Assembly: GCA_014240165.1 (NCBI GenBank)
Contig: JAAZXM010000003.1
Span: forward strand, 26,347-90,346
Source of the DNA: Myxococcales bacterium
GTDB taxonomy: Bacteria > Myxococcota_A > UBA9160 > UBA4427
DNA: 64,000 nt
Reading direction: 5' to 3'
Part shown: piece by piece, positions 1-64,000 of the stretch
Layout: each line of letters begins with the position of its first letter
Numbering within the stretch: position 1 is the stretch's first letter
Notes under the pieces: model-generated
Database searches by the model: none
What the model was told of the DNA's origin: nothing
The model's input: the letters and a program-made list of their open reading frames with translations, nothing else
Made by a program: the position numbers and the translations under genes

Positions 1-9494: not shown

Positions 9495-10259
9495 ATGAAG
9501 CCGGTTTGTTTGGTGATGGGAGCGGGCGCAGGGATAGGCGCTACTACCGGCGCGCGCTTTGCGAAAGAGGGCTACCACGCTGTTCTATGCCGTCGGAGCG
9601 ATGCGGCTGGTCTGGAGAGCGCGGTGAAAGGCATCGAGAGTGAAGGCGGCTCCGCGTCGGGCTTTTTGCTCAACGCGATTGAACCGGATGTGATCGAGAC
9701 GCAAGTCGCCGAGATCGAAAATACGATCGGGCCCATCGAGGTCGTGATTTATAATCTGGGAGCGCAGATTGGCGATCGTTCCCTGCAAGATACGAGCTAC
9801 AAGGCCTTCGAATTGGGCTGGCGAATGGCGACCTTCGGCTTGTTTCGTGTTGCCTCGACGGTCTGTCCGCTCATGGAGGCAAGGGGTAAAGGCACCCTCA
9901 TCGTGACGTCAGCAACCGCTGCCGTAAGGGGAAATGGCGGACAGCATTCCCATGCCGCCGCCATGGGGGGTAGGAGAATGCTCTGCCAGTCTCTCAACGC
10001 TGAGTTCTCTTCCAAGGGAATTCATGTGGCTCACGTTCTGATCGACGGGGCGGTGGATGCGCCGGACACCTTGGGGAAGATGCTGGGTGCCGAGTTGTTT
10101 CAGAAAATGCGCGAAACGCGCGGAATGGAAAACGATGGCTTGATCTTGCCCGAGAAAGTCGCCGAGACCTATCTTCACCTGGCTCAGCAGCACCGATCGA
10201 CTTGGAGCTTCGAGGTGGATATTCGGTCCTTCTCGGACAGGCCCTGGTGGAACCACTAG
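9495..10259 (+). CDS. SDR family NAD(P)-dependent oxidoreductase
   Basis: AAGGAG RBS. GAGAGIG, TSATAAVRG and GIHVAHVLIDG motifs. Confidence 0.88.
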   Translation: MKPVCLVMGAGAGIGATTGARFAKEGYHAVLCRRSDAAGLESAVKGIESEGGSASGFLLNAIEPDVIETQVAEIENTIGPIEVVIYNLGAQIGDRSLQDTSYKAFELGWRMATFGLFRVASTVCPLMEARGKGTLIVTSATAAVRGNGGQHSHAAAMGGRRMLCQSLNAEFSSKGIHVAHVLIDGAVDAPDTLGKMLGAELFQKMRETRGMENDGLILPEKVAETYLHLAQQHRSTWSFEVDIRSFSDRPWWNH

Positions 10260-10356
10260 CGTCAGGTTCCGCGCACACAGGCGTCGGGGCTGGCTCATCC
10301 GGAGCGGGCTGAGGGGGCATGTCCGGCGAGAGAGCAGGAAACCTTGCCCGATGCCT

Positions 10357-11919
10357 CTAGGGTTCCGGAGTCTCGCGTTGGAAGACCCAGTAGACCCGCT
10401 TCCCAGTCGGGGCCTCGAAGGAAAAGCGTTCTTCGAGCGCGAAGCCCATCCCTGTGAGGGTGTTCCAGAATCGAATGCTCATCTGTTCGTAGTGGGCGAT
10501 GAATGTGCCGATCTCGTGCTCGGAATCCAGGAGGCGCAGGGTCCTCGAATTCGCGGGCACGAATGACCAGCGTACGGGATAGTGGGCAACCGCATAGTCA
10601 AGGGAGATCTCGAAAGGAGAGACCAGGAGTTTATCCCGGTCGATATCTATTCTTTCGAGCCGTTCGATCGCCCGGGCGCCGTAGTCTGACGACGTTGCAT
10701 CGGCCATGTCCAGGGAGATTCGGCCGCTCCAGAGCACGACCAGGGCAGCGATTGTCCAGGGCAGGAGAACTTTGAATTTGCGAAAGGGCCCTTCGCTAAT
10801 CCGCTCCCGGGCGTGAACAAACCAGCCAATCAGTACCGGGGAGGCGGCTATCGCGGCAAGGGGAAAAGTAAAAAGAGTCGACCGCACGCCGCGATAGTAA
10901 TTCCAGTCGTAGAGTGTGAACAGCATCCCGAAAACCGTGATCACCAGAAGTGCAGTTCCGATCGCCAGCTTGCGCTTGGCATTGAGAAGGCCGATTGCCG
11001 TCAGGGCGATCAGCCATAGAACGGGCTCCACAGCCTGCCAGCGCTCCGTCACACTGTTCCCGATGATTTGGAAGTTGCGAATTACGTTCCAGAAAATCTT
11101 GGAGGTCCACTCCCATGCCGAGGGAGCGAGCGGTGGGGGAAAAGCGTTGGCGTAGTTGAACTGGCCCACGAGAGGCCAGGTCAGGGGCAGGGATCCCTTT
11201 CCCGAAGCGATTTGAATCGCCATCACCAGGGATAAGGTGCAGAGAGAGCCAAGGACGGCGATGGCAGCATTTGCCCAAGGTCGGAAGCGCCCCTCCTGGA
11301 TCGAGAGCAGCGCCATGGGGATGACGAGCAGCGCGCCTGTTTCCCGGATCAGGAAAGGGGGGATCAGTAGAAAAGGAATCCAGAGTGCACGGGAGCGCAC
11401 CGGGAGATGGGCAAATACGCAAAAGGACAAGACGCAACACGCAATGAAAAGCATTTGGGGCATGGCCGTGAAGGCAAAGAGGCCGTTCATCGGGAGCGCA
11501 ATGAAAATGGCCGCTGCCAATCCGCCCGAGGGTGCGCCAAAGAAACGACGCCCAATCAGGAAAATGCCCACAGCGGCAATGATGAAGGAGAGCAGGGCGG
11601 GGGCTCTCCAAACCATGGGGCCGTCGCCGAATAATTGATAGGCGGTAGCCAGGGCGTAGTAGGTACCCGGCATGTAGAGGCGCCAATTGGGCTCTTCCAC
11701 ATAGGCGGGGTAGACGAGGTGGCTGCGGAGTTCCCCGGTATCCGCCAGCCAGCGGGCGGTGGTGATGTAGCCCGCCTGGTCGTTGAAGCCGAAGCCGTGG
11801 CCTTCGACCAGGAGTTGATCCGTCGTGTAGATGGTCGACAAAGCGCACAATACAGTCAGCGCGCAGAGTGCTACGCAAATCGAGCCGAGGAGACCCTCTT
11901 GGGCGGATGGTTCTCTCAT
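10357..11919 (-). CDS. GT-C fold membrane glycosyltransferase (ArnT/PMT-like, family 39/83-like)
   Basis: About 10-12 TM segments. FNDQAGY loop after TM1, YMPGTYY and RETG motifs. Confidence 0.7.
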   Translation of the reverse strand: MREPSAQEGLLGSICVALCALTVLCALSTIYTTDQLLVEGHGFGFNDQAGYITTARWLADTGELRSHLVYPAYVEEPNWRLYMPGTYYALATAYQLFGDGPMVWRAPALLSFIIAAVGIFLIGRRFFGAPSGGLAAAIFIALPMNGLFAFTAMPQMLFIACCVLSFCVFAHLPVRSRALWIPFLLIPPFLIRETGALLVIPMALLSIQEGRFRPWANAAIAVLGSLCTLSLVMAIQIASGKGSLPLTWPLVGQFNYANAFPPPLAPSAWEWTSKIFWNVIRNFQIIGNSVTERWQAVEPVLWLIALTAIGLLNAKRKLAIGTALLVITVFGMLFTLYDWNYYRGVRSTLFTFPLAAIAASPVLIGWFVHARERISEGPFRKFKVLLPWTIAALVVLWSGRISLDMADATSSDYGARAIERLERIDIDRDKLLVSPFEISLDYAVAHYPVRWSFVPANSRTLRLLDSEHEIGTFIAHYEQMSIRFWNTLTGMGFALEERFSFEAPTGKRVYWVFQRETPEP

Positions 11920-11928
11920 GGTCAGCGA

Positions 11929-13515
11929 CTAGTCCTCCCACTCGGGGGGGTCGTCGACACTCAGGTAGCCCAGCGCCCCTAATGCCTCGCGGCTTTCGGG
12001 ATCGATCTCGTCAAGTGTGTTCGCATGCTCTTGGCGCACGCCGCTTCTCTTCGCAACGACCGCGCGAAGGGTAGCGAGTACCGATGGGTCGACCGCGTCG
12101 ACGGCGAGGGGTTGCTGTTCGTCGGGATCATTGAGGATGTCAAAGATCTCCTCACGTACCAGTTCGCCTTCGCTTGTCGTGCTCTGGATCAACTTGTAGC
12201 GAGGGCCTACGGCAGCCTTGAGGGCCACTTCGTATCTATCCAATTGCTTGCTTGACCGAATCCTTTCGAATACGTCGAGCGAAATCTTCGGATATGCCAA
12301 GGACGCCTCGAGCACTCGATGCTCGGGCAAGGGCTGGCGTAGATCCACGCCGGAGGCGTGCTCGGATGGTGTGATGCCCGCCGCTCCAAGCGCAGTTGTG
12401 TAGATGTCTCCGATTTGTACAAGCGTCTTTTCGACGGATCCGGGCGAAAAGCCGGGCCCGCGTGCAAGGAGAGGAATGCGCAGGTTGCTGTCGTAGAGGT
12501 TGAAAAAGTGACCAACATGACCGTGATCCCCCAGGTTCTCTCCGTGATCGGAGAGGATGAAGACAAGGGTATTGTCGGGGTCACTCTGTTCATCTACGGC
12601 TGAGACGATGGCGTTCGTAATCGCGTCTGTAAGTTTGAGCGTTCCGTCGTACATCGAGGCGAGCGTCTGCCATTCGTCGGGCGAGAGAGGGTCTTTTCTG
12701 AAGTAGTGGCGAAGAAGAAGACGCATTGTATTCGCAGCCGGGTAGTAGTCCCGAATCGCTTCGAAGCGGGCCTGGCGCGAGGGCAGAAAATCGCGAGCCG
12801 AGTCCCAATCGGGCAAGTAGGGCAGATGGGGATCAACGAGGTTGACGAAGAGAAAATAGGGGCGCGACTCGTCTCGGTCCTCATCGAGCCAACGCAGAAC
12901 TTGCCGAGCAACGTAATGTGTCTCGGGTGGTCGCGAGACGCCTTCTCGGTCCGAGGCGAGGCTCAGGATATGCTTCGGATAGATTCCCTTGTTGAGGTTC
13001 TCGTAATGTTCGAAGCCGCGATGAAGGCCGGAAAGCTCGCTTACCCACATATTCGCGCTGAAAGCGGCGGTCTGATAGCCGGCGTCATCGAGCTGTTCCG
13101 CGAGGAGCGGAAGCGCGCTGTTGACCGAAGGAAGCAGTTGGGTAGCTCCGTGGACTTCGGGCCCTGCTCCGGTAAAGAGCGATGCGTGGGCAGGGAGTGT
13201 CCAACTCGAAGACGAGTAGGCACGATCGAAGCGCGTGCCCTCGGCGGCGAAGGACTCGAGGAAAGGGGAGGTCGGGTTGGGGCTTCCATAGACCGACAAG
13301 CGATCCGGCCTCACGGTGTCCTGGACAAGAATCACGATATTGGGCCCGGTGGGCGCCTTGCCGCAGGCGAGTGAGCCGAAGAGGAGGACCAGCGCCCCAA
13401 TCCAGACAAGGTTCTTCAGCACCTGAGGCTTCCTTGGATGCGAAGAGCGCCTGTTCTCTACCGCGCGTGGTTGCCGCCGAAAGCGAAGAGGGGCCGGAAG
13501 CGGGTTCAGGCTCAA
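11929..13515 (-). CDS. Sulfatase-like hydrolase/transferase (alkaline phosphatase superfamily), probable lipoprotein; start uncertain
   Basis: PNIVILVQDTVRPD, SSSWTLPAHASLFTG, DPHLPY, SDHGE and C-terminal LGALGYL motifs. Lipobox-like SLAC. Confidence 0.85.
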   Translation of the reverse strand: MSLNPLPAPLRFRRQPRAVENRRSSHPRKPQVLKNLVWIGALVLLFGSLACGKAPTGPNIVILVQDTVRPDRLSVYGSPNPTSPFLESFAAEGTRFDRAYSSSSWTLPAHASLFTGAGPEVHGATQLLPSVNSALPLLAEQLDDAGYQTAAFSANMWVSELSGLHRGFEHYENLNKGIYPKHILSLASDREGVSRPPETHYVARQVLRWLDEDRDESRPYFLFVNLVDPHLPYLPDWDSARDFLPSRQARFEAIRDYYPAANTMRLLLRHYFRKDPLSPDEWQTLASMYDGTLKLTDAITNAIVSAVDEQSDPDNTLVFILSDHGENLGDHGHVGHFFNLYDSNLRIPLLARGPGFSPGSVEKTLVQIGDIYTTALGAAGITPSEHASGVDLRQPLPEHRVLEASLAYPKISLDVFERIRSSKQLDRYEVALKAAVGPRYKLIQSTTSEGELVREEIFDILNDPDEQQPLAVDAVDPSVLATLRAVVAKRSGVRQEHANTLDEIDPESREALGALGYLSVDDPPEWED

Positions 13516-13746
13516 CCGTTCTTCTCCTCGATTTCACGGGGGGCTACGGGACGTTCCTGCTTCGGGTGGATGTTGTCGTAAAACGGGCCAGACGACCACC
13601 TCCGGCCGCGAAGTTCTGGTCGATGTAATCGGCGTTGGATGAGAATGAGTATCGAATTCGGGGCCAGATGTTCGGGCCTGGGGCTTCGCGGCGCGTGGCA
13701 CCCGATGGATTGATGATCCGAGGGACAAAAAGGGTACAGTGCCTGG

Positions 13747-14646
13747 GTGGCAAGATTTTTCGAAAACCTGATCGCGCGGGGTACGTTTCCCCTGGCCATA
13801 GTCGGCTGCATCGCAGCCGCTATAGTGCAAATGCGGGCCGGAGTTGCGGTCGAGGTCGCGACTTCGACGACGATTCTTGGGGCGTACGTATTCCTGGCCG
13901 CCCTCGAGCGATTTTTCCCTCTGCACCCGGAATGGTCCATATCCCACGGCGATGGTCGCGCGGATCTGGGGCTGGGTATTACCAATGCTGCCCTCACTTT
14001 TGCCGTGCAGCCCGTGCTTCTGGGTCTTGGCGCGGGCCTAGCGGGATGGCTCGCCGTAAATTTCGGCGGGTCGCTCTGGCCCAATTCATGGCCCCTTGCA
14101 CTGCAACTGATTCCGGCCCTGCTGCTGGCGGAACTCTTCGAGTACACATGCCACCGCGCGATGCACGAAGTGCCCTGGCTTTGGCGGATCCACGCTCCTC
14201 ATCACAGCGCGACTCGGCTTTATTGGTTCAATGCTCTTCGTTTCCACCCGCTGGATACTCTTCTGGTGGGACCGGGCAAGCTGATCCCCCTGGTGGCGCT
14301 TGGCGCGGGTGAGCAATTGCTCGCTCTGGTCATCGTATTTGCAGCGGTACACGGTTCGTGTCAGCACGCCAATATTCCGTGCCGAATCGGTCCATTGAAT
14401 TGGGTATTCAGCATGGCGGAATTGCATCGCTGGCATCACTCCCCCATCGCCGCGGAGGCCAACCACAACTATGGGGGCAACTTGATTGTTTGGGATATCG
14501 TCTTCGGTACCCGGTGGCTGCCCGAGGGCCGCGAACCGCCGGTTCGGACGGGGATAGAAGAGTTGCCGAGTTTTCCCCGAACCTATCGCGCGCTGATGGG
14601 CGCTCCGTTTCGCTGGCGGGAAATTCTGCGAGAAGGTGGCCGATAG
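13747..14646 (+). CDS. Sterol desaturase / fatty acid hydroxylase family protein
   Basis: His boxes HRAMH, HAPHH, HANI and HRWHH, plus NYG...WDIVFGT. Confidence 0.92.
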   Translation: MARFFENLIARGTFPLAIVGCIAAAIVQMRAGVAVEVATSTTILGAYVFLAALERFFPLHPEWSISHGDGRADLGLGITNAALTFAVQPVLLGLGAGLAGWLAVNFGGSLWPNSWPLALQLIPALLLAELFEYTCHRAMHEVPWLWRIHAPHHSATRLYWFNALRFHPLDTLLVGPGKLIPLVALGAGEQLLALVIVFAAVHGSCQHANIPCRIGPLNWVFSMAELHRWHHSPIAAEANHNYGGNLIVWDIVFGTRWLPEGREPPVRTGIEELPSFPRTYRALMGAPFRWREILREGGR

Positions 14647-14708
14647 AAGTTGGCCGATAGAACTTTGCCGATAGAACTTTGCCGATAGAACTTTGCCGAT
14701 AGAACTTG
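14639..14708. repeat. Tandem repeat, 5 x 14 bp (GCCGATAGAACTTT consensus)
   Basis: gccgatagaagttg / gccgatagaacttt x3 / gccgatagaacttg. The first unit contains the desaturase stop codon. Confidence 0.95.
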
Positions 14709-14805
14709 GGGATTTATGAGGTGGGCCCAGCGGTCGACTCAGGCTTGAATTGGGTCTGGTCTGGCAGGGGGCAGGGTCGGCGAACGGGAAAAAGGGGAAA
14801 GAGAA

Positions 14806-15126
14806 ATGGGCTGGGGTTTCTTGCTTATCGCGGTGGTCTTGGAGGTCGCGTGGGCTTCCACGATGAAATGGACAGATGGGTATACGCGCCCTGGCCCGAC
14901 TGCAGTGAACTTCCTTCTCAGTACCGCCAACCTCGTCGTGTTGGCTCAGGCCATGAAGGTTCTGCCTACCGCGTTGGCGTATTCCGTTTGGACGGGGTTG
15001 GGCGCTGTGGGCGTTGCGTTGGTCGCCTTCTGGTTTCAGGGCGAGCCTTTTGGCGCAGCCAAAGCGGCCTGTATTGGAATGATTGCCCTCGGTGTGATTG
15101 GGCTGAAGGGATTGAGCCCGGCTTGA
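14806..15126 (+). CDS. SMR family small multidrug/guanidinium exporter (SugE/Gdx-like)
   Basis: 106 aa with 4 TM helices. LEVAWA (E13), AYSVWTGLG and GVIGLK motifs. Confidence 0.9.
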   Translation: MGWGFLLIAVVLEVAWASTMKWTDGYTRPGPTAVNFLLSTANLVVLAQAMKVLPTALAYSVWTGLGAVGVALVAFWFQGEPFGAAKAACIGMIALGVIGLKGLSPA

Positions 15127-15209
15127 TGGGGAAGGGCTAGCTGGCTACTGAAGCGCGTGTGCCTTGTCGGGCCGAGAGCGAGGGCGCGCTGACACAAAGG
15201 AAGGTTGAG

Positions 15210-16238
15210 ATGGAGATTGCGAGCGGCGGGCCCGAGAAAGGCGCTGCGCCTCTGAGGCTGATCGGTATCGAAATGTCACCCTACTCGCTCAAGGTGCGTA
15301 GTTATCTTCGCTACAAGCGAATTCCCTTCGAATGGATCGGCCGGAATAGAAGAACCGAGGCGCTATTTCAAAAACATGCCCGGGTGCAATTGATCCCCCT
15401 TGTCCTTTTTTCGGATACCGACTCGATGCAGGATTCCACGCCGATCATCGAACGACTCGAAGCAGAGTACCCTGAGCCCAGTATTCACCCCCCGGTGCCA
15501 GCTGCGCGCTTTGTTTCCGCGTTGCTCGAAGAGTTCGGAGACGAATGGTGCAACAAGCTCATGTTCCAATACCGTTGGGGGCCGAAGGAGGACGCCCGGT
15601 CCGCAGCGCGTCGAATTTCCGCCCTGATGATGCCTGCTTTCCCGATGAATATATTGCGGCCCTTGATTGTTCCGTTCATGATCCGGCGCATGGTGCCGCG
15701 AATGGCATTTGCCGGGGCGAATTCCACGAATGCGCCGCATCTCGAGCGTTCCTGGGTTCGGACGGTTGAGCTCCTTGAGGCGCATTTGGAGAAGCGACTC
15801 TATCTTTTTGGCGGTCGGCCGGCGTTTGCCGATTTCGGTATTTGGGGAAATCTGAACCAGGCGTACTCGGACCCTTCATGTGGTCGGCATTTGCGCCATA
15901 ACGCGCCAGCCGTCATACGCTGGATCGAGCGGATGGATTCTCCTTCCCTTGAAGGCCCCTTCGAGTCGATCAACGCATTGGCACCGACGCTATGCCCGCT
16001 CCTGGAGGAGCAGGTGGCGGGCCGTTTCCTGCCCTGGACGGAGGCGAACGCCAAGGCGTTGGAGGCGGGCGAAAAGGAGACGGCCCTCGAATTCGACGGC
16101 CAGCCCTACGTCCAGAAAACATTCAAATACCACGCCTGGTCTTTGGGAGAGTTGAGGGGGAAATTCGAGGCAATGTCCGGCGACTCAGAGCTGCGCGACT
16201 TGCTCGAGCGAACGGGCTGCGCACCTTATTTTTCTTGA
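15210..16238 (+). CDS. Glutathione S-transferase family protein
   Basis: SPYSLKVRSYLRYK, MQDSTPII and YLFGGRPAFADFG motifs. Confidence 0.88.
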   Translation: MEIASGGPEKGAAPLRLIGIEMSPYSLKVRSYLRYKRIPFEWIGRNRRTEALFQKHARVQLIPLVLFSDTDSMQDSTPIIERLEAEYPEPSIHPPVPAARFVSALLEEFGDEWCNKLMFQYRWGPKEDARSAARRISALMMPAFPMNILRPLIVPFMIRRMVPRMAFAGANSTNAPHLERSWVRTVELLEAHLEKRLYLFGGRPAFADFGIWGNLNQAYSDPSCGRHLRHNAPAVIRWIERMDSPSLEGPFESINALAPTLCPLLEEQVAGRFLPWTEANAKALEAGEKETALEFDGQPYVQKTFKYHAWSLGELRGKFEAMSGDSELRDLLERTGCAPYFS

Positions 16239-16411
16239 CGTACGGGGACAGGCGCTTCTCTGGTTTCTGAGTCGAGGTTGGCTGCCTTGCGAGATTTCGA
16301 CTGCGCCGCGCGCGAGTGCATCGATGGCCTGTCGATGCATTGGCTGAATGGGAGCATGGAACCTTGCTCATGGTACTATCTCGCTCGCATGGAGATGATG
16401 GGATTCACCGG

Positions 16412-17428
16412 GTGAGCGCCGCGGACACGGGAGCCGGTTCTGGGCGCTTCGCCGAGGTCGACGCGCTGAAGGGCGTAGGCATTCTTCTCGTGGTTCTGAT
16501 CCACTCTCTGCGCCCCAGTTGGGACCCCGGAATTTCCGGCGCCGAACTCTGGCTTGGTTCTATTACCCGTTTCGCTGTCCCCGGATTTTTTGCTGCGTCC
16601 GGGTATCTCTACGCCACGGGTCAGCCCATTGCAGGCGCGGTCGTTGGCCGCAGGCTCTTGCGGCTATTCGTTCCCTACGCGGTGGCCTCGTTGGCGGCCC
16701 AGGCCTTTTTTTGGGTGACTTCGAGTCCGCCCAAAACAGGTGCCGTGTGGAGCGATCTCCTGCTCGCTGCGTCTTTCGGCGCGTATTATTTCGTGTTGAT
16801 ACTCGCGCTCTTCATCGTTTGCTCGCCTCTGTTGGCAAGAATGGGAAGCCGAAGCGTGGCTATCCTCCTGATCCCGCTCCTGATTGCTCAGTGGTTGATG
16901 GAAACGGGCACCGTCCCGTCCGCGAGTTTCTTCTGGCACCTGCGCAATCCCTTTCTCTGGGCTGGCTATTTTGTCCTCGGCTGGTGGGTTCGACTGCATC
17001 ACGATGCGATCGTGGCAGCGGTGGCTCGAAAGCGTGGGCAGTGGATCGGGGTGATGTTGGTGGCGTGGTTGCTCCTGATCACAACCCTGGCTTTTTCGTC
17101 GGGGATGGCTCTCATGGTTATCAGTTCCACGGCTTGGCTGACGATTTTCGTCAGCGTCGCTCTGGTTTTTGTTGTTTCGGCGGGACGCGATCTTCCCGCC
17201 ACGGTTCGTCCAGCGCTGGGTTGGCTCAGCGATGCGAGCTACCCCCTATACCTATTCCATCTCTTCTTTCTCAGCCTGGTCGCTCCCGCGATGGGCATGG
17301 GTAAAGGGCAGTTCGAGGCGGGAAAGCTCTTGGCGGTCTGGGCCTCCGGCGTAGTGGGCCCCATCGTGCTTCTCTGGTTGGGGCGCAGACTGCTTGGGAG
17401 CCGGTCTCGGCTGCTATTTGGCGCTTGA
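16412..17428 (+). CDS. Acyltransferase family 3 (OafA-like membrane O-acyltransferase); start uncertain (16316-16412)
   Basis: DALKGVGILLVVLIH, FAVPGFFAASGY, RRLLRLFVPY and SYPLYLFH motifs. Confidence 0.88.
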   Translation: MSAADTGAGSGRFAEVDALKGVGILLVVLIHSLRPSWDPGISGAELWLGSITRFAVPGFFAASGYLYATGQPIAGAVVGRRLLRLFVPYAVASLAAQAFFWVTSSPPKTGAVWSDLLLAASFGAYYFVLILALFIVCSPLLARMGSRSVAILLIPLLIAQWLMETGTVPSASFFWHLRNPFLWAGYFVLGWWVRLHHDAIVAAVARKRGQWIGVMLVAWLLLITTLAFSSGMALMVISSTAWLTIFVSVALVFVVSAGRDLPATVRPALGWLSDASYPLYLFHLFFLSLVAPAMGMGKGQFEAGKLLAVWASGVVGPIVLLWLGRRLLGSRSRLLFGA

Positions 17429-19102
17429 GCTGAGCGCGCTCGTGGATTCGCTGACGGGATCAGTCGGTCCATCCCAGGGCCTTCGCACGGGCTTTCCGGG
17501 TTTTGCATCGAGGTCGAGTTCCCCGTTCCGAATGACGGGAACCCCGCTCACGATGACGTGGCGCATCCCCTCGCTCACCGGCCGCGGGGCCTGGAGGGTT
17601 GCGCGCACCCGAATCTCCGACAAGTCGAAGACGACAAGATCCGCATCGGCGCCCAATTGGATGCGGCCTTTTTTCTTCATGGCCGGGACTTGGCTCTCGA
17701 GGGCACGAGCAGGGTTGTATGCCCCCATTCGAAAAGCGTCCATCAGGCTGAACTCGTTCCACTCTCGCACCCAGAGTTCGAGGAAGCGCGTATAGGTCGC
17801 GACACCGCGTGGATGGGCCCAGGCCTCTTCGGGCAGGGGCCACGCATCCCCGGGAATCAGGCGACCCTGACGGTCGCTCCAGGGCATGGCATCCGAGGCC
17901 AGGACGATGCCAGGAAAGTCGAAGGATTCGCGCTGGGTGGCGCGGTGTTCGAGATTTTGCTCCGAATCCCGGTGGAGAAGGAAGATCATCGCAGCGGGGT
18001 CTTTGGCGCGCAGGTCGGCGAGTTCGGCATCGTCGGCGATGGGCCGACCGTAGTAGAGGATGTCGGATGGGACGAAGCCGCGACTGAAGTGGGGGAGTTC
18101 TTCGGGCGCCAGGAATTCCGCTCCCAGGACGGTCGAGCCCGTTTCTGCCACGAGTGCTTCCACGTCGATCCACGCACCTTTCGCCTGGGCTGCGGCGATC
18201 ATGGGCAGGGTGGTTTGCACCGTTGCGAGAGAGATGTGGCAAACGTACCAATGAGCCCCTGTGGTAATGGCATTCGAGATAATCTCTTGGATCGCCGCAA
18301 CATCCCCACCTGGATCTGCGCCGCCCCAGAAACGGGGGTGACTCATGATGGGGACGTTCTGGCGAGCAGCCAGGCGCGAAAGCGCCCTGATTTCCGAGTG
18401 GGGAACGCCGGGCGCGTAGCCGTGAGTCAAGCCGATCCCCAAGGCGCCTTGCTCGAGTCCCGCCTTCAGGAGTGCAAGAATTTCAGCTTCCTGTGTAGGG
18501 CTCGCCGCTCGTGTCCAAGCATTGTTCCTGACTCCTTGAAGGTAGGCCGCCAGGCTGCCATCGGGCGTGATGCCTCCGAGGATTTGCATGCGCGCGAGTC
18601 CCCAACTGGCAGTCCATCCGTAGTGGGTGGCTCGTCCTTCACGGGCTGCGCGCGCATAGGCCGCGGCCACGGGCAGTTGTCCGACTTCGGCTTCGATGGC
18701 GGTCGTGACCCCATCAAAGAGTTGGAGGCGGCCGCTGAGCAGGGTGCCGCCATGCGCATGGAGGTCGATAAAGCCAGGGCCGACGACCATGTCCGTGGCG
18801 TCGATGATGTCCCGTCCCGATAAAGGGGCTGGCGAGAGAGCCGCGATTCTTCCCGCCTGAATTCCCACATTGAGATATTTTTCTGTACCCGAAGCGGGAT
18901 CGAGCACTCGGCCGCCCTGGATGACAAGGTCGTAGCTCGCGCTCCAAGCGTTGGGGGTGGCCAGGCCGATGTAGGCGGTGATGGCCAACATCTGCCGAAG
19001 GCGACTCGATCCTGGGAATGAGCGGGTGGGCAGGCGCTTCGGCTCGCGCCGAAATTGGCTTCGCTTCGCGACTTGCCGCAAAAACCCCCGCAGGATCGCC
19101 AT
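17414..19102 (-). CDS. Amidohydrolase (D-aminoacylase/D-glutamate deacylase-like), possibly exported; start uncertain
   Basis: YDLVIQGGRVLDP, PGFIDLHAH, ASDAM, AHPRG and KGRIQLGADADLVVFD motifs. Confidence 0.85.
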   Translation of the reverse strand: MAILRGFLRQVAKRSQFRREPKRLPTRSFPGSSRLRQMLAITAYIGLATPNAWSASYDLVIQGGRVLDPASGTEKYLNVGIQAGRIAALSPAPLSGRDIIDATDMVVGPGFIDLHAHGGTLLSGRLQLFDGVTTAIEAEVGQLPVAAAYARAAREGRATHYGWTASWGLARMQILGGITPDGSLAAYLQGVRNNAWTRAASPTQEAEILALLKAGLEQGALGIGLTHGYAPGVPHSEIRALSRLAARQNVPIMSHPRFWGGADPGGDVAAIQEIISNAITTGAHWYVCHISLATVQTTLPMIAAAQAKGAWIDVEALVAETGSTVLGAEFLAPEELPHFSRGFVPSDILYYGRPIADDAELADLRAKDPAAMIFLLHRDSEQNLEHRATQRESFDFPGIVLASDAMPWSDRQGRLIPGDAWPLPEEAWAHPRGVATYTRFLELWVREWNEFSLMDAFRMGAYNPARALESQVPAMKKKGRIQLGADADLVVFDLSEIRVRATLQAPRPVSEGMRHVIVSGVPVIRNGELDLDAKPGKPVRRPWDGPTDPVSESTSALSSSAK

Positions 19103-19409
19103 GGCTGGGTACGCTAAGCGCACTGGACGCATTCGGCAAGTCCGCGAATTCGCTCGTCGGGCGCCGAGCGGTGCTGGAGTCGGGCCCCGGCCGCCCCCGG
19201 GCCCGCGAAACAAGCTGGCTCCCTGATTGGTGGGCGAATCCAGGCGGTGCTAAGGGTGGTTCCCACATGACTGGGTCGCGCGGCTGTCGAATGTTGCTGG
19301 TTTTGACTCGACGTTGCCTTCGATCTTGGATTGTTCTCCGCCTGAAAACTGCATAACCCTTTACGTACTTTGCTCTTGCTGAATCAGCTGATCTCAAGGA
19401 GATTTGATA

Positions 19410-20006
19410 ATGATATTCCGATCGCTTCGAGCCGCCGTGCCGCACCTCTTAGTTCTTTCCCTGTCCCTCTCGTTGCTGGCGTTGCCCGCGTTCGCGGACT
19501 CCGACTCTGATGAGGACGAAAAGAAGAAGACAATGACGGGAGTTTGGGTCACTCGGCCCGCGGCTCCCTTTGTCTACCAGGACCCCGATGGCTTTGAGCT
19601 CGGTGTGGCTGCCCCTGTCAAGGAAATCACCCTCATGCGATGGGAACTCGAGGAGGATGAGAACGGCTTGATCACCGGCTACAACACCTACTACTCCATG
19701 GACGATCAGGGCGGAAGCCAGTCCCGGGGTACGCTCTGCATGGTGGGTGCGCGCCAGGGCTCAAAGGTGCTGCTCTCAGAGGCGTACGCTGTCTACGGCG
19801 GATTTCCCGTGCCCGAACTGTCGACCCTGACGATATTCAGATTCGATTGTGAGAAGCGCGGACGGAACAAGCTCAAATGCATGGGAGATGGCCTGAGCAG
19901 CATCCCGCCCACTGTTCTGAAGGCTGTTCTGGTTCGCTCGAAGCGAGCGGGGGATCTGATTCCGGTTCCCGAAGCAGCTCGGGAGATTTGCCAGCCCGGC
20001 GCCTAG
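19410..20006 (+). CDS. Hypothetical secreted protein
   Basis: AAGGAG RBS. Signal peptide ending AFA, then an acidic/basic stretch DSDSDEDEKKK and a beta-rich mature region with 4 Cys. Confidence 0.7.
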   Translation: MIFRSLRAAVPHLLVLSLSLSLLALPAFADSDSDEDEKKKTMTGVWVTRPAAPFVYQDPDGFELGVAAPVKEITLMRWELEEDENGLITGYNTYYSMDDQGGSQSRGTLCMVGARQGSKVLLSEAYAVYGGFPVPELSTLTIFRFDCEKRGRNKLKCMGDGLSSIPPTVLKAVLVRSKRAGDLIPVPEAAREICQPGA

Positions 20007-20017
20007 CGGCAACGAAA

Positions 20018-20058
20018 CCGCCCGGCTCTCGAGGCCCTGAGCCACGGGGGCCGGGCGG
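20018..20058. terminator. GC-rich stem-loop between convergent genes (candidate bidirectional terminator)
   Basis: ccgcccggctctcg...cgggggccgggcgg pairs with G-U wobbles. No clear U-tract. Confidence 0.5.
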
Positions 20059-20062
20059 AGCG

Positions 20063-20896
20063 CTAGCGCCCTTCGAAGCGCGGCTCTCGTTTTTCGACGA
20101 AAGAAGTCACGGCTTCCTTGTGATCCCGGGTCCCGGCGGTCCGGATGAGTCCCCGAGCTTCCTGTTCGAGGCAGGAGGGGAGATCTGCGCGGAGGGCGTG
20201 GTCCAGGTTCTTTTTCATTTGCGCGAAAGCCAGGGAGGGGCCCGAGGCCAGTTGCTTCGCCAGGGCTCGGGTTTCGGCTCCAAGTTGATCGTCGTGGACG
20301 ACCCGATTGACGAGTCCCCACTCTTCGCATTGGCGTGCGGGAATGCGCGCGCCCGTATAGAAAAGTTCGCGTGCGCGCGCGGTGCCGACCATTTGGGTGA
20401 GGAAGAAACTCGCCCCGTAGTCGCCGGAAAGGCCGATGCGCGCGAAGCCGGTGGTCATGAATGCGCTCTCGGCAGCGATTCGCAAATCGCAGGCAAGGGC
20501 GATGGAAAGGCCAGCCCCGGCTGCAGCGCCCGGCATTGAGGCCAGGGTCGGTTTGGGCATGGCATAGAGCGCACCCGTCAGGGTCTTCTGCCTTTCCGTC
20601 AAATCGGCGATGGCTTCCTCGGGCCCCTTGGGTCGAGGCCGGTCGGGGTCGCGGTTGCCCATGCCCTTGACGTCGCCGCCGGCGCAAAAGCTGGTGCCCG
20701 TGCCCGTGAGGACCACGCAGCGGACCTCGGGATCTTCGGCGGTCTGGGCGATCATGCGCCGAAGGGCAGGGCTGACGATATCGCCCAGGGCATTCCGAAC
20801 CTCGGGGCGGTTGAAGGTCAGCGTGGCGACGCCATCTTCGAGCGTGGCCAGGAGTTGGTCGGTCCCCGTATCGAGCGTTTTGATCTTGCGCGTCAT
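20063..20896 (-). CDS. Enoyl-CoA hydratase/isomerase
   Basis: FNRPEVRNAL, FCAGGDV, AAGAGLSIALACD and C-terminal FVEKREPRF motifs. Confidence 0.93.
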   Translation of the reverse strand: MTRKIKTLDTGTDQLLATLEDGVATLTFNRPEVRNALGDIVSPALRRMIAQTAEDPEVRCVVLTGTGTSFCAGGDVKGMGNRDPDRPRPKGPEEAIADLTERQKTLTGALYAMPKPTLASMPGAAAGAGLSIALACDLRIAAESAFMTTGFARIGLSGDYGASFFLTQMVGTARARELFYTGARIPARQCEEWGLVNRVVHDDQLGAETRALAKQLASGPSLAFAQMKKNLDHALRADLPSCLEQEARGLIRTAGTRDHKEAVTSFVEKREPRFEGR

Positions 20897-21076
20897 GCAG
20901 GGGATACTAAGAGATCACCGGTGCTCGCAACAGTTGCGGGGCGCTGGGAGTTGCCTTCCTGGGGCGCTCTTCGAGTTCTATACTCGTCCAAAGAGTCGGG
21001 TGTGGGCGCTCTCGTAGCTCGAGGCAGCGCGCCGAAGACAAGACGTTATCCGTGGGTTTTTCTGGAGAATTGGCCA

Positions 21077-21862
21077 ATGAGCGATGCATTGATCATCGAG
21101 CGGGACGGGCGGGTTGTGACCCTCATCAACAACGATGCTCCCTATAACCGAATGACGCTCGATTTCATGGATGAACTCGAGTCGGCGGTGGAGGGTCTCG
21201 CCGAAGACGATTCGGTGGGCGCGGTGGTGATTCGGGGCGCGGGCGACGAGCACTTCTCGGTAGGGATGAACCTCAAGCAAATGGGGGAGGGGGTGCAGAG
21301 GAAGGGCAGCTTCGAAGGCGTGCTCGACCAGCGGCTGCGTGTGATCTCGATGATCGAGAACATGAACAAGCCCTGGGTCGCGACGCTCTACGGCTATTGC
21401 CTGGGTGGCGGGCTCGAGCTTCCGCTGGGATGCCACTTTCGCTTGGCGGCTGCGGAGGGGGCAAAGATCGGACTTCCAGAGATGGATCTCGGCGCGGTTC
21501 CCGCCTGGGGGGGCACGGCCCGGTTGGTGCGCTGCGTCGGTCGTGATGCGTCGCTGGATATGATCCTCCGTGCCAAGAAGATTTCCGGCCCCGAGGCGTT
21601 GCGCATCGGTCTCGTTCAAGAGGTGTGGCCCAACGACGAATTGCAGCAGCGCGCCCATGACCTGGCCCGGGAATTGGCCACCATGCCGAGTAGCGCCGTG
21701 GCGGGTGTGCTCGAGGCCATCGTGGGCTCGGGCGAGAAATCTCTCGAAGAGGGGATCGCTGCTGAGCGTCGTGCCGTGGTGGCGTGCATGGATACGGCGG
21801 ACTCCAAGGAGGGTATGCGCGCTTTCCTGGAAAAACGCCCGCCCCGATTCCATCAGGAATAG
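21077..21862 (+). CDS. Enoyl-CoA hydratase/isomerase
   Basis: FSVGMNL, CLGGGLEL and GLPE (both catalytic Glu present), WGGTARL and FLEKRPPRF motifs. Confidence 0.93.
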   Translation: MSDALIIERDGRVVTLINNDAPYNRMTLDFMDELESAVEGLAEDDSVGAVVIRGAGDEHFSVGMNLKQMGEGVQRKGSFEGVLDQRLRVISMIENMNKPWVATLYGYCLGGGLELPLGCHFRLAAAEGAKIGLPEMDLGAVPAWGGTARLVRCVGRDASLDMILRAKKISGPEALRIGLVQEVWPNDELQQRAHDLARELATMPSSAVAGVLEAIVGSGEKSLEEGIAAERRAVVACMDTADSKEGMRAFLEKRPPRFHQE

Positions 21863-21890
21863 GGCCCGGGTTGCGCCAGGACCCAACGCA

Positions 21891-22868
21891 TCAGGGGCGG
21901 CGCACCATCCACACGTTGCGAAAGAAGACCGGGTCCCAGTGATCCTGGAGAAGGAGGGGATTCGGTTCGGGAGTCTCGTCCTTGCCCAGCCCGGTGGGTC
22001 CCGAGAGGGCGATATCATCGTGGATGACGACTCCGTTATGCCGCACACTGATGCGGGCGGGCGCGATCTTTCGTCCGTCAGGGTCGAAGCGCGCTTCGCT
22101 GAACTCGATGTCGTAGGTCTGCCACTGGAGGGGCGGGTAGCTCATGTTGACCCGCGGGCTGAAGGCTTCGTAGATTGCCCCGGCCCCGCGTGGGTGGGGG
22201 GCGAGGCCGAAGGAGTCGAGCACCTGAACCTCGTACCGCTCCTGGAGGTAGATGCCGCTATTGCCCCGCCCCTGGTCTTCGGAGCCCGGCATATAGGGCG
22301 TTCGGAATTCGACGTGAAGGCTGAGGTCACGGTGGGGCTCAGCTGTTCGAGCGGGTACCCCCAGCAGCCCCCGCTCATCGGCGGAACCTTGGGCAAGGTG
22401 GCGCGTGGGTGCATCGGCAAAGAGGATTTCGGCCTCCGCGGGCGGCTTCGCCCCCTCGGTGGGGCTCCGGCGCACGACGCGTTGAAGCGAGAATTCTTCT
22501 CCGCTTCCGCTTTGGCCAACGAGATGACCCTCCCGGGCGGCGCCTTGCCAGTCGCCGGAGAATACGATGCCTCCGCCCTCGCTTCGCCCCGCCGCCACGA
22601 ATCGGGGACCGCCATCGAAGCCCTCCCCGGGAAGTCCGCCCCGGAGCAAAACCCCGCGAAAGCGCCCCGAGCCCAGGGCAATCACCTGGGCCGCAAAAGG
22701 GGCGCCCGCGGCGCGGTATTCCCCCTGGAGTCGATAATCAGGACCGGCGCTGCTCGGTTCGAGATGGGCTTCGCCGCTGCAGCCCATAAAGGCCGCGAGC
22801 AATAGAGTCGTTGCTGCCCGCCCAAAAGGCTCGGTTCGGCGCGAAGCAGCAGCGAAAGCCCGCGTCAT
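21891..22868 (-). CDS. DUF1080 (3-keto-glycoside hydrolase/hydratase-like) lipoprotein
   Basis: Lipobox FMGC. LHVEF, GRGNSGIYLQERYEVQVLDS, WQTYDI and LQDH...FRNVW are the DUF1080 signature. Confidence 0.88.
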   Translation of the reverse strand: MTRAFAAASRRTEPFGRAATTLLLAAFMGCSGEAHLEPSSAGPDYRLQGEYRAAGAPFAAQVIALGSGRFRGVLLRGGLPGEGFDGGPRFVAAGRSEGGGIVFSGDWQGAAREGHLVGQSGSGEEFSLQRVVRRSPTEGAKPPAEAEILFADAPTRHLAQGSADERGLLGVPARTAEPHRDLSLHVEFRTPYMPGSEDQGRGNSGIYLQERYEVQVLDSFGLAPHPRGAGAIYEAFSPRVNMSYPPLQWQTYDIEFSEARFDPDGRKIAPARISVRHNGVVIHDDIALSGPTGLGKDETPEPNPLLLQDHWDPVFFRNVWMVRRP

Positions 22869-22896
22869 CGCCGGCTCCGGGGCTGCGGCGGCGCCA

Positions 22897-24321
22897 TCAG
22901 GCGGTCAGGATGCTCCACCAATGGCCTCCGTTTCGGGCGACATAGGTTCCCAGGAAGATGAGCAGGAAGAGCGTGATGGCCCCCATGGCCCCGATCCAGA
23001 TTCGTCCGCGGGTGCCTTGGGGCATGTCTGCTCCGAGGTAGGCGCGGCTTCGCTGTAGGAGGATGAAGCCCGCGTAGGCGCCGGGTAGGAAGAGGCCGCA
23101 GATCACGTTGGTGGGGACCGCAACCCAGATGGCGATCTCGCTCCAATAAACGCAGCCCAAGACCCCGGGGATGGGAAGCAGGGTGGCCAGCCGGTAGCGC
23201 GTGCCGCCGAATTTCCAGCCGAAGATTTCGGCGCAGACGAAGCCGCAGGTGAGCATTTGAAGCGTGATGGAACTGAGCGCCATGCCCAGAATCCCCAGGC
23301 CGAAGATCATTCGACCCGGGGCGACGCCCACCACCGCCGCCAGGGAGCGCGCCGCCTCCACCGGGGAAAGGCGCGTCCCATCGTAGGCCGGATCCAGATG
23401 CAGGGTGTTGGCGGTGGCGATCACGATCAGGCTGGTGGCGAGCACGTAGGGGAGCAGCATGCCCAGGCCGAGATCGAAACGCGCCATGCGTCGATGCTCG
23501 CGCCCCCAACCCCGGGCCAGCAGGCTGTAGGGATAGAGAAAAACCATATTGATCCCCACCGCGGCGGAGATCCCGCTGAGTACCAGGGTCATGGCCACGA
23601 CTCCGTTGCGGTCCGCAGGGATCTCGAAGCTGAAAAAGCCGCGCAGAAGATCGCCCCAATTCGAGACTCCCGTTTCCAGCACAACGGCGCCGAAGCAGAG
23701 CACGATGCCCCAGACCATATATTTCAAGACGCGCTCATAGAGCCGCAGAAGAAGAGGCGAGCGGCCATAGAGATTGGAAAGCAAAAGGGCCAGGGCCAGG
23801 ACGAAGGATCCGGTGGCCAGGGGGGAAAGCGACCAACCGGCCACGTCCGCCATGTCGACGAGTACCGCCGAGGCGAGGGCGTATTGCGGAAATTGCCAAA
23901 CCAGGGACGCGGCCAGGGCCCCCAATGCCCAACTCCAGGCGAAGAAGGGGCCCGCGTGCTGCCGCATGGCGGGCCAGGGCCGCTGACCGGTGGAGAGGGT
24001 TTGGTGCGCGATGGCGGAAAGCATGACCAGACCCAGGACCATGCCGAGAGGGGCGACCCAGAGCAGCGAGTAGCCGAAGACTGCACCGGCGAAGAGCGCC
24101 GCCGAGGCGGTGCCTCCACCCAGGGTCATGGCGCTCTGGAGATAACCCGGGCCCAAGAGGCCGAGGTAGCGCCGGGTGCGCGGCCAATAGCCGGCGCTTT
24201 CGAGTAACTCGAGTTCCTCGCATTCTTCGCGCAGGGCTTCGGGGTTGGGCGGGTGTGCCATTCGCAGGCCGACTTGAAGCGCGTCCAATTCGGCATCGCC
24301 TATTTTTTCGCCGGGTTTCAT
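22897..24321 (-). CDS. NRAMP-fold (APC superfamily) transporter
   Basis: ATG at 24321 overlaps the upstream stop. GPGYLQSAMTLGGGT...GAVFGYSLLW, AVGINMVFLYPY and about 11 TM segments. Confidence 0.8.
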   Translation of the reverse strand: MKPGEKIGDAELDALQVGLRMAHPPNPEALREECEELELLESAGYWPRTRRYLGLLGPGYLQSAMTLGGGTASAALFAGAVFGYSLLWVAPLGMVLGLVMLSAIAHQTLSTGQRPWPAMRQHAGPFFAWSWALGALAASLVWQFPQYALASAVLVDMADVAGWSLSPLATGSFVLALALLLSNLYGRSPLLLRLYERVLKYMVWGIVLCFGAVVLETGVSNWGDLLRGFFSFEIPADRNGVVAMTLVLSGISAAVGINMVFLYPYSLLARGWGREHRRMARFDLGLGMLLPYVLATSLIVIATANTLHLDPAYDGTRLSPVEAARSLAAVVGVAPGRMIFGLGILGMALSSITLQMLTCGFVCAEIFGWKFGGTRYRLATLLPIPGVLGCVYWSEIAIWVAVPTNVICGLFLPGAYAGFILLQRSRAYLGADMPQGTRGRIWIGAMGAITLFLLIFLGTYVARNGGHWWSILTA

Positions 24322-25748
24322 GAGCCAGGCCGCTCCTGGGCGCCGGGCTCGACCAGCGCGAGGGGGTCGCGTACTTCCAAAGCTACGGGCGATCCGTAGC
24401 CGAAGCCCGGGCTCTTCAGGGATCCCAGGGCCAAGGTTCCCGCCTCGATCCGCAGCCGGATTTCCCCGCTCTCCTCCTGGTAGAGGTCTGGATGGTGCCG
24501 AAGCGCGGCGCGGGCCTCGGCTTCGGGAAGATGGGCGAGGCCGGCGAAATAGTGGTGGCCGTTGCGTTCGGTGTGTTCGAGGCCGAGTGCCGAGAGCAGG
24601 GCCAGGTCCTGCTGGAGGGCGAGCACGGGAAGATTCGTCAGATCCTCGGATGCCTGAAAGGCGCCGCCGCCCCTGGCTTCGCAGAGGGCGCGGTTGAGGA
24701 GCGCTCGAAATACCCCCTTGCAGTTCTTGACCGAGACGCCCTGGTAACCGAGGTCCAGTGCGCGGGGAAAGGCTTGGGTGTTCGCGTCGGCCTCGTCGAT
24801 GAGGATTGGGGCCCAAGCAGAGAGAGCCGGAAGTTCGCGCACCTTGTCGGGATCCAGGCTCGAATGCCGGGGCAGGGGCTGCTCGATGTAGAGGAGGCCT
24901 TCGAGGAGGGTGCGTCCGTCCGGATCCGCTTCGAGATCATTCATCAGGCCCACGAGTTGAGCGAGGTCCTCGATCTGCTCGTTGCCGTCCAGGGTGAATC
25001 GCGGCGCAGGGACTTCGGCCTCCTGCACGACCCGGGCGATTTCGCAGAGTCGGGCGCGGTCGGCCTCGGTCTCACCCGAGATTTTGAGTTTGAAGCAGTT
25101 CAGCCCATAGGCCCGAATATCCTCGTCCAGGGATACGGGAAGGCCGTCTTTGGGGTCGAGTGCCTCTGTCACGGTGCTTCGGCGAAGTGGGTCTGCGAGG
25201 CCGACCGTATGGCGAAGGGTGACCCGCTCCAGGGGGTCGCCCAGGCAATCCGCCAATTCGAAGCCCGCCAATTCGGGGTGGAGTTGCCCGGGTTCGAACC
25301 CGAAGAGATTGCCCCTGAGCGCATCGAAGAAGCTGACCTCGGCGCTGCGGCAAGCGGCGTCCATGAGCGCGCGCTCGAGGAGCGCCACGCCGAACCCGTT
25401 GACCAACTCGACGCCCGGGTGCTCCACCACCGCGCGCTGGTGGGCCCGGTGCCAGAGTTGAAAGAGGCTTCCGTGTCCCGCCGCGCGGTAGGCCGAAGCG
25501 GCGCGCCCGATGGAGGCAACGAGTTCGTCCTGGTCTTGATCAGCCGACGTCGCCGGGTTCTTGTCGAACCATTTCGGGACCAGGAGGTCCGAGGCGTAGC
25601 CCGGGATCCGCTGCCCGTCCTCGAATTCCACCTCCACCCGGGCCACCACCAGGTCGGCGCGGCGCAGCGTGGTGATCCCGAAGCGGAAGGGCAGGCGGGT
25701 ACGGCATGGGGTCGACCCGCATTGGACGGCGATGACTCGGCCCTCCAC
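24318..25748 (-). CDS. Enolase superfamily (mandelate racemase/MLE-like) enzyme of unknown substrate
   Basis: GTG after GGAGG. FKLK (KxK), LDGNE, IEQP and IDEAD metal ligands, SVKNCKG and ERNGHHY motifs. Confidence 0.8.
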   Translation of the reverse strand: MEGRVIAVQCGSTPCRTRLPFRFGITTLRRADLVVARVEVEFEDGQRIPGYASDLLVPKWFDKNPATSADQDQDELVASIGRAASAYRAAGHGSLFQLWHRAHQRAVVEHPGVELVNGFGVALLERALMDAACRSAEVSFFDALRGNLFGFEPGQLHPELAGFELADCLGDPLERVTLRHTVGLADPLRRSTVTEALDPKDGLPVSLDEDIRAYGLNCFKLKISGETEADRARLCEIARVVQEAEVPAPRFTLDGNEQIEDLAQLVGLMNDLEADPDGRTLLEGLLYIEQPLPRHSSLDPDKVRELPALSAWAPILIDEADANTQAFPRALDLGYQGVSVKNCKGVFRALLNRALCEARGGGAFQASEDLTNLPVLALQQDLALLSALGLEHTERNGHHYFAGLAHLPEAEARAALRHHPDLYQEESGEIRLRIEAGTLALGSLKSPGFGYGSPVALEVRDPLALVEPGAQERPGS

Positions 25749-25788
25749 GGCATTCCTCCCTGGCCTCAGGTGGCTCTCCTGGCCCGGC

Positions 25789-25818
25789 TTGACTTCTAAC
25801 TAACTGGTTGTTTAATTA
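25789..25818 (+). promoter_or_regulatory. Candidate sigma70 promoter with overlapping imperfect palindrome (probable TetR operator) in the divergon spacer
   Basis: TTGACT-17 bp-TTAATT in an AT-rich island. TAACTAAC-TG-GTTGTTTA is an imperfect inverted repeat in the spacer. Confidence 0.55.
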
Positions 25819-25858
25819 TATGCCAGCCTGGATCACGGATCCACGGCGGGAGGATCCC

Positions 25859-26548
25859 TTGGCCCAGCCCCAACCCAAGACTGCGCGGCGCGTTCGCCGC
25901 GACGCCGAGCATAGCCGGGCGGAGATCCTCAAGGCGGCGGTCGAGGTTTTCGCCGAGTTCGGATTGGCGGGGGCTCGGGTGGACGAGATTGCTGCCCGGG
26001 CGGGGGTCAACAAGGCGCTTCTTTATCACTATTACCCCGGCAAGGAAGGGCTCTTCGCCGCGGCGCTGGAATCGGTCTACGCCGATATCCGCCTGGCGGA
26101 GTCCGGTCTCGACCTGGAATCCATGTCCCCTGAGCGCGCGATCACTCGACTCGTTGACTTCACGCTGGATCATTTTCTCGCGCATCCGGAATTTCTGGCC
26201 CTGGTGAGCAGCGAGAACCGCCATGGGGCGCGGCACCTTCGCGAGTCCGAGCACCTTCGCGAGATGCATTTGCCGCTGGTGGTTCGCATCGAGGCCCTGC
26301 TCGGGCGCGGGGTTGCGGCGGGGGTCTTTCGCGATGGCGTCGATCCGCTCGAACTCTATATCTCCATCGCAGCGCTGGGTTATTTCTATCTCTCCAATGT
26401 GCACACCTTGTCCGCGGTTTTCTCGCGGGACCTGATGGCCCCTGCCGCGCTGCGCGCACGGCGTGAGCACATGCGCCAAGTGGTGCTGGGCTACCTGCGC
26501 CCGTTGCCCAAAGGGGAGGCGGACGCGATGGAGGGTGAGCAGCGATGA
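25859..26548 (+). CDS. TetR family transcriptional regulator (NicS/RutR-like C-terminal domain)
   Basis: TTG after GGAGGA (alternative ATG at 25820). HTH ILKAAVEVFAEFGLAGARVDEIAARAGVNKALLYHYY, and LYISIAALGYFYLSNVHTLS. Confidence 0.92.
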   Translation: MAQPQPKTARRVRRDAEHSRAEILKAAVEVFAEFGLAGARVDEIAARAGVNKALLYHYYPGKEGLFAAALESVYADIRLAESGLDLESMSPERAITRLVDFTLDHFLAHPEFLALVSSENRHGARHLRESEHLREMHLPLVVRIEALLGRGVAAGVFRDGVDPLELYISIAALGYFYLSNVHTLSAVFSRDLMAPAALRARREHMRQVVLGYLRPLPKGEADAMEGEQR

Positions 26549-27495
26549 GTGAGCCCGGGCAGCCCATCCCGCGTCTCCGGCCCGGGCGACGGATCCGGGG
26601 CATGTCGGCGATGCTTCTGCCCCACGGCGAGGACGGCGGCGTGGATTGGCTGGGTTTCGAGAGGCATCTGCGCCGGACAGTGGATGCGGGTTTGACTCCC
26701 GCGGTGAATATGGACACAGGCTACGTTGATCTGCTCGCTCCGGAAACGCGCATCCGGGTTTTGGATACGGCGCAGGAAATCGCCGGTCGAAACTTCGTCG
26801 CGGGCGCCCAGATCGCCGATCAGCCGGGGGATCGCTTCGCTGCTGAGCGCATGCGGAGCGAAATGGAGAAGATCCAGAAGCGGGGCGGAGTTCCCGTGGT
26901 TTTCCCCTGCCATGGTTTGGCGGCGCTCAGCGAAGCCGAGTGGTTGGAGGCGCACCGGGGACTGGCCACCGATATCGACCAATTTCTGGGCTTCGAACTC
27001 GGCACCATGTTCGCTCCCAGCGGCCGAATCCTTTCGTTGGATGGTTGGAGCGGCCTCTTGGAGATCCCCGCCTGCATTGGGGCCAAGCATTCGTCGCTCT
27101 CGCGCGAACTGGAATGGCAGCGACTGGCTCGCCGGGACGAGCGCCGGCCCGATTTCATGGTTTTGACGGGAAACGATTTGGCCATCGACATGGTGATGTG
27201 GGGCAGCGATTACCTCTTGGGCCTCTCGACTTTTGCGCCCGATCTCTTCGCCCGCCGGGATGCGCTCTGGGAAGCGGGAGATGCGGGTTTCTACGCGCTG
27301 AACGATCTGCTCCAGGCGCTCGGCGCGTTCGCTTTCCGCGCTCCGGTGCCGGCCTACAAGCACGACGCAGCCCTCTTTCTCCACCTCCGCGGGTGGATCG
27401 CGAGTTCCGCTCCTCACCCCCAAGCCCCAACGCGTCCCGAAAGCGATCGGGCCGTGCTCAAGGAAATCGTACGCCGCATCGAGGCGCTGGAATGA
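26545..27495 (+). CDS. DHDPS/NAL-like class I aldolase family protein
   Basis: ATGA overlap with tet[22 protein letters not shown] (Schiff-base Lys position) and TGND motifs. Confidence 0.8.
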
Positions 27496-28913
27496 CGGTC
27501 TGGACAAAGCTCAGCCGCTTGAAAACCGCGGAGGCTTTGACTGCACGGCTCGGCGAACTCGAGATCGATCTGCCTTTCGATACCGAGATGCAGGTGGGCC
27601 CCGCTTCCCCTTTGGCCCAGCCCCTGGAAACCGGAAGCGGAAGCATCGGGAACCGTTTCGCGATTCTGCCCATGGAAGGCTGGGACGGAACGCCGGCCGG
27701 CCTCCCCACCGACCTTGTCCGCCGGCGTTGGAAACGCTTCGGTCAGAGCGGGGCAAAACTGATCTGGGGCGGCGAGGCGGTGGCGGTGCGCCCGGACGGA
27801 AGGGCCAACCCAAAGCAGTTGGTCTCGTGCGATGAGAGCACCGAGGCATTGGCGTCATTGCGCACCGAGCTGGTGGAGAGCCATGCAGAGCGCTTCGGGC
27901 GCACGGATGATCTCGTCGTGGGGCTCCAGTTGACCCACTCGGGTCGTTTCGCCAACCCCCAGGGCCAGCCGTCGCCGCGAATCGCCTACAGGCATCCGGT
28001 TCTCGATGCCCGGGTGGGTGTTATTTCCGATGAGGCGATCCTTTGCGATGACGAGCTCGATGCGTTGGTGGAAGATTTCGTGGCCGCTGGGGTGAGGGCA
28101 GGGCAGGCGGGGTTTCGCTTCGTCGATATCAAGCATTGCCACGGGTATCTGGGCCATGAACTTTTGAGCGCCGTGAATCGCCCCGGTCGCTACGGGGGCA
28201 GCCTCGAGGGCCGGATGCGTTTTCTCCGCTCTGTGGTCGCCGGAATCCGGGCCAGGGTGCCGAAGCTGGGGGTCGGGGTTCGGCTATCGGCTTTCGATTT
28301 TCTTCCCTTCCGGCCCGGGGAAGGGGGAGTGGGCTCACCCGAGGCCCGATCGCCCGGAACCCGCTATTTCGGGGCCGACGCGAGCGGTCTGTCCACCGAT
28401 CTGGCCGAAGTTCATGAGTTTCTTCGGGCGCTCGAGTCCCTGGGCATCGAACTGGTCTGCACCACGGCGGGCTCGCCCTATTACAACCCCCACATCCAGC
28501 GCCCGGCTCTTTTTCCGCCTTCGGATGGCTATCGGCCGCCCGAGGATCCGCTGGTGGGCGTGGCCCGGCAGATTCGGGTGACCCGGGAACTTCGCTCACA
28601 GCATCCCGGGCTCACTTTCGTGGGCTCGGGGTACTCGTATTTGCAGGAATGGTTCGCCCCTGTGGCCCAGGCGGTGGTTCGCCGGGGCTACGCGGATTTC
28701 GTCGGGGTGGGCCGCATGGCCCTCAGCTACCCCGAACTGCCCGCGGATGTATTGGCCGGGCGAAAACTCCAGGCCAAGGCGTTCTGCCGGACTTTCAGTG
28801 ATTGCACCACGGCCCCGCGCAATGGCCTCGTTTCGGGTTGTTACCCCATCGACCCCTTTTATAAGAGGCGCCCGGAGGCGGCGACCCTGGCCGCGCGAAA
28901 AAAAGAGACTTGA
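27492..28913 (+). CDS. NADH:flavin oxidoreductase (old yellow enzyme-like)
   Basis: ATGA overlap. [45 protein letters not shown] and [10 protein letters not shown] motifs, plus C-terminal CRTFSDC...GC. Confidence 0.9.
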
Positions 28914-29063
28914 ACCCGAGCGGAGCCGGCGGATGGGTGTCGTCAGTTTTGCGGTTCTGCATCGCCGTTTTTCGCCCTAAGTTTACGCGTTAAGTGTTAT
29001 CCCGGTTGATCGTGGATTCAGGGTCGAGTGCCGGGTGGAATTCCATTTTGGGGGGGGAAGAAA

Positions 29064-29492
29064 ATGCTTCTCTGGAACGAGGGCGACTTCGAGATCAGCA
29101 CCGACAAGGCGCGCTTGGACGATTTGGCGATTCACGCCTTTCTGGTCGACGCCTATTGGTCGAAGGGGCGCTCTCTCGAGAAGGTCAGGCGAACCCTCGA
29201 GCACTCCTTATGCTTTGGGCTCTACGGGGGGAAAAAGCAAATCGGCTTTGGCCGGGTGGTGAGTGATTTTTCGACCTTCGCCTACATCGCCGATGTCTTC
29301 GTGATCGAAGCGCAGCGCGGGCATGGGTTCGGAAAACGCTTGGTGCAGTGCATGGTGGAGCATGAAGAACTCCAGGGTCTCAAGCGCTGGATCCTCGCCA
29401 CGGCAGATGCCCACGGCCTTTACGCGAATTTTGGCTTCACTTCCTTGTCCTCGCCCGAGCGTTTCATGGAAAAGCGCTTGCCCGGGGCATAG
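29064..29492 (+). CDS. GNAT family N-acetyltransferase
   Basis: GFGRVVSD, AYIADVFV, RGHGFGK and ATADAHGLY motifs. Confidence 0.92.
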   Translation: MLLWNEGDFEISTDKARLDDLAIHAFLVDAYWSKGRSLEKVRRTLEHSLCFGLYGGKKQIGFGRVVSDFSTFAYIADVFVIEAQRGHGFGKRLVQCMVEHEELQGLKRWILATADAHGLYANFGFTSLSSPERFMEKRLPGA

Positions 29493-29547
29493 TTGACGCT
29501 TCTCGGGGGCTTCGGGGGCAGGGGTTTTCCGATATCCTGCGCGTGCC

Positions 29548-30066
29548 ATGGATCCAGCGCCCTTCATCTCAGAGAATGCGAATGTGGTCGACAGCGTTGT
29601 CGGCGACGGCTCGAAGATCTGGAATTATTGCAATGTGTATGGCTGTACGATTGGCCGGAACACCCAGATCGGAAGCTATTGCGAGGTTCGCACGGGTGCC
29701 TCGGTGGGCGACGATTGCCGGCTCCAGTCGTATATCCTGGTGGCCGAGGATTGCGTGGTGGGCAACCACGTACTGATCGGGCCGGGCGTGATCTTCACCA
29801 ACGATAATGAGCCGTCCGTGCTCAAATCCAGGCAGAAGACCTGGACGCTGGAGCCGGTTCGGGTAGACGATTACGCGGTTCTGGGCGCGGGCAGCGTTCT
29901 GCTGCCGGGCGTGTGTATCGGGGCGCGATCGGTGGTGGCCGCGGGCAGCGTGGTAACCCGGGATGTGGAGCCCTGGGCGGTGGTCATGGGCAACCCGGCG
30001 AAAAAGGTGGGCGATATTCGCGAGTCCCCCTACAAAGAGCGCTGGCCCGAGTTGCTTCCGGGTTAA
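29548..30066 (+). CDS. Hexapeptide-repeat (LbetaH) N-acetyltransferase, WbpD/FdtC-like
   Basis: Repeated [IV]Gxxxx hexapeptides, IGPGVIFTND, and AAGSVVTRDV...GNPA. Confidence 0.88.
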   Translation: MDPAPFISENANVVDSVVGDGSKIWNYCNVYGCTIGRNTQIGSYCEVRTGASVGDDCRLQSYILVAEDCVVGNHVLIGPGVIFTNDNEPSVLKSRQKTWTLEPVRVDDYAVLGAGSVLLPGVCIGARSVVAAGSVVTRDVEPWAVVMGNPAKKVGDIRESPYKERWPELLPG

Positions 30067-30155
30067 GGCTTTCCTTGCTGTGCTTCGGAGTTGCCACCTT
30101 GCTGGGCCTAAAGGCAACCCCTCTTCTGCTCTGATCCAATGGGGCGATAGGCTGC

Positions 30156-33092
30156 CTAGAGGCGGTGGAAGATGAAGTCGTTGCTGAAGAGGCCGCCGGG
30201 ATTCTGAACTTGGAGAAAGTGGATGCCCAGGGCTTCGGGGGGCGTCTCCAATTCGATTCGGATTCTCGCGTCGTTGCAAGTCGGGAGATCGCCGCTCACG
30301 CAGGTCACGTTCCCCTGCACCCTGCGGCCGTCGACGATCAGATGGGCCCCCGCCTGGATATGTCTTCCATTGACAGTCATGACCGACGCGCCCGACAAAA
30401 GGCGCGGGAATTGTTGTCGGCCGGACTGTTCCTGGATCGTGGAGCGGGTCCAGAGGGCGGGTTGTGGATGGTTGACATCGGTATTCACGCCCAGTCGCCC
30501 AGTCAGGGTGCCGACAAACCCCCCGCTTTCCGCAAGGGAGAGCAACTCGGCGCGGGTATGTGATTGCGGATTCTCGCCTCCTTCTATGTAGGCTCCCGCG
30601 CCGACCGTAGGATCGAATTCAAGGGCCACGTGGCGTGAACCCGCGCTATCGATGAATACACCCGTGCCCTGCAAAACGATGGCTTCCTCACTGGCTGATA
30701 ATTCCAAGGCATCGAGGAGGTCGGAGGTTTGGGCCAGGGCGATGGACTGCTCATTCAGGCTGACGCTGCGAGCGAAGGAACCCGAGAACCCGGTGCTTCC
30801 TTCGGTGACCATATTCCAGACCGGGTCGAAGCGAGGTCGGAAGCCCCATGAGAGCCGCCACACCGCCTGCTCGGGACTACCCACCGCTGAGATAGCCCGG
30901 TAGAAGCTGAAGTCGATGATGTTGAGGCGTCCTTGGGGAAGGATGAGCCAGCGATCGTAGGCGCCTCGCCAAGTGGGTGCGTCCATCCCGGTCCCGAACG
31001 TATTCGTACTGACAAGGAAGGGCATTCGATGGCAATCGCCGCAGACGTTGGGCTGGGGGTTTCCCTGCAGGTCGCCATCGATATGAAAGAGCCTGAAACC
31101 AGCCTGCGCAACATCGGACAACACGTTGTTGTAGGGGCGCCTTTGCGATGGGGGGTAGGGCACGCTCAGCAGGAATGTGGCCATTGCATCGCGTTCGGCA
31201 GCGCTCAAGGCACCTGCCTTGCCTTCATCGTTGCCCGGGCAATTGGCCACCATGCACATCGTTGATGCGAGAGAGCCGTCTACCAAGAAGCGCGTGCAAC
31301 TATCGGGATCATCGAGTTCGCAGTTCGGTGCTTCGATTCCGAAGATGTTCGAGGTATTCCTTCCTCCATAGGGGTCACCCGGAATCCCGTCCCAGTGGTA
31401 GGGGGTGGTATCTCGAAGGCCGCGGATCGGCATGGTGACGCGCGGCGGGATCTGGTTGCAGCCCGGAAGGTCGCAGATCGGCGTATCCAGGACCCAGAGC
31501 AGTTGGTCCGTGCCTCCATCCGGGTGGCAACTCTCGCAAGAGAACGTGCCGGTGGTCGAGGCACGGGCATCATTGAAGGCAATTCGTCCCGCTTTGACTA
31601 CGGGATCAGTGGGGTCTTCCAGGGGAATTGTCTCCAGGACCTCGGGTAGGAGAGGATCGGATAAATCCACCAGGGCGACACTGTTGTCTCCGACGCTCAA
31701 GACCCAGGCTCGGGTGGCTATGCCTTGGGGATCCGATTCGAGTGCGATCCCGCGCGGTACCGCGCCGACTTGTGTGCGCCCGAGGACCTGACCGCTCTCC
31801 GCTCCCAGCGTGAAGACACTATTCGAACCCGCTGCGCTGACGAGTAGCAGCGAGTCATCACCGCTGATTTGGATCGCGAACGGGGTTGCGAGTGCCAACT
31901 CGGGGTCGGGCTCCGCCGGGGGCAGCGGCTCGAGGTCGATGATTTCCGGCAGGCCGCATGCGGCGCTGCAATCGACTTGGGTAATCCCGTTGAGGAAGGC
32001 CCGATTATCCATTTCGCCCAAGCCGTCGGCCTCTGATCCGGCAAGTCCGTTGGCGTCATTTCTCGCATCGGTTTGGGTGACGTAGACCTGCCCAGTGGAG
32101 TCGACAGCCAGGCCGTAGAGCAGGGTTCCCATAGTATCGACGACATCCAATAATTCGTCTGTCGCCGTGTCGAAAACAAAGAGGTCCCGATCGGGAACCA
32201 GTGGGTGCTTGATGATATCCACGACTGCGCCCCTCGAGAGGACGTTGTTGCTGGTGATCGAGTGGGCCCTGGCGTCGAAAGTGCACAGGCCGTCCCCCAT
32301 GGTTCCGGCCAGCGAAGCTCCGACGCAGGTCGGGTCGCTCGCATCCATGCAGCAGCCGGAAAGCTGGGTCTGGTTATTGGATTCGAACGGGATTACGTAG
32401 AGTCGGCCGTCCCGAACCTTGATTGCGCGTGGATCCTGCGCGGGAATCTCCAAATTGTGGGTCACTTGGCGGGTTGCGGTATCGACAACCGCGATCTGGT
32501 TTTCCGAGGAGAGGGCGATATAGGCTTTTTCATCGCTGGCGAAGGCGATGCCCATGGGCTCGTCGAAGCGGGTTGATTTGGTGGCCGGGTCGAGATCCTG
32601 GATGGTGGCGACGACCTGGCGGTAGGTAGGGCTTTCCGGGTCGTTGTCGATCACGCTCACCGAGTCTGAGACGTGGTTGGAAGCCCAAACCTCCAGACCA
32701 TCCGGCCTCACTGCGAGACTTACAGGGTCTATGCCGACCTCGATCCGGGCCTCGACTCTTCGGCTAGCCACTCCGATGACATCGACCGTATCCGCCGGAG
32801 TATTGACGACGAAGACTTCTTCTCCTGCAACGGCGATCGGTGACGCGTGCGGGCTCATGAAATTCGGATGACCGACGGCGCTGACAGCGGCAGGCGGAGG
32901 AGTGGGTGGTTCCTGTGTGGCGGACTGGTCCCCCGCTTGCTCGCAGGCGGCCAGCGCGAGCACGACGCAGGAAATCGTGATTCGCAGGGCCGGAATCCAG
33001 CGCCATGAAGCCGCAGGGTCGAGCGGTTTGCGGTTATTCGCTTTCCGAGAAGTCGCGCGCGGTAAGAGCCAATGAAAAACCGATGAACCCAT
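30156..33092 (-). CDS. Lipoprotein with YncE/YVTN beta-propeller and di-heme cytochrome c (peroxidase/MauG-like) domain
   Basis: Lipobox LAAC. Propeller repeats VNTPADTVDVI, VGIDPVSLAV...SNHVSDSVSVI and VGAVPRGIAL. GRIAFND...CESCH and GFRLF...CGDCH heme sites. Start uncertain. Confidence 0.85.
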   Translation of the reverse strand: MGSSVFHWLLPRATSRKANNRKPLDPAASWRWIPALRITISCVVLALAACEQAGDQSATQEPPTPPPAAVSAVGHPNFMSPHASPIAVAGEEVFVVNTPADTVDVIGVASRRVEARIEVGIDPVSLAVRPDGLEVWASNHVSDSVSVIDNDPESPTYRQVVATIQDLDPATKSTRFDEPMGIAFASDEKAYIALSSENQIAVVDTATRQVTHNLEIPAQDPRAIKVRDGRLYVIPFESNNQTQLSGCCMDASDPTCVGASLAGTMGDGLCTFDARAHSITSNNVLSRGAVVDIIKHPLVPDRDLFVFDTATDELLDVVDTMGTLLYGLAVDSTGQVYVTQTDARNDANGLAGSEADGLGEMDNRAFLNGITQVDCSAACGLPEIIDLEPLPPAEPDPELALATPFAIQISGDDSLLLVSAAGSNSVFTLGAESGQVLGRTQVGAVPRGIALESDPQGIATRAWVLSVGDNSVALVDLSDPLLPEVLETIPLEDPTDPVVKAGRIAFNDARASTTGTFSCESCHPDGGTDQLLWVLDTPICDLPGCNQIPPRVTMPIRGLRDTTPYHWDGIPGDPYGGRNTSNIFGIEAPNCELDDPDSCTRFLVDGSLASTMCMVANCPGNDEGKAGALSAAERDAMATFLLSVPYPPSQRRPYNNVLSDVAQAGFRLFHIDGDLQGNPQPNVCGDCHRMPFLVSTNTFGTGMDAPTWRGAYDRWLILPQGRLNIIDFSFYRAISAVGSPEQAVWRLSWGFRPRFDPVWNMVTEGSTGFSGSFARSVSLNEQSIALAQTSDLLDALELSASEEAIVLQGTGVFIDSAGSRHVALEFDPTVGAGAYIEGGENPQSHTRAELLSLAESGGFVGTLTGRLGVNTDVNHPQPALWTRSTIQEQSGRQQFPRLLSGASVMTVNGRHIQAGAHLIVDGRRVQGNVTCVSGDLPTCNDARIRIELETPPEALGIHFLQVQNPGGLFSNDFIFHRL

Positions 33093-33640
33093 GGAGACGG
33101 CTGCCTTTATTCGGACTTGACGCGCGAGTCTAGCCAGATCCCGACTTCTCCGGAGCAATCGGTTCCCTTACGCGAGCTACGGCGCTTAGAGACCCGGTCG
33201 ACCCGCAGAACTTTAGGGTCGGCCCCATGCCGCCGTCGAAAGCCAAGTTGAAGCTTCCGATTCCGCGAAGCGCTCCAGTCGGTAGAGCATCAGTGCGGAT
33301 CCCCTACGACTCAAGATCTCGATTGCTCAAGTGATGCTTCGTGGGGGCTGGGAGGCCAGCAATATTTCATCGGAACGTGTGTTCTGAGTTGCGTGAGGGA
33401 CGCGATGAATTCAGTCGGAATTGCACTCTTGGCTACGGGAAAGACCTGAGGTTTATCTGCAGGAAACCCTTCGCGTGCTGATGGTTCATTCAATCAAGCG
33501 CTCCCAATCAAAATTGTTGGTCCAAGCCAGGAAGTTTCCCGGACTTCTTAATCATGTTCGGGAGATTCAAACGTTGGTTGCTCGCTGCCTTCTCCTAGTT
33601 GCATTTGTTCACGGAATTTTGAATCGGGAGTACGCATACC

Positions 33641-36600
33641 ATGACTACTACTGTTGCTCGCTTAGCCTCCTCAATCGGAATGAATTCCTCGAGAAATATC
33701 GTCGCCTTGGTTGGAGCCCTCGCGATGTCCTTGGTCATCGGTCCATTCGCTGCGCAAGCCGATGGGGATAAGAAGAAATCACGATCACCTTTTCCCCCCG
33801 CTGGCGATCCCTCCGCCTATACGGGCCCGTCGATTGCGGATGTGCCCGACGGCCTGCCCCATGCCAATGAAGGGGCCTTTGAAGGGGCCGGCGTACTCGG
33901 CAAAGACGCTTTGACGGAAAAAAATTCAGTATCGGAAGCTGAGCTCATCGAGGACCGGAAATTTGACGTTCCGACGGGCATGGCTCCGAGTCCACTATTT
34001 GGCGCTGCGCCCTTCAGTCAGCAGATGCTTCGCTTTGAAGAATTTGGAGTGAAAAAACTTCGATTGAAGAAAAAGCTGAAGAAGAACAAACAGCCGAAGA
34101 ATTGGGCCCCCTTGCCCGCACCGGCGAACGCACAGGCGATTCCCGATGGCGGCGCGCTCGATTCATTCCTGCGCCAATCGATCTGGCCCTTGCCCAGTGA
34201 ATTCGCGAATGAGCAGGACTCGAATCCCTGGCAGGCCCAGATCGAGGCCTGGCTCGGGCGATCCTTGGATAGTCCCCCGGCTGAAGGTCGACCGCCGGGA
34301 CAGGGCTGGGCGCATCAGCGCTGGAAAGAGTTCAAGCCCAAGGTCTATTACCAGACCGCGACCGCGGGAGCTCGGGTCAACGGCGGGCTGCGCGATCCCT
34401 TTCAGGATCATGGCTATGCCAATGGCGAGTTCGCTGCTGATGGCCTCTACTACAATACGTTGGGCGAAGAGGGTTTCGACGGGACCACTGCGGGCATTCC
34501 GGTTCGATTTCATCCCGCCATGCCGGAGCAGCAGTCGAGCACTGTTTGGACTTTTGACGGAACGTTCCCGCCCAAATTGCTCAAGGTGCGATACGGCCAG
34601 CCTGTGTTGATGCGGCAATACAACGCACTCCCCATCGATGTCGCCGAGAACGCGGGCTTTGGAATTCACACGCTGACTACCCATGAGCATAATGGCCACA
34701 ACCCGGCGGAGAGTGATGGCTATACCAATGCTTTCTTCTTTCCCGGTCAGTTCTACGACTATCGCTGGCCCATCGCCCTGGCTGGTCACGATTCGATCAA
34801 CAAAAAAGCAAAGGATTGGCGGGCGGGTCGGCCGGATGGCAAAGGCGGTATCAAGAGGATTCCTGGCGATTGGCGCGAAACCATGAGCACGCATTGGTAC
34901 CACGATCACATGCTCGACTATACGGCGCAAAATGTATACAAGGGCAACGCAGCGATGATGAACTACTACAGCGCGCTTGATCGCGGCAACGAGGGAATCA
35001 ATGATGGCGTGAATTTGCGGCTGCCGAGCGGAACAGCCTTGGATTGGGGCAACCGCGATTACGATGTGAATCTTCTGTTGGCCGAAAAGGCGTGGGATGC
35101 GTCCGGGCAACTGGCATTCAATCCCTTCAACCAGAAGGGGTTCATCGGCGACGCCATGACGGTGAATTGGCTCTATAAGCCCTATTTCGAGGTTCGGGCC
35201 CGGCGTTATCGATTCCGGCTTCTGAATGCTTCGGTTTCTCGCTACTTCAAGGTGGCCTTGGTCAATGAAGTTGGCGCACCCGTGCCCTTCTACATGGTCG
35301 CGAACGATGGAAATATCATGGAGCACACGGTGTATTTCGAAAATGGCGAACTGCCGACACTGGGAATCGCCGAACGCTACGACATCGTGATCGACTTCAG
35401 CGAATTCGAGCCCGGTTCCAAGCTCTACCTGGTGAATATGCTGCAACATAAGAATGGGCAAGTGACGGATGTGCCCATTCCCCTGGCGGATATCGCCAGT
35501 GGCGCCTACGCAGCCGAAGCTCAGGACATCGACTTCGATGGCGTTGCGGACGAGTGGGTCGATGGTGACCCAGTGGTTGGCCGCTTCCTCGAATTCCAAG
35601 TCCAGGAATACGCCGAGGTGGATCAGAGTATGGATCCTGCGCTCTACGTCGCTGGTGGGGAAAAAATGATTCCCCTGAATCGGCCGACGGAGGAGGAGCT
35701 GGCCGGCGCGTTGCATCGAACTTTTGAGTTCGAAAAAGAACAAACCGACGAGACTCCTTGGGTCATCGAGACAGATGGCGGCAAGGGGTATACGGCCGAC
35801 CCTCGAAGACTCGCTGCTGCGCCCGAAAAGAATTCGGGCGGCCTGGAAGTGTGGCGGCTCGTCAACAGTGGGACCTGGAGTCACCCGATCCATATCCACT
35901 TCGAAGAGGGAATCATCCTCAGGCGAAACGGAAAGCCGCCGCCGGAATGGGAGAAATGGGCGCGAAAGGACGTCTACCGGCTGGGGCCGCAGGAAGACAG
36001 CGGCGTCATGGTGGAAATCGCTTTTCGTTTCCGAGAATTTGCCGGGACATATATGGAGCATTGTCATAATACCCAGCACGAAGATCACGCGATGCTCTTG
36101 CGCTGGGATATCGAGCACCCCGGCCAGGTGGAGTTGATGCCGGTTCCCTTCCCGTCATGGGATGGCGTGAGCTATGTGGATACCCACGCTCTTCCCACTT
36201 TCCGCACGGGTGATGCAGTCGGCGAGTACGGGCCCGAAATGGATCCGGTTTCGCTCTGGGTCGAGGGCGCGACAATGGGGCAACTCGACGATATCCGCGA
36301 TATGCCGTTGGGCGATGCGTTGGATGAGCAACCCAATGAGCGTGGAACAATCACCTTCCCGCTGACGCTGGGGACGAATGACGATGACGGCGTGCTGACC
36401 GACGTGTGGTTTTTCTTGCACGATATCAGTGACGAAGCCCTGGCTGATGAAATGGGCCTGGCCTGGGGAGGTGCGCTTGTCGGTACTCCGGATGCGGCCA
36501 CCTCGACTGCGAGTATCGATCCCATCACGGGGCATTGGACCTTCTATGGAGATCTGCCCAATCCGGTGCATGCGGGAGATACCAACCCGGTTGGCATTCC

Positions 36601-37480
36601 TGATATTTTGAATGGCTGCGATCCCGGGAGCACTGATCCGTGCAATGACTACTCGCCGCTTCGCCGCATGGTGATCGACGGAAAAGAAGTCATCGTGAAT
36701 GCGATCATGGTCAAGTGGGGCGGCGAACCCTGGGAACAACTCCGCGTAGACCAGAGCTGTGTCAGTTTCCCCGAAACCCCTTGGAGTGATCCCAAGACCT
36801 GCGCCTATGTGGGTGCGGGTTGGGGCGAACTGAATGCTTCGGGCCAGGTTCTGGAATTGGAGACGGCGGTTCTGAATCCCTACGTGACTTTCAAATTGCA
36901 TAAATCATGGGCGGGAGAAGCCGATTATTTGCCTTATTACATCGTGCTGGACACGTTTGCGAGCAATTACGACGCTGGGCTCGACGAATGGGTCCCGAAT
37001 CATGGGCCTGCGAAAGCGATGGGCATTCCCTTTGTGCCCAAGCATGAGCATCTGGGGTCGGCAGGTGCGCCGCTGGTTCAGTTCATACCTCCCGTCTCGC
37101 TCTATCCGGGCAAGACTCCCGCCAATCCTCTGGGATACGGGCTGCAGGGCGGTGGTCCGCTCGGGGGTCAGGTGGGTGTGCCGGCCTATTTCATGCCTGA
37201 AGATGACTACAGCCCCATGTGGCATATCGGCTTCGCTCGCTGGCTTGAGCCGGCAACGGAAGTCGTGAAGGGATTCGAGCGGCTGAAGGAACTGCGTGCC
37301 GAAGGCAGGCTCGAGATCGTCGAATTCCCGCCGCCTCCGCAATTTGGGAGTGACAATTTCGATTTCGATCACCAGAACTCGGAGGGCAACGCGCGGCATA
37401 TCGTCAACTGTCCCACGACGATGACCATCGACGCTGCCATCCATGAGGCTCGCCAGGTCGACCAGCCGCCCCTTCCGTAG
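33641..37480 (+). CDS. Large secreted multicopper oxidase (McoA/MofA-like) with C-terminal extension
   Basis: Signal peptide ending AQA. All four Cu motifs are present: THEHNGH, HWYHDH, HPIHIH and HCHNTQHEDHAM. About 420 extra aa follow. Confidence 0.92.
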   Translation: MTTTVARLASSIGMNSSRNIVALVGALAMSLVIGPFAAQADGDKKKSRSPFPPAGDPSAYTGPSIADVPDGLPHANEGAFEGAGVLGKDALTEKNSVSEAELIEDRKFDVPTGMAPSPLFGAAPFSQQMLRFEEFGVKKLRLKKKLKKNKQPKNWAPLPAPANAQAIPDGGALDSFLRQSIWPLPSEFANEQDSNPWQAQIEAWLGRSLDSPPAEGRPPGQGWAHQRWKEFKPKVYYQTATAGARVNGGLRDPFQDHGYANGEFAADGLYYNTLGEEGFDGTTAGIPVRFHPAMPEQQSSTVWTFDGTFPPKLLKVRYGQPVLMRQYNALPIDVAENAGFGIHTLTTHEHNGHNPAESDGYTNAFFFPGQFYDYRWPIALAGHDSINKKAKDWRAGRPDGKGGIKRIPGDWRETMSTHWYHDHMLDYTAQNVYKGNAAMMNYYSALDRGNEGINDGVNLRLPSGTALDWGNRDYDVNLLLAEKAWDASGQLAFNPFNQKGFIGDAMTVNWLYKPYFEVRARRYRFRLLNASVSRYFKVALVNEVGAPVPFYMVANDGNIMEHTVYFENGELPTLGIAERYDIVIDFSEFEPGSKLYLVNMLQHKNGQVTDVPIPLADIASGAYAAEAQDIDFDGVADEWVDGDPVVGRFLEFQVQEYAEVDQSMDPALYVAGGEKMIPLNRPTEEELAGALHRTFEFEKEQTDETPWVIETDGGKGYTADPRRLAAAPEKNSGGLEVWRLVNSGTWSHPIHIHFEEGIILRRNGKPPPEWEKWARKDVYRLGPQEDSGVMVEIAFRFREFAGTYMEHCHNTQHEDHAMLLRWDIEHPGQVELMPVPFPSWDGVSYVDTHALPTFRTGDAVGEYGPEMDPVSLWVEGATMGQLDDIRDMPLGDALDEQPNERGTITFPLTLGTNDDDGVLTDVWFFLHDISDEALADEMGLAWGGALVGTPDAATSTASIDPITGHWTFYGDLPNPVHAGDTNPVGIPDILNGCDPGSTDPCNDYSPLRRMVIDGKEVIVNAIMVKWGGEPWEQLRVDQSCVSFPETPWSDPKTCAYVGAGWGELNASGQVLELETAVLNPYVTFKLHKSWAGEADYLPYYIVLDTFASNYDAGLDEWVPNHGPAKAMGIPFVPKHEHLGSAGAPLVQFIPPVSLYPGKTPANPLGYGLQGGGPLGGQVGVPAYFMPEDDYSPMWHIGFARWLEPATEVVKGFERLKELRAEGRLEIVEFPPPPQFGSDNFDFDHQNSEGNARHIVNCPTTMTIDAAIHEARQVDQPPLP

Positions 37481-37537
37481 GGGCGGCTGGGTCGGCAACG
37501 CCCGCATGCCATCTCGGCACTCAAAGAGGAATGACCC

Positions 37538-38893
37538 ATGACTGGTGAAATGAAAATCCGAGCTTCGTTGTTTTCGAAAAGTCTGGCCGCATGTGGAATC
37601 GTGCTCAGTCTCATCCTGGGTGCGATCTCCACCGAGGCCTCGAAATGGGGCGGCGAGTATTTCCCCAATATTCCCCTGGTGACCGAAGAAGGGGAAGAGG
37701 TGCGTTTCTTCGATGATCTGATCGAGGGGAAAGTAGTCGCCATCAACTTCATCTATACGACCTGCCCCGATACGTGTCCTCTCGAGACAGCTCAACTTCT
37801 GAAGGTTGAGAAGATTCTAGGTGAGCGAATGGGGCAGGACGTCTTCTTTTATTCCATTACAATCGATCCGGAAACCGATACCCCGGCCGTGATGAAGGAA
37901 TACAAAGAACGGTTCGGTGCAAGTTGGACGTTCCTGAGCGGCGATAAGGAAGACATCGTTCTCCTGCGGCGGAAACTCGGCCTCTATATCGACGAGATCC
38001 AGGATGGTTCCAAGAACCACAACGTGAACATGATCATCGGGAATCAGGGGACAGGTCGCTGGATGCGCCGCTCCCCCATGGAGAATCCCTATGTGCTGGC
38101 CGACCAATTGGGGAATTGGCTGACGGGTTGGAAGGCTCCTCAGCCAGAGGAAAGTTATGCTTCTGCTCCGAAGCTCCGGAATATTTCCACGGGGGAGCAG
38201 CTCTTCAGGACGCGCTGCGCGACCTGCCATAGCGTAAATGGCAGCGACGGCAGCAATGCCCTTGGGCCGGATCTACTGGGGGTGAACGATCGCCGGGATA
38301 AGGGCTGGCTCCTCAGCTGGCTCCAGGCTCCCGATCGAATGCTCGAAGCGGGGGATCCCATCGCGACTCAGCTCTACGAGGAATATGGCCGAGTCGCCAT
38401 GCCGAATATGCGACTGAATCGCGAGGAAGCCGAAGCCCTGTTGGATTATTTGGGAACCGAGACGACTCGATTGGAGAAAGCTGCGATCCGGGAGCAGTTC
38501 CTCTCGAGGCGTCGAAATCGGCCAGCTGGAGATGTGGTTGCTGTGATGAATGCCTGGGTTCGCGAGGCCGACGGGGCGGCTCGGATGAACGCCGGGTACA
38601 TGACGTTGGTCAACGCGGGCTCCAAGGATGTCCGCCTCGTCAAGGTTGAAAGCAAGGCATTCGACTACGTCGAGGTGCATGAGATGGCGCAGATCGACGG
38701 CCTGATGGAAATGCGGGAGATCGATCGCCTCGTGATCCCCGCCAAGGCTCAGGCAGAACTCGCTCCGGGCGGAAAGCATCTGATGATGTCGGGGCCGCGG
38801 GAACCGCTCGAGGCGGGGCAGCGGGTAGACCTTGTGCTGACCTTCGACTCGGGGATGAAGCAGACAGTGTCGGTTCGGGTCGCGGCCATGTAG
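37538..38893 (+). CDS. SCO1/SenC - cytochrome c - PCuAC copper chaperone triple fusion
   Basis: Signal peptide. SCO CPDTC and ITIDPETD. Heme CATCH with MPNM. PCuAC AWVR...AGYM...EVHEM...MEM...GGKHLMM. Confidence 0.92.
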   Translation: MTGEMKIRASLFSKSLAACGIVLSLILGAISTEASKWGGEYFPNIPLVTEEGEEVRFFDDLIEGKVVAINFIYTTCPDTCPLETAQLLKVEKILGERMGQDVFFYSITIDPETDTPAVMKEYKERFGASWTFLSGDKEDIVLLRRKLGLYIDEIQDGSKNHNVNMIIGNQGTGRWMRRSPMENPYVLADQLGNWLTGWKAPQPEESYASAPKLRNISTGEQLFRTRCATCHSVNGSDGSNALGPDLLGVNDRRDKGWLLSWLQAPDRMLEAGDPIATQLYEEYGRVAMPNMRLNREEAEALLDYLGTETTRLEKAAIREQFLSRRRNRPAGDVVAVMNAWVREADGAARMNAGYMTLVNAGSKDVRLVKVESKAFDYVEVHEMAQIDGLMEMREIDRLVIPAKAQAELAPGGKHLMMSGPREPLEAGQRVDLVLTFDSGMKQTVSVRVAAM

Positions 38894-38989
38894 ATAAGCG
38901 GCCCTATGGTTCAGGCTCTATGGTCATCGAGGAGGCGGTTTACGGCTGGCCCATGATTGCGGCCTGATTTCGGGCGACGGCCGTCGGTC

Positions 38990-39538
38990 CTAGTTGGGGG
39001 CGCGCTGCCAGGTCTGACTCCGGCCGAAGGCCTTGAGCCCGATATATCCGCGGACGATCAATTTGTCGCCTTCCAGCTTCAGGATACAGCTGTAGCTTTT
39101 GCCGCTATCGGGGTCCAGGATCTGCCCGCCGCTCCATTCGGGGCCGTCCGCTTGCATTCCCCAGAGGATGCGCATGCCTGCGATGGGCTTGTCCTTGAGT
39201 TCACCCTGGCAGGCGGTGCATAGCGCTGCAGGATCCGCCCCCTCCTTGATGATTTGAACGACGCGGGCGGCGAGCGTGTCCCCGGATTCGTAGATTCGGA
39301 TGATCGAGACCGGAGTCTTGCCGTCATCGTCGATACTCATCCATTCCCCCACCGGAGAGAGCGAGGAGGCGACGCCCGGGCCCGCGATAACCCAGCTCAG
39401 GCAAAGGGCGATTGCTGTAGCCAGCGGAACTCTCAAGGAAAAGCCTCTGGAAGGTACGGCTCGCTGATGTCTGGCGTGCGAGTTCTGCAGAGAAGCTGTG
39501 CATTGTCGACGTTTCATCGGTTGCCGGGAAAAGATCAT
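38990..39538 (-). CDS. DUF2147 domain protein
   Basis: SPVGEW, CTACQG, GGQILDPDSGKSY and VRGYIG...GRSQTW motifs. Start overlaps the upstream stop (ATGA); alternative start 39517. Confidence 0.88.
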   Translation of the reverse strand: MIFSRQPMKRRQCTASLQNSHARHQRAVPSRGFSLRVPLATAIALCLSWVIAGPGVASSLSPVGEWMSIDDDGKTPVSIIRIYESGDTLAARVVQIIKEGADPAALCTACQGELKDKPIAGMRILWGMQADGPEWSGGQILDPDSGKSYSCILKLEGDKLIVRGYIGLKAFGRSQTWQRAPN

Positions 39539-40701
39539 TTGCCGAGGGGCCCGATCATGGTTTCCGCGATCTTGCTCCGTTGGTGGACGCCGTCTCCGTA
39601 AAGAGATTGGTTGTGCATGCTTCGCTTGAAGAAAATGTGCACGTCGGATTCCCATGTAAAGCCGATGCCGCCGTGCAGTTGCACGGAGCGGTCCGATATG
39701 AATGCGCCTGCGTCTGAGGCAGCACTCTTCGCCATACGGGCCGCATCAAGGGAGCTTGGGTCCCCGACGTCGATGAAACTCGCCGCGCGGTAGATCAGCG
39801 AGCGAGCCCGGTCGATATCCATCATGGCATTGACCAAGGGGTGCTTGACCGCTTGGAAAAAGCCGATGGGGCGGTCGAATTGTTTGCGATCCTTTGCATA
39901 TTCGACGGTGGCTTGCAGTTGCCATTCCGCACAACCGCAGAGGTCCGCGGCAACGGTGACGAGGATAGACGGCCATGCCCGGAGGAGGGCGGCCTCGGCG
40001 GCAGGTCCGATAACGTTCTCGGGCGGGATACGCACCTCTTGGAGGTGGAGAGTCGCCTGGTCGCGGGTGAGGTCATGGATATGATCCTGGCTGAGATCAA
40101 GGCCTTTGGATTCCGCCGGCACGGCGCAGAGCACCCGCTCGTCGCCGATTTGCGCCGCAGTGAGGAAGAAATCCGACTTGAAGGCGTCCTGGACGAAAAA
40201 TGCGCTGCCGTCCAATACGAGATCATCCCCATCGCGGCGAGCGGTGATTTCGCCATCGGCGGGTTCCCAACTCCCCCTGGAGTCGGTGATCGCCAGGGAG
40301 GCAGTCGCGCCTGCGGCGATCCGGTTCATCCAAAGTTCCGTTCCCGGTCCCTCGGCCTCTCGCAGTACGTAGCTGGCATTCAGAGTCGCAACGAGAGGGG
40401 AGGGAAGGGCGTGACGCCCGATTTCCTCAACGAGGCCGACAATGCCGGCTTGCTTGAAGCCGACACCCCCCGCCGCCTCTGGGATGGCGAGCCCTGTCCA
40501 GCCCAATTCGACAATTTCCTTCCAGAGGGCTTCATCCCATGCCTGGCGTTCACCCCTTTCGTAGACGGCATCCGAGTCCTTGCAGACGAGATCGCGCAAA
40601 GTCTCGATGGGGAACCGCTCGCCGAGAAAACTGCGAGCGAGATCTCGCAGCATCGCCTCGTCTTCGCCGAAGCCAAAATCTTTCGGGGGTGCATCGCTCA
40701 T
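39535..40701 (-). CDS. Acyl-CoA dehydrogenase family protein (probable non-catalytic subunit of a heteromeric ACAD)
   Basis: ELGWTGLAIPE, RKQFDRPIGFFQAVKH and QLHGGIGFTWE motifs. Confidence 0.9.
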   Translation of the reverse strand: MSDAPPKDFGFGEDEAMLRDLARSFLGERFPIETLRDLVCKDSDAVYERGERQAWDEALWKEIVELGWTGLAIPEAAGGVGFKQAGIVGLVEEIGRHALPSPLVATLNASYVLREAEGPGTELWMNRIAAGATASLAITDSRGSWEPADGEITARRDGDDLVLDGSAFFVQDAFKSDFFLTAAQIGDERVLCAVPAESKGLDLSQDHIHDLTRDQATLHLQEVRIPPENVIGPAAEAALLRAWPSILVTVAADLCGCAEWQLQATVEYAKDRKQFDRPIGFFQAVKHPLVNAMMDIDRARSLIYRAASFIDVGDPSSLDAARMAKSAASDAGAFISDRSVQLHGGIGFTWESDVHIFFKRSMHNQSLYGDGVHQRSKIAETMIGPLGK

Positions 40702-40762
40702 ACTCTTTTCCCTCTCGGTCGTGCGCCCGGCGAAGGGCAGGGGGCTGGGATCGTGTCGGGAG

Positions 40763-41965
40763 TCATTTTGATTTCGGAAGCCCGAGAACTCGCTCGCCCA
40801 GGATATTGCGCTGGATCTCGTTGGATCCCGCCGCGATGGTCATCCCGTAGGTGTTCATGTAGGACATTGGCCAATGGCCCTTGTCGGGCGCCGCACTGTC
40901 GTTCTTGTAGAGAGTTGAACGCGCACCTGCGATATCCACGCCGAGTCGCGCGAGCCGTTGCTGGAATTCGCTCGAGCTGACCTTCTGTTGCAGGGGGATT
41001 CGCATGGGGTGGTCGTTCAGGGCCGGAACGCGCGCTCGCCGCGATGAACTTCTAATGCCCTCGTGAGTAATGGCCAGTTGAACGATTGCATCGCGGGTGA
41101 CCGGGTCATCGGCTGCATTCTGGCCGTTTCGCTGGCTCCCTCGAGCGAGTTGAATCAGTTTGTCGAGGGGATTCGACGCCGAGTTTCCGCCTCCGGCACC
41201 CTCGCCAGCACCGCGCTCGAAGGTGAGCGTTGTCATGGCCACGGTCCAGCCCTTGCCCACATCATCGAGGCGCAATGCGTCGGGAATCACGGCGTCGTCG
41301 AAGAAAACTTCGTTGAAACCGGTTTCTCCCGTCATCTTGACCAGGGGCTTGACGCTCACGCCCGGGTGGCCCTCGATGGGACAGAGGAAATAGGTCAGGC
41401 CATCGTATTTGTGGTCGCGGCTCGTTCGGGCCAGGAGAATCATCCATTTGGCGAAGTGCCCGAAAGAGGTCCAGACCTTGTGGCCATTGACGACCCACTC
41501 GTCGCCGCTGCGGGATGCGAAGGTCTGCTGGTTGGCCATGTCGGACCCAGCGCCGGGTTCGCTGAAACCCTGGCACCAGATCTCCTCCGCCGAGAGGGCG
41601 CCGGGAATGAATTTCCGCTTCTGTTCTTCGGTGCCATGTTCCAGAACGGTGGGCACCATCATGGTGAGACCGACGACGTTGACCATGAAGGGAGCGCCCG
41701 CATCGGCGAGCGCACGGTTCGCGATTGACTGGCAGGCATTGTGGCCATGCCCCCCGTAATCGGTGGGAACGTCCGTGCCGACAAGGCCGGCTTCGTAGCA
41801 GCGTCGCTGCCAATCCCTCAAGTAGTCGATCTGCGGAGCGGTTTTGACCTCGAGCGGCGTCAAGGGCAGCCGGACGCTGGGGGCGGGCGCGGGGTTCTGG
41901 GCGGTCCATTGCCTCGCGTATTGCTGAAACTCGAGTTGTTCAGAAGTCAGGCTGGCGTCCGGCAA
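40763..41965 (-). CDS. Acyl-CoA dehydrogenase (probable catalytic subunit of a heteromeric ACAD)
   Basis: TTG after GAGGAG. WCQGFSEPGAGSD, NGHKVWTS, FNEVFFD, TTLTFER and TIAAGSNEIQRNILGERVLGLP motifs. Confidence 0.92.
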   Translation of the reverse strand: MPDASLTSEQLEFQQYARQWTAQNPAPAPSVRLPLTPLEVKTAPQIDYLRDWQRRCYEAGLVGTDVPTDYGGHGHNACQSIANRALADAGAPFMVNVVGLTMMVPTVLEHGTEEQKRKFIPGALSAEEIWCQGFSEPGAGSDMANQQTFASRSGDEWVVNGHKVWTSFGHFAKWMILLARTSRDHKYDGLTYFLCPIEGHPGVSVKPLVKMTGETGFNEVFFDDAVIPDALRLDDVGKGWTVAMTTLTFERGAGEGAGGGNSASNPLDKLIQLARGSQRNGQNAADDPVTRDAIVQLAITHEGIRSSSRRARVPALNDHPMRIPLQQKVSSSEFQQRLARLGVDIAGARSTLYKNDSAAPDKGHWPMSYMNTYGMTIAAGSNEIQRNILGERVLGLPKSK

Positions 41966-42201
41966 AGGTCTCTCCTCAATAGGGGGGCCGGGGAACACGC
42001 GTCGGCGGGTATGGCTCGTTTCCCCACGGATGATCTCGCAACCCAGAGTTACGTATAGCTTTCCGGGTGGGGAGTCGCTCGTACCACCGAAAGGGACATG
42101 AAGCCTTCCAGAGGGCAAAGAGCGGGGGTTTCGCTTCTCTCCGCCCGCGGGCTCTTCTATAGTGATCGGGTTGAAAAAGAGGTTTTCCCGAGGGAGAAGT
42201 C

Positions 42202-44427
42202 ATGAGCGAGTCGATGCAAACCGAAGACTCATCGCAAAGCAAGCATGTGGTCTGCACGATCTGTGATATCGGCTGCCAGTTGCGTGCCGAAGTCAAAGAT
42301 GGCCGGCTGGCGCGAATCCTTCCCCACGAGAACCCGCTCCTGGCCCGGAATATCTGTTATAAGGGCGTCGCGGCGCCAGATATTCATAACCACGAGGACC
42401 GCCTGCGCGTTCCGCTGAAGCGGGTCGGCGAGCGTGGCGAGGATCGCTGGGAGGAGATCTCCTACGACCAGGCCATGGATGAGATTGCCGAGCGCCTATC
42501 CGCCGTGATCGAGGCGCATGGTCCTGAAGCATTCGCGGTATCCACATCGGGTTGGAATACCCAAACAACGCACAGCATGGACCGCCGTTTCATGAATCTG
42601 CTGGGTAGCCCGAATTGGATCAGCGGGGTTTCGCTCTGCGCGGGAAATACCGCGGCGGTGAATCGCTTGACCTACGGCTGGTTCCCCATGCCCGAAATAG
42701 CCAATACGAAATGCGTCGTTCTCTTCGGTCATAATCCGCGCCCGCATTCGTGGACGCCGATCTACAACGCGATCAATTTCGCCCGCTCCCAGGGGGCGAA
42801 GGTGATTGTCCTCGACCCGAGAGTTTCAAGCCAGGCCGAAGTCGCCGATCTGCATCTTCGCCTTCGGTCGGGAACGGACGCAGCCATGTGCCTTGGGTGG
42901 CTGAAGGTCATCTTTGATGAAGGCCTCTACGACGAAGACTTCGTTCGGGATTGGTGCGTGGGCTTCGAGGAACTCCGGGCGCGGGTGGACGAATACCCCC
43001 TCGAGCGAGTCGAGGCGATCACCGGTGTCGACCGGGAGTTGATCGCCGAAGCCGCTCGGATGTACGCAAGCGCCGATTCTGCAGTGATTCCCTGGACTCC
43101 GATTACGGATCAGCAGATTTCTTCGACCTCGGCGATTCGGCTGCACTCGATTCTTCGGGCCGTGACGGGAAACCTGGACACACCCGGGGGTGAGGGCTTG
43201 GGCGGTTTCAATCCGGGGTATATCCCGGAATCCGAGCTTGGCCTGCACGAAGTGCTTTCGACTGAACAGAAAGCGAAACAACTCGGGTATGACCAACATC
43301 CTGCCTACACCTATCGCGTGGCGGAGATTCTCCGCGATGCCACTGAGAAGACCTGGGGCTACCCCTACGCAGATATCGTGATGGGCTGCCAGATGGCGAA
43401 CCCCTCGCTGGTTTTCCGCGCGATGGAGAATGCCGATCCCTATCCCATCAAGGCGTTCTTTGCCTTGGGGAACAACGCGCTGCTCAGCTACCCCAATCAG
43501 AATCAGATTCACCGGGCGTTGCTGAATCAAGATCTCATCGTGTCGCATGAAATATTCATGACACCGACGGCCATGCTGGCGGATTACGTGCTTCCGGGAG
43601 ACGTTTTCAGCGAGCGCAACCATGTGGCGGACTCCTGGAGTTGGAGCACTCGCCTCACACTCTCGGAAAAGGCGGTGGACCCACCGCCCGAGGCATCGAG
43701 CACGTTCCAATTCTGGTCGGATCTCGCCCAGCGGATGGGGCTGGGGGAGCATTTTCCTTGGAAGAGCTTGGATGAAGTCCTCGATCACCGCTTGTCACGC
43801 TCGGGACGGAAATTCTCGGACTTCGCGGCGGGGGCGGGAATGGAAGCACCGCCTGCGGAGTACCGGAAATACGAGAAGATCGGATTCGCGACGCCCTCAG
43901 GAAAGGTAGAACTCTATTCCAGCGTTTTGGAGGAACTCGGCTTCGATCCATTGCCCTATCACCGGGATGGAGCCGCGACCAGTGCGGATTACCCGTATCG
44001 GATCTTCACGGGCGTTCGCGAGGACGCATTCTTCCAGACGGGTCAGCGGAATATCCGCGTCCTGCGCCGAAAATCCCCTCTGCCCCAGCTCTTTCTCCAT
44101 CCCGAAGACGCCACCCGGGAAGGCCTGTCCGATGGCGATTGGGCGCGTCTCGAAACCGAGTTCGGCCACGTGACGGCCCAGGTTTCCGTTCAGGAATCCA
44201 TGAAGGAGGGGCATGTCCGGGTACCCCATGGCTGGTGGTATCCCGAACTTCGGGGCAAGGAGCCCCTGGCGGGCGCCTTTCTCTCGAGTGACGCCGTGCT
44301 CTGTTCGGACGAAGCAGAATACCTGGATTACGAACAGGGTATTCCGAACTTCAAGGGGTTCCCAGGCCGTGTGGTACAGGCTGAGGCCCCCAAGAGTTTT
44401 CCCGCCATGTTCTCCGAGAAGCGTTAG
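42202..44427 (+). CDS. Acetylene hydratase-like W/Mo-bisPGD enzyme (DMSO reductase family)
   Basis: CTICDIGC...ICYK [4Fe-4S] motif with Asp after Cys2. RRFMNLLGSPNW...LCAGNT, WCVGFEEL, IPW, ATPSGKVELYSSV, VREDAFFQ and PHGWW...EQGIPNF closely match recalled Pelobacter acetylenicus AH segments. No signal peptide. Confidence 0.85.
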   Translation: MSESMQTEDSSQSKHVVCTICDIGCQLRAEVKDGRLARILPHENPLLARNICYKGVAAPDIHNHEDRLRVPLKRVGERGEDRWEEISYDQAMDEIAERLSAVIEAHGPEAFAVSTSGWNTQTTHSMDRRFMNLLGSPNWISGVSLCAGNTAAVNRLTYGWFPMPEIANTKCVVLFGHNPRPHSWTPIYNAINFARSQGAKVIVLDPRVSSQAEVADLHLRLRSGTDAAMCLGWLKVIFDEGLYDEDFVRDWCVGFEELRARVDEYPLERVEAITGVDRELIAEAARMYASADSAVIPWTPITDQQISSTSAIRLHSILRAVTGNLDTPGGEGLGGFNPGYIPESELGLHEVLSTEQKAKQLGYDQHPAYTYRVAEILRDATEKTWGYPYADIVMGCQMANPSLVFRAMENADPYPIKAFFALGNNALLSYPNQNQIHRALLNQDLIVSHEIFMTPTAMLADYVLPGDVFSERNHVADSWSWSTRLTLSEKAVDPPPEASSTFQFWSDLAQRMGLGEHFPWKSLDEVLDHRLSRSGRKFSDFAAGAGMEAPPAEYRKYEKIGFATPSGKVELYSSVLEELGFDPLPYHRDGAATSADYPYRIFTGVREDAFFQTGQRNIRVLRRKSPLPQLFLHPEDATREGLSDGDWARLETEFGHVTAQVSVQESMKEGHVRVPHGWWYPELRGKEPLAGAFLSSDAVLCSDEAEYLDYEQGIPNFKGFPGRVVQAEAPKSFPAMFSEKR

Positions 44428-44454
44428 CCAGGCCCAGGCGAGAGCGGCCTGCGC

Positions 44455-45909
44455 CTAATAGTCTCGCCAGCGCTGCTTGATATGGGATTGTCGGATCGCG
44501 ATTTCTTCCTGTCTTTCTTCGGCGCCGACCTTCGGGGTGCCGGCGGGCAAGATGTCGCCCAGAGCTTCGAGCTTGATCAGCGTGGCTTCGGCGGTGGGGG
44601 CCTGATCGGTAGGCGGATTCTCGCGGAAGAGAAATCGCATGGCGTGGATGCCCTTTTTGAGCCCGGTGGTATCGACCCAGCCCTGCACCCCCGGGTCCTG
44701 GTGGGCAATGATGTAGTAGCGCGAACCATCGCTGGCGATGGGAAGTTGGTGCCCGCTCAAACTTGAAGTGTAATTCTGTTGGTCGGGGCCCTCGAACCAG
44801 AAGTTGTTCAACTGGAAGCCAATATAGTGGGGCTCCAGCGGCGCCGTGACCTTGATCACAAGAGCCTCGTCCTGGGCGATATGAAAGAGTCCGGCTGCGT
44901 AGAGTTGGCGCGCCCCGGCAACTCCGCCCGCCGTGAAGGGGGGAGCCGGCGGGTTGATTCCGTTGATGGGGAGAGCCCGCTTCCCGTCGCCGTTGACATC
45001 ACGCCTCACCTCGAGGGCCATTTCCTGAACGAGTTGCCAAAAGCGGATTTGATTGGGCAATTCCCGGCCGATTTCTTCGAGCTTTTGGCTAATGACTTTC
45101 GCTGTGATGGGTGGGCGATTCTCACCCAGGGCATCGAGGCGAACGATCTCCATCTCGAGTGGGACTTCCTGCTCCCAATCCGAGAAGATTTCGCGGATGG
45201 ATAACCAGCGGGCTTCGCGGGTGGCGACCTCACCCGTGGCGGGGCAGGGCAGGCTGGCTCGAGTGAGCAGGAAATTGCCCTTATGCCTCTTGGGTCGTTC
45301 CGGTCCGAGAAGGATCTCGAAGCGATTTTCGGAGTCGAGGATCAAGTCAAAGCTGTTGACGAAATCCAAGGTTTGATTGCGGCATGAGGCCATTTCCGCC
45401 AGATCCCCCGTGGACCCGGGGATGGAGGTAATCGTCTGGAAGGTCACGATCCGAGGGGCCTTCGGCCCCGGGAGGCCGCGTTCCGAGGTCTTCCATTCAC
45501 GGGTGTCCGCGATTTGGCCCCTGATCCGGTAGAGGCCCTCGCCGTCCAAGGGGGCCTTCAAATACATCGCGTCGGGATTCTCTCCCGTCCACTTTCGAAG
45601 CATGTCCACCGAGCGGAAGAATTCCGGGTAGCGGGGGTCCTGACGAAGTTCGGTTTCGAGAATCCGGCCGAGATGAGCGAGGAGGTAGCGATAGCCCTCA
45701 GCGAGATTTCGATCGCTGGGCGGAGGCGGAAAGGCGGCCGGATCGGTCAAGCTCTCCTGGGCCGTTGCCAAGCCTTCCATGAACTTGGCCCATCCCTGTT
45801 CGAGGCTTTCGTCGGTCCACGCGGGGCTCGCCACGAGAAAGAGAGAAAGCACAAAAGACGAAATGAGCAGAAGTTGGGAAAAACGGGCGTGCATGCGGGC
45901 AATCCTCAT
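44455..45909 (-). CDS. Secreted DUF1214-like protein
   Basis: Signal peptide. AEGYRYL, GENPDAMY, REIFSDW, DEALVI and IIAHQDPGVQGWVDTTG motifs. Confidence 0.65.
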   Translation of the reverse strand: MRIARMHARFSQLLLISSFVLSLFLVASPAWTDESLEQGWAKFMEGLATAQESLTDPAAFPPPPSDRNLAEGYRYLLAHLGRILETELRQDPRYPEFFRSVDMLRKWTGENPDAMYLKAPLDGEGLYRIRGQIADTREWKTSERGLPGPKAPRIVTFQTITSIPGSTGDLAEMASCRNQTLDFVNSFDLILDSENRFEILLGPERPKRHKGNFLLTRASLPCPATGEVATREARWLSIREIFSDWEQEVPLEMEIVRLDALGENRPPITAKVISQKLEEIGRELPNQIRFWQLVQEMALEVRRDVNGDGKRALPINGINPPAPPFTAGGVAGARQLYAAGLFHIAQDEALVIKVTAPLEPHYIGFQLNNFWFEGPDQQNYTSSLSGHQLPIASDGSRYYIIAHQDPGVQGWVDTTGLKKGIHAMRFLFRENPPTDQAPTAEATLIKLEALGDILPAGTPKVGAEERQEEIAIRQSHIKQRWRDY

Positions 45910-46066
45910 TCCTTAATGAAAGCCGTTTCGGGATCCCGAATGATCTGAGGTCGGGCATTGTGTTCGAAAGGGGGTCGCGTTTTCATGGGCGACGGTCCAA
46001 GCGCCTTTCGCTGGCAAATCCTCGAGACCGGCGACGTTTTCAAGTCCAATGATATTGGCTTCCTGT

Positions 46067-47899
46067 TCATGGCTTTCTCCCAGGGGATTCGGAATTCGAG
46101 TCGTAGACACATTCGCCATTGACCCAGGTCCCGAGCACTTGAATTTCGTTGATGGACGTCGGCTCGACGCTTCGGGGGTCGGCATCCAGGATCACGAAAT
46201 CCGCGTATTTTCCCTTCTCGAGGCTGCCCACCTCATGGTCCGAGTGGCATTGCCAGGCCGAGTCTAGGGTGGCGGCACGAAGGGCGGCCTCCACGGGGAC
46301 GCACTCCTCCGGCGAAAGGAGCGCATCGGATCGCCAGCGGGTTCGCGTAACGGCGTTCTCGATGCATCGGAGCGGCCCCATCTCGGTGACGGGATCGTCC
46401 GAGTGAAGGGTCCAGCGAATTCCCGCTTCCTCGCAGGCGCCCGTGCGGTCCAGCTTGGCGGCTTTCTCGGGTCCGAAGAGGTCTTCGACGAAGGCGTTGC
46501 CCCAATAGTAGACGTGTCCAATCAGGAAGCTGGGCGAGATCCTGAGGGCCTTCATGCGCTCGATGTGTTCGTCATGAAGAATGCTGCAATGCTCGATCCG
46601 GGAGCGGCGCCCGCCCGGGTCGAGGCCCAGGCGATCGGCCCTTTCGTAGGCGTCGAGGACACGATCGATGGCTGCGTCCCCGTTGGCGTGGACGCAGATC
46701 GCCCAGCCCTCGCGCAGGCGTTGCTCGACCGCTTGTTCAAGCTCTTCGGTCTCGATATAGGCGATTCCCTTCTCCTTGGAGTTCAAGAAGGGGTCGCGTT
46801 GAAGCCCGGTTCGACCCTGGTTCGATCCGTCGCTGACGATCTTCCAGCCCGTCACGCGGACCCATTCGTCTCCGTGTCCCCAGGCGATCTCGGTTCGATC
46901 CCATTGCTTCGCAATGGCGTTTCCGAGCGAGTAGCGAAACCGCGCAGTCATCCGGTTGCTCTCCCTGAGCGCACCATAGAGTTCGAGTTCTCGGGCACCT
47001 TGGAAGAGCCCGGTGCCCTGGTCGCAGAGGGTCGTGATCCCCACACGATTGGCTCGATGGAAAACCTCCAGGCAGGCTTCGGCCATGTTCTGATTGTGAA
47101 GGTGGGGGTTGTGGCGCGCGACCAGCGCCATGGCGGGGCCCGCTTTGAGAACTCCGTTGGGCTCGCCGTCGGCGTCCTTCACGATTTCCGAGCCCGCCGG
47201 GACTTCGGTTTGCGCGGTGATGCCTGCGATTTCCAAGGCCTTCGAATTGCAATACGCCAGGTGGAGCGATGCGTTGTAGACAAAGACCGGATGCTCGGTG
47301 CTGGCCTCGTCCAGCATGGCCCGGGTGAGGGCATCGGGTCCCTCTTGGAGGGAGGGGTCGAATTGCCGGCCCACCACCCACTGGCCATCGGGGGTCGCGT
47401 CCGCCACGGCCTTCAAGTGGTCGATGGCTTCGGTGATGGTTTCGAAGCGGAAGGGGCCGACATTCTCAAAAGAGTCCAAGAGGGCGAGTGGAGGCAGATG
47501 CATGTGGGGCTCGACAAAACCGGGCATCACGAACTGACCCTCGAAATCGATTGCTTCGACATCTTCCGCGAGTTTCGGTTTTTGCGCTGCCTCTCCGATC
47601 CAGGCAATTTTCCCATCTTGAATAAGGAGTGAATCCGCGTGGGGCGCGTCGGGATTCATGGTCATGATGCGCGCGTTCGAGATGAGGAGCGAAGGGGCAA
47701 GCCCAAGGGGATCCCGGCGGAGTTCCTTTGCATGGCGGGCCAGGTCGACCTCGGCAAGGCGCAGGGTTTCTTTGAAGACGTTCGCGCAGCAAGGGCAGGC
47801 GAACGGGTCGCTGGCATGGCCCTCAGGAACGAGGGCAGAAGGTCGGAGCGTCTGGCTCGGGGGGACGGGCTCGGTGGAGTCAGGGAAAGAGCGGTACAT
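46067..47899 (-). CDS. Amidohydrolase 3 (YtcJ-like) family protein
   Basis: MPGFVEPHMH, KIVSDGS, HANGDAA, RIEHC, HSDDPV and GSLEKGKYADFVIL motifs. Confidence 0.9.
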   Translation of the reverse strand: MYRSFPDSTEPVPPSQTLRPSALVPEGHASDPFACPCCANVFKETLRLAEVDLARHAKELRRDPLGLAPSLLISNARIMTMNPDAPHADSLLIQDGKIAWIGEAAQKPKLAEDVEAIDFEGQFVMPGFVEPHMHLPPLALLDSFENVGPFRFETITEAIDHLKAVADATPDGQWVVGRQFDPSLQEGPDALTRAMLDEASTEHPVFVYNASLHLAYCNSKALEIAGITAQTEVPAGSEIVKDADGEPNGVLKAGPAMALVARHNPHLHNQNMAEACLEVFHRANRVGITTLCDQGTGLFQGARELELYGALRESNRMTARFRYSLGNAIAKQWDRTEIAWGHGDEWVRVTGWKIVSDGSNQGRTGLQRDPFLNSKEKGIAYIETEELEQAVEQRLREGWAICVHANGDAAIDRVLDAYERADRLGLDPGGRRSRIEHCSILHDEHIERMKALRISPSFLIGHVYYWGNAFVEDLFGPEKAAKLDRTGACEEAGIRWTLHSDDPVTEMGPLRCIENAVTRTRWRSDALLSPEECVPVEAALRAATLDSAWQCHSDHEVGSLEKGKYADFVILDADPRSVEPTSINEIQVLGTWVNGECVYDSNSESPGRKP

Positions 47900-48127
47900 C
47901 GCGTCTCCTTATTTCTAAAGCGGGCCACGCGATGGAAAATCGGCGGCGGAGATTGTCCGGCGGGGCCATGGCGACTCCGGAATCACGCATGCCATGATCA
48001 TATGCCGGATTGGGCCCGCCGCCCCGTATGCTTTTTTGAGTATGTAGAGTTCGAGCCCTCCGGAATGAGCCCGTGTCAACTATCCTCGGGCGACCACGTG
48101 CCCATTGGGGAATCGAAGGAGGTTCGT

Positions 48128-48967
48128 ATGCGTTTCGGAATCAAGACGGCGCCTCAACACACCACCTGGAACGAAATGCTCGATGTCTGGCGTGCGGCGG
48201 ACGCCATCGAACTCTTCGAATCGGCTTGGAATTTCGATCATTTCTACCCCCTTGTGGGGGATACGGAGGGTCCCTGTCTCGAATCCTGGGTCACCCTCTC
48301 GGCGCTGGCGCAAATGACATCCCGAATCCGCATCGGCTGCATGGTGAACGGAACTCCGTATCGGCACCCTGCGGTTCTGGCCAATATGGCGGCTTCACTG
48401 GATATCGTTTCCGGGGGCCGACTCGAATTGGGTTTGGGTGCGGGTTGGAATCAAGAGGAGAGCGAGGCCTACGGGATCGATCTGCTGCCCATGGGACAGC
48501 GAATGGATCGTTTCGAGGAATCGGTCGAGGTCATCACGCGCTTGCTGGGCAATGAGTCGACGAACTTCAAAGGGAAATATTTCAATCTCACCAACGCGCG
48601 TTGCGAACCCAAGGGGCCGCAACAACCGGCGCCCCCCATCGTGATCGGTGGAGGGGGAGAGAAGAGAACCCTGCGTATTGCCGCGCGCTTCGCCCAGCAT
48701 TGGAATCTGCCTTTCGCATCCCCGAATAAATTCAAGAGAAAGCATGAGATCCTGCTGGGGCATTGCGACGCGGTGGGGCGGGATCCATCGGAGATTCTTT
48801 GCTCTGTGCAAATCGCGTACGCTGCCGACCAGGATCCCCTCGAAGCTGTGGGGCAGGCCGCCGCGCTCTTCGAAGCCGGCGTGGGCATGGTGATCTTTAC
48901 CCTCCGGACGCCCTACCGGGCGGAGCGCGTCGATGCCCTCGCCAAGGCGCTGGAGACCCTGGGTTGA
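48128..48967 (+). CDS. LLM class (F420-dependent type) oxidoreductase
   Basis: AAGGAGG RBS. AWNFDHFYP, PYRHPAVLANMAASLDIVSGGRLELGLGAGW and IGGGGEKRTL motifs. Confidence 0.9.
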   Translation: MRFGIKTAPQHTTWNEMLDVWRAADAIELFESAWNFDHFYPLVGDTEGPCLESWVTLSALAQMTSRIRIGCMVNGTPYRHPAVLANMAASLDIVSGGRLELGLGAGWNQEESEAYGIDLLPMGQRMDRFEESVEVITRLLGNESTNFKGKYFNLTNARCEPKGPQQPAPPIVIGGGGEKRTLRIAARFAQHWNLPFASPNKFKRKHEILLGHCDAVGRDPSEILCSVQIAYAADQDPLEAVGQAAALFEAGVGMVIFTLRTPYRAERVDALAKALETLG

Positions 48968-49108
48968 GGGATCGCTCAGACTGACCCGGAAAGCGCAGGG
49001 AGCGAGAGGCTCGCTTGGGCGGGCCGTTTCCAAAGCGAGGGGAGGGCGATATCGTGCGGATCCATCCCGCGATCGCCGAGCCTGGGAGTGAACGGAAAGG
49101 GCGCCAAG

Positions 49109-50659
49109 ATGACCTGGGATCCCGAACTCGAAGAATTGCGACGGCGGGAAGCCCTGGTCGAGGCCATGGGGGGAGAGGATAAGGTCGAGCGCCAGCACCG
49201 GGCCGGGAAGTTGACGATTCGCGAGCGCCTGGTGGAGATCACCGATCCCGGCTCTTTTCGCGAAGTCGGCAAGTTGGCGGGGGTCGCCGAGTACGACGAG
49301 GCCGGCGCGATGAAAGCCTTTACGCCGGCCAGTTTCCTTTTCGGAACCGCGCGCCTGGAGGGGCGGCCGGTCATCGTTTCGGGAGATGATTTTACGGTGC
49401 GTGGAGGGTCGGCGGAATTGGCCTTCCCCACCAAGCGGGCCCACGCCGAAGGTCTCGCCCAGGAGATGCGGCTGCCCCATGTCCGACTGGTGGATGGCAT
49501 GGGGGGAGGCGGCTCGGTCAAGACCATCGAGCAGGCCGGCCGAACCTATCTTCCCGGTCTTTTCGGCTGGGAGGTCATTGTTCAGCATCTCGCCGTGGCG
49601 CCTTCGGTTTCTCTTGCACTGGGATCCGTCGCCGGCATCGGTGCGGCCCGGGTGGCGACCAGCCACTACTCGCTGATCGTGCGCGACAGCGCCCAGATGA
49701 TGATCGCGGGTCCGGCCCTGGTGGATCAAGCCAGCCTGGGGGATGTGTCCAAGGAAGAACTCGGCCACGCGAACATTCATACCCGCAACGGGGCCATTGA
49801 TGACGAGGTGGCCAGCGAAGCCGAGGCTTTCGAGCGGACTCGGCGCTTTCTCTCCTATCTACCCAGCAACGTCGACGAGTTGCCACCCCTTTTGGAGTGC
49901 GATGATGACCCGGAACGCCGCGAGGCGGTGCTGAGCGAGATCGTTCCTCGCGAGCCGCGACGGGTCTACAAGATGCGCCGCATTATCGAAGCGGTCACCG
50001 ACGCCTCTTCTTTTTTTGAGATCGGCCGGCGTTGGGGCAGTTCGATGATTACCGGGCTTGCTCGCTTCGGAGGCGTCCCCGTGGCGATCTTCGCCGAAGA
50101 CCCCTACGTCTACGGCGGGGCGTGGACGGCAGATGCCGCAAGGAAGCTTCGGCGCCTGGTGGACCTCGCTTCGACGTTTCACCTGCCCCTGGTTCATTTC
50201 GAGGACTGCCCTGGCTTCTTGATTGGGAAAAAATCCGAAGAAGAAGCGACGATTCGTTTCGGTTCCGAGGCCTTGGCTGCGCTGGGCCAATCGCCGAGCC
50301 CGTTTTGCTCGGTGGTGATCCGTAAGGCGTTCGGAGTCGCCGGGGCTGCGAGCAAAAAGCCGGGCAGCCATCATTTTCGCTACGCGTGGCCCTCGGGTGA
50401 TTGGGGTTCATTGCCCATCGAGGGGGGCATCGAGGTGGCCTATCGCAAGGAGTTGGCCGAGGCAGAGGATGCCGAGGCCGAACTCGCGGAGATTCGCGAA
50501 CGACTGAACCGGCTACGCTCGCCCTTTCGTTCCGCGGAACATTTCGAGATCGAGGAAATCATCGACCCCCTGGACACTCGGTCCCGGCTCTGCGAATGGG
50601 CGCAACTCGCGCGCCGCGCCTCGAGGCCGGGCCCGACCGGCTTCACTTATCGGCCCTGA
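49109..50659 (+). CDS. Acyl-CoA carboxylase carboxyltransferase subunit
   Basis: GKLTIRER, DDFTVRGGS, AGPALV, DCPGFLIG, RKAFG and EEIIDP motifs. Confidence 0.92.
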   Translation: MTWDPELEELRRREALVEAMGGEDKVERQHRAGKLTIRERLVEITDPGSFREVGKLAGVAEYDEAGAMKAFTPASFLFGTARLEGRPVIVSGDDFTVRGGSAELAFPTKRAHAEGLAQEMRLPHVRLVDGMGGGGSVKTIEQAGRTYLPGLFGWEVIVQHLAVAPSVSLALGSVAGIGAARVATSHYSLIVRDSAQMMIAGPALVDQASLGDVSKEELGHANIHTRNGAIDDEVASEAEAFERTRRFLSYLPSNVDELPPLLECDDDPERREAVLSEIVPREPRRVYKMRRIIEAVTDASSFFEIGRRWGSSMITGLARFGGVPVAIFAEDPYVYGGAWTADAARKLRRLVDLASTFHLPLVHFEDCPGFLIGKKSEEEATIRFGSEALAALGQSPSPFCSVVIRKAFGVAGAASKKPGSHHFRYAWPSGDWGSLPIEGGIEVAYRKELAEAEDAEAELAEIRERLNRLRSPFRSAEHFEIEEIIDPLDTRSRLCEWAQLARRASRPGPTGFTYRP

Positions 50660-51873
50660 GCGGGTTGGGCGCGGACCAGTGAGAGCCCAGCGACCCCGAG
50701 CGCGAGGCTGATCGCGAAGACGATCAGCGCCCCTGCATAGCTTCCGCTGCTATCGCGTACGGCCCCAGCCACGATGGGCGCCAAAGTCACGAAAGGCAGC
50801 CCCACCAGGCCTGCCAGCCCCATTACGCTCCCGAAAGATGACGGGCCGAAGAGGCGCCCGATGAACGACGCATAGGTGGGGAGCAGTCCGCCTCCGGCGA
50901 AACCGAAGAAAAGAATCGCCCCGGTGAAAAGCGCTTCCCCGGGCTGGCTGGCCAGTGTCATGAAAGAGATGATTTGCATGCTGATCACGATCCGGATCAG
51001 CCAACCGTTGTCGAAACGGTCCGCAAGGTATCCGAAGAGGAGGGTGCCCGGGACCCCGAGTCCCGCGGCGATGCCGATCAGGATTGAGATGTGCTGGACG
51101 CTGTAGCCGAGATCCTCGCCGAATCGCGGGGCATTCGCGCCCCAGCCGCCCCCTATGCCGAAGACGATGCCGATGACCAGGGCCAGTGCCCAGAAATTTC
51201 GGTTATGAAGAATCTCGCTGACGGTCCAGCCGCCTTCATCGCTATTGGCTTCGAGATTCTCAGGGGCAGAAGCAAGTCCGTCGACGCTTTGGCCAACCTC
51301 GTCGGGGGAATTTCGCACGGCGATCCAGGCCAAGGGGGCGATGAAGATCGCGATTCCAGCGAAGATCTGGAGCGTTTCGCGCCAGCCGAAGTCTGCGATC
51401 CACGCGCCTGCAAGCGGCGTAAAGAGGAACCCTCCGGCATGGGGCCCCATGGCGGCCACCCCTACGGCGAGACCGCGCTTTTCATCGAACCACTTCGCGA
51501 TGACGGTCGTGGCGGCCAGCGGCCCGGCGAGGGCAACGCCAAAGGCTGAGCCGAGGCCAAAGAGAATCCATAGCTGCCACGGTTCCTTGGCCACGGACAT
51601 TCCCAGAAACGAGACGGAAAGGATGACCGAGCCCAGGGTCATCAGGCTGCGAATGGAGTGGCGATCGAGCAGTGGGCCCACGGCGGCGCTGGCGCCCGCC
51701 ATGACCAGAAGGAAAGCGCTGACGCCGAACTGCACCTCGGCGATGGAGAGGCCGAACTCGTCGACGAGTGGCGAAGTGAAAAGTCCGAAGGGGATGATCG
51801 TCAGCCCGATGGTGACGGCTTGGGCCGCGAAGGCGACGGCCACGATCCACCAGCCATGGAATACGCGAGGCAT
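50647..51873 (-). CDS. MFS transporter (OFA/monocarboxylate-like)
   Basis: 12 TM segments. FHGWWIV, GPLLDRH, KWFDEKRGLAVG and GYLADRF motifs. Confidence 0.92.
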   Translation of the reverse strand: MPRVFHGWWIVAVAFAAQAVTIGLTIIPFGLFTSPLVDEFGLSIAEVQFGVSAFLLVMAGASAAVGPLLDRHSIRSLMTLGSVILSVSFLGMSVAKEPWQLWILFGLGSAFGVALAGPLAATTVIAKWFDEKRGLAVGVAAMGPHAGGFLFTPLAGAWIADFGWRETLQIFAGIAIFIAPLAWIAVRNSPDEVGQSVDGLASAPENLEANSDEGGWTVSEILHNRNFWALALVIGIVFGIGGGWGANAPRFGEDLGYSVQHISILIGIAAGLGVPGTLLFGYLADRFDNGWLIRIVISMQIISFMTLASQPGEALFTGAILFFGFAGGGLLPTYASFIGRLFGPSSFGSVMGLAGLVGLPFVTLAPIVAGAVRDSSGSYAGALIVFAISLALGVAGLSLVRAQPAQGR

Positions 51874-51994
51874 AGGGGCGCGACCTTAGCTCGCTTCTCG
51901 TGCCGGGGTGATCCGAAGAGATCCGCCACCGGGCCGCCCGTCCCGGGTTGCCTATGCTAGGTCTTCTCCATTCTCAGCTGCCTCGAGGCGTCGC

Positions 51995-53194
51995 ATGCCC
52001 GGTTCGGCCCAATCCCGTATTTGTTTTCCCGAGACCGATTTCGCCCTTCTGCCCGGGCAGGGCAATCCGCTCCCCGCTTTCCACTCCATGATGGCTGAGT
52101 TGCGCGATCAGCGTCCCGTTGCGCCGATCCACTTTCACGGTCAGCCCGCCTGGCTGCTGACTCGTCACGCCGATGTGGCAGAAGCCTTTCGGGACGAAAC
52201 GCTCTTTTCGGCCCGGGCGATCCAGACCGCCAACACTTTTCCCGTCATGGGGCGCAATATGATGGGCATGGAGGGTGATGAGCATCGCCTCAACCGGGCC
52301 CTGGTCTCGCCCCATTTCAAGTTGCGCTTGATGCCGGGGGTTGTCGAGGAGATGGTGCAACCGCTTTGCCACGCCCTGGTGGACGGGTTCGCCCATCGGG
52401 GTGAGGTGGACCTCGTGCGCGAGTTCAATCAACGACTGCCCCTGGTGGCCATCTGCAGGATTCTGGGCATTCCACCCGAGGACGATGAGCGCCTGGCTCG
52501 CTGGGCCATGGCGCTGATCCACTATCCCTGGGATCCCCAGGGCGCATTGGCGGCATCCAAGGAATTCACTCAATACCTGGCGGGGCTGCTGGCCGAGCGC
52601 CGGGCCGCGCCCGGCGATGATTTATTGTCCGCCCTCTCCTGCGAGGAGGTGGAAGGGCATCGTCTATCAGACGACGAGATCTTCTCCTTCGTTCGTGTCC
52701 TCTTTCCTGCCGGCGCAGACACCACCTATCTCGCCTTGGGTTCGTTGATGGTTGGCCTGCTGGGAGGCCCCGGTGGCCTGGATTCATTTCGGGGCGACGC
52801 TGAAGCTCAGGCCGCGGCCGTGGAAGAGACCCTGCGCTGGGAACCCCCGACGGCCTTGCTGCCCAGGATGACCACCGGGGGAGGAGAGTTTCGGGGAGAA
52901 CGTCTGGGTCCGGACACCGTGGTCCTGCTGGGGATCGGTCCTGCGAATCGGGATCCCGAGGTCTTCCCCGATCCAGATCGCTTCGACCCCGGTCGCAAGA
53001 CCGCAGGGCATCTGGCTTTCGGTCTCGGCAATCACTTTTGCCTGGGCTCTCACCTGGCCCGGTCGGAAATGCGCGTGGCGCTCGGGGTGCTCCTCGAACG
53101 CTTCGATGAGATCGAGTTGGTGGAAACGCCCGTGATGGAAGGCGCCGTCATGCGTGGTCCCCATCGCCTTCAGGTCCGTTTTTCTTGCGCATGA
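51995..53194 (+). CDS. Cytochrome P450
   Basis: I-helix AGADTT, EETLR, ANRDP and heme motif FGLGNHFCLG. Confidence 0.95.
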   Translation: MPGSAQSRICFPETDFALLPGQGNPLPAFHSMMAELRDQRPVAPIHFHGQPAWLLTRHADVAEAFRDETLFSARAIQTANTFPVMGRNMMGMEGDEHRLNRALVSPHFKLRLMPGVVEEMVQPLCHALVDGFAHRGEVDLVREFNQRLPLVAICRILGIPPEDDERLARWAMALIHYPWDPQGALAASKEFTQYLAGLLAERRAAPGDDLLSALSCEEVEGHRLSDDEIFSFVRVLFPAGADTTYLALGSLMVGLLGGPGGLDSFRGDAEAQAAAVEETLRWEPPTALLPRMTTGGGEFRGERLGPDTVVLLGIGPANRDPEVFPDPDRFDPGRKTAGHLAFGLGNHFCLGSHLARSEMRVALGVLLERFDEIELVETPVMEGAVMRGPHRLQVRFSCA

Positions 53195-53240
53195 AGAACG
53201 GCAATCGGCAACCGACGGTCATTCTGAGAAAGGATTTCGT

Positions 53241-54113
53241 ATGAAGATCGGGCTCTTCCTGGCCACCATCAATCCGATTGCGACGCCCGAGTACATCGCG
53301 GCCTTTGCGAGTGGCGCTGAAGAACGCGGCTTCGATTCGCTCTGGGTAGGCGAGCACGCGCTGCTCTTCGAGGATTACGCTTCGGCCTACCCCTACTCAG
53401 AGGATGGCAAGCTGATCGGTCTGTCGAGCGAGAGCGGGATGCTCGATCCCTTTCTCGCGCTGGGCTGGGCGGCAGCCGTGACCCGGGAGATCAAGCTCGC
53501 CACGGGGATTTGCATCCTGCCCCAGCGCAATCCGGTTTATACCGCCAAGGAGGTGGCCACCCTGGATTGGCTTTCCGGCGGAAGGACCCTTCTGGGTCTG
53601 GGCGTGGGCTGGCTCAAGGAGGAATTCGACAATCTCGGAGTGCCCTTCGAACGGCGGGGGGCGCGTTGCGCGGAATACGTCGAGGTTCTGAAGCGTCTCT
53701 GGTGCGATCCTGTTTCCAATCACGAAGGGGAGTTTCATCAACTGAGCGGGGCCAGGCTCTACCCGAAGCCGGTCCAGACGCCCCATCCGCCCATTCTCTT
53801 CGGGGGCGAGTCCGATGCAGCGTTGCGCCGGGTGGCCCACCAGGGCGACGGCTGGTTTGGCTTCAATCACACGCCGGAAAGCGCCGCTGAATGTCTTGCC
53901 AGGCTCGACGCTCTCCTGGCGGCGCGTGGCCGGAGCCGCGCGGACCTGGATATTTCGCTTTCCCCCTACCTGCAGCCCAGTAGCGGCAAAGACCTTCCGC
54001 ATTTCGAAGAACTCGGTGTGGACCGGGTCGTTCTACTCGCCATGGCGCCCTCGTTGGAGGCCATCCCGACGACTCTCGACGCCGCCGCACGCGAATACGG
54101 CCTTGCGCCGTGA
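53241..54113 (+). CDS. LLM class F420-dependent oxidoreductase (Rv2161c-like)
   Basis: SLWVGEH, PQRNPVYTAKEVATLD, GVGWLKEEF and PKPVQTPHPP motifs. Confidence 0.9.
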   Translation: MKIGLFLATINPIATPEYIAAFASGAEERGFDSLWVGEHALLFEDYASAYPYSEDGKLIGLSSESGMLDPFLALGWAAAVTREIKLATGICILPQRNPVYTAKEVATLDWLSGGRTLLGLGVGWLKEEFDNLGVPFERRGARCAEYVEVLKRLWCDPVSNHEGEFHQLSGARLYPKPVQTPHPPILFGGESDAALRRVAHQGDGWFGFNHTPESAAECLARLDALLAARGRSRADLDISLSPYLQPSSGKDLPHFEELGVDRVVLLAMAPSLEAIPTTLDAAAREYGLAP

Positions 54114-54219
54114 AGGCGTTGAAGGCTTGCGTCGCTTTGCTGCCTTCTTCCAGGGTTGAGCCCCAGGCGGCTTCATCGCTCGCGGGCCGAAGTTCCGAAG
54201 AGGATCGCCGAAGGCGTCT

Positions 54220-55869
54220 TTAATTCTCTTCGGTGCTTGCAGCGATGATGGCTTCGATGCGCTCGGGATCGATGCGTCGCATGAGGTGCTCGAATTTGCC
54301 CACCGCGAGGCCGCAGAGAGGCTGCTGGGTGTCCTCGAAGCCTATGGCACCGCTCCGGGAAAGGAGGGCACGTGATTTGGGGGCGAGTTCGGGCAGGATC
54401 GGCTCGAGGTAGGTGGTGAGCTGATTGAAGAGATTGAGGGCGACGCTGCAGACAGCCCTGATTTCTTCTTCCTTCCCTTCCTGCTTCTTGAGCGCCCACG
54501 GCGCGCCCTGCTCAACGAATTCGTTCGCTCGATCCGCCAGTCCCATTACGATCCGAGCCACTTTGTTGGTGTCGCACGCCTCATAGGCCTCGATGATCTC
54601 GGCGCCCGCCGCCGCTCCCCTTTCGAAAAGCCCGCCGTCGTCGGGGTAGGGGTCGCAGAGTTTCTGTCCCTTCATGAAGCGCGCCGTTCGGCTCGCCAGG
54701 TTGACCAATTTGCCCACGAGTTCGGAGTTGACCTTGGCGGTGAATTCCTCGAAGTTGAGATCGATGTCGCTCATCCGGGTGCTGATCTTGCTCGCGTAGT
54801 AGTAGCGGAGATAGTCCGGGGAGAGGTGATCGAGATAGGTCCTGGCCAGGATGAATGTCCCCCGACGCTTGGACATTTTTTCGCCGTTGACGGTGAGGAA
54901 ACCGTTGACGTTGATCCGGTTGGGAAGCTCGAATCCCGCGGTCTTCAACATGGCGGGCCAGAAAAGGGCGTGAAAGTAGACTATGTCCTTGCCGATGAAG
55001 TGGTGGATCTCGCAGTCAGGATTTCTCCACCAGTCATCGAGGACTTCTTCGTTCTCGGCGCACCAATCCGCAGTCGCCGCGATATAGCCCACGGGCGCAT
55101 CCACCCAGACGTAGAAGAAATGCCCCGGGGCGTCGGGGATTTCAAAGCCGAAATAGGGCGCCGGGCGGCTGACGTCCCAATCTCGCAGAGGCTCGGAGAG
55201 AAAGGAGCCCTCGAGTTGTTTTGCGATCTCGGGTTGTAGCCGCCCCGGGGAGTGGACCCAGTCCTCGAGGAAGGCGTGAAATTCTTCCAGCGTGACAAAA
55301 TAATGGGGGGCCGAGCGCATTTCAGGGGTGGAGCCGCTCAGCGTACTTCGGGGATTCAGTACTTCGTGGGAATCGTAGATCCCGCCGCAGACCTCGCAGT
55401 TGTCGCCGTATTGCTCCTCGGCTTTGCATCGAGGGCAGGTGCCGGTCACGAAGCGGTCGGCGAGAAAGATGCCTTGCTCTGTATCGAAGAATTGAGTGAC
55501 TTCTTTTTCCTTCACGCGCCCGGCTTTTCGCAAAGCGGCCCAGATTTCGGCGACGAGTGCTCGGTTCGATTCGGTGTGGGTGCTGCCGTAGTGGTCGAAT
55601 TGAACGCCGAAGTCGGCGAAGTCGCGCTGATGGGACGTACTCATTTCTTCCATCAAGGCATCGGTCCCCCGGCCCTCATCCTGGGCCCGGATCATGGTGG
55701 CGGTGCCATGGGTGTCGTCACCGCAGAAATAGCCGACCCGATTTCCACGCATCCGCTGGAACCGGACCCAGATATCCCCCTGGATATACCCAATGAGGTG
55801 GCCGATGTGGAGGTGGCCATTCACGTAGGGCAAAGCATTCGTGACCAGGAGTTTGCGCGTCGTTGTCAT
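54220..55869 (-). CDS. metG: Methionine--tRNA ligase (short form without C-terminal tRNA-binding domain)
   Basis: NALPYVNGHLHIGH, DDTHGT, Zn knuckle CPRC...CEVC, WDVSRPAPYFG, GKDIVYFH and KMSKR. Confidence 0.97.
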   Translation of the reverse strand: MTTTRKLLVTNALPYVNGHLHIGHLIGYIQGDIWVRFQRMRGNRVGYFCGDDTHGTATMIRAQDEGRGTDALMEEMSTSHQRDFADFGVQFDHYGSTHTESNRALVAEIWAALRKAGRVKEKEVTQFFDTEQGIFLADRFVTGTCPRCKAEEQYGDNCEVCGGIYDSHEVLNPRSTLSGSTPEMRSAPHYFVTLEEFHAFLEDWVHSPGRLQPEIAKQLEGSFLSEPLRDWDVSRPAPYFGFEIPDAPGHFFYVWVDAPVGYIAATADWCAENEEVLDDWWRNPDCEIHHFIGKDIVYFHALFWPAMLKTAGFELPNRINVNGFLTVNGEKMSKRRGTFILARTYLDHLSPDYLRYYYASKISTRMSDIDLNFEEFTAKVNSELVGKLVNLASRTARFMKGQKLCDPYPDDGGLFERGAAAGAEIIEAYEACDTNKVARIVMGLADRANEFVEQGAPWALKKQEGKEEEIRAVCSVALNLFNQLTTYLEPILPELAPKSRALLSRSGAIGFEDTQQPLCGLAVGKFEHLMRRIDPERIEAIIAASTEEN

Positions 55870-56108
55870 GGCCGGCGAGAATAGCCCTTCGCGACCTGCC
55901 TGGGCCCGGTATCGAGTTTTGCTTGGCTTGATCGGCCGATCGAGGCTCGCGGGGCCGAATGATGGCTCTGCAGGGTGCGGCGGAAGAGGGAAGCGGCGCC
56001 ACGATGTTCGGCCGAATACCGGCTCCCGAGAGCGCTGGCGCCGAAGTTCGGGGCGCGCGAGTATCGGATCCGGACTTGAAAATACAAAGAGCGAAGGAGG
56101 CGGGACAG

Positions 56109-57026
56109 ATGAGTTCGTTTTGCGAGGATCGTGTGGTGGTCGTCACGGGAGCGGGTCGCGGGATTGGTCGGGAATACGCCCTGATGCTTGCGGAACACGG
56201 TGCCAAGGTCGTGGTGAATGACCTGGGCGGTGCGCGGGACGGCGAGGGGGCTGCCGACTCCGGGCCGGCAGACGAGGTCGTCGCTGAGATCCGCGAGCGA
56301 GGCGGAGAGGCGGTGGCCAACGGGGCCAGCGTCAGTGACTTCGAGGGCGCCCGGGAGATGATTCAGCAGGCCGTCGATACCTACGGTCGACTGGATGTGC
56401 TGGTCAACAACGCGGGAATCCTGCGGGACCGTATGCTGGTCAACATGAAGGAGAGCGAGTGGGATGCCGTCATCGACGTGCACCTCAAGGGAACCTTTGC
56501 GCCGGCTCACCACGCGGCGGCCTACTGGCGCGAGCAGAGCAAGGCGGGCCAGGCAGTGGACGCGCGGATTATCAATACGACCTCGGTCTCAGGGATCTAC
56601 GGAAACCCGGGCCAATCGAATTACGGAGCGGCCAAGGCGGGAATCGCGGCCTTCAGCGTGATCGCGTCGAGGGAACTCGCCCGTTATGGGGTGACGGTGA
56701 ACTGCATCGCGCCCGGGGCCCTGACCCGGATGACCGAAGATCTACAGCCCGGGGAAATCACGGACGAGATGCGGGAGGCCCAGAGCCCCCGCTGGATTGC
56801 TCCGATCGTGACGTGGCTGGCCAGTCGCGAATCGGCGGATGTGAGCGGGCTGGTTTTCGAAGCGTCCGGCGGTGTGTTGGCGGTGGCCGAAGGCTGGCAT
56901 CGAGGCCCCAAGGTGGCGCCGGAGGAGGACCCCACACGGCTCGGCCCCATTGTTCGAAAGATGGTCAGCGAAGCGCGACTCAACGCGGGGATGAATGGGA
57001 AGGATCAGGACGGCGGCCTCGGCTGA
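56109..57026 (+). CDS. SDR, MFE-2-like (3R)-hydroxyacyl-CoA dehydrogenase type
   Basis: TGAGRGIG, VVVNDLGG, NNAGILRDR and GNPGQSNYGAAK motifs. Confidence 0.9.
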   Translation: MSSFCEDRVVVVTGAGRGIGREYALMLAEHGAKVVVNDLGGARDGEGAADSGPADEVVAEIRERGGEAVANGASVSDFEGAREMIQQAVDTYGRLDVLVNNAGILRDRMLVNMKESEWDAVIDVHLKGTFAPAHHAAAYWREQSKAGQAVDARIINTTSVSGIYGNPGQSNYGAAKAGIAAFSVIASRELARYGVTVNCIAPGALTRMTEDLQPGEITDEMREAQSPRWIAPIVTWLASRESADVSGLVFEASGGVLAVAEGWHRGPKVAPEEDPTRLGPIVRKMVSEARLNAGMNGKDQDGGLG

Positions 57027-57082
57027 TCTCTACGGGGAACTTTCCGGGATGGATTGATCGTGGGCGGCCTGGAGGTTGTCGC

Positions 57083-57116
57083 GTTATTGACAGGCATAGT
57101 GCCAATAACCTAATTT
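57083..57116 (+). promoter_or_regulatory. Candidate sigma70 promoter with inverted-repeat operator upstream of thiolase
   Basis: Perfect TTGACA at 57087-57092 and -10-like TAATTT at 57111. Inverted repeat GTTATTG-N13-CAATAAC. Confidence 0.55.
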
Positions 57117-57171
57117 CGTTCTTCATTTCGCGGATTTGAGGTCCGCGCTCACTAGCCAGGAGGAAGCGCAG

Positions 57172-58353
57172 ATGCGCGAAGCAGTCATCGTCTCAACCGC
57201 ACGAACGGGGCTGGCCAAGTCCCACCGTGGCGGATTCAACAATACGGGTGGGGCCGCCATGGCGGGCCACGCCATCAAGCATTCCATCGAGCGTGCCGGA
57301 GTCGACCCCGCCGAGGTGTCCGAAGTGATTCTCGGTTGCGGAACGCCCCAGGGAACAACGGGCAACAATATTGGCCGAGTCGCGGCCCTCAAGGCGGGTT
57401 GCCCCATCACGACAACCGGCGTGACGGTCAGCCGACACTGCTCCTCGGGGCTCAACGCGGTGGCCACGGCGGCCGGACGCATCATCGTCGACGGCGAGGA
57501 CGTCGTGGTGGGGGCGGGCGTCGAATCCATCAGCCTGAGTCTCGCCGGAGGCAATTTCTCCCATCAGGTGGACAAAGAGTTGATGGAGGCGTACCCCGGT
57601 CTCTGGATGCCCATGATCGAGACCGCGGACATCGTCGCGGATCGCTACAAGGTCAGCCGCGAGTACCAGGACGAATATTCATTGGAAAGCCAGAAGCGCA
57701 CGGCGGCGGCCCAGGAAGCGGGCCTCTTCGATGACGAAATCGTCCCCATGGACACCACGATGATCGTGAAGGACAAGGAAAGCGGCGAAACCTCCGAGGT
57801 GGATTACACGGTGACCGGAGACGAGTGCAATCGCCCCAGCACGACTCTCGAGGGTCTCTCGAGCCTGAAGCCTATCCGGGGAGAAGAGCAGTACATCACG
57901 GCGGGCAATGCGTCTCAGCTTTCGGATGGTGCGGCGGCGTTGGTGATGATGGAGGCCGAAGAGGCCAAGCGCCGAGGCGCCGAGCCTCTCGGTGCATTTC
58001 GCGGCTTTACGGCGGGTGGCTGCAAGCCCGACGAAATGGGCATCGGCCCGGTGATCGCCGTTCCCCGCCTGCTCGATCGCGCGGGGCTCACGGTGGACGA
58101 CATCGACCTGTGGGAACTGAACGAAGCCTTCGCGAGCCAATGCCTCTATTGCCGGGACACCCTCGGAATCGATCCCGAGAAGTACAACGTCAATGGCGGA
58201 TCGATTTCCATCGGACATCCCTTTGGGATGACGGGCGCACGCTGCGTGGGTCACCTCCTGCTGGAAGGACGGCGCCGCAAGGCGAAGTGGGGCGTGGTCA
58301 CGATGTGTATCGGTGGAGGCCAGGGGGCCGCGGGGCTCTTCGAGATCTTCTAG
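57172..58353 (+). CDS. Acetyl-CoA C-acyltransferase (thiolase)
   Basis: AGGAGG RBS. RHCSSG, NEAF, GHPFG and MCIGGGQG motifs. Confidence 0.95.
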   Translation: MREAVIVSTARTGLAKSHRGGFNNTGGAAMAGHAIKHSIERAGVDPAEVSEVILGCGTPQGTTGNNIGRVAALKAGCPITTTGVTVSRHCSSGLNAVATAAGRIIVDGEDVVVGAGVESISLSLAGGNFSHQVDKELMEAYPGLWMPMIETADIVADRYKVSREYQDEYSLESQKRTAAAQEAGLFDDEIVPMDTTMIVKDKESGETSEVDYTVTGDECNRPSTTLEGLSSLKPIRGEEQYITAGNASQLSDGAAALVMMEAEEAKRRGAEPLGAFRGFTAGGCKPDEMGIGPVIAVPRLLDRAGLTVDDIDLWELNEAFASQCLYCRDTLGIDPEKYNVNGGSISIGHPFGMTGARCVGHLLLEGRRRKAKWGVVTMCIGGGQGAAGLFEIF

Positions 58354-58473
58354 CCCCGACCTCGGTCTGCGCGTTCTCTCCGCTCCCGGGACTCTTTGAC
58401 TGCCCGGGGGCGCGTTGGGACGCCTGCGCCTGGAATCTGGCTGGCCCAATGCCTTTGCTCTAGGCTCGCCCGA

Positions 58474-59304
58474 ATGCAGGACCCCAAGGACCGAGAGAAG
58501 GTCCCCTTCGATGCGTTGAAGGAGGGCGACCCGCTCGGTGAATACAGTTACGAATTGACGCCCGAATGCGTCGCACGGCATCGCGAGGCCACGGACCAGA
58601 CCGCCTATGCGGACGATGGCTACGCGCCGGTCTCGATTCTTGCTGCCGATGGCGTAAACCTCGCGGACCAGTTCTGGGATATCTCGGCCTCGGTCCATGC
58701 GGGTCAGAAGACTGAGATCCTTGAAATTCCCCGCATGGGCGACACCTTGACGGTGACCGGAGTCGTCGCAGAAAAATTCGTGCGTAAGGGCCGCCGCTAC
58801 GTCGTGAGTTCCACCCAGACCTGCGACTCCAGCGGGCGAGCGCTCGCGAGGGGGGAGACCACCGGAGTCATCTTGTATGACGAGGCGGCTGGCGATTCCT
58901 CGCCCCCCGCCGAGAAACTCGCGCCGCCGCCCGCCATCCGTCGACTCGGCCCGCTGGTTCGAGAGATGACCTTCGAGAAGATGGTGCTCTACGAGCCCCC
59001 GGGCGAGCAGAATATGCACACGGATCACGCCATCGCGCGGGAGGTGGGGCTGCCCGCTGCCATCGCGACGGGCACTCAATTCATGGCCTATCTCTTCGAT
59101 CTTCTTCACGACGCCTACGGCTTCGAAGCCATCCCGGGAACGATCCTCGAAGCCAAGATTCGGTTGCCCGTCTTCGCGGATGAACGAATCGAAGCCGTCG
59201 CCGAGGTGATTGCCGAAGACGGCGGCTATCGCGATCACCGGGTGCGCTGCACCACCCCGAGTGGCGATGCCATCCGCGGCACCGCGCGGGTTCCGATCCG
59301 ATGA
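58474..59304 (+). CDS. Double hot-dog MaoC-like dehydratase
   Basis: SVHAGQ...EKFVRKGRRYVV (first hot-dog) and NMHTDHAIAREVGLPAAIATG (second hot-dog). Confidence 0.8.
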   Translation: MQDPKDREKVPFDALKEGDPLGEYSYELTPECVARHREATDQTAYADDGYAPVSILAADGVNLADQFWDISASVHAGQKTEILEIPRMGDTLTVTGVVAEKFVRKGRRYVVSSTQTCDSSGRALARGETTGVILYDEAAGDSSPPAEKLAPPPAIRRLGPLVREMTFEKMVLYEPPGEQNMHTDHAIAREVGLPAAIATGTQFMAYLFDLLHDAYGFEAIPGTILEAKIRLPVFADERIEAVAEVIAEDGGYRDHRVRCTTPSGDAIRGTARVPIR

Positions 59305-60572
59305 GTGAAGCCGGCCTCGCCTCGGAGTTCGGAGCGGCGTGGGGATCGGCGGCCGAGGTGGTTGCGCAAATTCCCGATGGCGCTGTCCTGACGACCAGCC
59401 TGGTCGAGCCGACGACCCTGTTGACCGCTCTGTCCCAAACACAGACCAGCGGACGGGCGGTGGTGGCGGTGGCCGCCATGGGAACCCTGGCGCTGGGCCA
59501 GACGGGTCGCTTTCCCATCGTGACCGCCTTCGCGTCGCCGGTGTCCACGGCCTTGGCGGAAAGCGGCGTGTGCGAATATCTGCCCGGGCTTTTTTCGGAT
59601 GCCGAAAGACTCTTCGGGGCATTTGAGGCGGATTGCGTGCTGCTCCGTCTTTCGGCGCCCGACGCCCAAGGCCTTTGCTCCTACGGCTGGGCGTCGGCCT
59701 TTTCGCCGCATCTCTTCGAGCAGGCACGCCAGCGCGGAATTCCGATCCTGGCTGAAATCGACCCCACCATGCCGCATACGCGGAGCGGCCGGGAAGTTCC
59801 GGTGAGCCAGATCACCGCCGCATGCCTCGCCGAGGGAAATGCGGCCACTGAGGAAGTGGGGCCGCCCTCGCGCAATGCAGAGGCCATCGCGGCGCACCTC
59901 GATCCGCTGGTGCCCGACGGTTCGACGATTCAGGTGGGTATCGGTTCGGTGCCGGATGCCGCAATCGAGCGACTGACGGGAAGCGGGTACGGCGTTCACA
60001 CCGAGGTTCTCGGTCGGGGTCTGGCTCGGCTCATCGATGCTGGGCAAGCCGATGGACTTCAGAAAGCCGAAGATCCGGGCCTGGTGGTTTGCACCATTGC
60101 ATCCGTCGATGCCGAAGTGCGCAAATTGGTGGAGGATCCCGAGCGCGCCGAGATTCGTGCCTCGAGCGATGTGCTCGATCCCCGGGTGATTGCCCGTCAC
60201 AGCCAACTCCGCTGCATCAACAGCGCCCTGGCGGTGGATCTCAGAAGCCAGGTCAACGCCGAAACCCTGGGCTGGTCCCAGGTGGCCGGGGTCGGGGGGC
60301 AACTCGATTTCTTTCGGGGCGCCGGGATGGCGAAGAATGGGCTCCGCATCATCGTGTTGGGGAGCTCCACTTCGCGCGGGGAGAGCCGAATCGTCGCCAG
60401 CCATGCACCGGGTTCCGTCGTGACCGCCACCCGCTACGACGTGGACGTGGTGATTACCGAGCACGGCGTGGCCTGGTTGAAGGATCAGACCGACGAGGCG
60501 AGGGCCCGGGCATTGATCGAGGTGGCCGACCCCGCCCACCGAGAGGCTCTCTTTCGGGCGCGGTTCGCCTGA
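59301..60572 (+). CDS. Acetyl-CoA hydrolase / 4-hydroxybutyrate CoA-transferase family protein
   Basis: ATGA overlap. TIQVGIGSVPDA, GVHTE, GVGGQLDF, VVITEHG and ADPAHR motifs. Confidence 0.9.
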   Translation: MSEAGLASEFGAAWGSAAEVVAQIPDGAVLTTSLVEPTTLLTALSQTQTSGRAVVAVAAMGTLALGQTGRFPIVTAFASPVSTALAESGVCEYLPGLFSDAERLFGAFEADCVLLRLSAPDAQGLCSYGWASAFSPHLFEQARQRGIPILAEIDPTMPHTRSGREVPVSQITAACLAEGNAATEEVGPPSRNAEAIAAHLDPLVPDGSTIQVGIGSVPDAAIERLTGSGYGVHTEVLGRGLARLIDAGQADGLQKAEDPGLVVCTIASVDAEVRKLVEDPERAEIRASSDVLDPRVIARHSQLRCINSALAVDLRSQVNAETLGWSQVAGVGGQLDFFRGAGMAKNGLRIIVLGSSTSRGESRIVASHAPGSVVTATRYDVDVVITEHGVAWLKDQTDEARARALIEVADPAHREALFRARFA

Positions 60573-60841
60573 GGATCGAGGTCATCCCCTGCGGATCGAC
60601 TTCGACCGGTGCATTCGCTGTGGGTGAAGTGCCTCGGTTGGGTGGGGATGGTCAATTCCGCCGCGCCTGATCATTGCCTCTCAGTGAGGCTGAATGGCAA
60701 CGACGAGTGTGTGGCAAGCGATACAAAATGGGGGACTGAGCGTCACTTTTGCTCCTGCGCTTCGAGGAAATCGTTTCGATTCAATATTAAAACACTATTC
60801 TATTCCTGGGTCTGATCTTGCTGATGAGACCCAATTCCTAA

Positions 60842-60851
60842 GGGGGGGGGG
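60842..60851. repeat. G10 homopolymer at RBS position
   Basis: taaGGGGGGGGGGaatcATG. Confidence 0.9.
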
Positions 60852-60855
60852 AATC

Positions 60856-61095
60856 ATGATGAATAACGTACGAGTGTGGCTGCGCGAGGTGACCGAACTC
60901 GGTCTGCTTCTCGTCGCTTTGGCGGTTGTCCTGCAGATCCTGTTCGGATCGGCGATCCCGTTTATCGGGGGCGACGTGGTCGGGAATATCACCACGTTGG
61001 TGGGCAAGCTTGGCAATGACGGCCTGGTGGGGCTGATCTCCATCGGCATCATTCTCTATCTGTTCCAGAGAAGGCCGAGCGGCGCGACTGCCTGA
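60856..61095 (+). CDS. Small two-TM hypothetical membrane protein
   Basis: 79 aa: VTELGLLLVALAVVLQILFG...VVGNI...GLVGLISIGIILYLF. Has its own AT-rich upstream region and a downstream hairpin. Confidence 0.8.
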   Translation: MMNNVRVWLREVTELGLLLVALAVVLQILFGSAIPFIGGDVVGNITTLVGKLGNDGLVGLISIGIILYLFQRRPSGATA

Positions 61096-61103
61096 AAGTG
61101 CGT

Positions 61104-61138
61104 TGCCCCGCTCCGGCGCACGCTGCTGGGGCGGGGCA
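61104..61138 (+). terminator. Stem-loop terminator candidate
   Basis: tgccccgctccggc...gctggggcggggca followed by tcgtgtttct, between convergent genes. Confidence 0.6.
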
Positions 61139-61198
61139 TCGTGTTTCTGGGCTCTTCCATCTCGCCTGGGAGCGAGCGCAGGGGCCCAAAGCTTCGGC

Positions 61199-62458
61199 CT
61201 AGCGGCCGAAGCGGCGCTGGACCTGGAGCTGCCGATCGGCCAATTGGTTCCGGCGATCCTCGGGGCTGAAGTGCGGGGTATCCGAGGCCAACTGCGCCCG
61301 AAGCTGGCTCAGGGCCACCAGTTCCGCCGTGGGCGCGTCTTCATCGCTGATGGGCGTCTCGAGGCCCTGGAAGCGGAGGAAGAAGAATCCCTCGGACAGG
61401 CCCGTGGTGTCCAGCCAATTCGGCACCCCGGGGTCGGCTTTCGAGATCACGTAGGTATAGAGGCCATCCGAGCCCAGGCGGGCCTGCCCAGCCGAGAGAC
61501 TCGTCTGACGATTGGCCCACTCGAGCGCGTCGAACCAGTCGTTGGCGAGTTGCACCCCCTGGTAGCGCGCGTCGGTTCGCGGCACCCGGATGATGAGGGC
61601 CTCGTCATCCTCCAACGAGAATCGCCCCGCTGCGGAAACCTGGCCCGCCAGGCCCTGTCCGCCGGTTTCCCGGGGCTTCATCACCTGGTTGTCGAGGGAG
61701 AAAAGCCGAATCCGGGCGGCGAAGTCCACCCAGAACTCCGCGGCATCGGGCACCGCTGACGCGGTTTTGCGGATTCTCTCGGATACCTGACCGCTGTCGT
61801 AATCGGCCTGCGGCCTCCCCAGCCCGGCTGCGGGGACGATCTCGATCCGCCCGGCGCGCTCTTGCGCCCAATCCGAATGGGACCAGCGCACCAGCAGAAG
61901 CGCCGAGGTGGCGTCGGTGGCCAACCAATTGGTTTCCCGGGGCGTCGGGCCCACGGCCACCTCGAAGTGTCCACCCGGATCGGTGATGAGCCCATCAGCG
62001 GAGAGCGTGGACACGCTTCGAAGTTTGCCCTCAACCCCCGGGTTCGCTTCGTAGACCTGCAGGACGAGGTCGGCTGTCGAGCCGCGGGTGCCCCGCAGGA
62101 TGTAGTCCACCCCGGGCCGAATGATTGCGCTTTCGTAGAGGTTGTCGGGGTTCACCATCCCGACATGACCCGATTCGGGGTAGGAGGGGCGAAAGGCCGG
62201 GTAGTCCGGGTCGGCGAATACGTTGCGTTGAAGTTGTTGAAGCAGGATTTCGCTGACGTATCGCCCGCCATCCGCATCCTTGCGGCGGCTCCCGGCGGCC
62301 GAGGAGGTTTCGGCAAAGTCGGCGGCATGCGAGAGGGCCTCGCCCAGGCCGCGGAGGGAGGACCAGGGGTTGTCGGTGCCTTCTTGACTGGGCGTGTTTT
62401 GAGCGTCGCAGGCCAGACCCACGATTCCCAGAAGGATCAGCGGCGCGAAAAGCTTCAA
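61199..62458 (-). CDS. DUF1214-like lipoprotein
   Basis: Lipobox GLAC. NPDNLY, HSDW, DEALII, RQTSLS and ISKADPGVPNWLDTTG motifs. Confidence 0.7.
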   Translation of the reverse strand: MKLFAPLILLGIVGLACDAQNTPSQEGTDNPWSSLRGLGEALSHAADFAETSSAAGSRRKDADGGRYVSEILLQQLQRNVFADPDYPAFRPSYPESGHVGMVNPDNLYESAIIRPGVDYILRGTRGSTADLVLQVYEANPGVEGKLRSVSTLSADGLITDPGGHFEVAVGPTPRETNWLATDATSALLLVRWSHSDWAQERAGRIEIVPAAGLGRPQADYDSGQVSERIRKTASAVPDAAEFWVDFAARIRLFSLDNQVMKPRETGGQGLAGQVSAAGRFSLEDDEALIIRVPRTDARYQGVQLANDWFDALEWANRQTSLSAGQARLGSDGLYTYVISKADPGVPNWLDTTGLSEGFFFLRFQGLETPISDEDAPTAELVALSQLRAQLASDTPHFSPEDRRNQLADRQLQVQRRFGR

Positions 62459-62479
62459 TGAATTCGCTCCACGTGCGCT

Positions 62480-63682
62480 TCAAGCACCATTCATGATGGT
62501 GCCCGCACCTTCCAGGCGTGTGATCTCATCTTGGGAATAGCCGAGTTCGAGCAGGACTTCGGTCGTGTGCTCTCCGTGCAGGGGGGGCATTCTGCGTCTC
62601 GGGTCCTGGGCTGTCTTGTCGAAACGTGCCGCGGGCCGGGCCTGGTGATAGGTGCCCGCAGTGGGGTGTTCGAAGTCGAGGATGGCTTCGTTGTGGGTGA
62701 TCTGATCGTTCTGGAAGACTTGCTCGAGATTGAGAACCGGGCCCACCGGGACGTCCTCCGCCAGCATGCGGGCAATCAGGTTTTCCGTGGTTTCCTCGAG
62801 CATGGCAGCGGCAATCTTCTCGCCGAGCGCGGTGAGGTTTTCGATATTGCCCCGGACCTGGGTGTCGCAGAAACGGGGATCCTCGATCCACTCCGGGTGC
62901 CCCAGCGCGCGAAAGAGGCCGTGCATCTCTTGATCCGTGGCAGCGAAGTAGACCAGGTGTCCGTCCTGGGTCTGAGAGAGTCTGTAGATCTCATAGAGAG
63001 CGAGGCCAGCGGGAGCGTCGTCGCCCCCGAAAGTATGGGACAGCATGCCATCGGGCCAGAAGAAGGCGAGGGAAGAGTCCAGCATGGGGACATCGATGTG
63101 CTGGCCGCCGGCGCCTCGTTCCCGGGCGAAGAGCGCCGCGGTGATGGCCTGGGCGGCGGTGTAGGCACTCGACTTGTCGGCCACGATATTTCTGACCAGG
63201 TCGGGGATCGGCACTTCGGGATTCACCTGGACTGCACTGTGGCCCGAAAGGCCCTGGATGATCGGGTCGTAGACCCGCCGCTGGCTATAGGGGCCATCGG
63301 GGCCGTAGCCCGAGATCGAGCAGTAGATGAGATCAGGGTTGAGCGCACGCAGGTCCGAATCACCGAGGCCCAGGCGATCCGCTGCGCCGGGCCTCCAATT
63401 CTGCACGAAGACATCCGCTTCGCGGATCAGCCGATGGGCGGCAGCCAGGCCATCTTCCCGGGTCAGGTCGAGGGCGATGGCTCGCTTGTTGCGATTGCAA
63501 TTGGCGTAGAAGGAGGTGAGCCCGCCCCGGGCGATGGTATTGAGGCGCAGGGTGTCTCCCGCCGTGATGGGTTCGAGTTTGACGACATCCGCCCCCTGGT
63601 CCGCCAGCATCATCGTCGCCAGCGGTCCGGAGACCACTGCCGATGCATCCACCACCTTGATCCCCTCGAGCGCTCCGGCCAA
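62480..63682 (-). CDS. CoA transferase family III (CaiB/BaiF)
   Basis: GPLATMMLADQGADVVKLE, NRNKR, QNWRPG, SGYGPDGP, VADK (catalytic Asp) and PLHGEHT motifs. Confidence 0.93.
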   Translation of the reverse strand: MAGALEGIKVVDASAVVSGPLATMMLADQGADVVKLEPITAGDTLRLNTIARGGLTSFYANCNRNKRAIALDLTREDGLAAAHRLIREADVFVQNWRPGAADRLGLGDSDLRALNPDLIYCSISGYGPDGPYSQRRVYDPIIQGLSGHSAVQVNPEVPIPDLVRNIVADKSSAYTAAQAITAALFARERGAGGQHIDVPMLDSSLAFFWPDGMLSHTFGGDDAPAGLALYEIYRLSQTQDGHLVYFAATDQEMHGLFRALGHPEWIEDPRFCDTQVRGNIENLTALGEKIAAAMLEETTENLIARMLAEDVPVGPVLNLEQVFQNDQITHNEAILDFEHPTAGTYHQARPAARFDKTAQDPRRRMPPLHGEHTTEVLLELGYSQDEITRLEGAGTIMNGA

Positions 63683-63831
63683 CCGTCATCCTCCTCTTTG
63701 TCAGGGGGATCGAGGGTACATCGCGACCCAGGTATGGGCGAGCGGGTTCTGGCCGGGCCTATGCCCGGATCTCGTCATGGGCGGGGGGGGTTGTGTACGA
63801 TTCAATCTACCCACAGACCCCCGCGGCCCGC

Positions 63832-64000
63832 TTGAGCGAAATATCCGACCCCAAAACTCGAACTCGATTGCTGGCGCGCTTCATCGAGGCCCAGCGCCGC
63901 GACGGTCCCCTTTTGCTCTGGGCACTGGTCGTAGGCATCCTGGCGGGCGGGGTGGGAGGGGCCTTTCGGGCATTGGTCGGAAAACTGGCCGAACTTCGCA
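63832..64000 (+). CDS. Probable ClC-family H+/Cl- antiporter, N-terminal fragment truncated by window edge
   Basis: Open frame LSEISDPK...LLLWALVVGILAGGVGGAFRALV resembles ClC helix B. Only 56 codons are visible. Confidence 0.5.
   Translation, partial: MSEISDPKTRTRLLARFIEAQRRDGPLLLWALVVGILAGGVGGAFRALVGKLAELR

Follow-up and report, generated by a model that had tools for sequence, protein, structure and literature searches.

A conserved multicopper oxidase and SCO-cytochrome c-PCuAC gene pair, probably an independent neighbour of a divergent di-heme propeller lipoprotein gene in a Myxococcales bacterium

Background

The systems closest to the locus described here encode a multicopper oxidase (MCO) together with SCO1/SenC proteins. 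For McoA, a protein of 1,131 aa (PMC13689576), the published accounts of the operon present mcoA and the SCO1/SenC gene downstream of it as the only part conserved across pseudomonads (PMC13689576, PMC11409713). The mnxG operon of Pseudomonas putida GB-1 is listed as encoding MnxG, a YVTN/lactonase-type beta-propeller protein, two SCO1/SenC proteins, a cytochrome c-domain protein and SurA (PMC11409713 Table 4; PMC8218464). The iox cluster is described as an MCO gene with three SCO1 homologues, flanked by gsp genes (PMC9415286). Distant homologues of the hydrazine synthase beta-gamma type have also been reported outside anammox bacteria (PMC12758564).

A sequence-only reading of the present locus had proposed an MCO, a copper-loading partner and a di-heme protein as a three-part arrangement unknown from any characterised locus. 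That novelty is reduced by the mnxG operon, which according to its published list (PMC11409713) already brings together an MCO, a YVTN propeller, SCO1/SenC and cytochrome c.

Results

As seen in the window (the whole stretch of 64,000 nucleotides that was analysed), two genes on the plus strand diverge from one on the minus strand. The MCO gene (33641..37480, plus) encodes 1279 aa, and the gene for a SCO1/SenC-cytochrome c-PCuAC fusion protein of 451 aa (37538..38893, plus) begins 57 bp past the MCO stop. The di-heme propeller lipoprotein gene (30156..33092, minus) encodes 978 aa from an ATG at 33092, while its open frame reaches a TTG at 33158 (30156..33158, 1000 aa). The ATG is the likely start; a 978-aa member is present in the 90% cluster of this protein. 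With this start, the divergent spacer, which has no strand, occupies 33093..33640 (548 bp), and its GC content is 0.538, with a local minimum of 0.495, compared to 0.632 for the genome. Scans of the spacer found no sigma-70-like site, no TGGC-N8-TGC site of the sigma-54 type reported for mcoA, and no Rfam match. The three genes, their coordinates and domains, and the relatively AT-rich spacer of about 550 bp were thus correctly recognised in the sequence-only reading. The N-termini, read by eye, suggest that all three proteins are exported.

All four copper motifs of the MCO were found complete by motif scan (34682-34690, 34892-34909, 35882-35899 and 36059-36094, plus): HEH at residues 348-350, HWYHDH at 418-423, HPIHIH at 748-753 and HCHNTQHEDHAM at 807-818. 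The 12 copper ligand positions are all invariant in 121 of 121 MCO sequences. Pfam domains comprise Cu-oxidase_2, Cu-oxidase_3 and, in the C-terminal extension, DUF7482 (36668..37258, plus; residues 1010-1206; PF24298, E 2.6e-11); PF07731 and PF24298 occur together in 120/120 of the best MCO homologues. By inspection, the N-terminus is of the Sec type, ends in AQA and has no twin arginine. If translation instead began at Met14 (ATG at 33680), the Sec-type signal peptide would be 27 residues long. Among solved structures, bilirubin oxidases (E 4.5e-36) and CotA are nearest in sequence.

The fusion protein carries a SCO1/SenC domain (37676-38020, plus; CPDTC at residue 76), a cytochrome c domain (38180-38458; CATCH at 227) and a PCuAC domain (38543-38869) with the motif H381-x10-M392-x21-H414-x-M416, as identified by Pfam and motifs, and a hydrophobic N-terminal anchor is visible by inspection. 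PF04314 and PF02630 were found in 120/120 of the best SCO homologues and a cytochrome c family in 119/120. A SCO relative adjoins the MCO in 39 of 44 other loci, and in 4 of the 5 loci without one the contig stops at the MCO. Orthologues of the pair, including the PCuAC domain, are present in two same-genus genomes (G001 and G006) at 77% and 69-70% identity, and 12 contig sizes are common to the best-120 MCO and best-120 SCO lists. The genome itself contains four pairs of MCO and SCO-cytochrome c genes, on contigs C90 (that of the window), C96 (two in tandem) and C122. It can be seen that the genes of the MCO and of the SCO-cytochrome c-PCuAC fusion are a real module, a two-gene unit that is conserved and widespread. 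This conserved pairing bears out the earlier proposal of a dedicated copper-loading and electron-relay partner for an exported MCO.

The di-heme protein begins with a signal region (32943..33092, minus) in which a lipobox-like stretch, VVLALAAC, follows the ATG start; read by eye from the translation, LAAC ends at Cys72 of the 1000-aa frame. A YVTN-type beta-propeller follows (31614..32876, minus; about residues 95-515; TIGR02276, E 5e-17), which matches PDB 1l0q in sequence at E 1.5e-22. Its AF2 model has a pLDDT of about 80-95 across most of the propeller, and in a Foldseek search matched 1l0q (E 3e-18) and hydrazine synthase beta (5c2v_B, E 3.5e-17, TMt 0.75). The next domain (30789..31613, minus; about residues 516-790) contains two CxxCH motifs, CESCH at residue 541 and CGDCH at 706 (31524-31538 and 31029-31043). 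The CCP_MauG profile remains sub-threshold on this protein (19.4 bits, cut-off 25.6), and the predicted fold is that of bacterial CCP/MauG proteins, with VIA-align Z scores of 10.2 for 5c2v_C, 9.6 for 6e1c_B, 9.2 for 3o5c_A, 9.0 for both 3l4m_A and 9qdt_A, and 8.2 for 6v59_B; 5c2v_C is also matched in sequence (E 0.0011). In the C-terminal region (30159..30788, minus; residues 791-1000) pLDDT exceeds 90, and the last ~110 residues are predicted as an IPT/TIG-like beta-sandwich (IPT/TIG and Ig-like matches, Z about 6-7.4). Motifs, YVTN repeats and predicted fold together agree with the original description of a beta-propeller di-heme protein of MauG/CCP kind.

Searches of species genomes located the di-heme family 576 times, chiefly in Planctomycetota, Verrucomicrobiota and Acidobacteriota. 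No MCO or SCO relative lies beside it in 80 genome loci or in 80 metagenome loci, and the upstream flank is 1.5 kb or longer in 109 of these 160 loci; its commonest neighbour of any kind occurs in at most 14 of 80 loci. In the other direction, none of the 44 other MCO loci has a relative of the window's di-heme family. Of 40 genomes of relatives, 9 carry the MCO and 12 carry the di-heme gene, but none carries both. All 6 same-genus genomes possess the MCO and none possesses the di-heme gene; as far as the contigs reach, no di-heme gene was seen within about 10 kb of the orthologous MCO-SCO-PCuAC pairs of two of them. The closest di-heme relatives (63-66% identity) are in four gammaproteobacterial genomes, in which no match to the MCO was obtained at E<=1e-10. 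Conservation of this neighbourhood had been chosen beforehand as the test that could refute a joint system, and the linkage is absent (0/160 and 0/44). Therefore, the di-heme gene is not a conserved partner of the MCO. It belongs to a highly conserved, uncharacterised family of probably stand-alone enzymes and lies beside this MCO only in this lineage.

Some observations run against independence. A second contig size, 97,865, is common to the 90% identity clusters of the MCO and of the di-heme protein, and near-identical DNA of both genes occurs in three marine metagenome studies. Therefore, the juxtaposition is stable at population level.

Other haem proteins were found at related MCO-SCO loci. 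A different di-heme family (CCP_MauG, weakly RoxA-like) adjoins the pair in 5/44 loci, and in one genome a fused open frame of about 1670-1700 aa encodes both such a CCP-family protein and the MCO. In three genomes the adjoining copy is the sole full-length strong match genome-wide. In the MCO tree, the clade of the window is nested in a supported clade of 10 rows (95) that includes two CCP-partnered oxidases. The neighbours, the fusion and the tree position therefore indicate that a haem partner is a recurrent theme of this MCO family. In addition, DHOR and weak CCP genes lie close to two further MCO-SCO pairs, and on a Limimaricola plasmid a MopA-like animal-haem peroxidase with RTX repeats is divergent to the pair. 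Type II secretion genes adjoin the pair on a Fuscovulum plasmid. The window's own genome has a MopA-like open frame of >2027 aa on contig C109. The MopA-like peroxidases of both genomes and the secretion genes of the Fuscovulum plasmid were counted in favour of a Mn-oxidising character.

Discussion

The best explanation, to which we give a probability of about 0.7, is that the locus consists of two separate transcription units that are neighbours by chance. The plus-strand unit would be a two-gene operon encoding a Sec-exported MCO and a membrane-anchored SCO-cytochrome c-PCuAC fusion; the MCO has a complete type 1 and trinuclear copper site and sizeable extra regions, one of them the C-terminal DUF7482. 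The apo-oxidase would pass the membrane unfolded and be metallated outside the cytoplasm. Cu(I) may be captured by PCuAC and passed to the SCO domain's CxxxC site; the correct redox state of this site, or of the copper itself, may be maintained by the fused cytochrome c. The MCO would then oxidise an extracytoplasmic one-electron substrate and reduce O2 to water. By analogy with McoA and its downstream SCO1/SenC gene, Mn(II) is the best guess for this substrate, a guess that stays somewhat short of even odds. Iodide, Fe(II) and phenolics are further candidates.

The minus-strand unit would be a lipoprotein made of a YVTN propeller, a di-heme domain of CCP/MauG fold and an Ig-like domain. Most likely, it is a peroxide- or small-oxidant-dependent haem enzyme acting on its own substrate; in nearly all carrier genomes it would work without the MCO, which implies functional independence.

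It is also possible, though we doubt it somewhat more than Mn(II), that a real MCO-SCO module acts on another substrate, which could be Fe(II), iodide (the substrate of IoxA), or a phenolic or tetrapyrrole compound of the kind used by bilirubin oxidase and CotA. The bilirubin oxidases and CotA being the best solved relatives, the marine habitat, and the published iodide oxidase cluster, in which an MCO is likewise paired with SCO1 homologues and secretion genes lie nearby (PMC9415286), all suggest such a substrate. Nothing is directly contrary to it, but the 1279-aa MCO is nearer in size to McoA than to IoxA, and MopA-like peroxidases co-occur.

It is unlikely that the three genes of this lineage cooperate, with the propeller di-heme lipoprotein recruited in place of a CCP/MauG-type partner. 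Such a protein would remove peroxide that re-reduces the product, or would modify or activate the MCO as MauG and MbnH do their partners. The recurrent haem partners described above argue for it, and the CCP-family neighbour is absent from the window's own MCO subclade. The di-heme gene could be a lineage-specific stand-in. The haem domain has the MauG/MbnH/CCP fold, and PDB 6e1c is titled a MauG-like protein of copper homeostasis. Moreover, a small MCO directly follows a propeller di-heme gene of the C76 type in one case (L224), and a beta-propeller protein is part of the mnxG operon as published (PMC11409713, PMC8218464). Against this stand the zero cross-genome linkage and the same-genus operon orthologues without a di-heme gene. 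When profiles of the di-heme protein and the CCP partner family were compared, only the first haem motif aligned (probability 18.6%), and the genome has a more divergent CCP-family gene of its own elsewhere (contig C116). Of the self-contained system first proposed, the conserved oxidase with its copper loading and electron relay stands, but the peroxidase component is not supported, its gene being unlinked elsewhere; part of the idea survives in that a related three-part system is present at other loci, where another di-heme family or an animal-haem peroxidase recurs beside related pairs.

That the MCO is an ordinary CueO/CopA-type cuprous oxidase which detoxifies copper in the periplasm, named at the outset as the other case that could refute the proposal, is very improbable: CueO is the top NCBIfam match (E 1.3e-25) and CueO structures are matched with E values of about 1e-13, but the CueO model scores 90 bits where its cut-off is 525, no Met-rich segment (at most 4 Met in any 40-residue window) or twin-arginine signal is seen, cop/cus genes are absent from the 25 neighbouring ORFs scanned, and the MCO has ~700 extra residues, DUF7482 included, and belongs to one of four large paralogous pairs in the genome.

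Returning to the two-unit reading, the di-heme protein resembles the CCP/MauG/MbnH superfamily in its two CxxCH motifs and its haem-domain model (Z 8.2-10.2, including 5c2v_C), and has the domain order of the fused beta-gamma form of hydrazine synthase (NCBIfam NF052342 match), with the propeller similarity given above. Unlike these proteins, it scores far below all family-model cut-offs and has an IPT/TIG-like C-terminus and a lipoprotein signal. Unlike hydrazine synthase, it has no alpha-subunit-like neighbour in view, and its family is spread over non-anammox phyla.

The putative kinship of the MCO to McoA and IoxA rests on architecture and gene order, not on sequence. As described for P. 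putida GB-1, the McoA locus shares with the window an MCO of more than 1100 aa, four copper motifs and a SCO1/SenC gene directly after it. It differs in that the window's SCO forms one protein with cytochrome c and PCuAC, its MCO carries DUF7482, its spacer has no sigma-54-like site, and no mnxS/mnxR were found among the ORFs scanned. The mnxG operon is similar by part description only (MCO, beta-propeller protein, SCO and cytochrome c); as published, MnxG has 1,944 aa and all genes are co-directional in one operon. According to the cluster description in PMC9415286, ioxABCDEF of Iodidimonas and Roseovarius likewise encodes an extracellular MCO with SCO1/SenC homologues and has secretion genes nearby, as at the Fuscovulum plasmid locus, whereas type II secretion genes are absent among the window ORFs scanned. 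In the same description, IoxA is about 62 kDa and acts with IoxC, and the three SCO genes are separate, with no PCuAC/cytochrome c fusion reported; the window, in contrast, unites all three domains in one protein.

Gene content of the locus and its spacer

Three long open frames were found at exactly the coordinates claimed by the sequence-only reading. On the minus strand, the frame of the propeller di-heme lipoprotein (30156..33158) has a CxxCH motif at residue 541 and a second one at 706. On the plus strand, the 1279-aa multicopper oxidase (MCO; 33641..37480) contains four copper motifs, the Pfam families Cu-oxidase_2 and Cu-oxidase_3, and a C-terminal DUF7482. Only 57 bp separate its stop from the start of an anchored fusion protein (37538..38893, plus strand), in which SCO1/SenC (CPDTC), cytochrome c (CATCH), and PCuAC (H-x10-M-x21-H-x-M, the copper-site motif of PCuAC) are joined.

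The di-heme gene likely starts at the ATG at 33092, giving 978 aa; a member of its 90% cluster with this same length sits on a contig of 154,682 bp, the size of the window's contig. The spacer is therefore 548 bp long (33093-33640). Its GC content is 0.538, compared to 0.632 genome-wide, in agreement with the relatively AT-rich spacer of about 550 bp described previously. By eye, a lipobox-like LAAC closes the N-terminus of the di-heme protein, and a Sec-like signal without twin arginine can be seen on the MCO. A start of the MCO at Met1 or Met14 would better match an exported protein, as Met29 would delete the signal peptide. The Met29 start is implied by the MCO's 90% cluster, one member of which has 1251 aa and sits on a contig as long as that of the window (window 33641-33724).

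No sigma-70-like sites were found in the spacer, and the 2 sites in the region scanned, against 3.2 expected, were both intragenic. The -24/-12 consensus of sigma-54 promoters, TGGC-N8-TGC, which was used as the test for an MnxR-type promoter, does not occur in 33093-33640. Moreover, the spacer had no Rfam match at E<=0.1, and its repeats are short and at chance level. A foreign origin is not evident, with the GC of the genes at 0.575-0.609 against 0.632 for the genome and GC3 close to that of the neighbours. The flanks encode unrelated metabolism: GNAT, a hexapeptide transferase, an Oxidored_FMN-family (NADH:flavin) oxidoreductase, DUF2147, acyl-CoA dehydrogenases, and a molybdopterin oxidoreductase. 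At 22897-24816 on the minus strand, some 5.3 kb away from the di-heme gene, is a gene for a divalent-metal transporter of the Nramp family.

The oxidase and the SCO fusion as one module

When tested as a multicopper oxidase of the three-domain type, the MCO displayed all four motifs (HxH, HxH, HxxHxH, and HCHxxxHxxxxM), with Cu-oxidase_2 at 47 bits (threshold 20.4) and Cu-oxidase_3 at 23.4 (threshold 21). None of the 12 copper-ligand positions varies in any of the 121 sequences compared; the members of this family are working oxidases. In the fusion, the SCO1/SenC domain (PF02630, E 1.6e-22) has its CxxxC motif, CPDTC, at residue 76, and the PCuAC domain (PF04314, E 7.4e-34) has its copper site at H381, M392, H414, and M416.

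The pairing of oxidase and SCO protein recurs. Four large MCO genes occur in the genome of the window itself, on contigs C90 (the window), C96 (two in tandem), and C122, and behind each of them comes an SCO-cytochrome c gene; the genome also contains two MCOs of about 730 aa. Among 44 other MCO loci (20 in genomes that share the class or phylum, 3 in further relatives, 2 in the own genome, 5 on plasmids or chromids, and 14 more, 7 of them in gammaproteobacterial and 7 in same-genus genomes), an SCO relative adjoins the MCO in 39. Of the 5 exceptions, 4 have a contig end at the MCO and 1 is a distant, 31%-identical oxidase. The PCuAC domain was found fused only in the closest relatives among the 44 loci, the same-genus genomes G001 and G006; the DUF7482 extension is present in these two and in G866, whose contig ends at its MCO. 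In a large protein collection, DUF7482 was present in all 120 best MCO matches (61-98% identity), while PCuAC and SCO were present in all 120 best fusion matches (61-96% identity) and a cytochrome c family in 119 of them. The two lists have twelve contig sizes in common. The MCO and the SCO fusion thus form a single conserved module, and the dedicated SCO-cytochrome c partner that had been proposed for the exported oxidase is upheld.

Several features of related loci can also be recorded. The other three MCO-SCO pairs of the own genome (C96:195-14366 and C122:3353-12092; L190 and L191) are flanked by genes for small outer-membrane beta-barrels (OMP_b-brl), with three occurrences. DUF5666 repeats are found in a sensor kinase near the tandem pairs (L190:17016-19385) and in a protein downstream of a Paraburkholderia locus with MCO, SCO, and di-haem CCP genes (L196:10620-11840). 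In two related genomes, at G354:C50:9610-12243 and G382:C462:2486-5116, the MCO halves are separated by one in-frame TAG; the gene may be broken or split.

Linkage of the di-heme gene to the oxidase

The sequence-only reading regarded the di-heme gene as part of a self-contained system, and linkage to the MCO in other genomes had been set beforehand as the point on which this view depended. In all loci compared, the two genes are unlinked, the outcome that the sequence-only reading itself had named as refuting it. The di-heme family is strongly conserved: identity to the window protein is 60-93% in 22 sequences, drawn from several phyla, that share hundreds of invariant columns. Relatives are encoded at 576 places in one-genome-per-species contigs, of which the best 80 belong mostly to Planctomycetota, Verrucomicrobiota, Acidobacteriota (Vicinamibacterales), and Poribacteria, with a few Gammaproteobacteria. 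No relatives of the MCO or of the SCO fusion were detected (tblastn E<=1e-5) at any of these 80 loci or at 80 metagenome loci, and 109 of the 160 have at least 1.5 kb of flank on the expected MCO side. The most widespread neighbour, the PSCyt/DUF1501 pairs usual in Planctomycetota, is common to at most 14 of the 80 genome loci. Viewed from the oxidase, relatives of the window's di-heme family occur in 0 of the 44 MCO loci.

Whole genomes give the same picture. Among 40 relatives of the window genome, the MCO occurs in 9 and the di-heme gene in 12, never together. All six same-genus genomes (completeness 80-94%) contain the MCO, and none contains the di-heme gene at E<=1e-20. No MCO matches were found in the four gammaproteobacterial genomes bearing the closest di-heme relatives, and when plasmids were searched with the di-heme protein, the 5 matching records were limited to propeller repeats.

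Only near-identical populations retain the two genes side by side. The 90% clusters of both proteins have members on contigs sized 154,682 and 97,865, and both genes are present in three marine metagenome studies. In three marine DNA runs, short contig pieces account for the spacer and the two genes, none of those listed spanning the whole junction. One vent metatranscriptome held only fragments of relatives (90-99%), hence no sign of expression of the window genes. The divergent di-heme gene is therefore most likely an independent neighbour of the oxidase operon. Striking as it looks, the three-gene divergon is not conserved as a unit, and this result saves effort on a false lead.

Nature of the di-heme protein

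YVTN beta-propeller repeats are evident in the di-heme protein (TIGR02276, E 5e-17; PDB 1l0q, E 1.5e-22), and weak matches were obtained to hydrazine synthase beta (5c2v_B, E 1.5e-8) and gamma (5c2v_C, E 0.0011). Pfam CCP_MauG reached 19.4 bits, below its gathering score of 25.6, and covered only residues 522-552. The model of the whole protein contains a confident propeller, best matched by a YVTN propeller from an archaeon and by hydrazine synthase beta (Foldseek saw only the propeller). Residues 500-1000 were modelled with a more diverse, 48-row alignment (mean pLDDT 81). Foldseek returned no match for these residues at E<=0.001, and an exhaustive VIA-align comparison against 48,161 solved chains placed hydrazine synthase gamma first (5c2v_C, Z 10.2), followed by a MauG-like protein of copper homeostasis (6e1c_B, Z 9.6), BccP (3o5c_A, Z 9.2), MauG (3l4m_A, Z 9.0), YhjA (9qdt_A, Z 9.0), and BthA (6v59_B, Z 8.2). 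All six are in the bacterial di-haem peroxidase/MauG superfamily. The protein is thus predicted to hold its two c-type haem motifs in a two-lobed fold of the CCP/MauG superfamily, and in the model an IPT/TIG-like sandwich makes up its C-terminal ~110 residues.

The domain order matches that of hydrazine synthase in its fused beta-gamma form. However, the family models of this form scored the di-heme protein at 51 against 560, 38 against 1250, and 18 against 625, all far under the cut-off, and no alpha-subunit family was found among the neighbouring ORFs scanned. Distant beta-gamma-like homologues are reported outside anammox bacteria in one recent study (PMC12758564), and the window's family may be among them. 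A looser superfamily consists of propeller proteins of 900-1060 aa with two CxxCH motifs, about 25% identical to the window protein, and includes two genes of the own genome, on C76 and C121; a small MCO lies directly downstream in 1 of 11 full-length loci. Atlas look-ups yielded no more than leads, such as propeller/lactonase clusters with CCP_MauG or Cytochrom_C. As a very strongly conserved and functionally uncharacterised family, the propeller di-haem lipoproteins are a better target than the divergon.

Haem partners of related oxidases

A different di-haem family adjoins MCO-SCO pairs in 5 loci: on a Comamonadaceae plasmid, on a Paraburkholderia chromid, in two genomes of the window's phylum, and in one gammaproteobacterium. 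Members of this CCP partner family match Pfam CCP_MauG above threshold, are weakly RoxA-like, and are 38-44% identical to each other by tblastn (41-52% in alignment A2). In one of the five loci (L212:3100-8103, on G501:C110), oxidase and haem partner are naturally fused: a single frame of about 1670-1700 aa encodes both Cu-oxidase_2 (residues 862-952) and the di-haem CCP_MauG region (residues 1195-1290). In each of three whole genomes checked, the MCO-adjacent copy is the only full-length strong match to the family; chance adjacency is therefore very unlikely. On an MCO tree built with a quick method and midpoint-rooted for drawing only, the CCP-partnered oxidases fall in three places, so that the partner label needs at least 3 changes, and two of them lie inside the same supported 10-row clade as the window's MCO. 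Near two further MCO-SCO pairs are a di-haem gene of the DHOR type and a gene with a weak CCP match. Because the CCP partner family and other haem genes adjoin related pairs, the scheme of oxidase, copper-loading protein, and haem enzyme is real in other genomes; its extension to the window's di-heme gene is drawn from position alone.

The window's di-heme gene was also considered as a member of the CCP partner family. BLASTP between them gave E 0.002 over 77 residues, and hhalign aligned only the first haem motif (probability 18.6%, 35 columns) and not the whole haem domain, so that membership was rejected. A more divergent gene of the CCP family does occur in the window genome, at another place, on C116. 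This gene, of 1083 aa, is followed by a 4-haem frame, with a 10-haem frame and two large frames near (G000:C116:6049-16087), and the cluster may be a porin-cytochrome type electron conduit.

A broader proposal can be formulated, in which a large MCO, an SCO-cytochrome c protein with or without PCuAC, and a di-haem CCP/MauG enzyme that matures or protects the oxidase constitute an undescribed three-component extracytoplasmic system, the usual di-haem partner having been swapped in the window's lineage for a propeller di-haem lipoprotein resembling hydrazine synthase beta-gamma. On this proposal, the natural MCO-CCP fusion would prove the partnership. We consider it unlikely as a whole, at roughly one chance in seven. 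If true, it would provide the first functional handle on a di-heme family with hundreds of copies in Planctomycetota, Verrucomicrobiota, Acidobacteriota, and Poribacteria. A full-text literature search, including MbnH/MauG with MCO, found no published description of the MCO-SCO-CCP arrangement, which is not proof of absence. Independently of this proposal, the recurrent, once fused, pairing of related oxidases with a CCP/MauG-type di-haem protein is another better target than the divergon.

Haem peroxidases of another type were also encountered. On the Limimaricola variabilis plasmid NZ_CP139694.1 (L197:229-10254), a MopA-like animal-haem peroxidase of more than 1850 aa with RTX repeats is divergent to an MCO-SCO pair, and a two-component system follows the locus. 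In the window's genome, a MopA-like animal-haem peroxidase frame exceeds 2027 aa and is cut off by a contig end (G000:C109:20869-26950); it is 35-44% identical to that of Limimaricola.

Comparison with known oxidase loci

An ordinary CueO-like copper-detox enzyme, the alternative named by the sequence-only reading itself, is a poor fit for the window's MCO: the equivalog model of the CueO cuprous oxidase scored 90.2 bits against a cut-off of 525, and the methionine-rich segment that CueO has over its type 1 site is missing, with at most 4 Met per 40-residue window.

Genetically, the known Mn(II) and iodide oxidases of bacteria are recognised by the pairing of a large MCO with SCO. According to one report, mcoA and the SCO1/SenC gene just downstream form the conserved core of the mcoA operon, and McoA has 1,131 aa and MnxG 1,944 aa (PMC13689576). 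In the mnxG operon, two SCO1/SenC genes are listed along with genes for a YVTN beta-propeller protein, a cytochrome c-domain protein, and SurA (PMC11409713), the propeller protein being termed a lactonase-family protein elsewhere (PMC8218464). In the iodide oxidase cluster, gsp genes are reported to flank IoxA and three SCO1 homologues (PMC9415286). In a search for an mnxG-like operon, no MCO frame of more than 1183 aa was found in 401 genomes of the class of a Xanthomonadaceae MAG. Three genomes flagged as unpublished (G847, G590, and G692) were counted in tallies only, and none of the claims rests on them. On the Fuscovulum ytuae plasmid NZ_CP124537.1 (L189:1-8130), gspD, gspE, and a PilN/GspM-like gene lie directly upstream of an MCO-SCO pair, an arrangement resembling that reported for Mn and iodide oxidase loci.

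Compared by gene order and domains, the window operon shares the architecture of the McoA, mnxG, and iox loci and is a candidate member of their group. The window operon differs from McoA-type loci in the absence of the sigma-54/MnxR-type promoter motif from its spacer, and from the IoxA cluster, where IoxC is a partner and gsp genes flank the locus, in that no secretion-system family occurs among the 25 neighbouring ORFs scanned. The oxidase operon is an uncharacterised newcomer to a known kind of locus, and we infer its substrate and its copper-delivery route. Its subfamily, with DUF7482 and the SCO-cytochrome c-PCuAC triple fusion, is abundant in marine metagenomes and uncharacterised, and is a candidate for marine oxidation of metals or halides that is still unassigned. 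Like IoxA, the window's MCO has an SCO1/SenC homologue beside it, and as in the architecture of McoA (PputGB1_2665), the SCO1/SenC gene lies immediately downstream of a large MCO.

Follow-up and report, generated by a model that had tools for sequence, protein, structure and literature searches.

An acetylene hydratase-like clade of oxygen-respiring bacteria with two fixed substitutions in the substrate pocket

To our knowledge, acetylene hydratase (AH), which hydrates acetylene to acetaldehyde, stands alone in its superfamily as an enzyme without redox chemistry. According to PMC7858054, AH is characterised solely from Pelobacter, with no gene-to-function link for any aerobic homologue; by this and two other accounts (PMC12096430, PMC6013536), the single AH characterised so far comes from a strict anaerobe, and its mechanism remains disputed (PMC12096430). 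We asked what reaction is likely to be catalysed by the product of an AH-like gene in a 64,000-nucleotide stretch of DNA from a Myxococcales bacterium (contig JAAZXM010000003.1), which we call the window. The initial annotation had proposed a new hydratase clade acting on a different or larger substrate, in a genome of aerobic appearance. The gene and its domains are as follows.

42202..44427, + strand: gene for an AH-like bis-MGD/[4Fe-4S] enzyme (741 aa, ATG start)
42244..42390, + strand: Molybdop_Fe4S4 domain, aa 15-63 (Pfam, 5.2e-05, above cut-off)
42400..43731, + strand: Molybdopterin (oxidoreductase) domain, aa 67-510 (Pfam, 2.3e-41, above cut-off)
44005..44241, + strand: Molydop_binding (dinucleotide-binding) domain, aa 602-680 (Pfam, 1.5e-18, above cut-off)

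The three domains make up a bis-MGD-binding MopB architecture, to which Pfam added no extra domain. Since the neighbours on both sides lie on the opposite strand, the gene is apparently monocistronic. Like AH of Syntrophotalea (Pelobacter) acetylenica (2E7Z, EC 4.2.1.112), which is a single subunit of ~730 aa with no signal peptide, the protein lacks a twin-arginine motif at its N-terminus, as judged by inspection. A phmmer search of PDB sequences returned AH as the top match (2e7z_A; E 3.6e-193, 647 bits, 43% identity, query residues 14-719 against chain residues 2-718), with 2vpw second at 2e-64. Modelling, which the initial annotation had proposed, recovered the AH fold: the AlphaFold (AF2) model (pLDDT 92.7, pTM 0.93) has the overall domain arrangement of AH, an enzyme whose route of substrate entry is unlike that of other family members, and superimposes on 2e7z with TM 0.93/0.94 and an rmsd of 1.8 A over 736 columns (43% identity), and all other structures gave TM 0.80 or less and rmsd 4.5 A or more. 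No NCBIfam reductase model reached its cut-off on the protein. FdhF (TIGR01591) was rejected at 316.9 bits against a cut-off of 666.25, and the query motif is Cys-Ala where the FdhF metal ligand is Sec/Cys-His; PsrA/PhsA was rejected at 283.5 bits against 694, with no RR motif and with PsrB/C partner genes absent at the locus. An ESM Atlas search returned generic molybdopterin-oxidoreductase clusters alone.

We counted residue equivalences on the alignment of the query with 2e7z, in which the AH residue number is the chain position plus 3; the numbering of Cys9, Cys12, Cys16, Cys46, Asp13 and Cys141 in PMC12096430 agrees with this rule.

within 42244..42390, + strand: C18-x2-C21-D22-I23-x-C25 ... 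C52-x-K54, aligned with AH Cys9, Cys12, Asp13, Ile14, Cys16, Cys46 and Lys48 (2e7z alignment)
42265..42267, + strand: codon for Asp22, equivalent to the AH catalytic Asp13 (2e7z alignment and conservation in relatives)
42553..42555, + strand: codon for Trp118, aligned with AH Ile113, the first pocket substitution (alignment ungapped here)
42637..42642, + strand: codons for Cys146, equivalent to the metal ligand Cys141, and for Ala147, aligned with Ile142, the second pocket substitution (ungapped alignment block)
42751..42753, + strand: codon for Trp184, equivalent to AH Trp179 (2e7z alignment; segment missing in non-AH relatives)
43093..43095, + strand: codon for Trp298, equivalent to AH Trp293 (2e7z alignment)
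43636..43638, + strand: codon for Trp479, equivalent to AH Trp472 (2e7z alignment)
44014..44034, + strand: V605-R606-E607-D608 ... F611, the region of AH Arg606 and Phe611 (2e7z alignment)

All four [4Fe-4S] ligands of the AH subfamily are present (C18, C21, C25 and C52), C146 takes the place of the metal ligand Cys141, and D22 that of Asp13, which adjoins Cys12 and is specific to the AH subfamily as a catalytic residue, according to PMC12096430. Every core residue that the initial annotation had named as intact (the [4Fe-4S] Cys residues, Asp13, Ile14, Lys48, Cys141, Trp179, Trp293 and Arg606) was recovered in the alignment, and the equivalence of Asp13 and Cys141, on which its proposal hinged, held. 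The runs that it had called near-identical, RRFMNLLGSPNW, WCVGFEEL and ATPSGKVELYSSV, are identical in the two proteins. Arg606 and Phe611 are conserved; the stretch leading up to the Cys ligand differs between query and AH (GVSLC against AMYMC). The hydrophobic ring that fits acetylene, which we take to consist of Ile14, Ile113, Ile142, Trp179, Trp293 and Trp472, is kept at four of its six positions and altered at the two already singled out in the initial annotation, Ile113>Trp118 and Ile142>Ala147. Part of the ring is confirmed in PMC7970554.

All 121 of the 121 close relatives have the equivalents of both Trp118 and Ala147; they come from at least five phyla and are 72-83% identical across phyla. 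The equivalents of the Cys ligands, Asp13, Lys48, Cys141, Trp179 and Trp293 were likewise found in all 121; Ile23 was found in 118, and the other 11 sites checked were invariant. Among 130 more distant full-length 50%-cluster representatives, three had Asp13 together with the Trp179 segment, three had the Asp without that segment, and in 124 the site was gapped or held a residue other than Asp. Asp13 and the Trp179 segment were missing from relatives at or below 39% identity. In a phylogenetic tree, the Asp13 group was monophyletic (SH-aLRT 100%) with the query inside it, and the stem of the query's tight clade was long (0.55 substitutions per site). The tree thus bears out a position within the AH-like group, while the place of AH itself, whose sequence is absent from the tree, was judged by the bit scores of eight proteins against 2e7z (among them P0271 701, P0283 665, query 647, P0121 646, P0124 612, P0123 607, Rhodococcus opacus 580). 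These scores suggest that, of AH and the R. opacus protein, AH lies closer to the large aerobic clade, and hence that acetylene-linked lineages may bracket the query.

The wider group comprises thousands of database proteins, some automatically annotated "acetylene hydratase", and a class-level search around G041 gave matches at E <= 1e-150 in 2 of 301 genomes, adding no further gene contexts. No characterised member of the query's clade is described in the searchable literature; AH-like database proteins are already acknowledged as uncharacterised, and the query is a further variant among them. The query's clade, in which both substitutions are fixed, is large and no rarity. Four RNA libraries from three studies each yielded 1-4 short contigs (151-298 nt, mostly 95-99% alike) covering parts of the gene; they stem from relatives, without a DNA-contamination control, and give a mere hint of transcription.

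The altered ring positions vary across the wider group. Position 113 is Trp in 138 of 150 sampled Asp13-group sequences, and Ala142 was seen only alongside Trp113 (107 of 138, versus 0 of 12) in this biased and phylogenetically dependent sample. Sub-clades carry the 113/142 pairs Trp/Ala, Trp/Leu, Trp/Met, Ala/Leu and Leu/Met, AH itself being Ile/Ile, and position 472 is Trp in the query's tight clade and Phe, Tyr or Leu in sister clades. Different pockets can also occur together. At one of 80 loci (L051, from Thalassospira), two paralogs that share 52-53% identity stand in tandem, one with Ala/Met/Phe and the other with Trp/Ala/Trp at positions 113/142/472; Maricurvus nonylphenolicus has proteins P0275 (Trp/Leu/Phe) and P0326 (Trp/Ala/Leu), presumably in one genome, so that the paralog argument comprises this one tandem locus and one further presumed genome. 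Because they differ between sub-clades and between tandem paralogs, we read positions 113 and 142 as specificity determinants. The side-chain volume gained from Ile to Trp roughly equals that lost from Ile to Ala. The proposal of a larger substrate found no specific support here: the two volume changes nearly offset each other, Ala142 occurs solely with Trp113, and the pocket seems altered in shape but not widened. In AH, an Ile-to-Ala change in the pocket causes "a marked loss of activity", and acetylene derivatives, nitriles and cyanide are not accepted (PMC6013536).

We then considered the host. Whereas AH comes from a strict anaerobe, the query's host is an aerobe; the claim that its genome looks aerobic was borne out by two genes in the window and by two genes for heme-copper oxidase subunit I in the genome.

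51908-53194: P450 gene
33641-37480: multicopper-oxidase-like gene

The Pelobacter enzyme depends obligately on tungsten. In a check of the query's genome for tungstate transport and cofactor synthesis, the molybdate transporter component ModA was above its cut-off and the cofactor-synthesis genes MoaA and three MoeA were found; a TupA-like/TupB-like pair scored 159 and 125 bits, below the respective cut-offs of 400 and 320, and WtpA was not found in the genome.

Across 80 loci, no conserved neighbour of the AH-like gene was found, and synteny was lacking even in same-genus genomes. For each of the 15 window neighbours tested, between 0 and 10 of the 80 loci held a match, and identities of about 27-45% put these matches at the level of paralogs; we rejected the neighbours as functional partners. 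De novo clustering of neighbours gave no family above 14 of 80 loci; in 12 of the 80, the gene immediately upstream encodes MarR. These loci show no conserved gene for an electron-transfer or membrane-anchor subunit, and no desulfurase or histidine methyltransferase recurs in them. In the sister group, genes for MarR, TetR, MFS, GST and a hydrolase recur near the gene, a recurrence inflated by closely related soil contigs (44 loci of 80 fetched; the other 36 were more distant or later-numbered). Aldehyde dehydrogenase or other acetaldehyde-oxidising genes did not recur in the 80 + 44 loci. With no twin-arginine motif and no conserved neighbour in 80 loci, the protein is predicted to be a cytoplasmic monomer acting without partners.

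From homology, fold, the conservation of catalytic and cofactor residues, the fixation of the substitutions and the absence of partner genes, we infer that the query is most likely a hydratase with the AH mechanism. It would be a cytoplasmic, single-subunit member of the AH subfamily of DMSO-reductase-type (bis-MGD) molybdo/tungsto-enzymes, binding one [4Fe-4S] cluster through C18, C21, C25 and C52 and holding a Mo- or W-bis-MGD cofactor through Cys146. Without net redox change, water placed between the reduced metal and Asp22 would be added across a small unsaturated substrate lodged above the metal in a hydrophobic pocket. This pocket would be re-shaped by the two clade-fixed substitutions, and candidate substrates for the clade include a different small terminal alkyne and other unsaturated molecules of similar size. 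Since positions 113 and 142 are read as specificity determinants, our leading reading, which we hold tentatively and at somewhat less than even confidence, is an AH-type hydratase whose re-shaped pocket serves a substrate other or broader than acetylene alone. Several observations weigh against it: four of six ring residues are kept, as are Arg606 and Phe611, a gas that diffuses freely would equally fit a gene standing alone with no transporter, and the recurrence of neighbours is weak (at most 14 of 80 per family).

The query stands for a clade of great size and strong conservation among marine and soil bacteria that respire oxygen, in which Ala occurs naturally at a site where Ile-to-Ala cripples AH and the full catalytic apparatus is kept. 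The clade bears on whether aerobic oceans contain an acetylene or alkyne sink, on whether the AH mechanism can run with Mo and tolerate oxygen, and on which pocket residues set specificity; knowledge of the latter would be useful for studies of mechanism and for biocatalytic alkyne hydration. It is conceivable, though we would not presume it, that in aerobes of sea and soil the Trp113/Ala142 enzymes are oxygen-compatible, probably Mo-dependent alkyne hydratases, serving as an unrecognised sink for trace acetylene in oxic seawater or else acting on substituted or longer alkynes, as no natural AH-type enzyme is known to do. If the latter is true, specificity could be read from positions 113, 142 and 472 throughout a family of thousands of proteins. 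Cultured carriers exist, among them Sneathiella marina, Maricurvus nonylphenolicus and Thalassospira, and the question is thus open to direct test.

The foremost alternative to a changed substrate is that the query is a genuine acetylene hydratase of aerobes, probably in a Mo form, in which Trp118 fills the space vacated at Ala147 and trace acetylene is scavenged from oxic seawater or soil, the acetaldehyde passing to general metabolism. The full catalytic core and AH fold favour it, as do the genomic ModA, MoaA and MoeA genes and a gene that needs neither partner nor transporter; the roughly volume-neutral substitutions, with Ala142 confined to a Trp113 background, fit a compensated pocket able to hold acetylene. 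Bradyrhizobium proteins fall in the Trp/Ala super-clade, and a Bradyrhizobium acetylenotroph has reportedly been found. Rhodococcus opacus DSM 44186 is presumably one of the acetylene-degrading isolates. Its plasmid pRop44186_a encodes a homologue (annotated as a molybdopterin-dependent oxidoreductase) that, like the query, belongs to the Asp13 group and has an aerobic host, and the possible bracketing of the query by acetylene-linked lineages points the same way. This homologue is 42-43% identical to the query, groups with P0121 close to the root of the Asp13 group, and shares Cys141, Lys48 and the three Trp residues; it differs in that residue 142 is Leu, the position-113 loop is shorter and Lys stands where AH has Arg606. 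The island in which it lies is flanked by transposase genes and also carries fdxA, moeZ and a ferritin-like gene. However, because its position-113 loop is three residues shorter, only Leu142 is securely aligned. Ambient marine acetylene is, moreover, very low. Aerobic acetylenotrophs are known, R. opacus being named with a Mo-dependent AH in PMC7858054, and the statement that AH is known mainly from anaerobes is accordingly incomplete; the account there, however, gives no gene-to-function link for an aerobic homologue. The crippling of AH by the Ile-to-Ala mutation (PMC6013536), the want of any link to acetaldehyde-oxidising genes and the differing pockets of side-by-side paralogs also count against an aerobic acetylene hydratase, which we regard as possible but doubtful.

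We consider it unlikely that the query is instead a redox-active bis-MGD enzyme, that is, a cytoplasmic reductase or dehydroxylase receiving electrons through its [4Fe-4S] cluster and sharing ancestry with AH as catechol dehydroxylases do. Nearly all members of the superfamily are oxidoreductases, and the query keeps the cluster and Lys48, an electron-relay residue in related enzymes. MarR regulators, which recur upstream, often sense phenolics. According to PMC7028382, AH is the closest characterised relative of the catechol dehydroxylases; these were collected, however, at cut-offs of about 29-30% identity, compared with 43% between query and AH. The catechol dehydroxylases (Dadh, Cldh and others, from gut Actinobacteria) have bis-MGD like the query; as described, they are marked by reductive chemistry, partner subunits and an identity level of ~30%, and membership of the query is indirectly unlikely. 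The query also has the Asp13 and Trp179 segment that its relatives at 39% identity or less are missing, no electron-transfer or membrane-anchor gene is conserved near it, and its best NCBIfam scores, for FdhF and PhsA, lie below cut-off.

An activity like that of metallopterin-dependent ergothioneine synthase (MES), which shows that an AH-related module can carry out C-S bond formation, is quite improbable: according to PMC9516567, MES is 27% identical to AH, fused to a cysteine desulfurase and restricted to strict anaerobes, and we rejected it for the query, a 741-aa protein with three MopB domains only, no C-terminal PLP cysteine desulfurase and neither a desulfurase nor a histidine methyltransferase recurring nearby. 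Finally, an inactive relic of AH, as a natural Ala where an Ala mutation cripples AH might suggest (PMC6013536), is rejected as exceedingly improbable on the intact open reading frame and the site conservation across five phyla, together with the 72-83% identity maintained between phyla and, weakly, the matching contigs in RNA libraries.

We detected three Pfam domains typical of a bis-MGD (MopB) enzyme in the product of an intact ORF resembling acetylene hydratase (AH). The gene and its immediate flanks, both formed by opposite-strand genes, are as follows:

42202-44427, forward strand: AH-like gene, 741 aa
39535-42118, reverse strand: two adjacent acyl-CoA dehydrogenase genes, upstream of and divergent from the AH-like gene
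44455-45909, reverse strand: 484-aa ORF with a hydrophobic N-terminus, downstream of and convergent with the AH-like gene

No curated NCBIfam model matched the protein at its cut-off; the best two, FdhF (316.9 against 666 bits) and PhsA (283.5 against 694 bits), fell so far short that we rejected both identities. Among all PDB sequences, the best match was 2e7z_A, the AH of Syntrophotalea (Pelobacter) acetylenica (E 3.6e-193, 647 bits, residues 14-719), with the polysulfide reductase 2vpw trailing at 2e-64. An AlphaFold2 model built from a 60-row alignment (pLDDT 92.7, pTM 0.93) superimposed on 2e7z with TM 0.93/0.94, rmsd 1.8 Å and 43% identity; all other structures gave TM ≤0.80 and rmsd ≥4.5 Å. 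The homology to AH proposed in the initial annotation is unambiguous. In sequence and predicted fold the protein fits the AH subfamily in all respects but one, the exact make-up of the hydrophobic ring.

We took AH residue numbers in the PDB alignment as chain position +3, an offset that reproduces the numbering of Cys9/12/16/46, Asp13 and Cys141 in a 2025 review (PMC12096430). In the alignment to 2e7z, C18, C21, C25 and C52 correspond to the cluster ligands Cys9/12/16/46, and D22, I23, K54 and C146 to Asp13, Ile14, Lys48 and Cys141; W184, W298 and W479 match Trp179, Trp293 and Trp472, and R606 and F611 match Arg606 and Phe611. Two pocket residues differ, W118 replacing Ile113 and A147 replacing Ile142. 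Every residue in the list first drawn up for this protein, including these two differences, was therefore where it had been placed. Across the query and its best 120 database clusters (73-99% identity), C18, C21, D22, C25, C52, K54, W118, C146, A147, W184 and W298 were each invariant (121/121), and I23 was conserved in 118 of 121. The W118 and A147 substitutions are thus fixed rather than a product of drift. Since a twin-arginine motif is missing from the N-terminus, we regard the protein as cytoplasmic, like AH.

When 1.84 billion cluster representatives were searched exhaustively with the AH-like protein, 17,051 matched at E ≤ 1e-3 and 1,949 at E ≤ 1e-30. Among 130 full-length representatives, three (P0121, P0123 and P0124) have both Asp13 and the Trp179 segment, three have Asp13 without that segment, and in 124 position 13 is gapped or occupied by a different residue. 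A second search, seeded with the homolog P0122, recovered a far broader aerobic group with 50-60% identity to the query, including, by name, proteins from Maricurvus, Marinobacter, Shewanella, Alteromonas, Trinickia, Paraburkholderia, Bradyrhizobium and Lutimaribacter. In a maximum-likelihood tree of 75 rows (quick search, LG+G4, SH-aLRT support only, AH itself absent), proteins with Asp13 and the Trp179 segment (the Asp13 group) are monophyletic (support 100) and include the query; the initial annotation had proposed such a tree. At the base lie P0123 and a pair formed by a Rhodococcus opacus protein and P0121. A 64-row clade (97) divides into a branch with Ala/Leu and Trp/Leu at positions 113/142 and a mostly Trp/Ala branch (97), inside which lies the query's tight clade (support 100, stem 0.55). 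AH was placed by scores only: bits against 2e7z were 701 for P0271, 665 for P0283, 647 for the query, 646 for P0121, 612 for P0124, 607 for P0123 and 580 for R. opacus, an order by which the R. opacus protein seems further than AH from the large aerobic clade.

Close relatives (72-82% identity) occur on 80 genome contigs titled as Pseudomonadales (Halieaceae, OM182, Azotimanducaceae), Myxococcota, Actinomycetota, Acidobacteriota, Thalassospira and one Bacteroidota bin. On their tree the query clusters with three Myxococcota rows (99% support), and phylum labels change 6 times against a minimum of 4, which fits a few inter-phylum transfers and then vertical descent. Copies in same-genus genomes are 81-82% identical to the query. 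The carrier thus probably belongs to the marine Myxococcota. The distribution is patchy, with the gene in 9 of 41 related genomes, the window's own included, and in 2 of 301 genomes sampled evenly from the class of one gammaproteobacterial carrier. Besides the best holder, possibly the source itself, at least half of the gene's sampled words turned up in five runs; these belong to three studies and carry the label marine metagenome or marine plankton metagenome. Short contigs matching parts of the gene were found in RNA libraries, only a hint of expression.

AH-type hydration is the most likely mechanism of this protein. According to a review (PMC6013536), mutating a pocket Ile of AH to Ala causes marked activity loss, and AH is inactive on acetylene derivatives, ethylene, cyanide, nitriles and isonitriles. 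The change that cripples AH is natural in the query's clade, where Ala142 stands beside the bulkier Trp113. By textbook side-chain volumes, Ile113>Trp and Ile142>Ala nearly cancel; the pocket would therefore be re-shaped, with no sign of the enlargement for a larger substrate suggested earlier. In a similarity-chosen, non-independent sample of 150 Asp13-group sequences, 138 carry Trp113, and Ala142 occurs in 107 of these versus 0 of the 12 without Trp113. A Thalassospira MAG has tandem AH-like genes with a MarR gene between them (L051:5311-10184); the paralogs share 52-53% identity, with Ala/Met/Phe and Trp/Ala/Trp at 113/142/472. Genes for an AraC regulator and a metal-dependent hydrolase (PF10118) precede this pair, and two isochorismatase-family genes and an integrase follow it. 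Two AH-like proteins named Maricurvus nonylphenolicus, presumably from one genome, have pockets Trp/Leu/Phe and Trp/Ala/Leu. Such paralogs, with a common core and unlike pockets, argue for a role of the pocket positions in tuning which substrate is used; only 1 of the 80 related loci has a second copy. We tentatively favour a substrate other than strictly acetylene. Somewhat less likely, the enzyme is a true acetylene hydratase of aerobes whose pocket is compensated, as the Trp113/Ala142 pairing could allow. A redox enzyme, as the MopB domains would permit, is unlikely beside the AH-type core, and other chemistry is improbable; an inactive relic, given an intact ORF and invariant core residues, is hardly credible.

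A further paper (PMC7858054) states that aerobic acetylenotrophs exist, that R. opacus has a Mo-dependent enzyme and that the Pelobacter enzyme is the only characterised acetylene hydratase. Plasmid pRop44186_a of R. opacus DSM 44186 encodes a 786-aa Asp13-group homolog (L089:9031-11391), 42-43% identical to the query, on a transposase-flanked island, rich in transposases and integrases, that also carries moeZ, the ferredoxin gene fdxA and a gene for a ferritin-like protein. It has Leu at 142, where the query has Ala and AH has Ile; the Ile assigned at 113 is alignment-dependent, since the 113 loop is three residues shorter. The strain is a presumed acetylene degrader, and its plasmid homolog is a candidate Mo-dependent aerobic acetylene hydratase. 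Uncharacterised AH-like proteins are already acknowledged in print (PMC12096430). Full-text searches on acetylene hydratase or acetylenotrophy gave no description of the aerobic Trp113/Ala142 clade in the full-text sources searched.

The genome (4.28 Mb, 94% complete) has two heme-copper oxidases, in line with the aerobic lifestyle first proposed. On tungstate transport and bisPGD synthesis, also raised in the initial annotation, ModA and MoaA scored over cut-off and three MoeA genes are present, WtpA is absent from the genome, and TupA-, TupB- and MobA-like genes scored only under their cut-offs. The TupA-like substrate-binding protein (contig C73, 16762-18324; L107:1378-2940) matches no other family, scores 159 bits and adjoins the TupB-like permease; together they may form an ABC transporter for tungstate or molybdate, in an aerobic marine genome that encodes ModA as well. 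Molybdenum and tungsten are both possible metals of the enzyme. Six further MopB-family paralogs (L002-L008) are 28-35% identical to the AH-like protein, and the one on contig C103 adjoins the MobA-like gene.

The 484-aa ORF, beyond which lies an amidohydrolase gene, had no Pfam match at E ≤ 1e-5 and no NCBIfam match at E ≤ 1e-3, and was matched in 1 of the 80 related loci (28% identity). Each of 15 window neighbours tested was matched in 0-10 of these loci, at paralog-level identity, and synteny is absent in same-genus genomes as well. When flanking ORFs of the 80 loci were clustered de novo, the most frequent families were scattered SDRs (14 loci), a MarR gene directly upstream on the same strand (12), an MFS_2 transporter (9), sulfatase (7) and P450 (7), with no recurrence of aldehyde dehydrogenase. 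Neighbours in a sister group were MarR, TetR, MFS, GST and alpha/beta-hydrolase genes (44 metagenome loci, counts inflated by relatedness). Elsewhere in the window, 33641-38893 (forward strand) encodes a 1279-aa multicopper-oxidase-domain and DUF7482 protein followed by a SCO1/SenC-cytochrome c-PCuAC copper chaperone fusion, and resembles an oxidase or copper-handling module. A 1000-aa ORF at 30156-33158 (reverse strand) has YVTN-type beta-propeller repeats (NCBIfam) and no Pfam match at 1e-5. The window abounds in genes for P450s, luciferase-like monooxygenases, thiolases and carboxyltransferases, and this points to catabolism of lipids or hydrocarbons.
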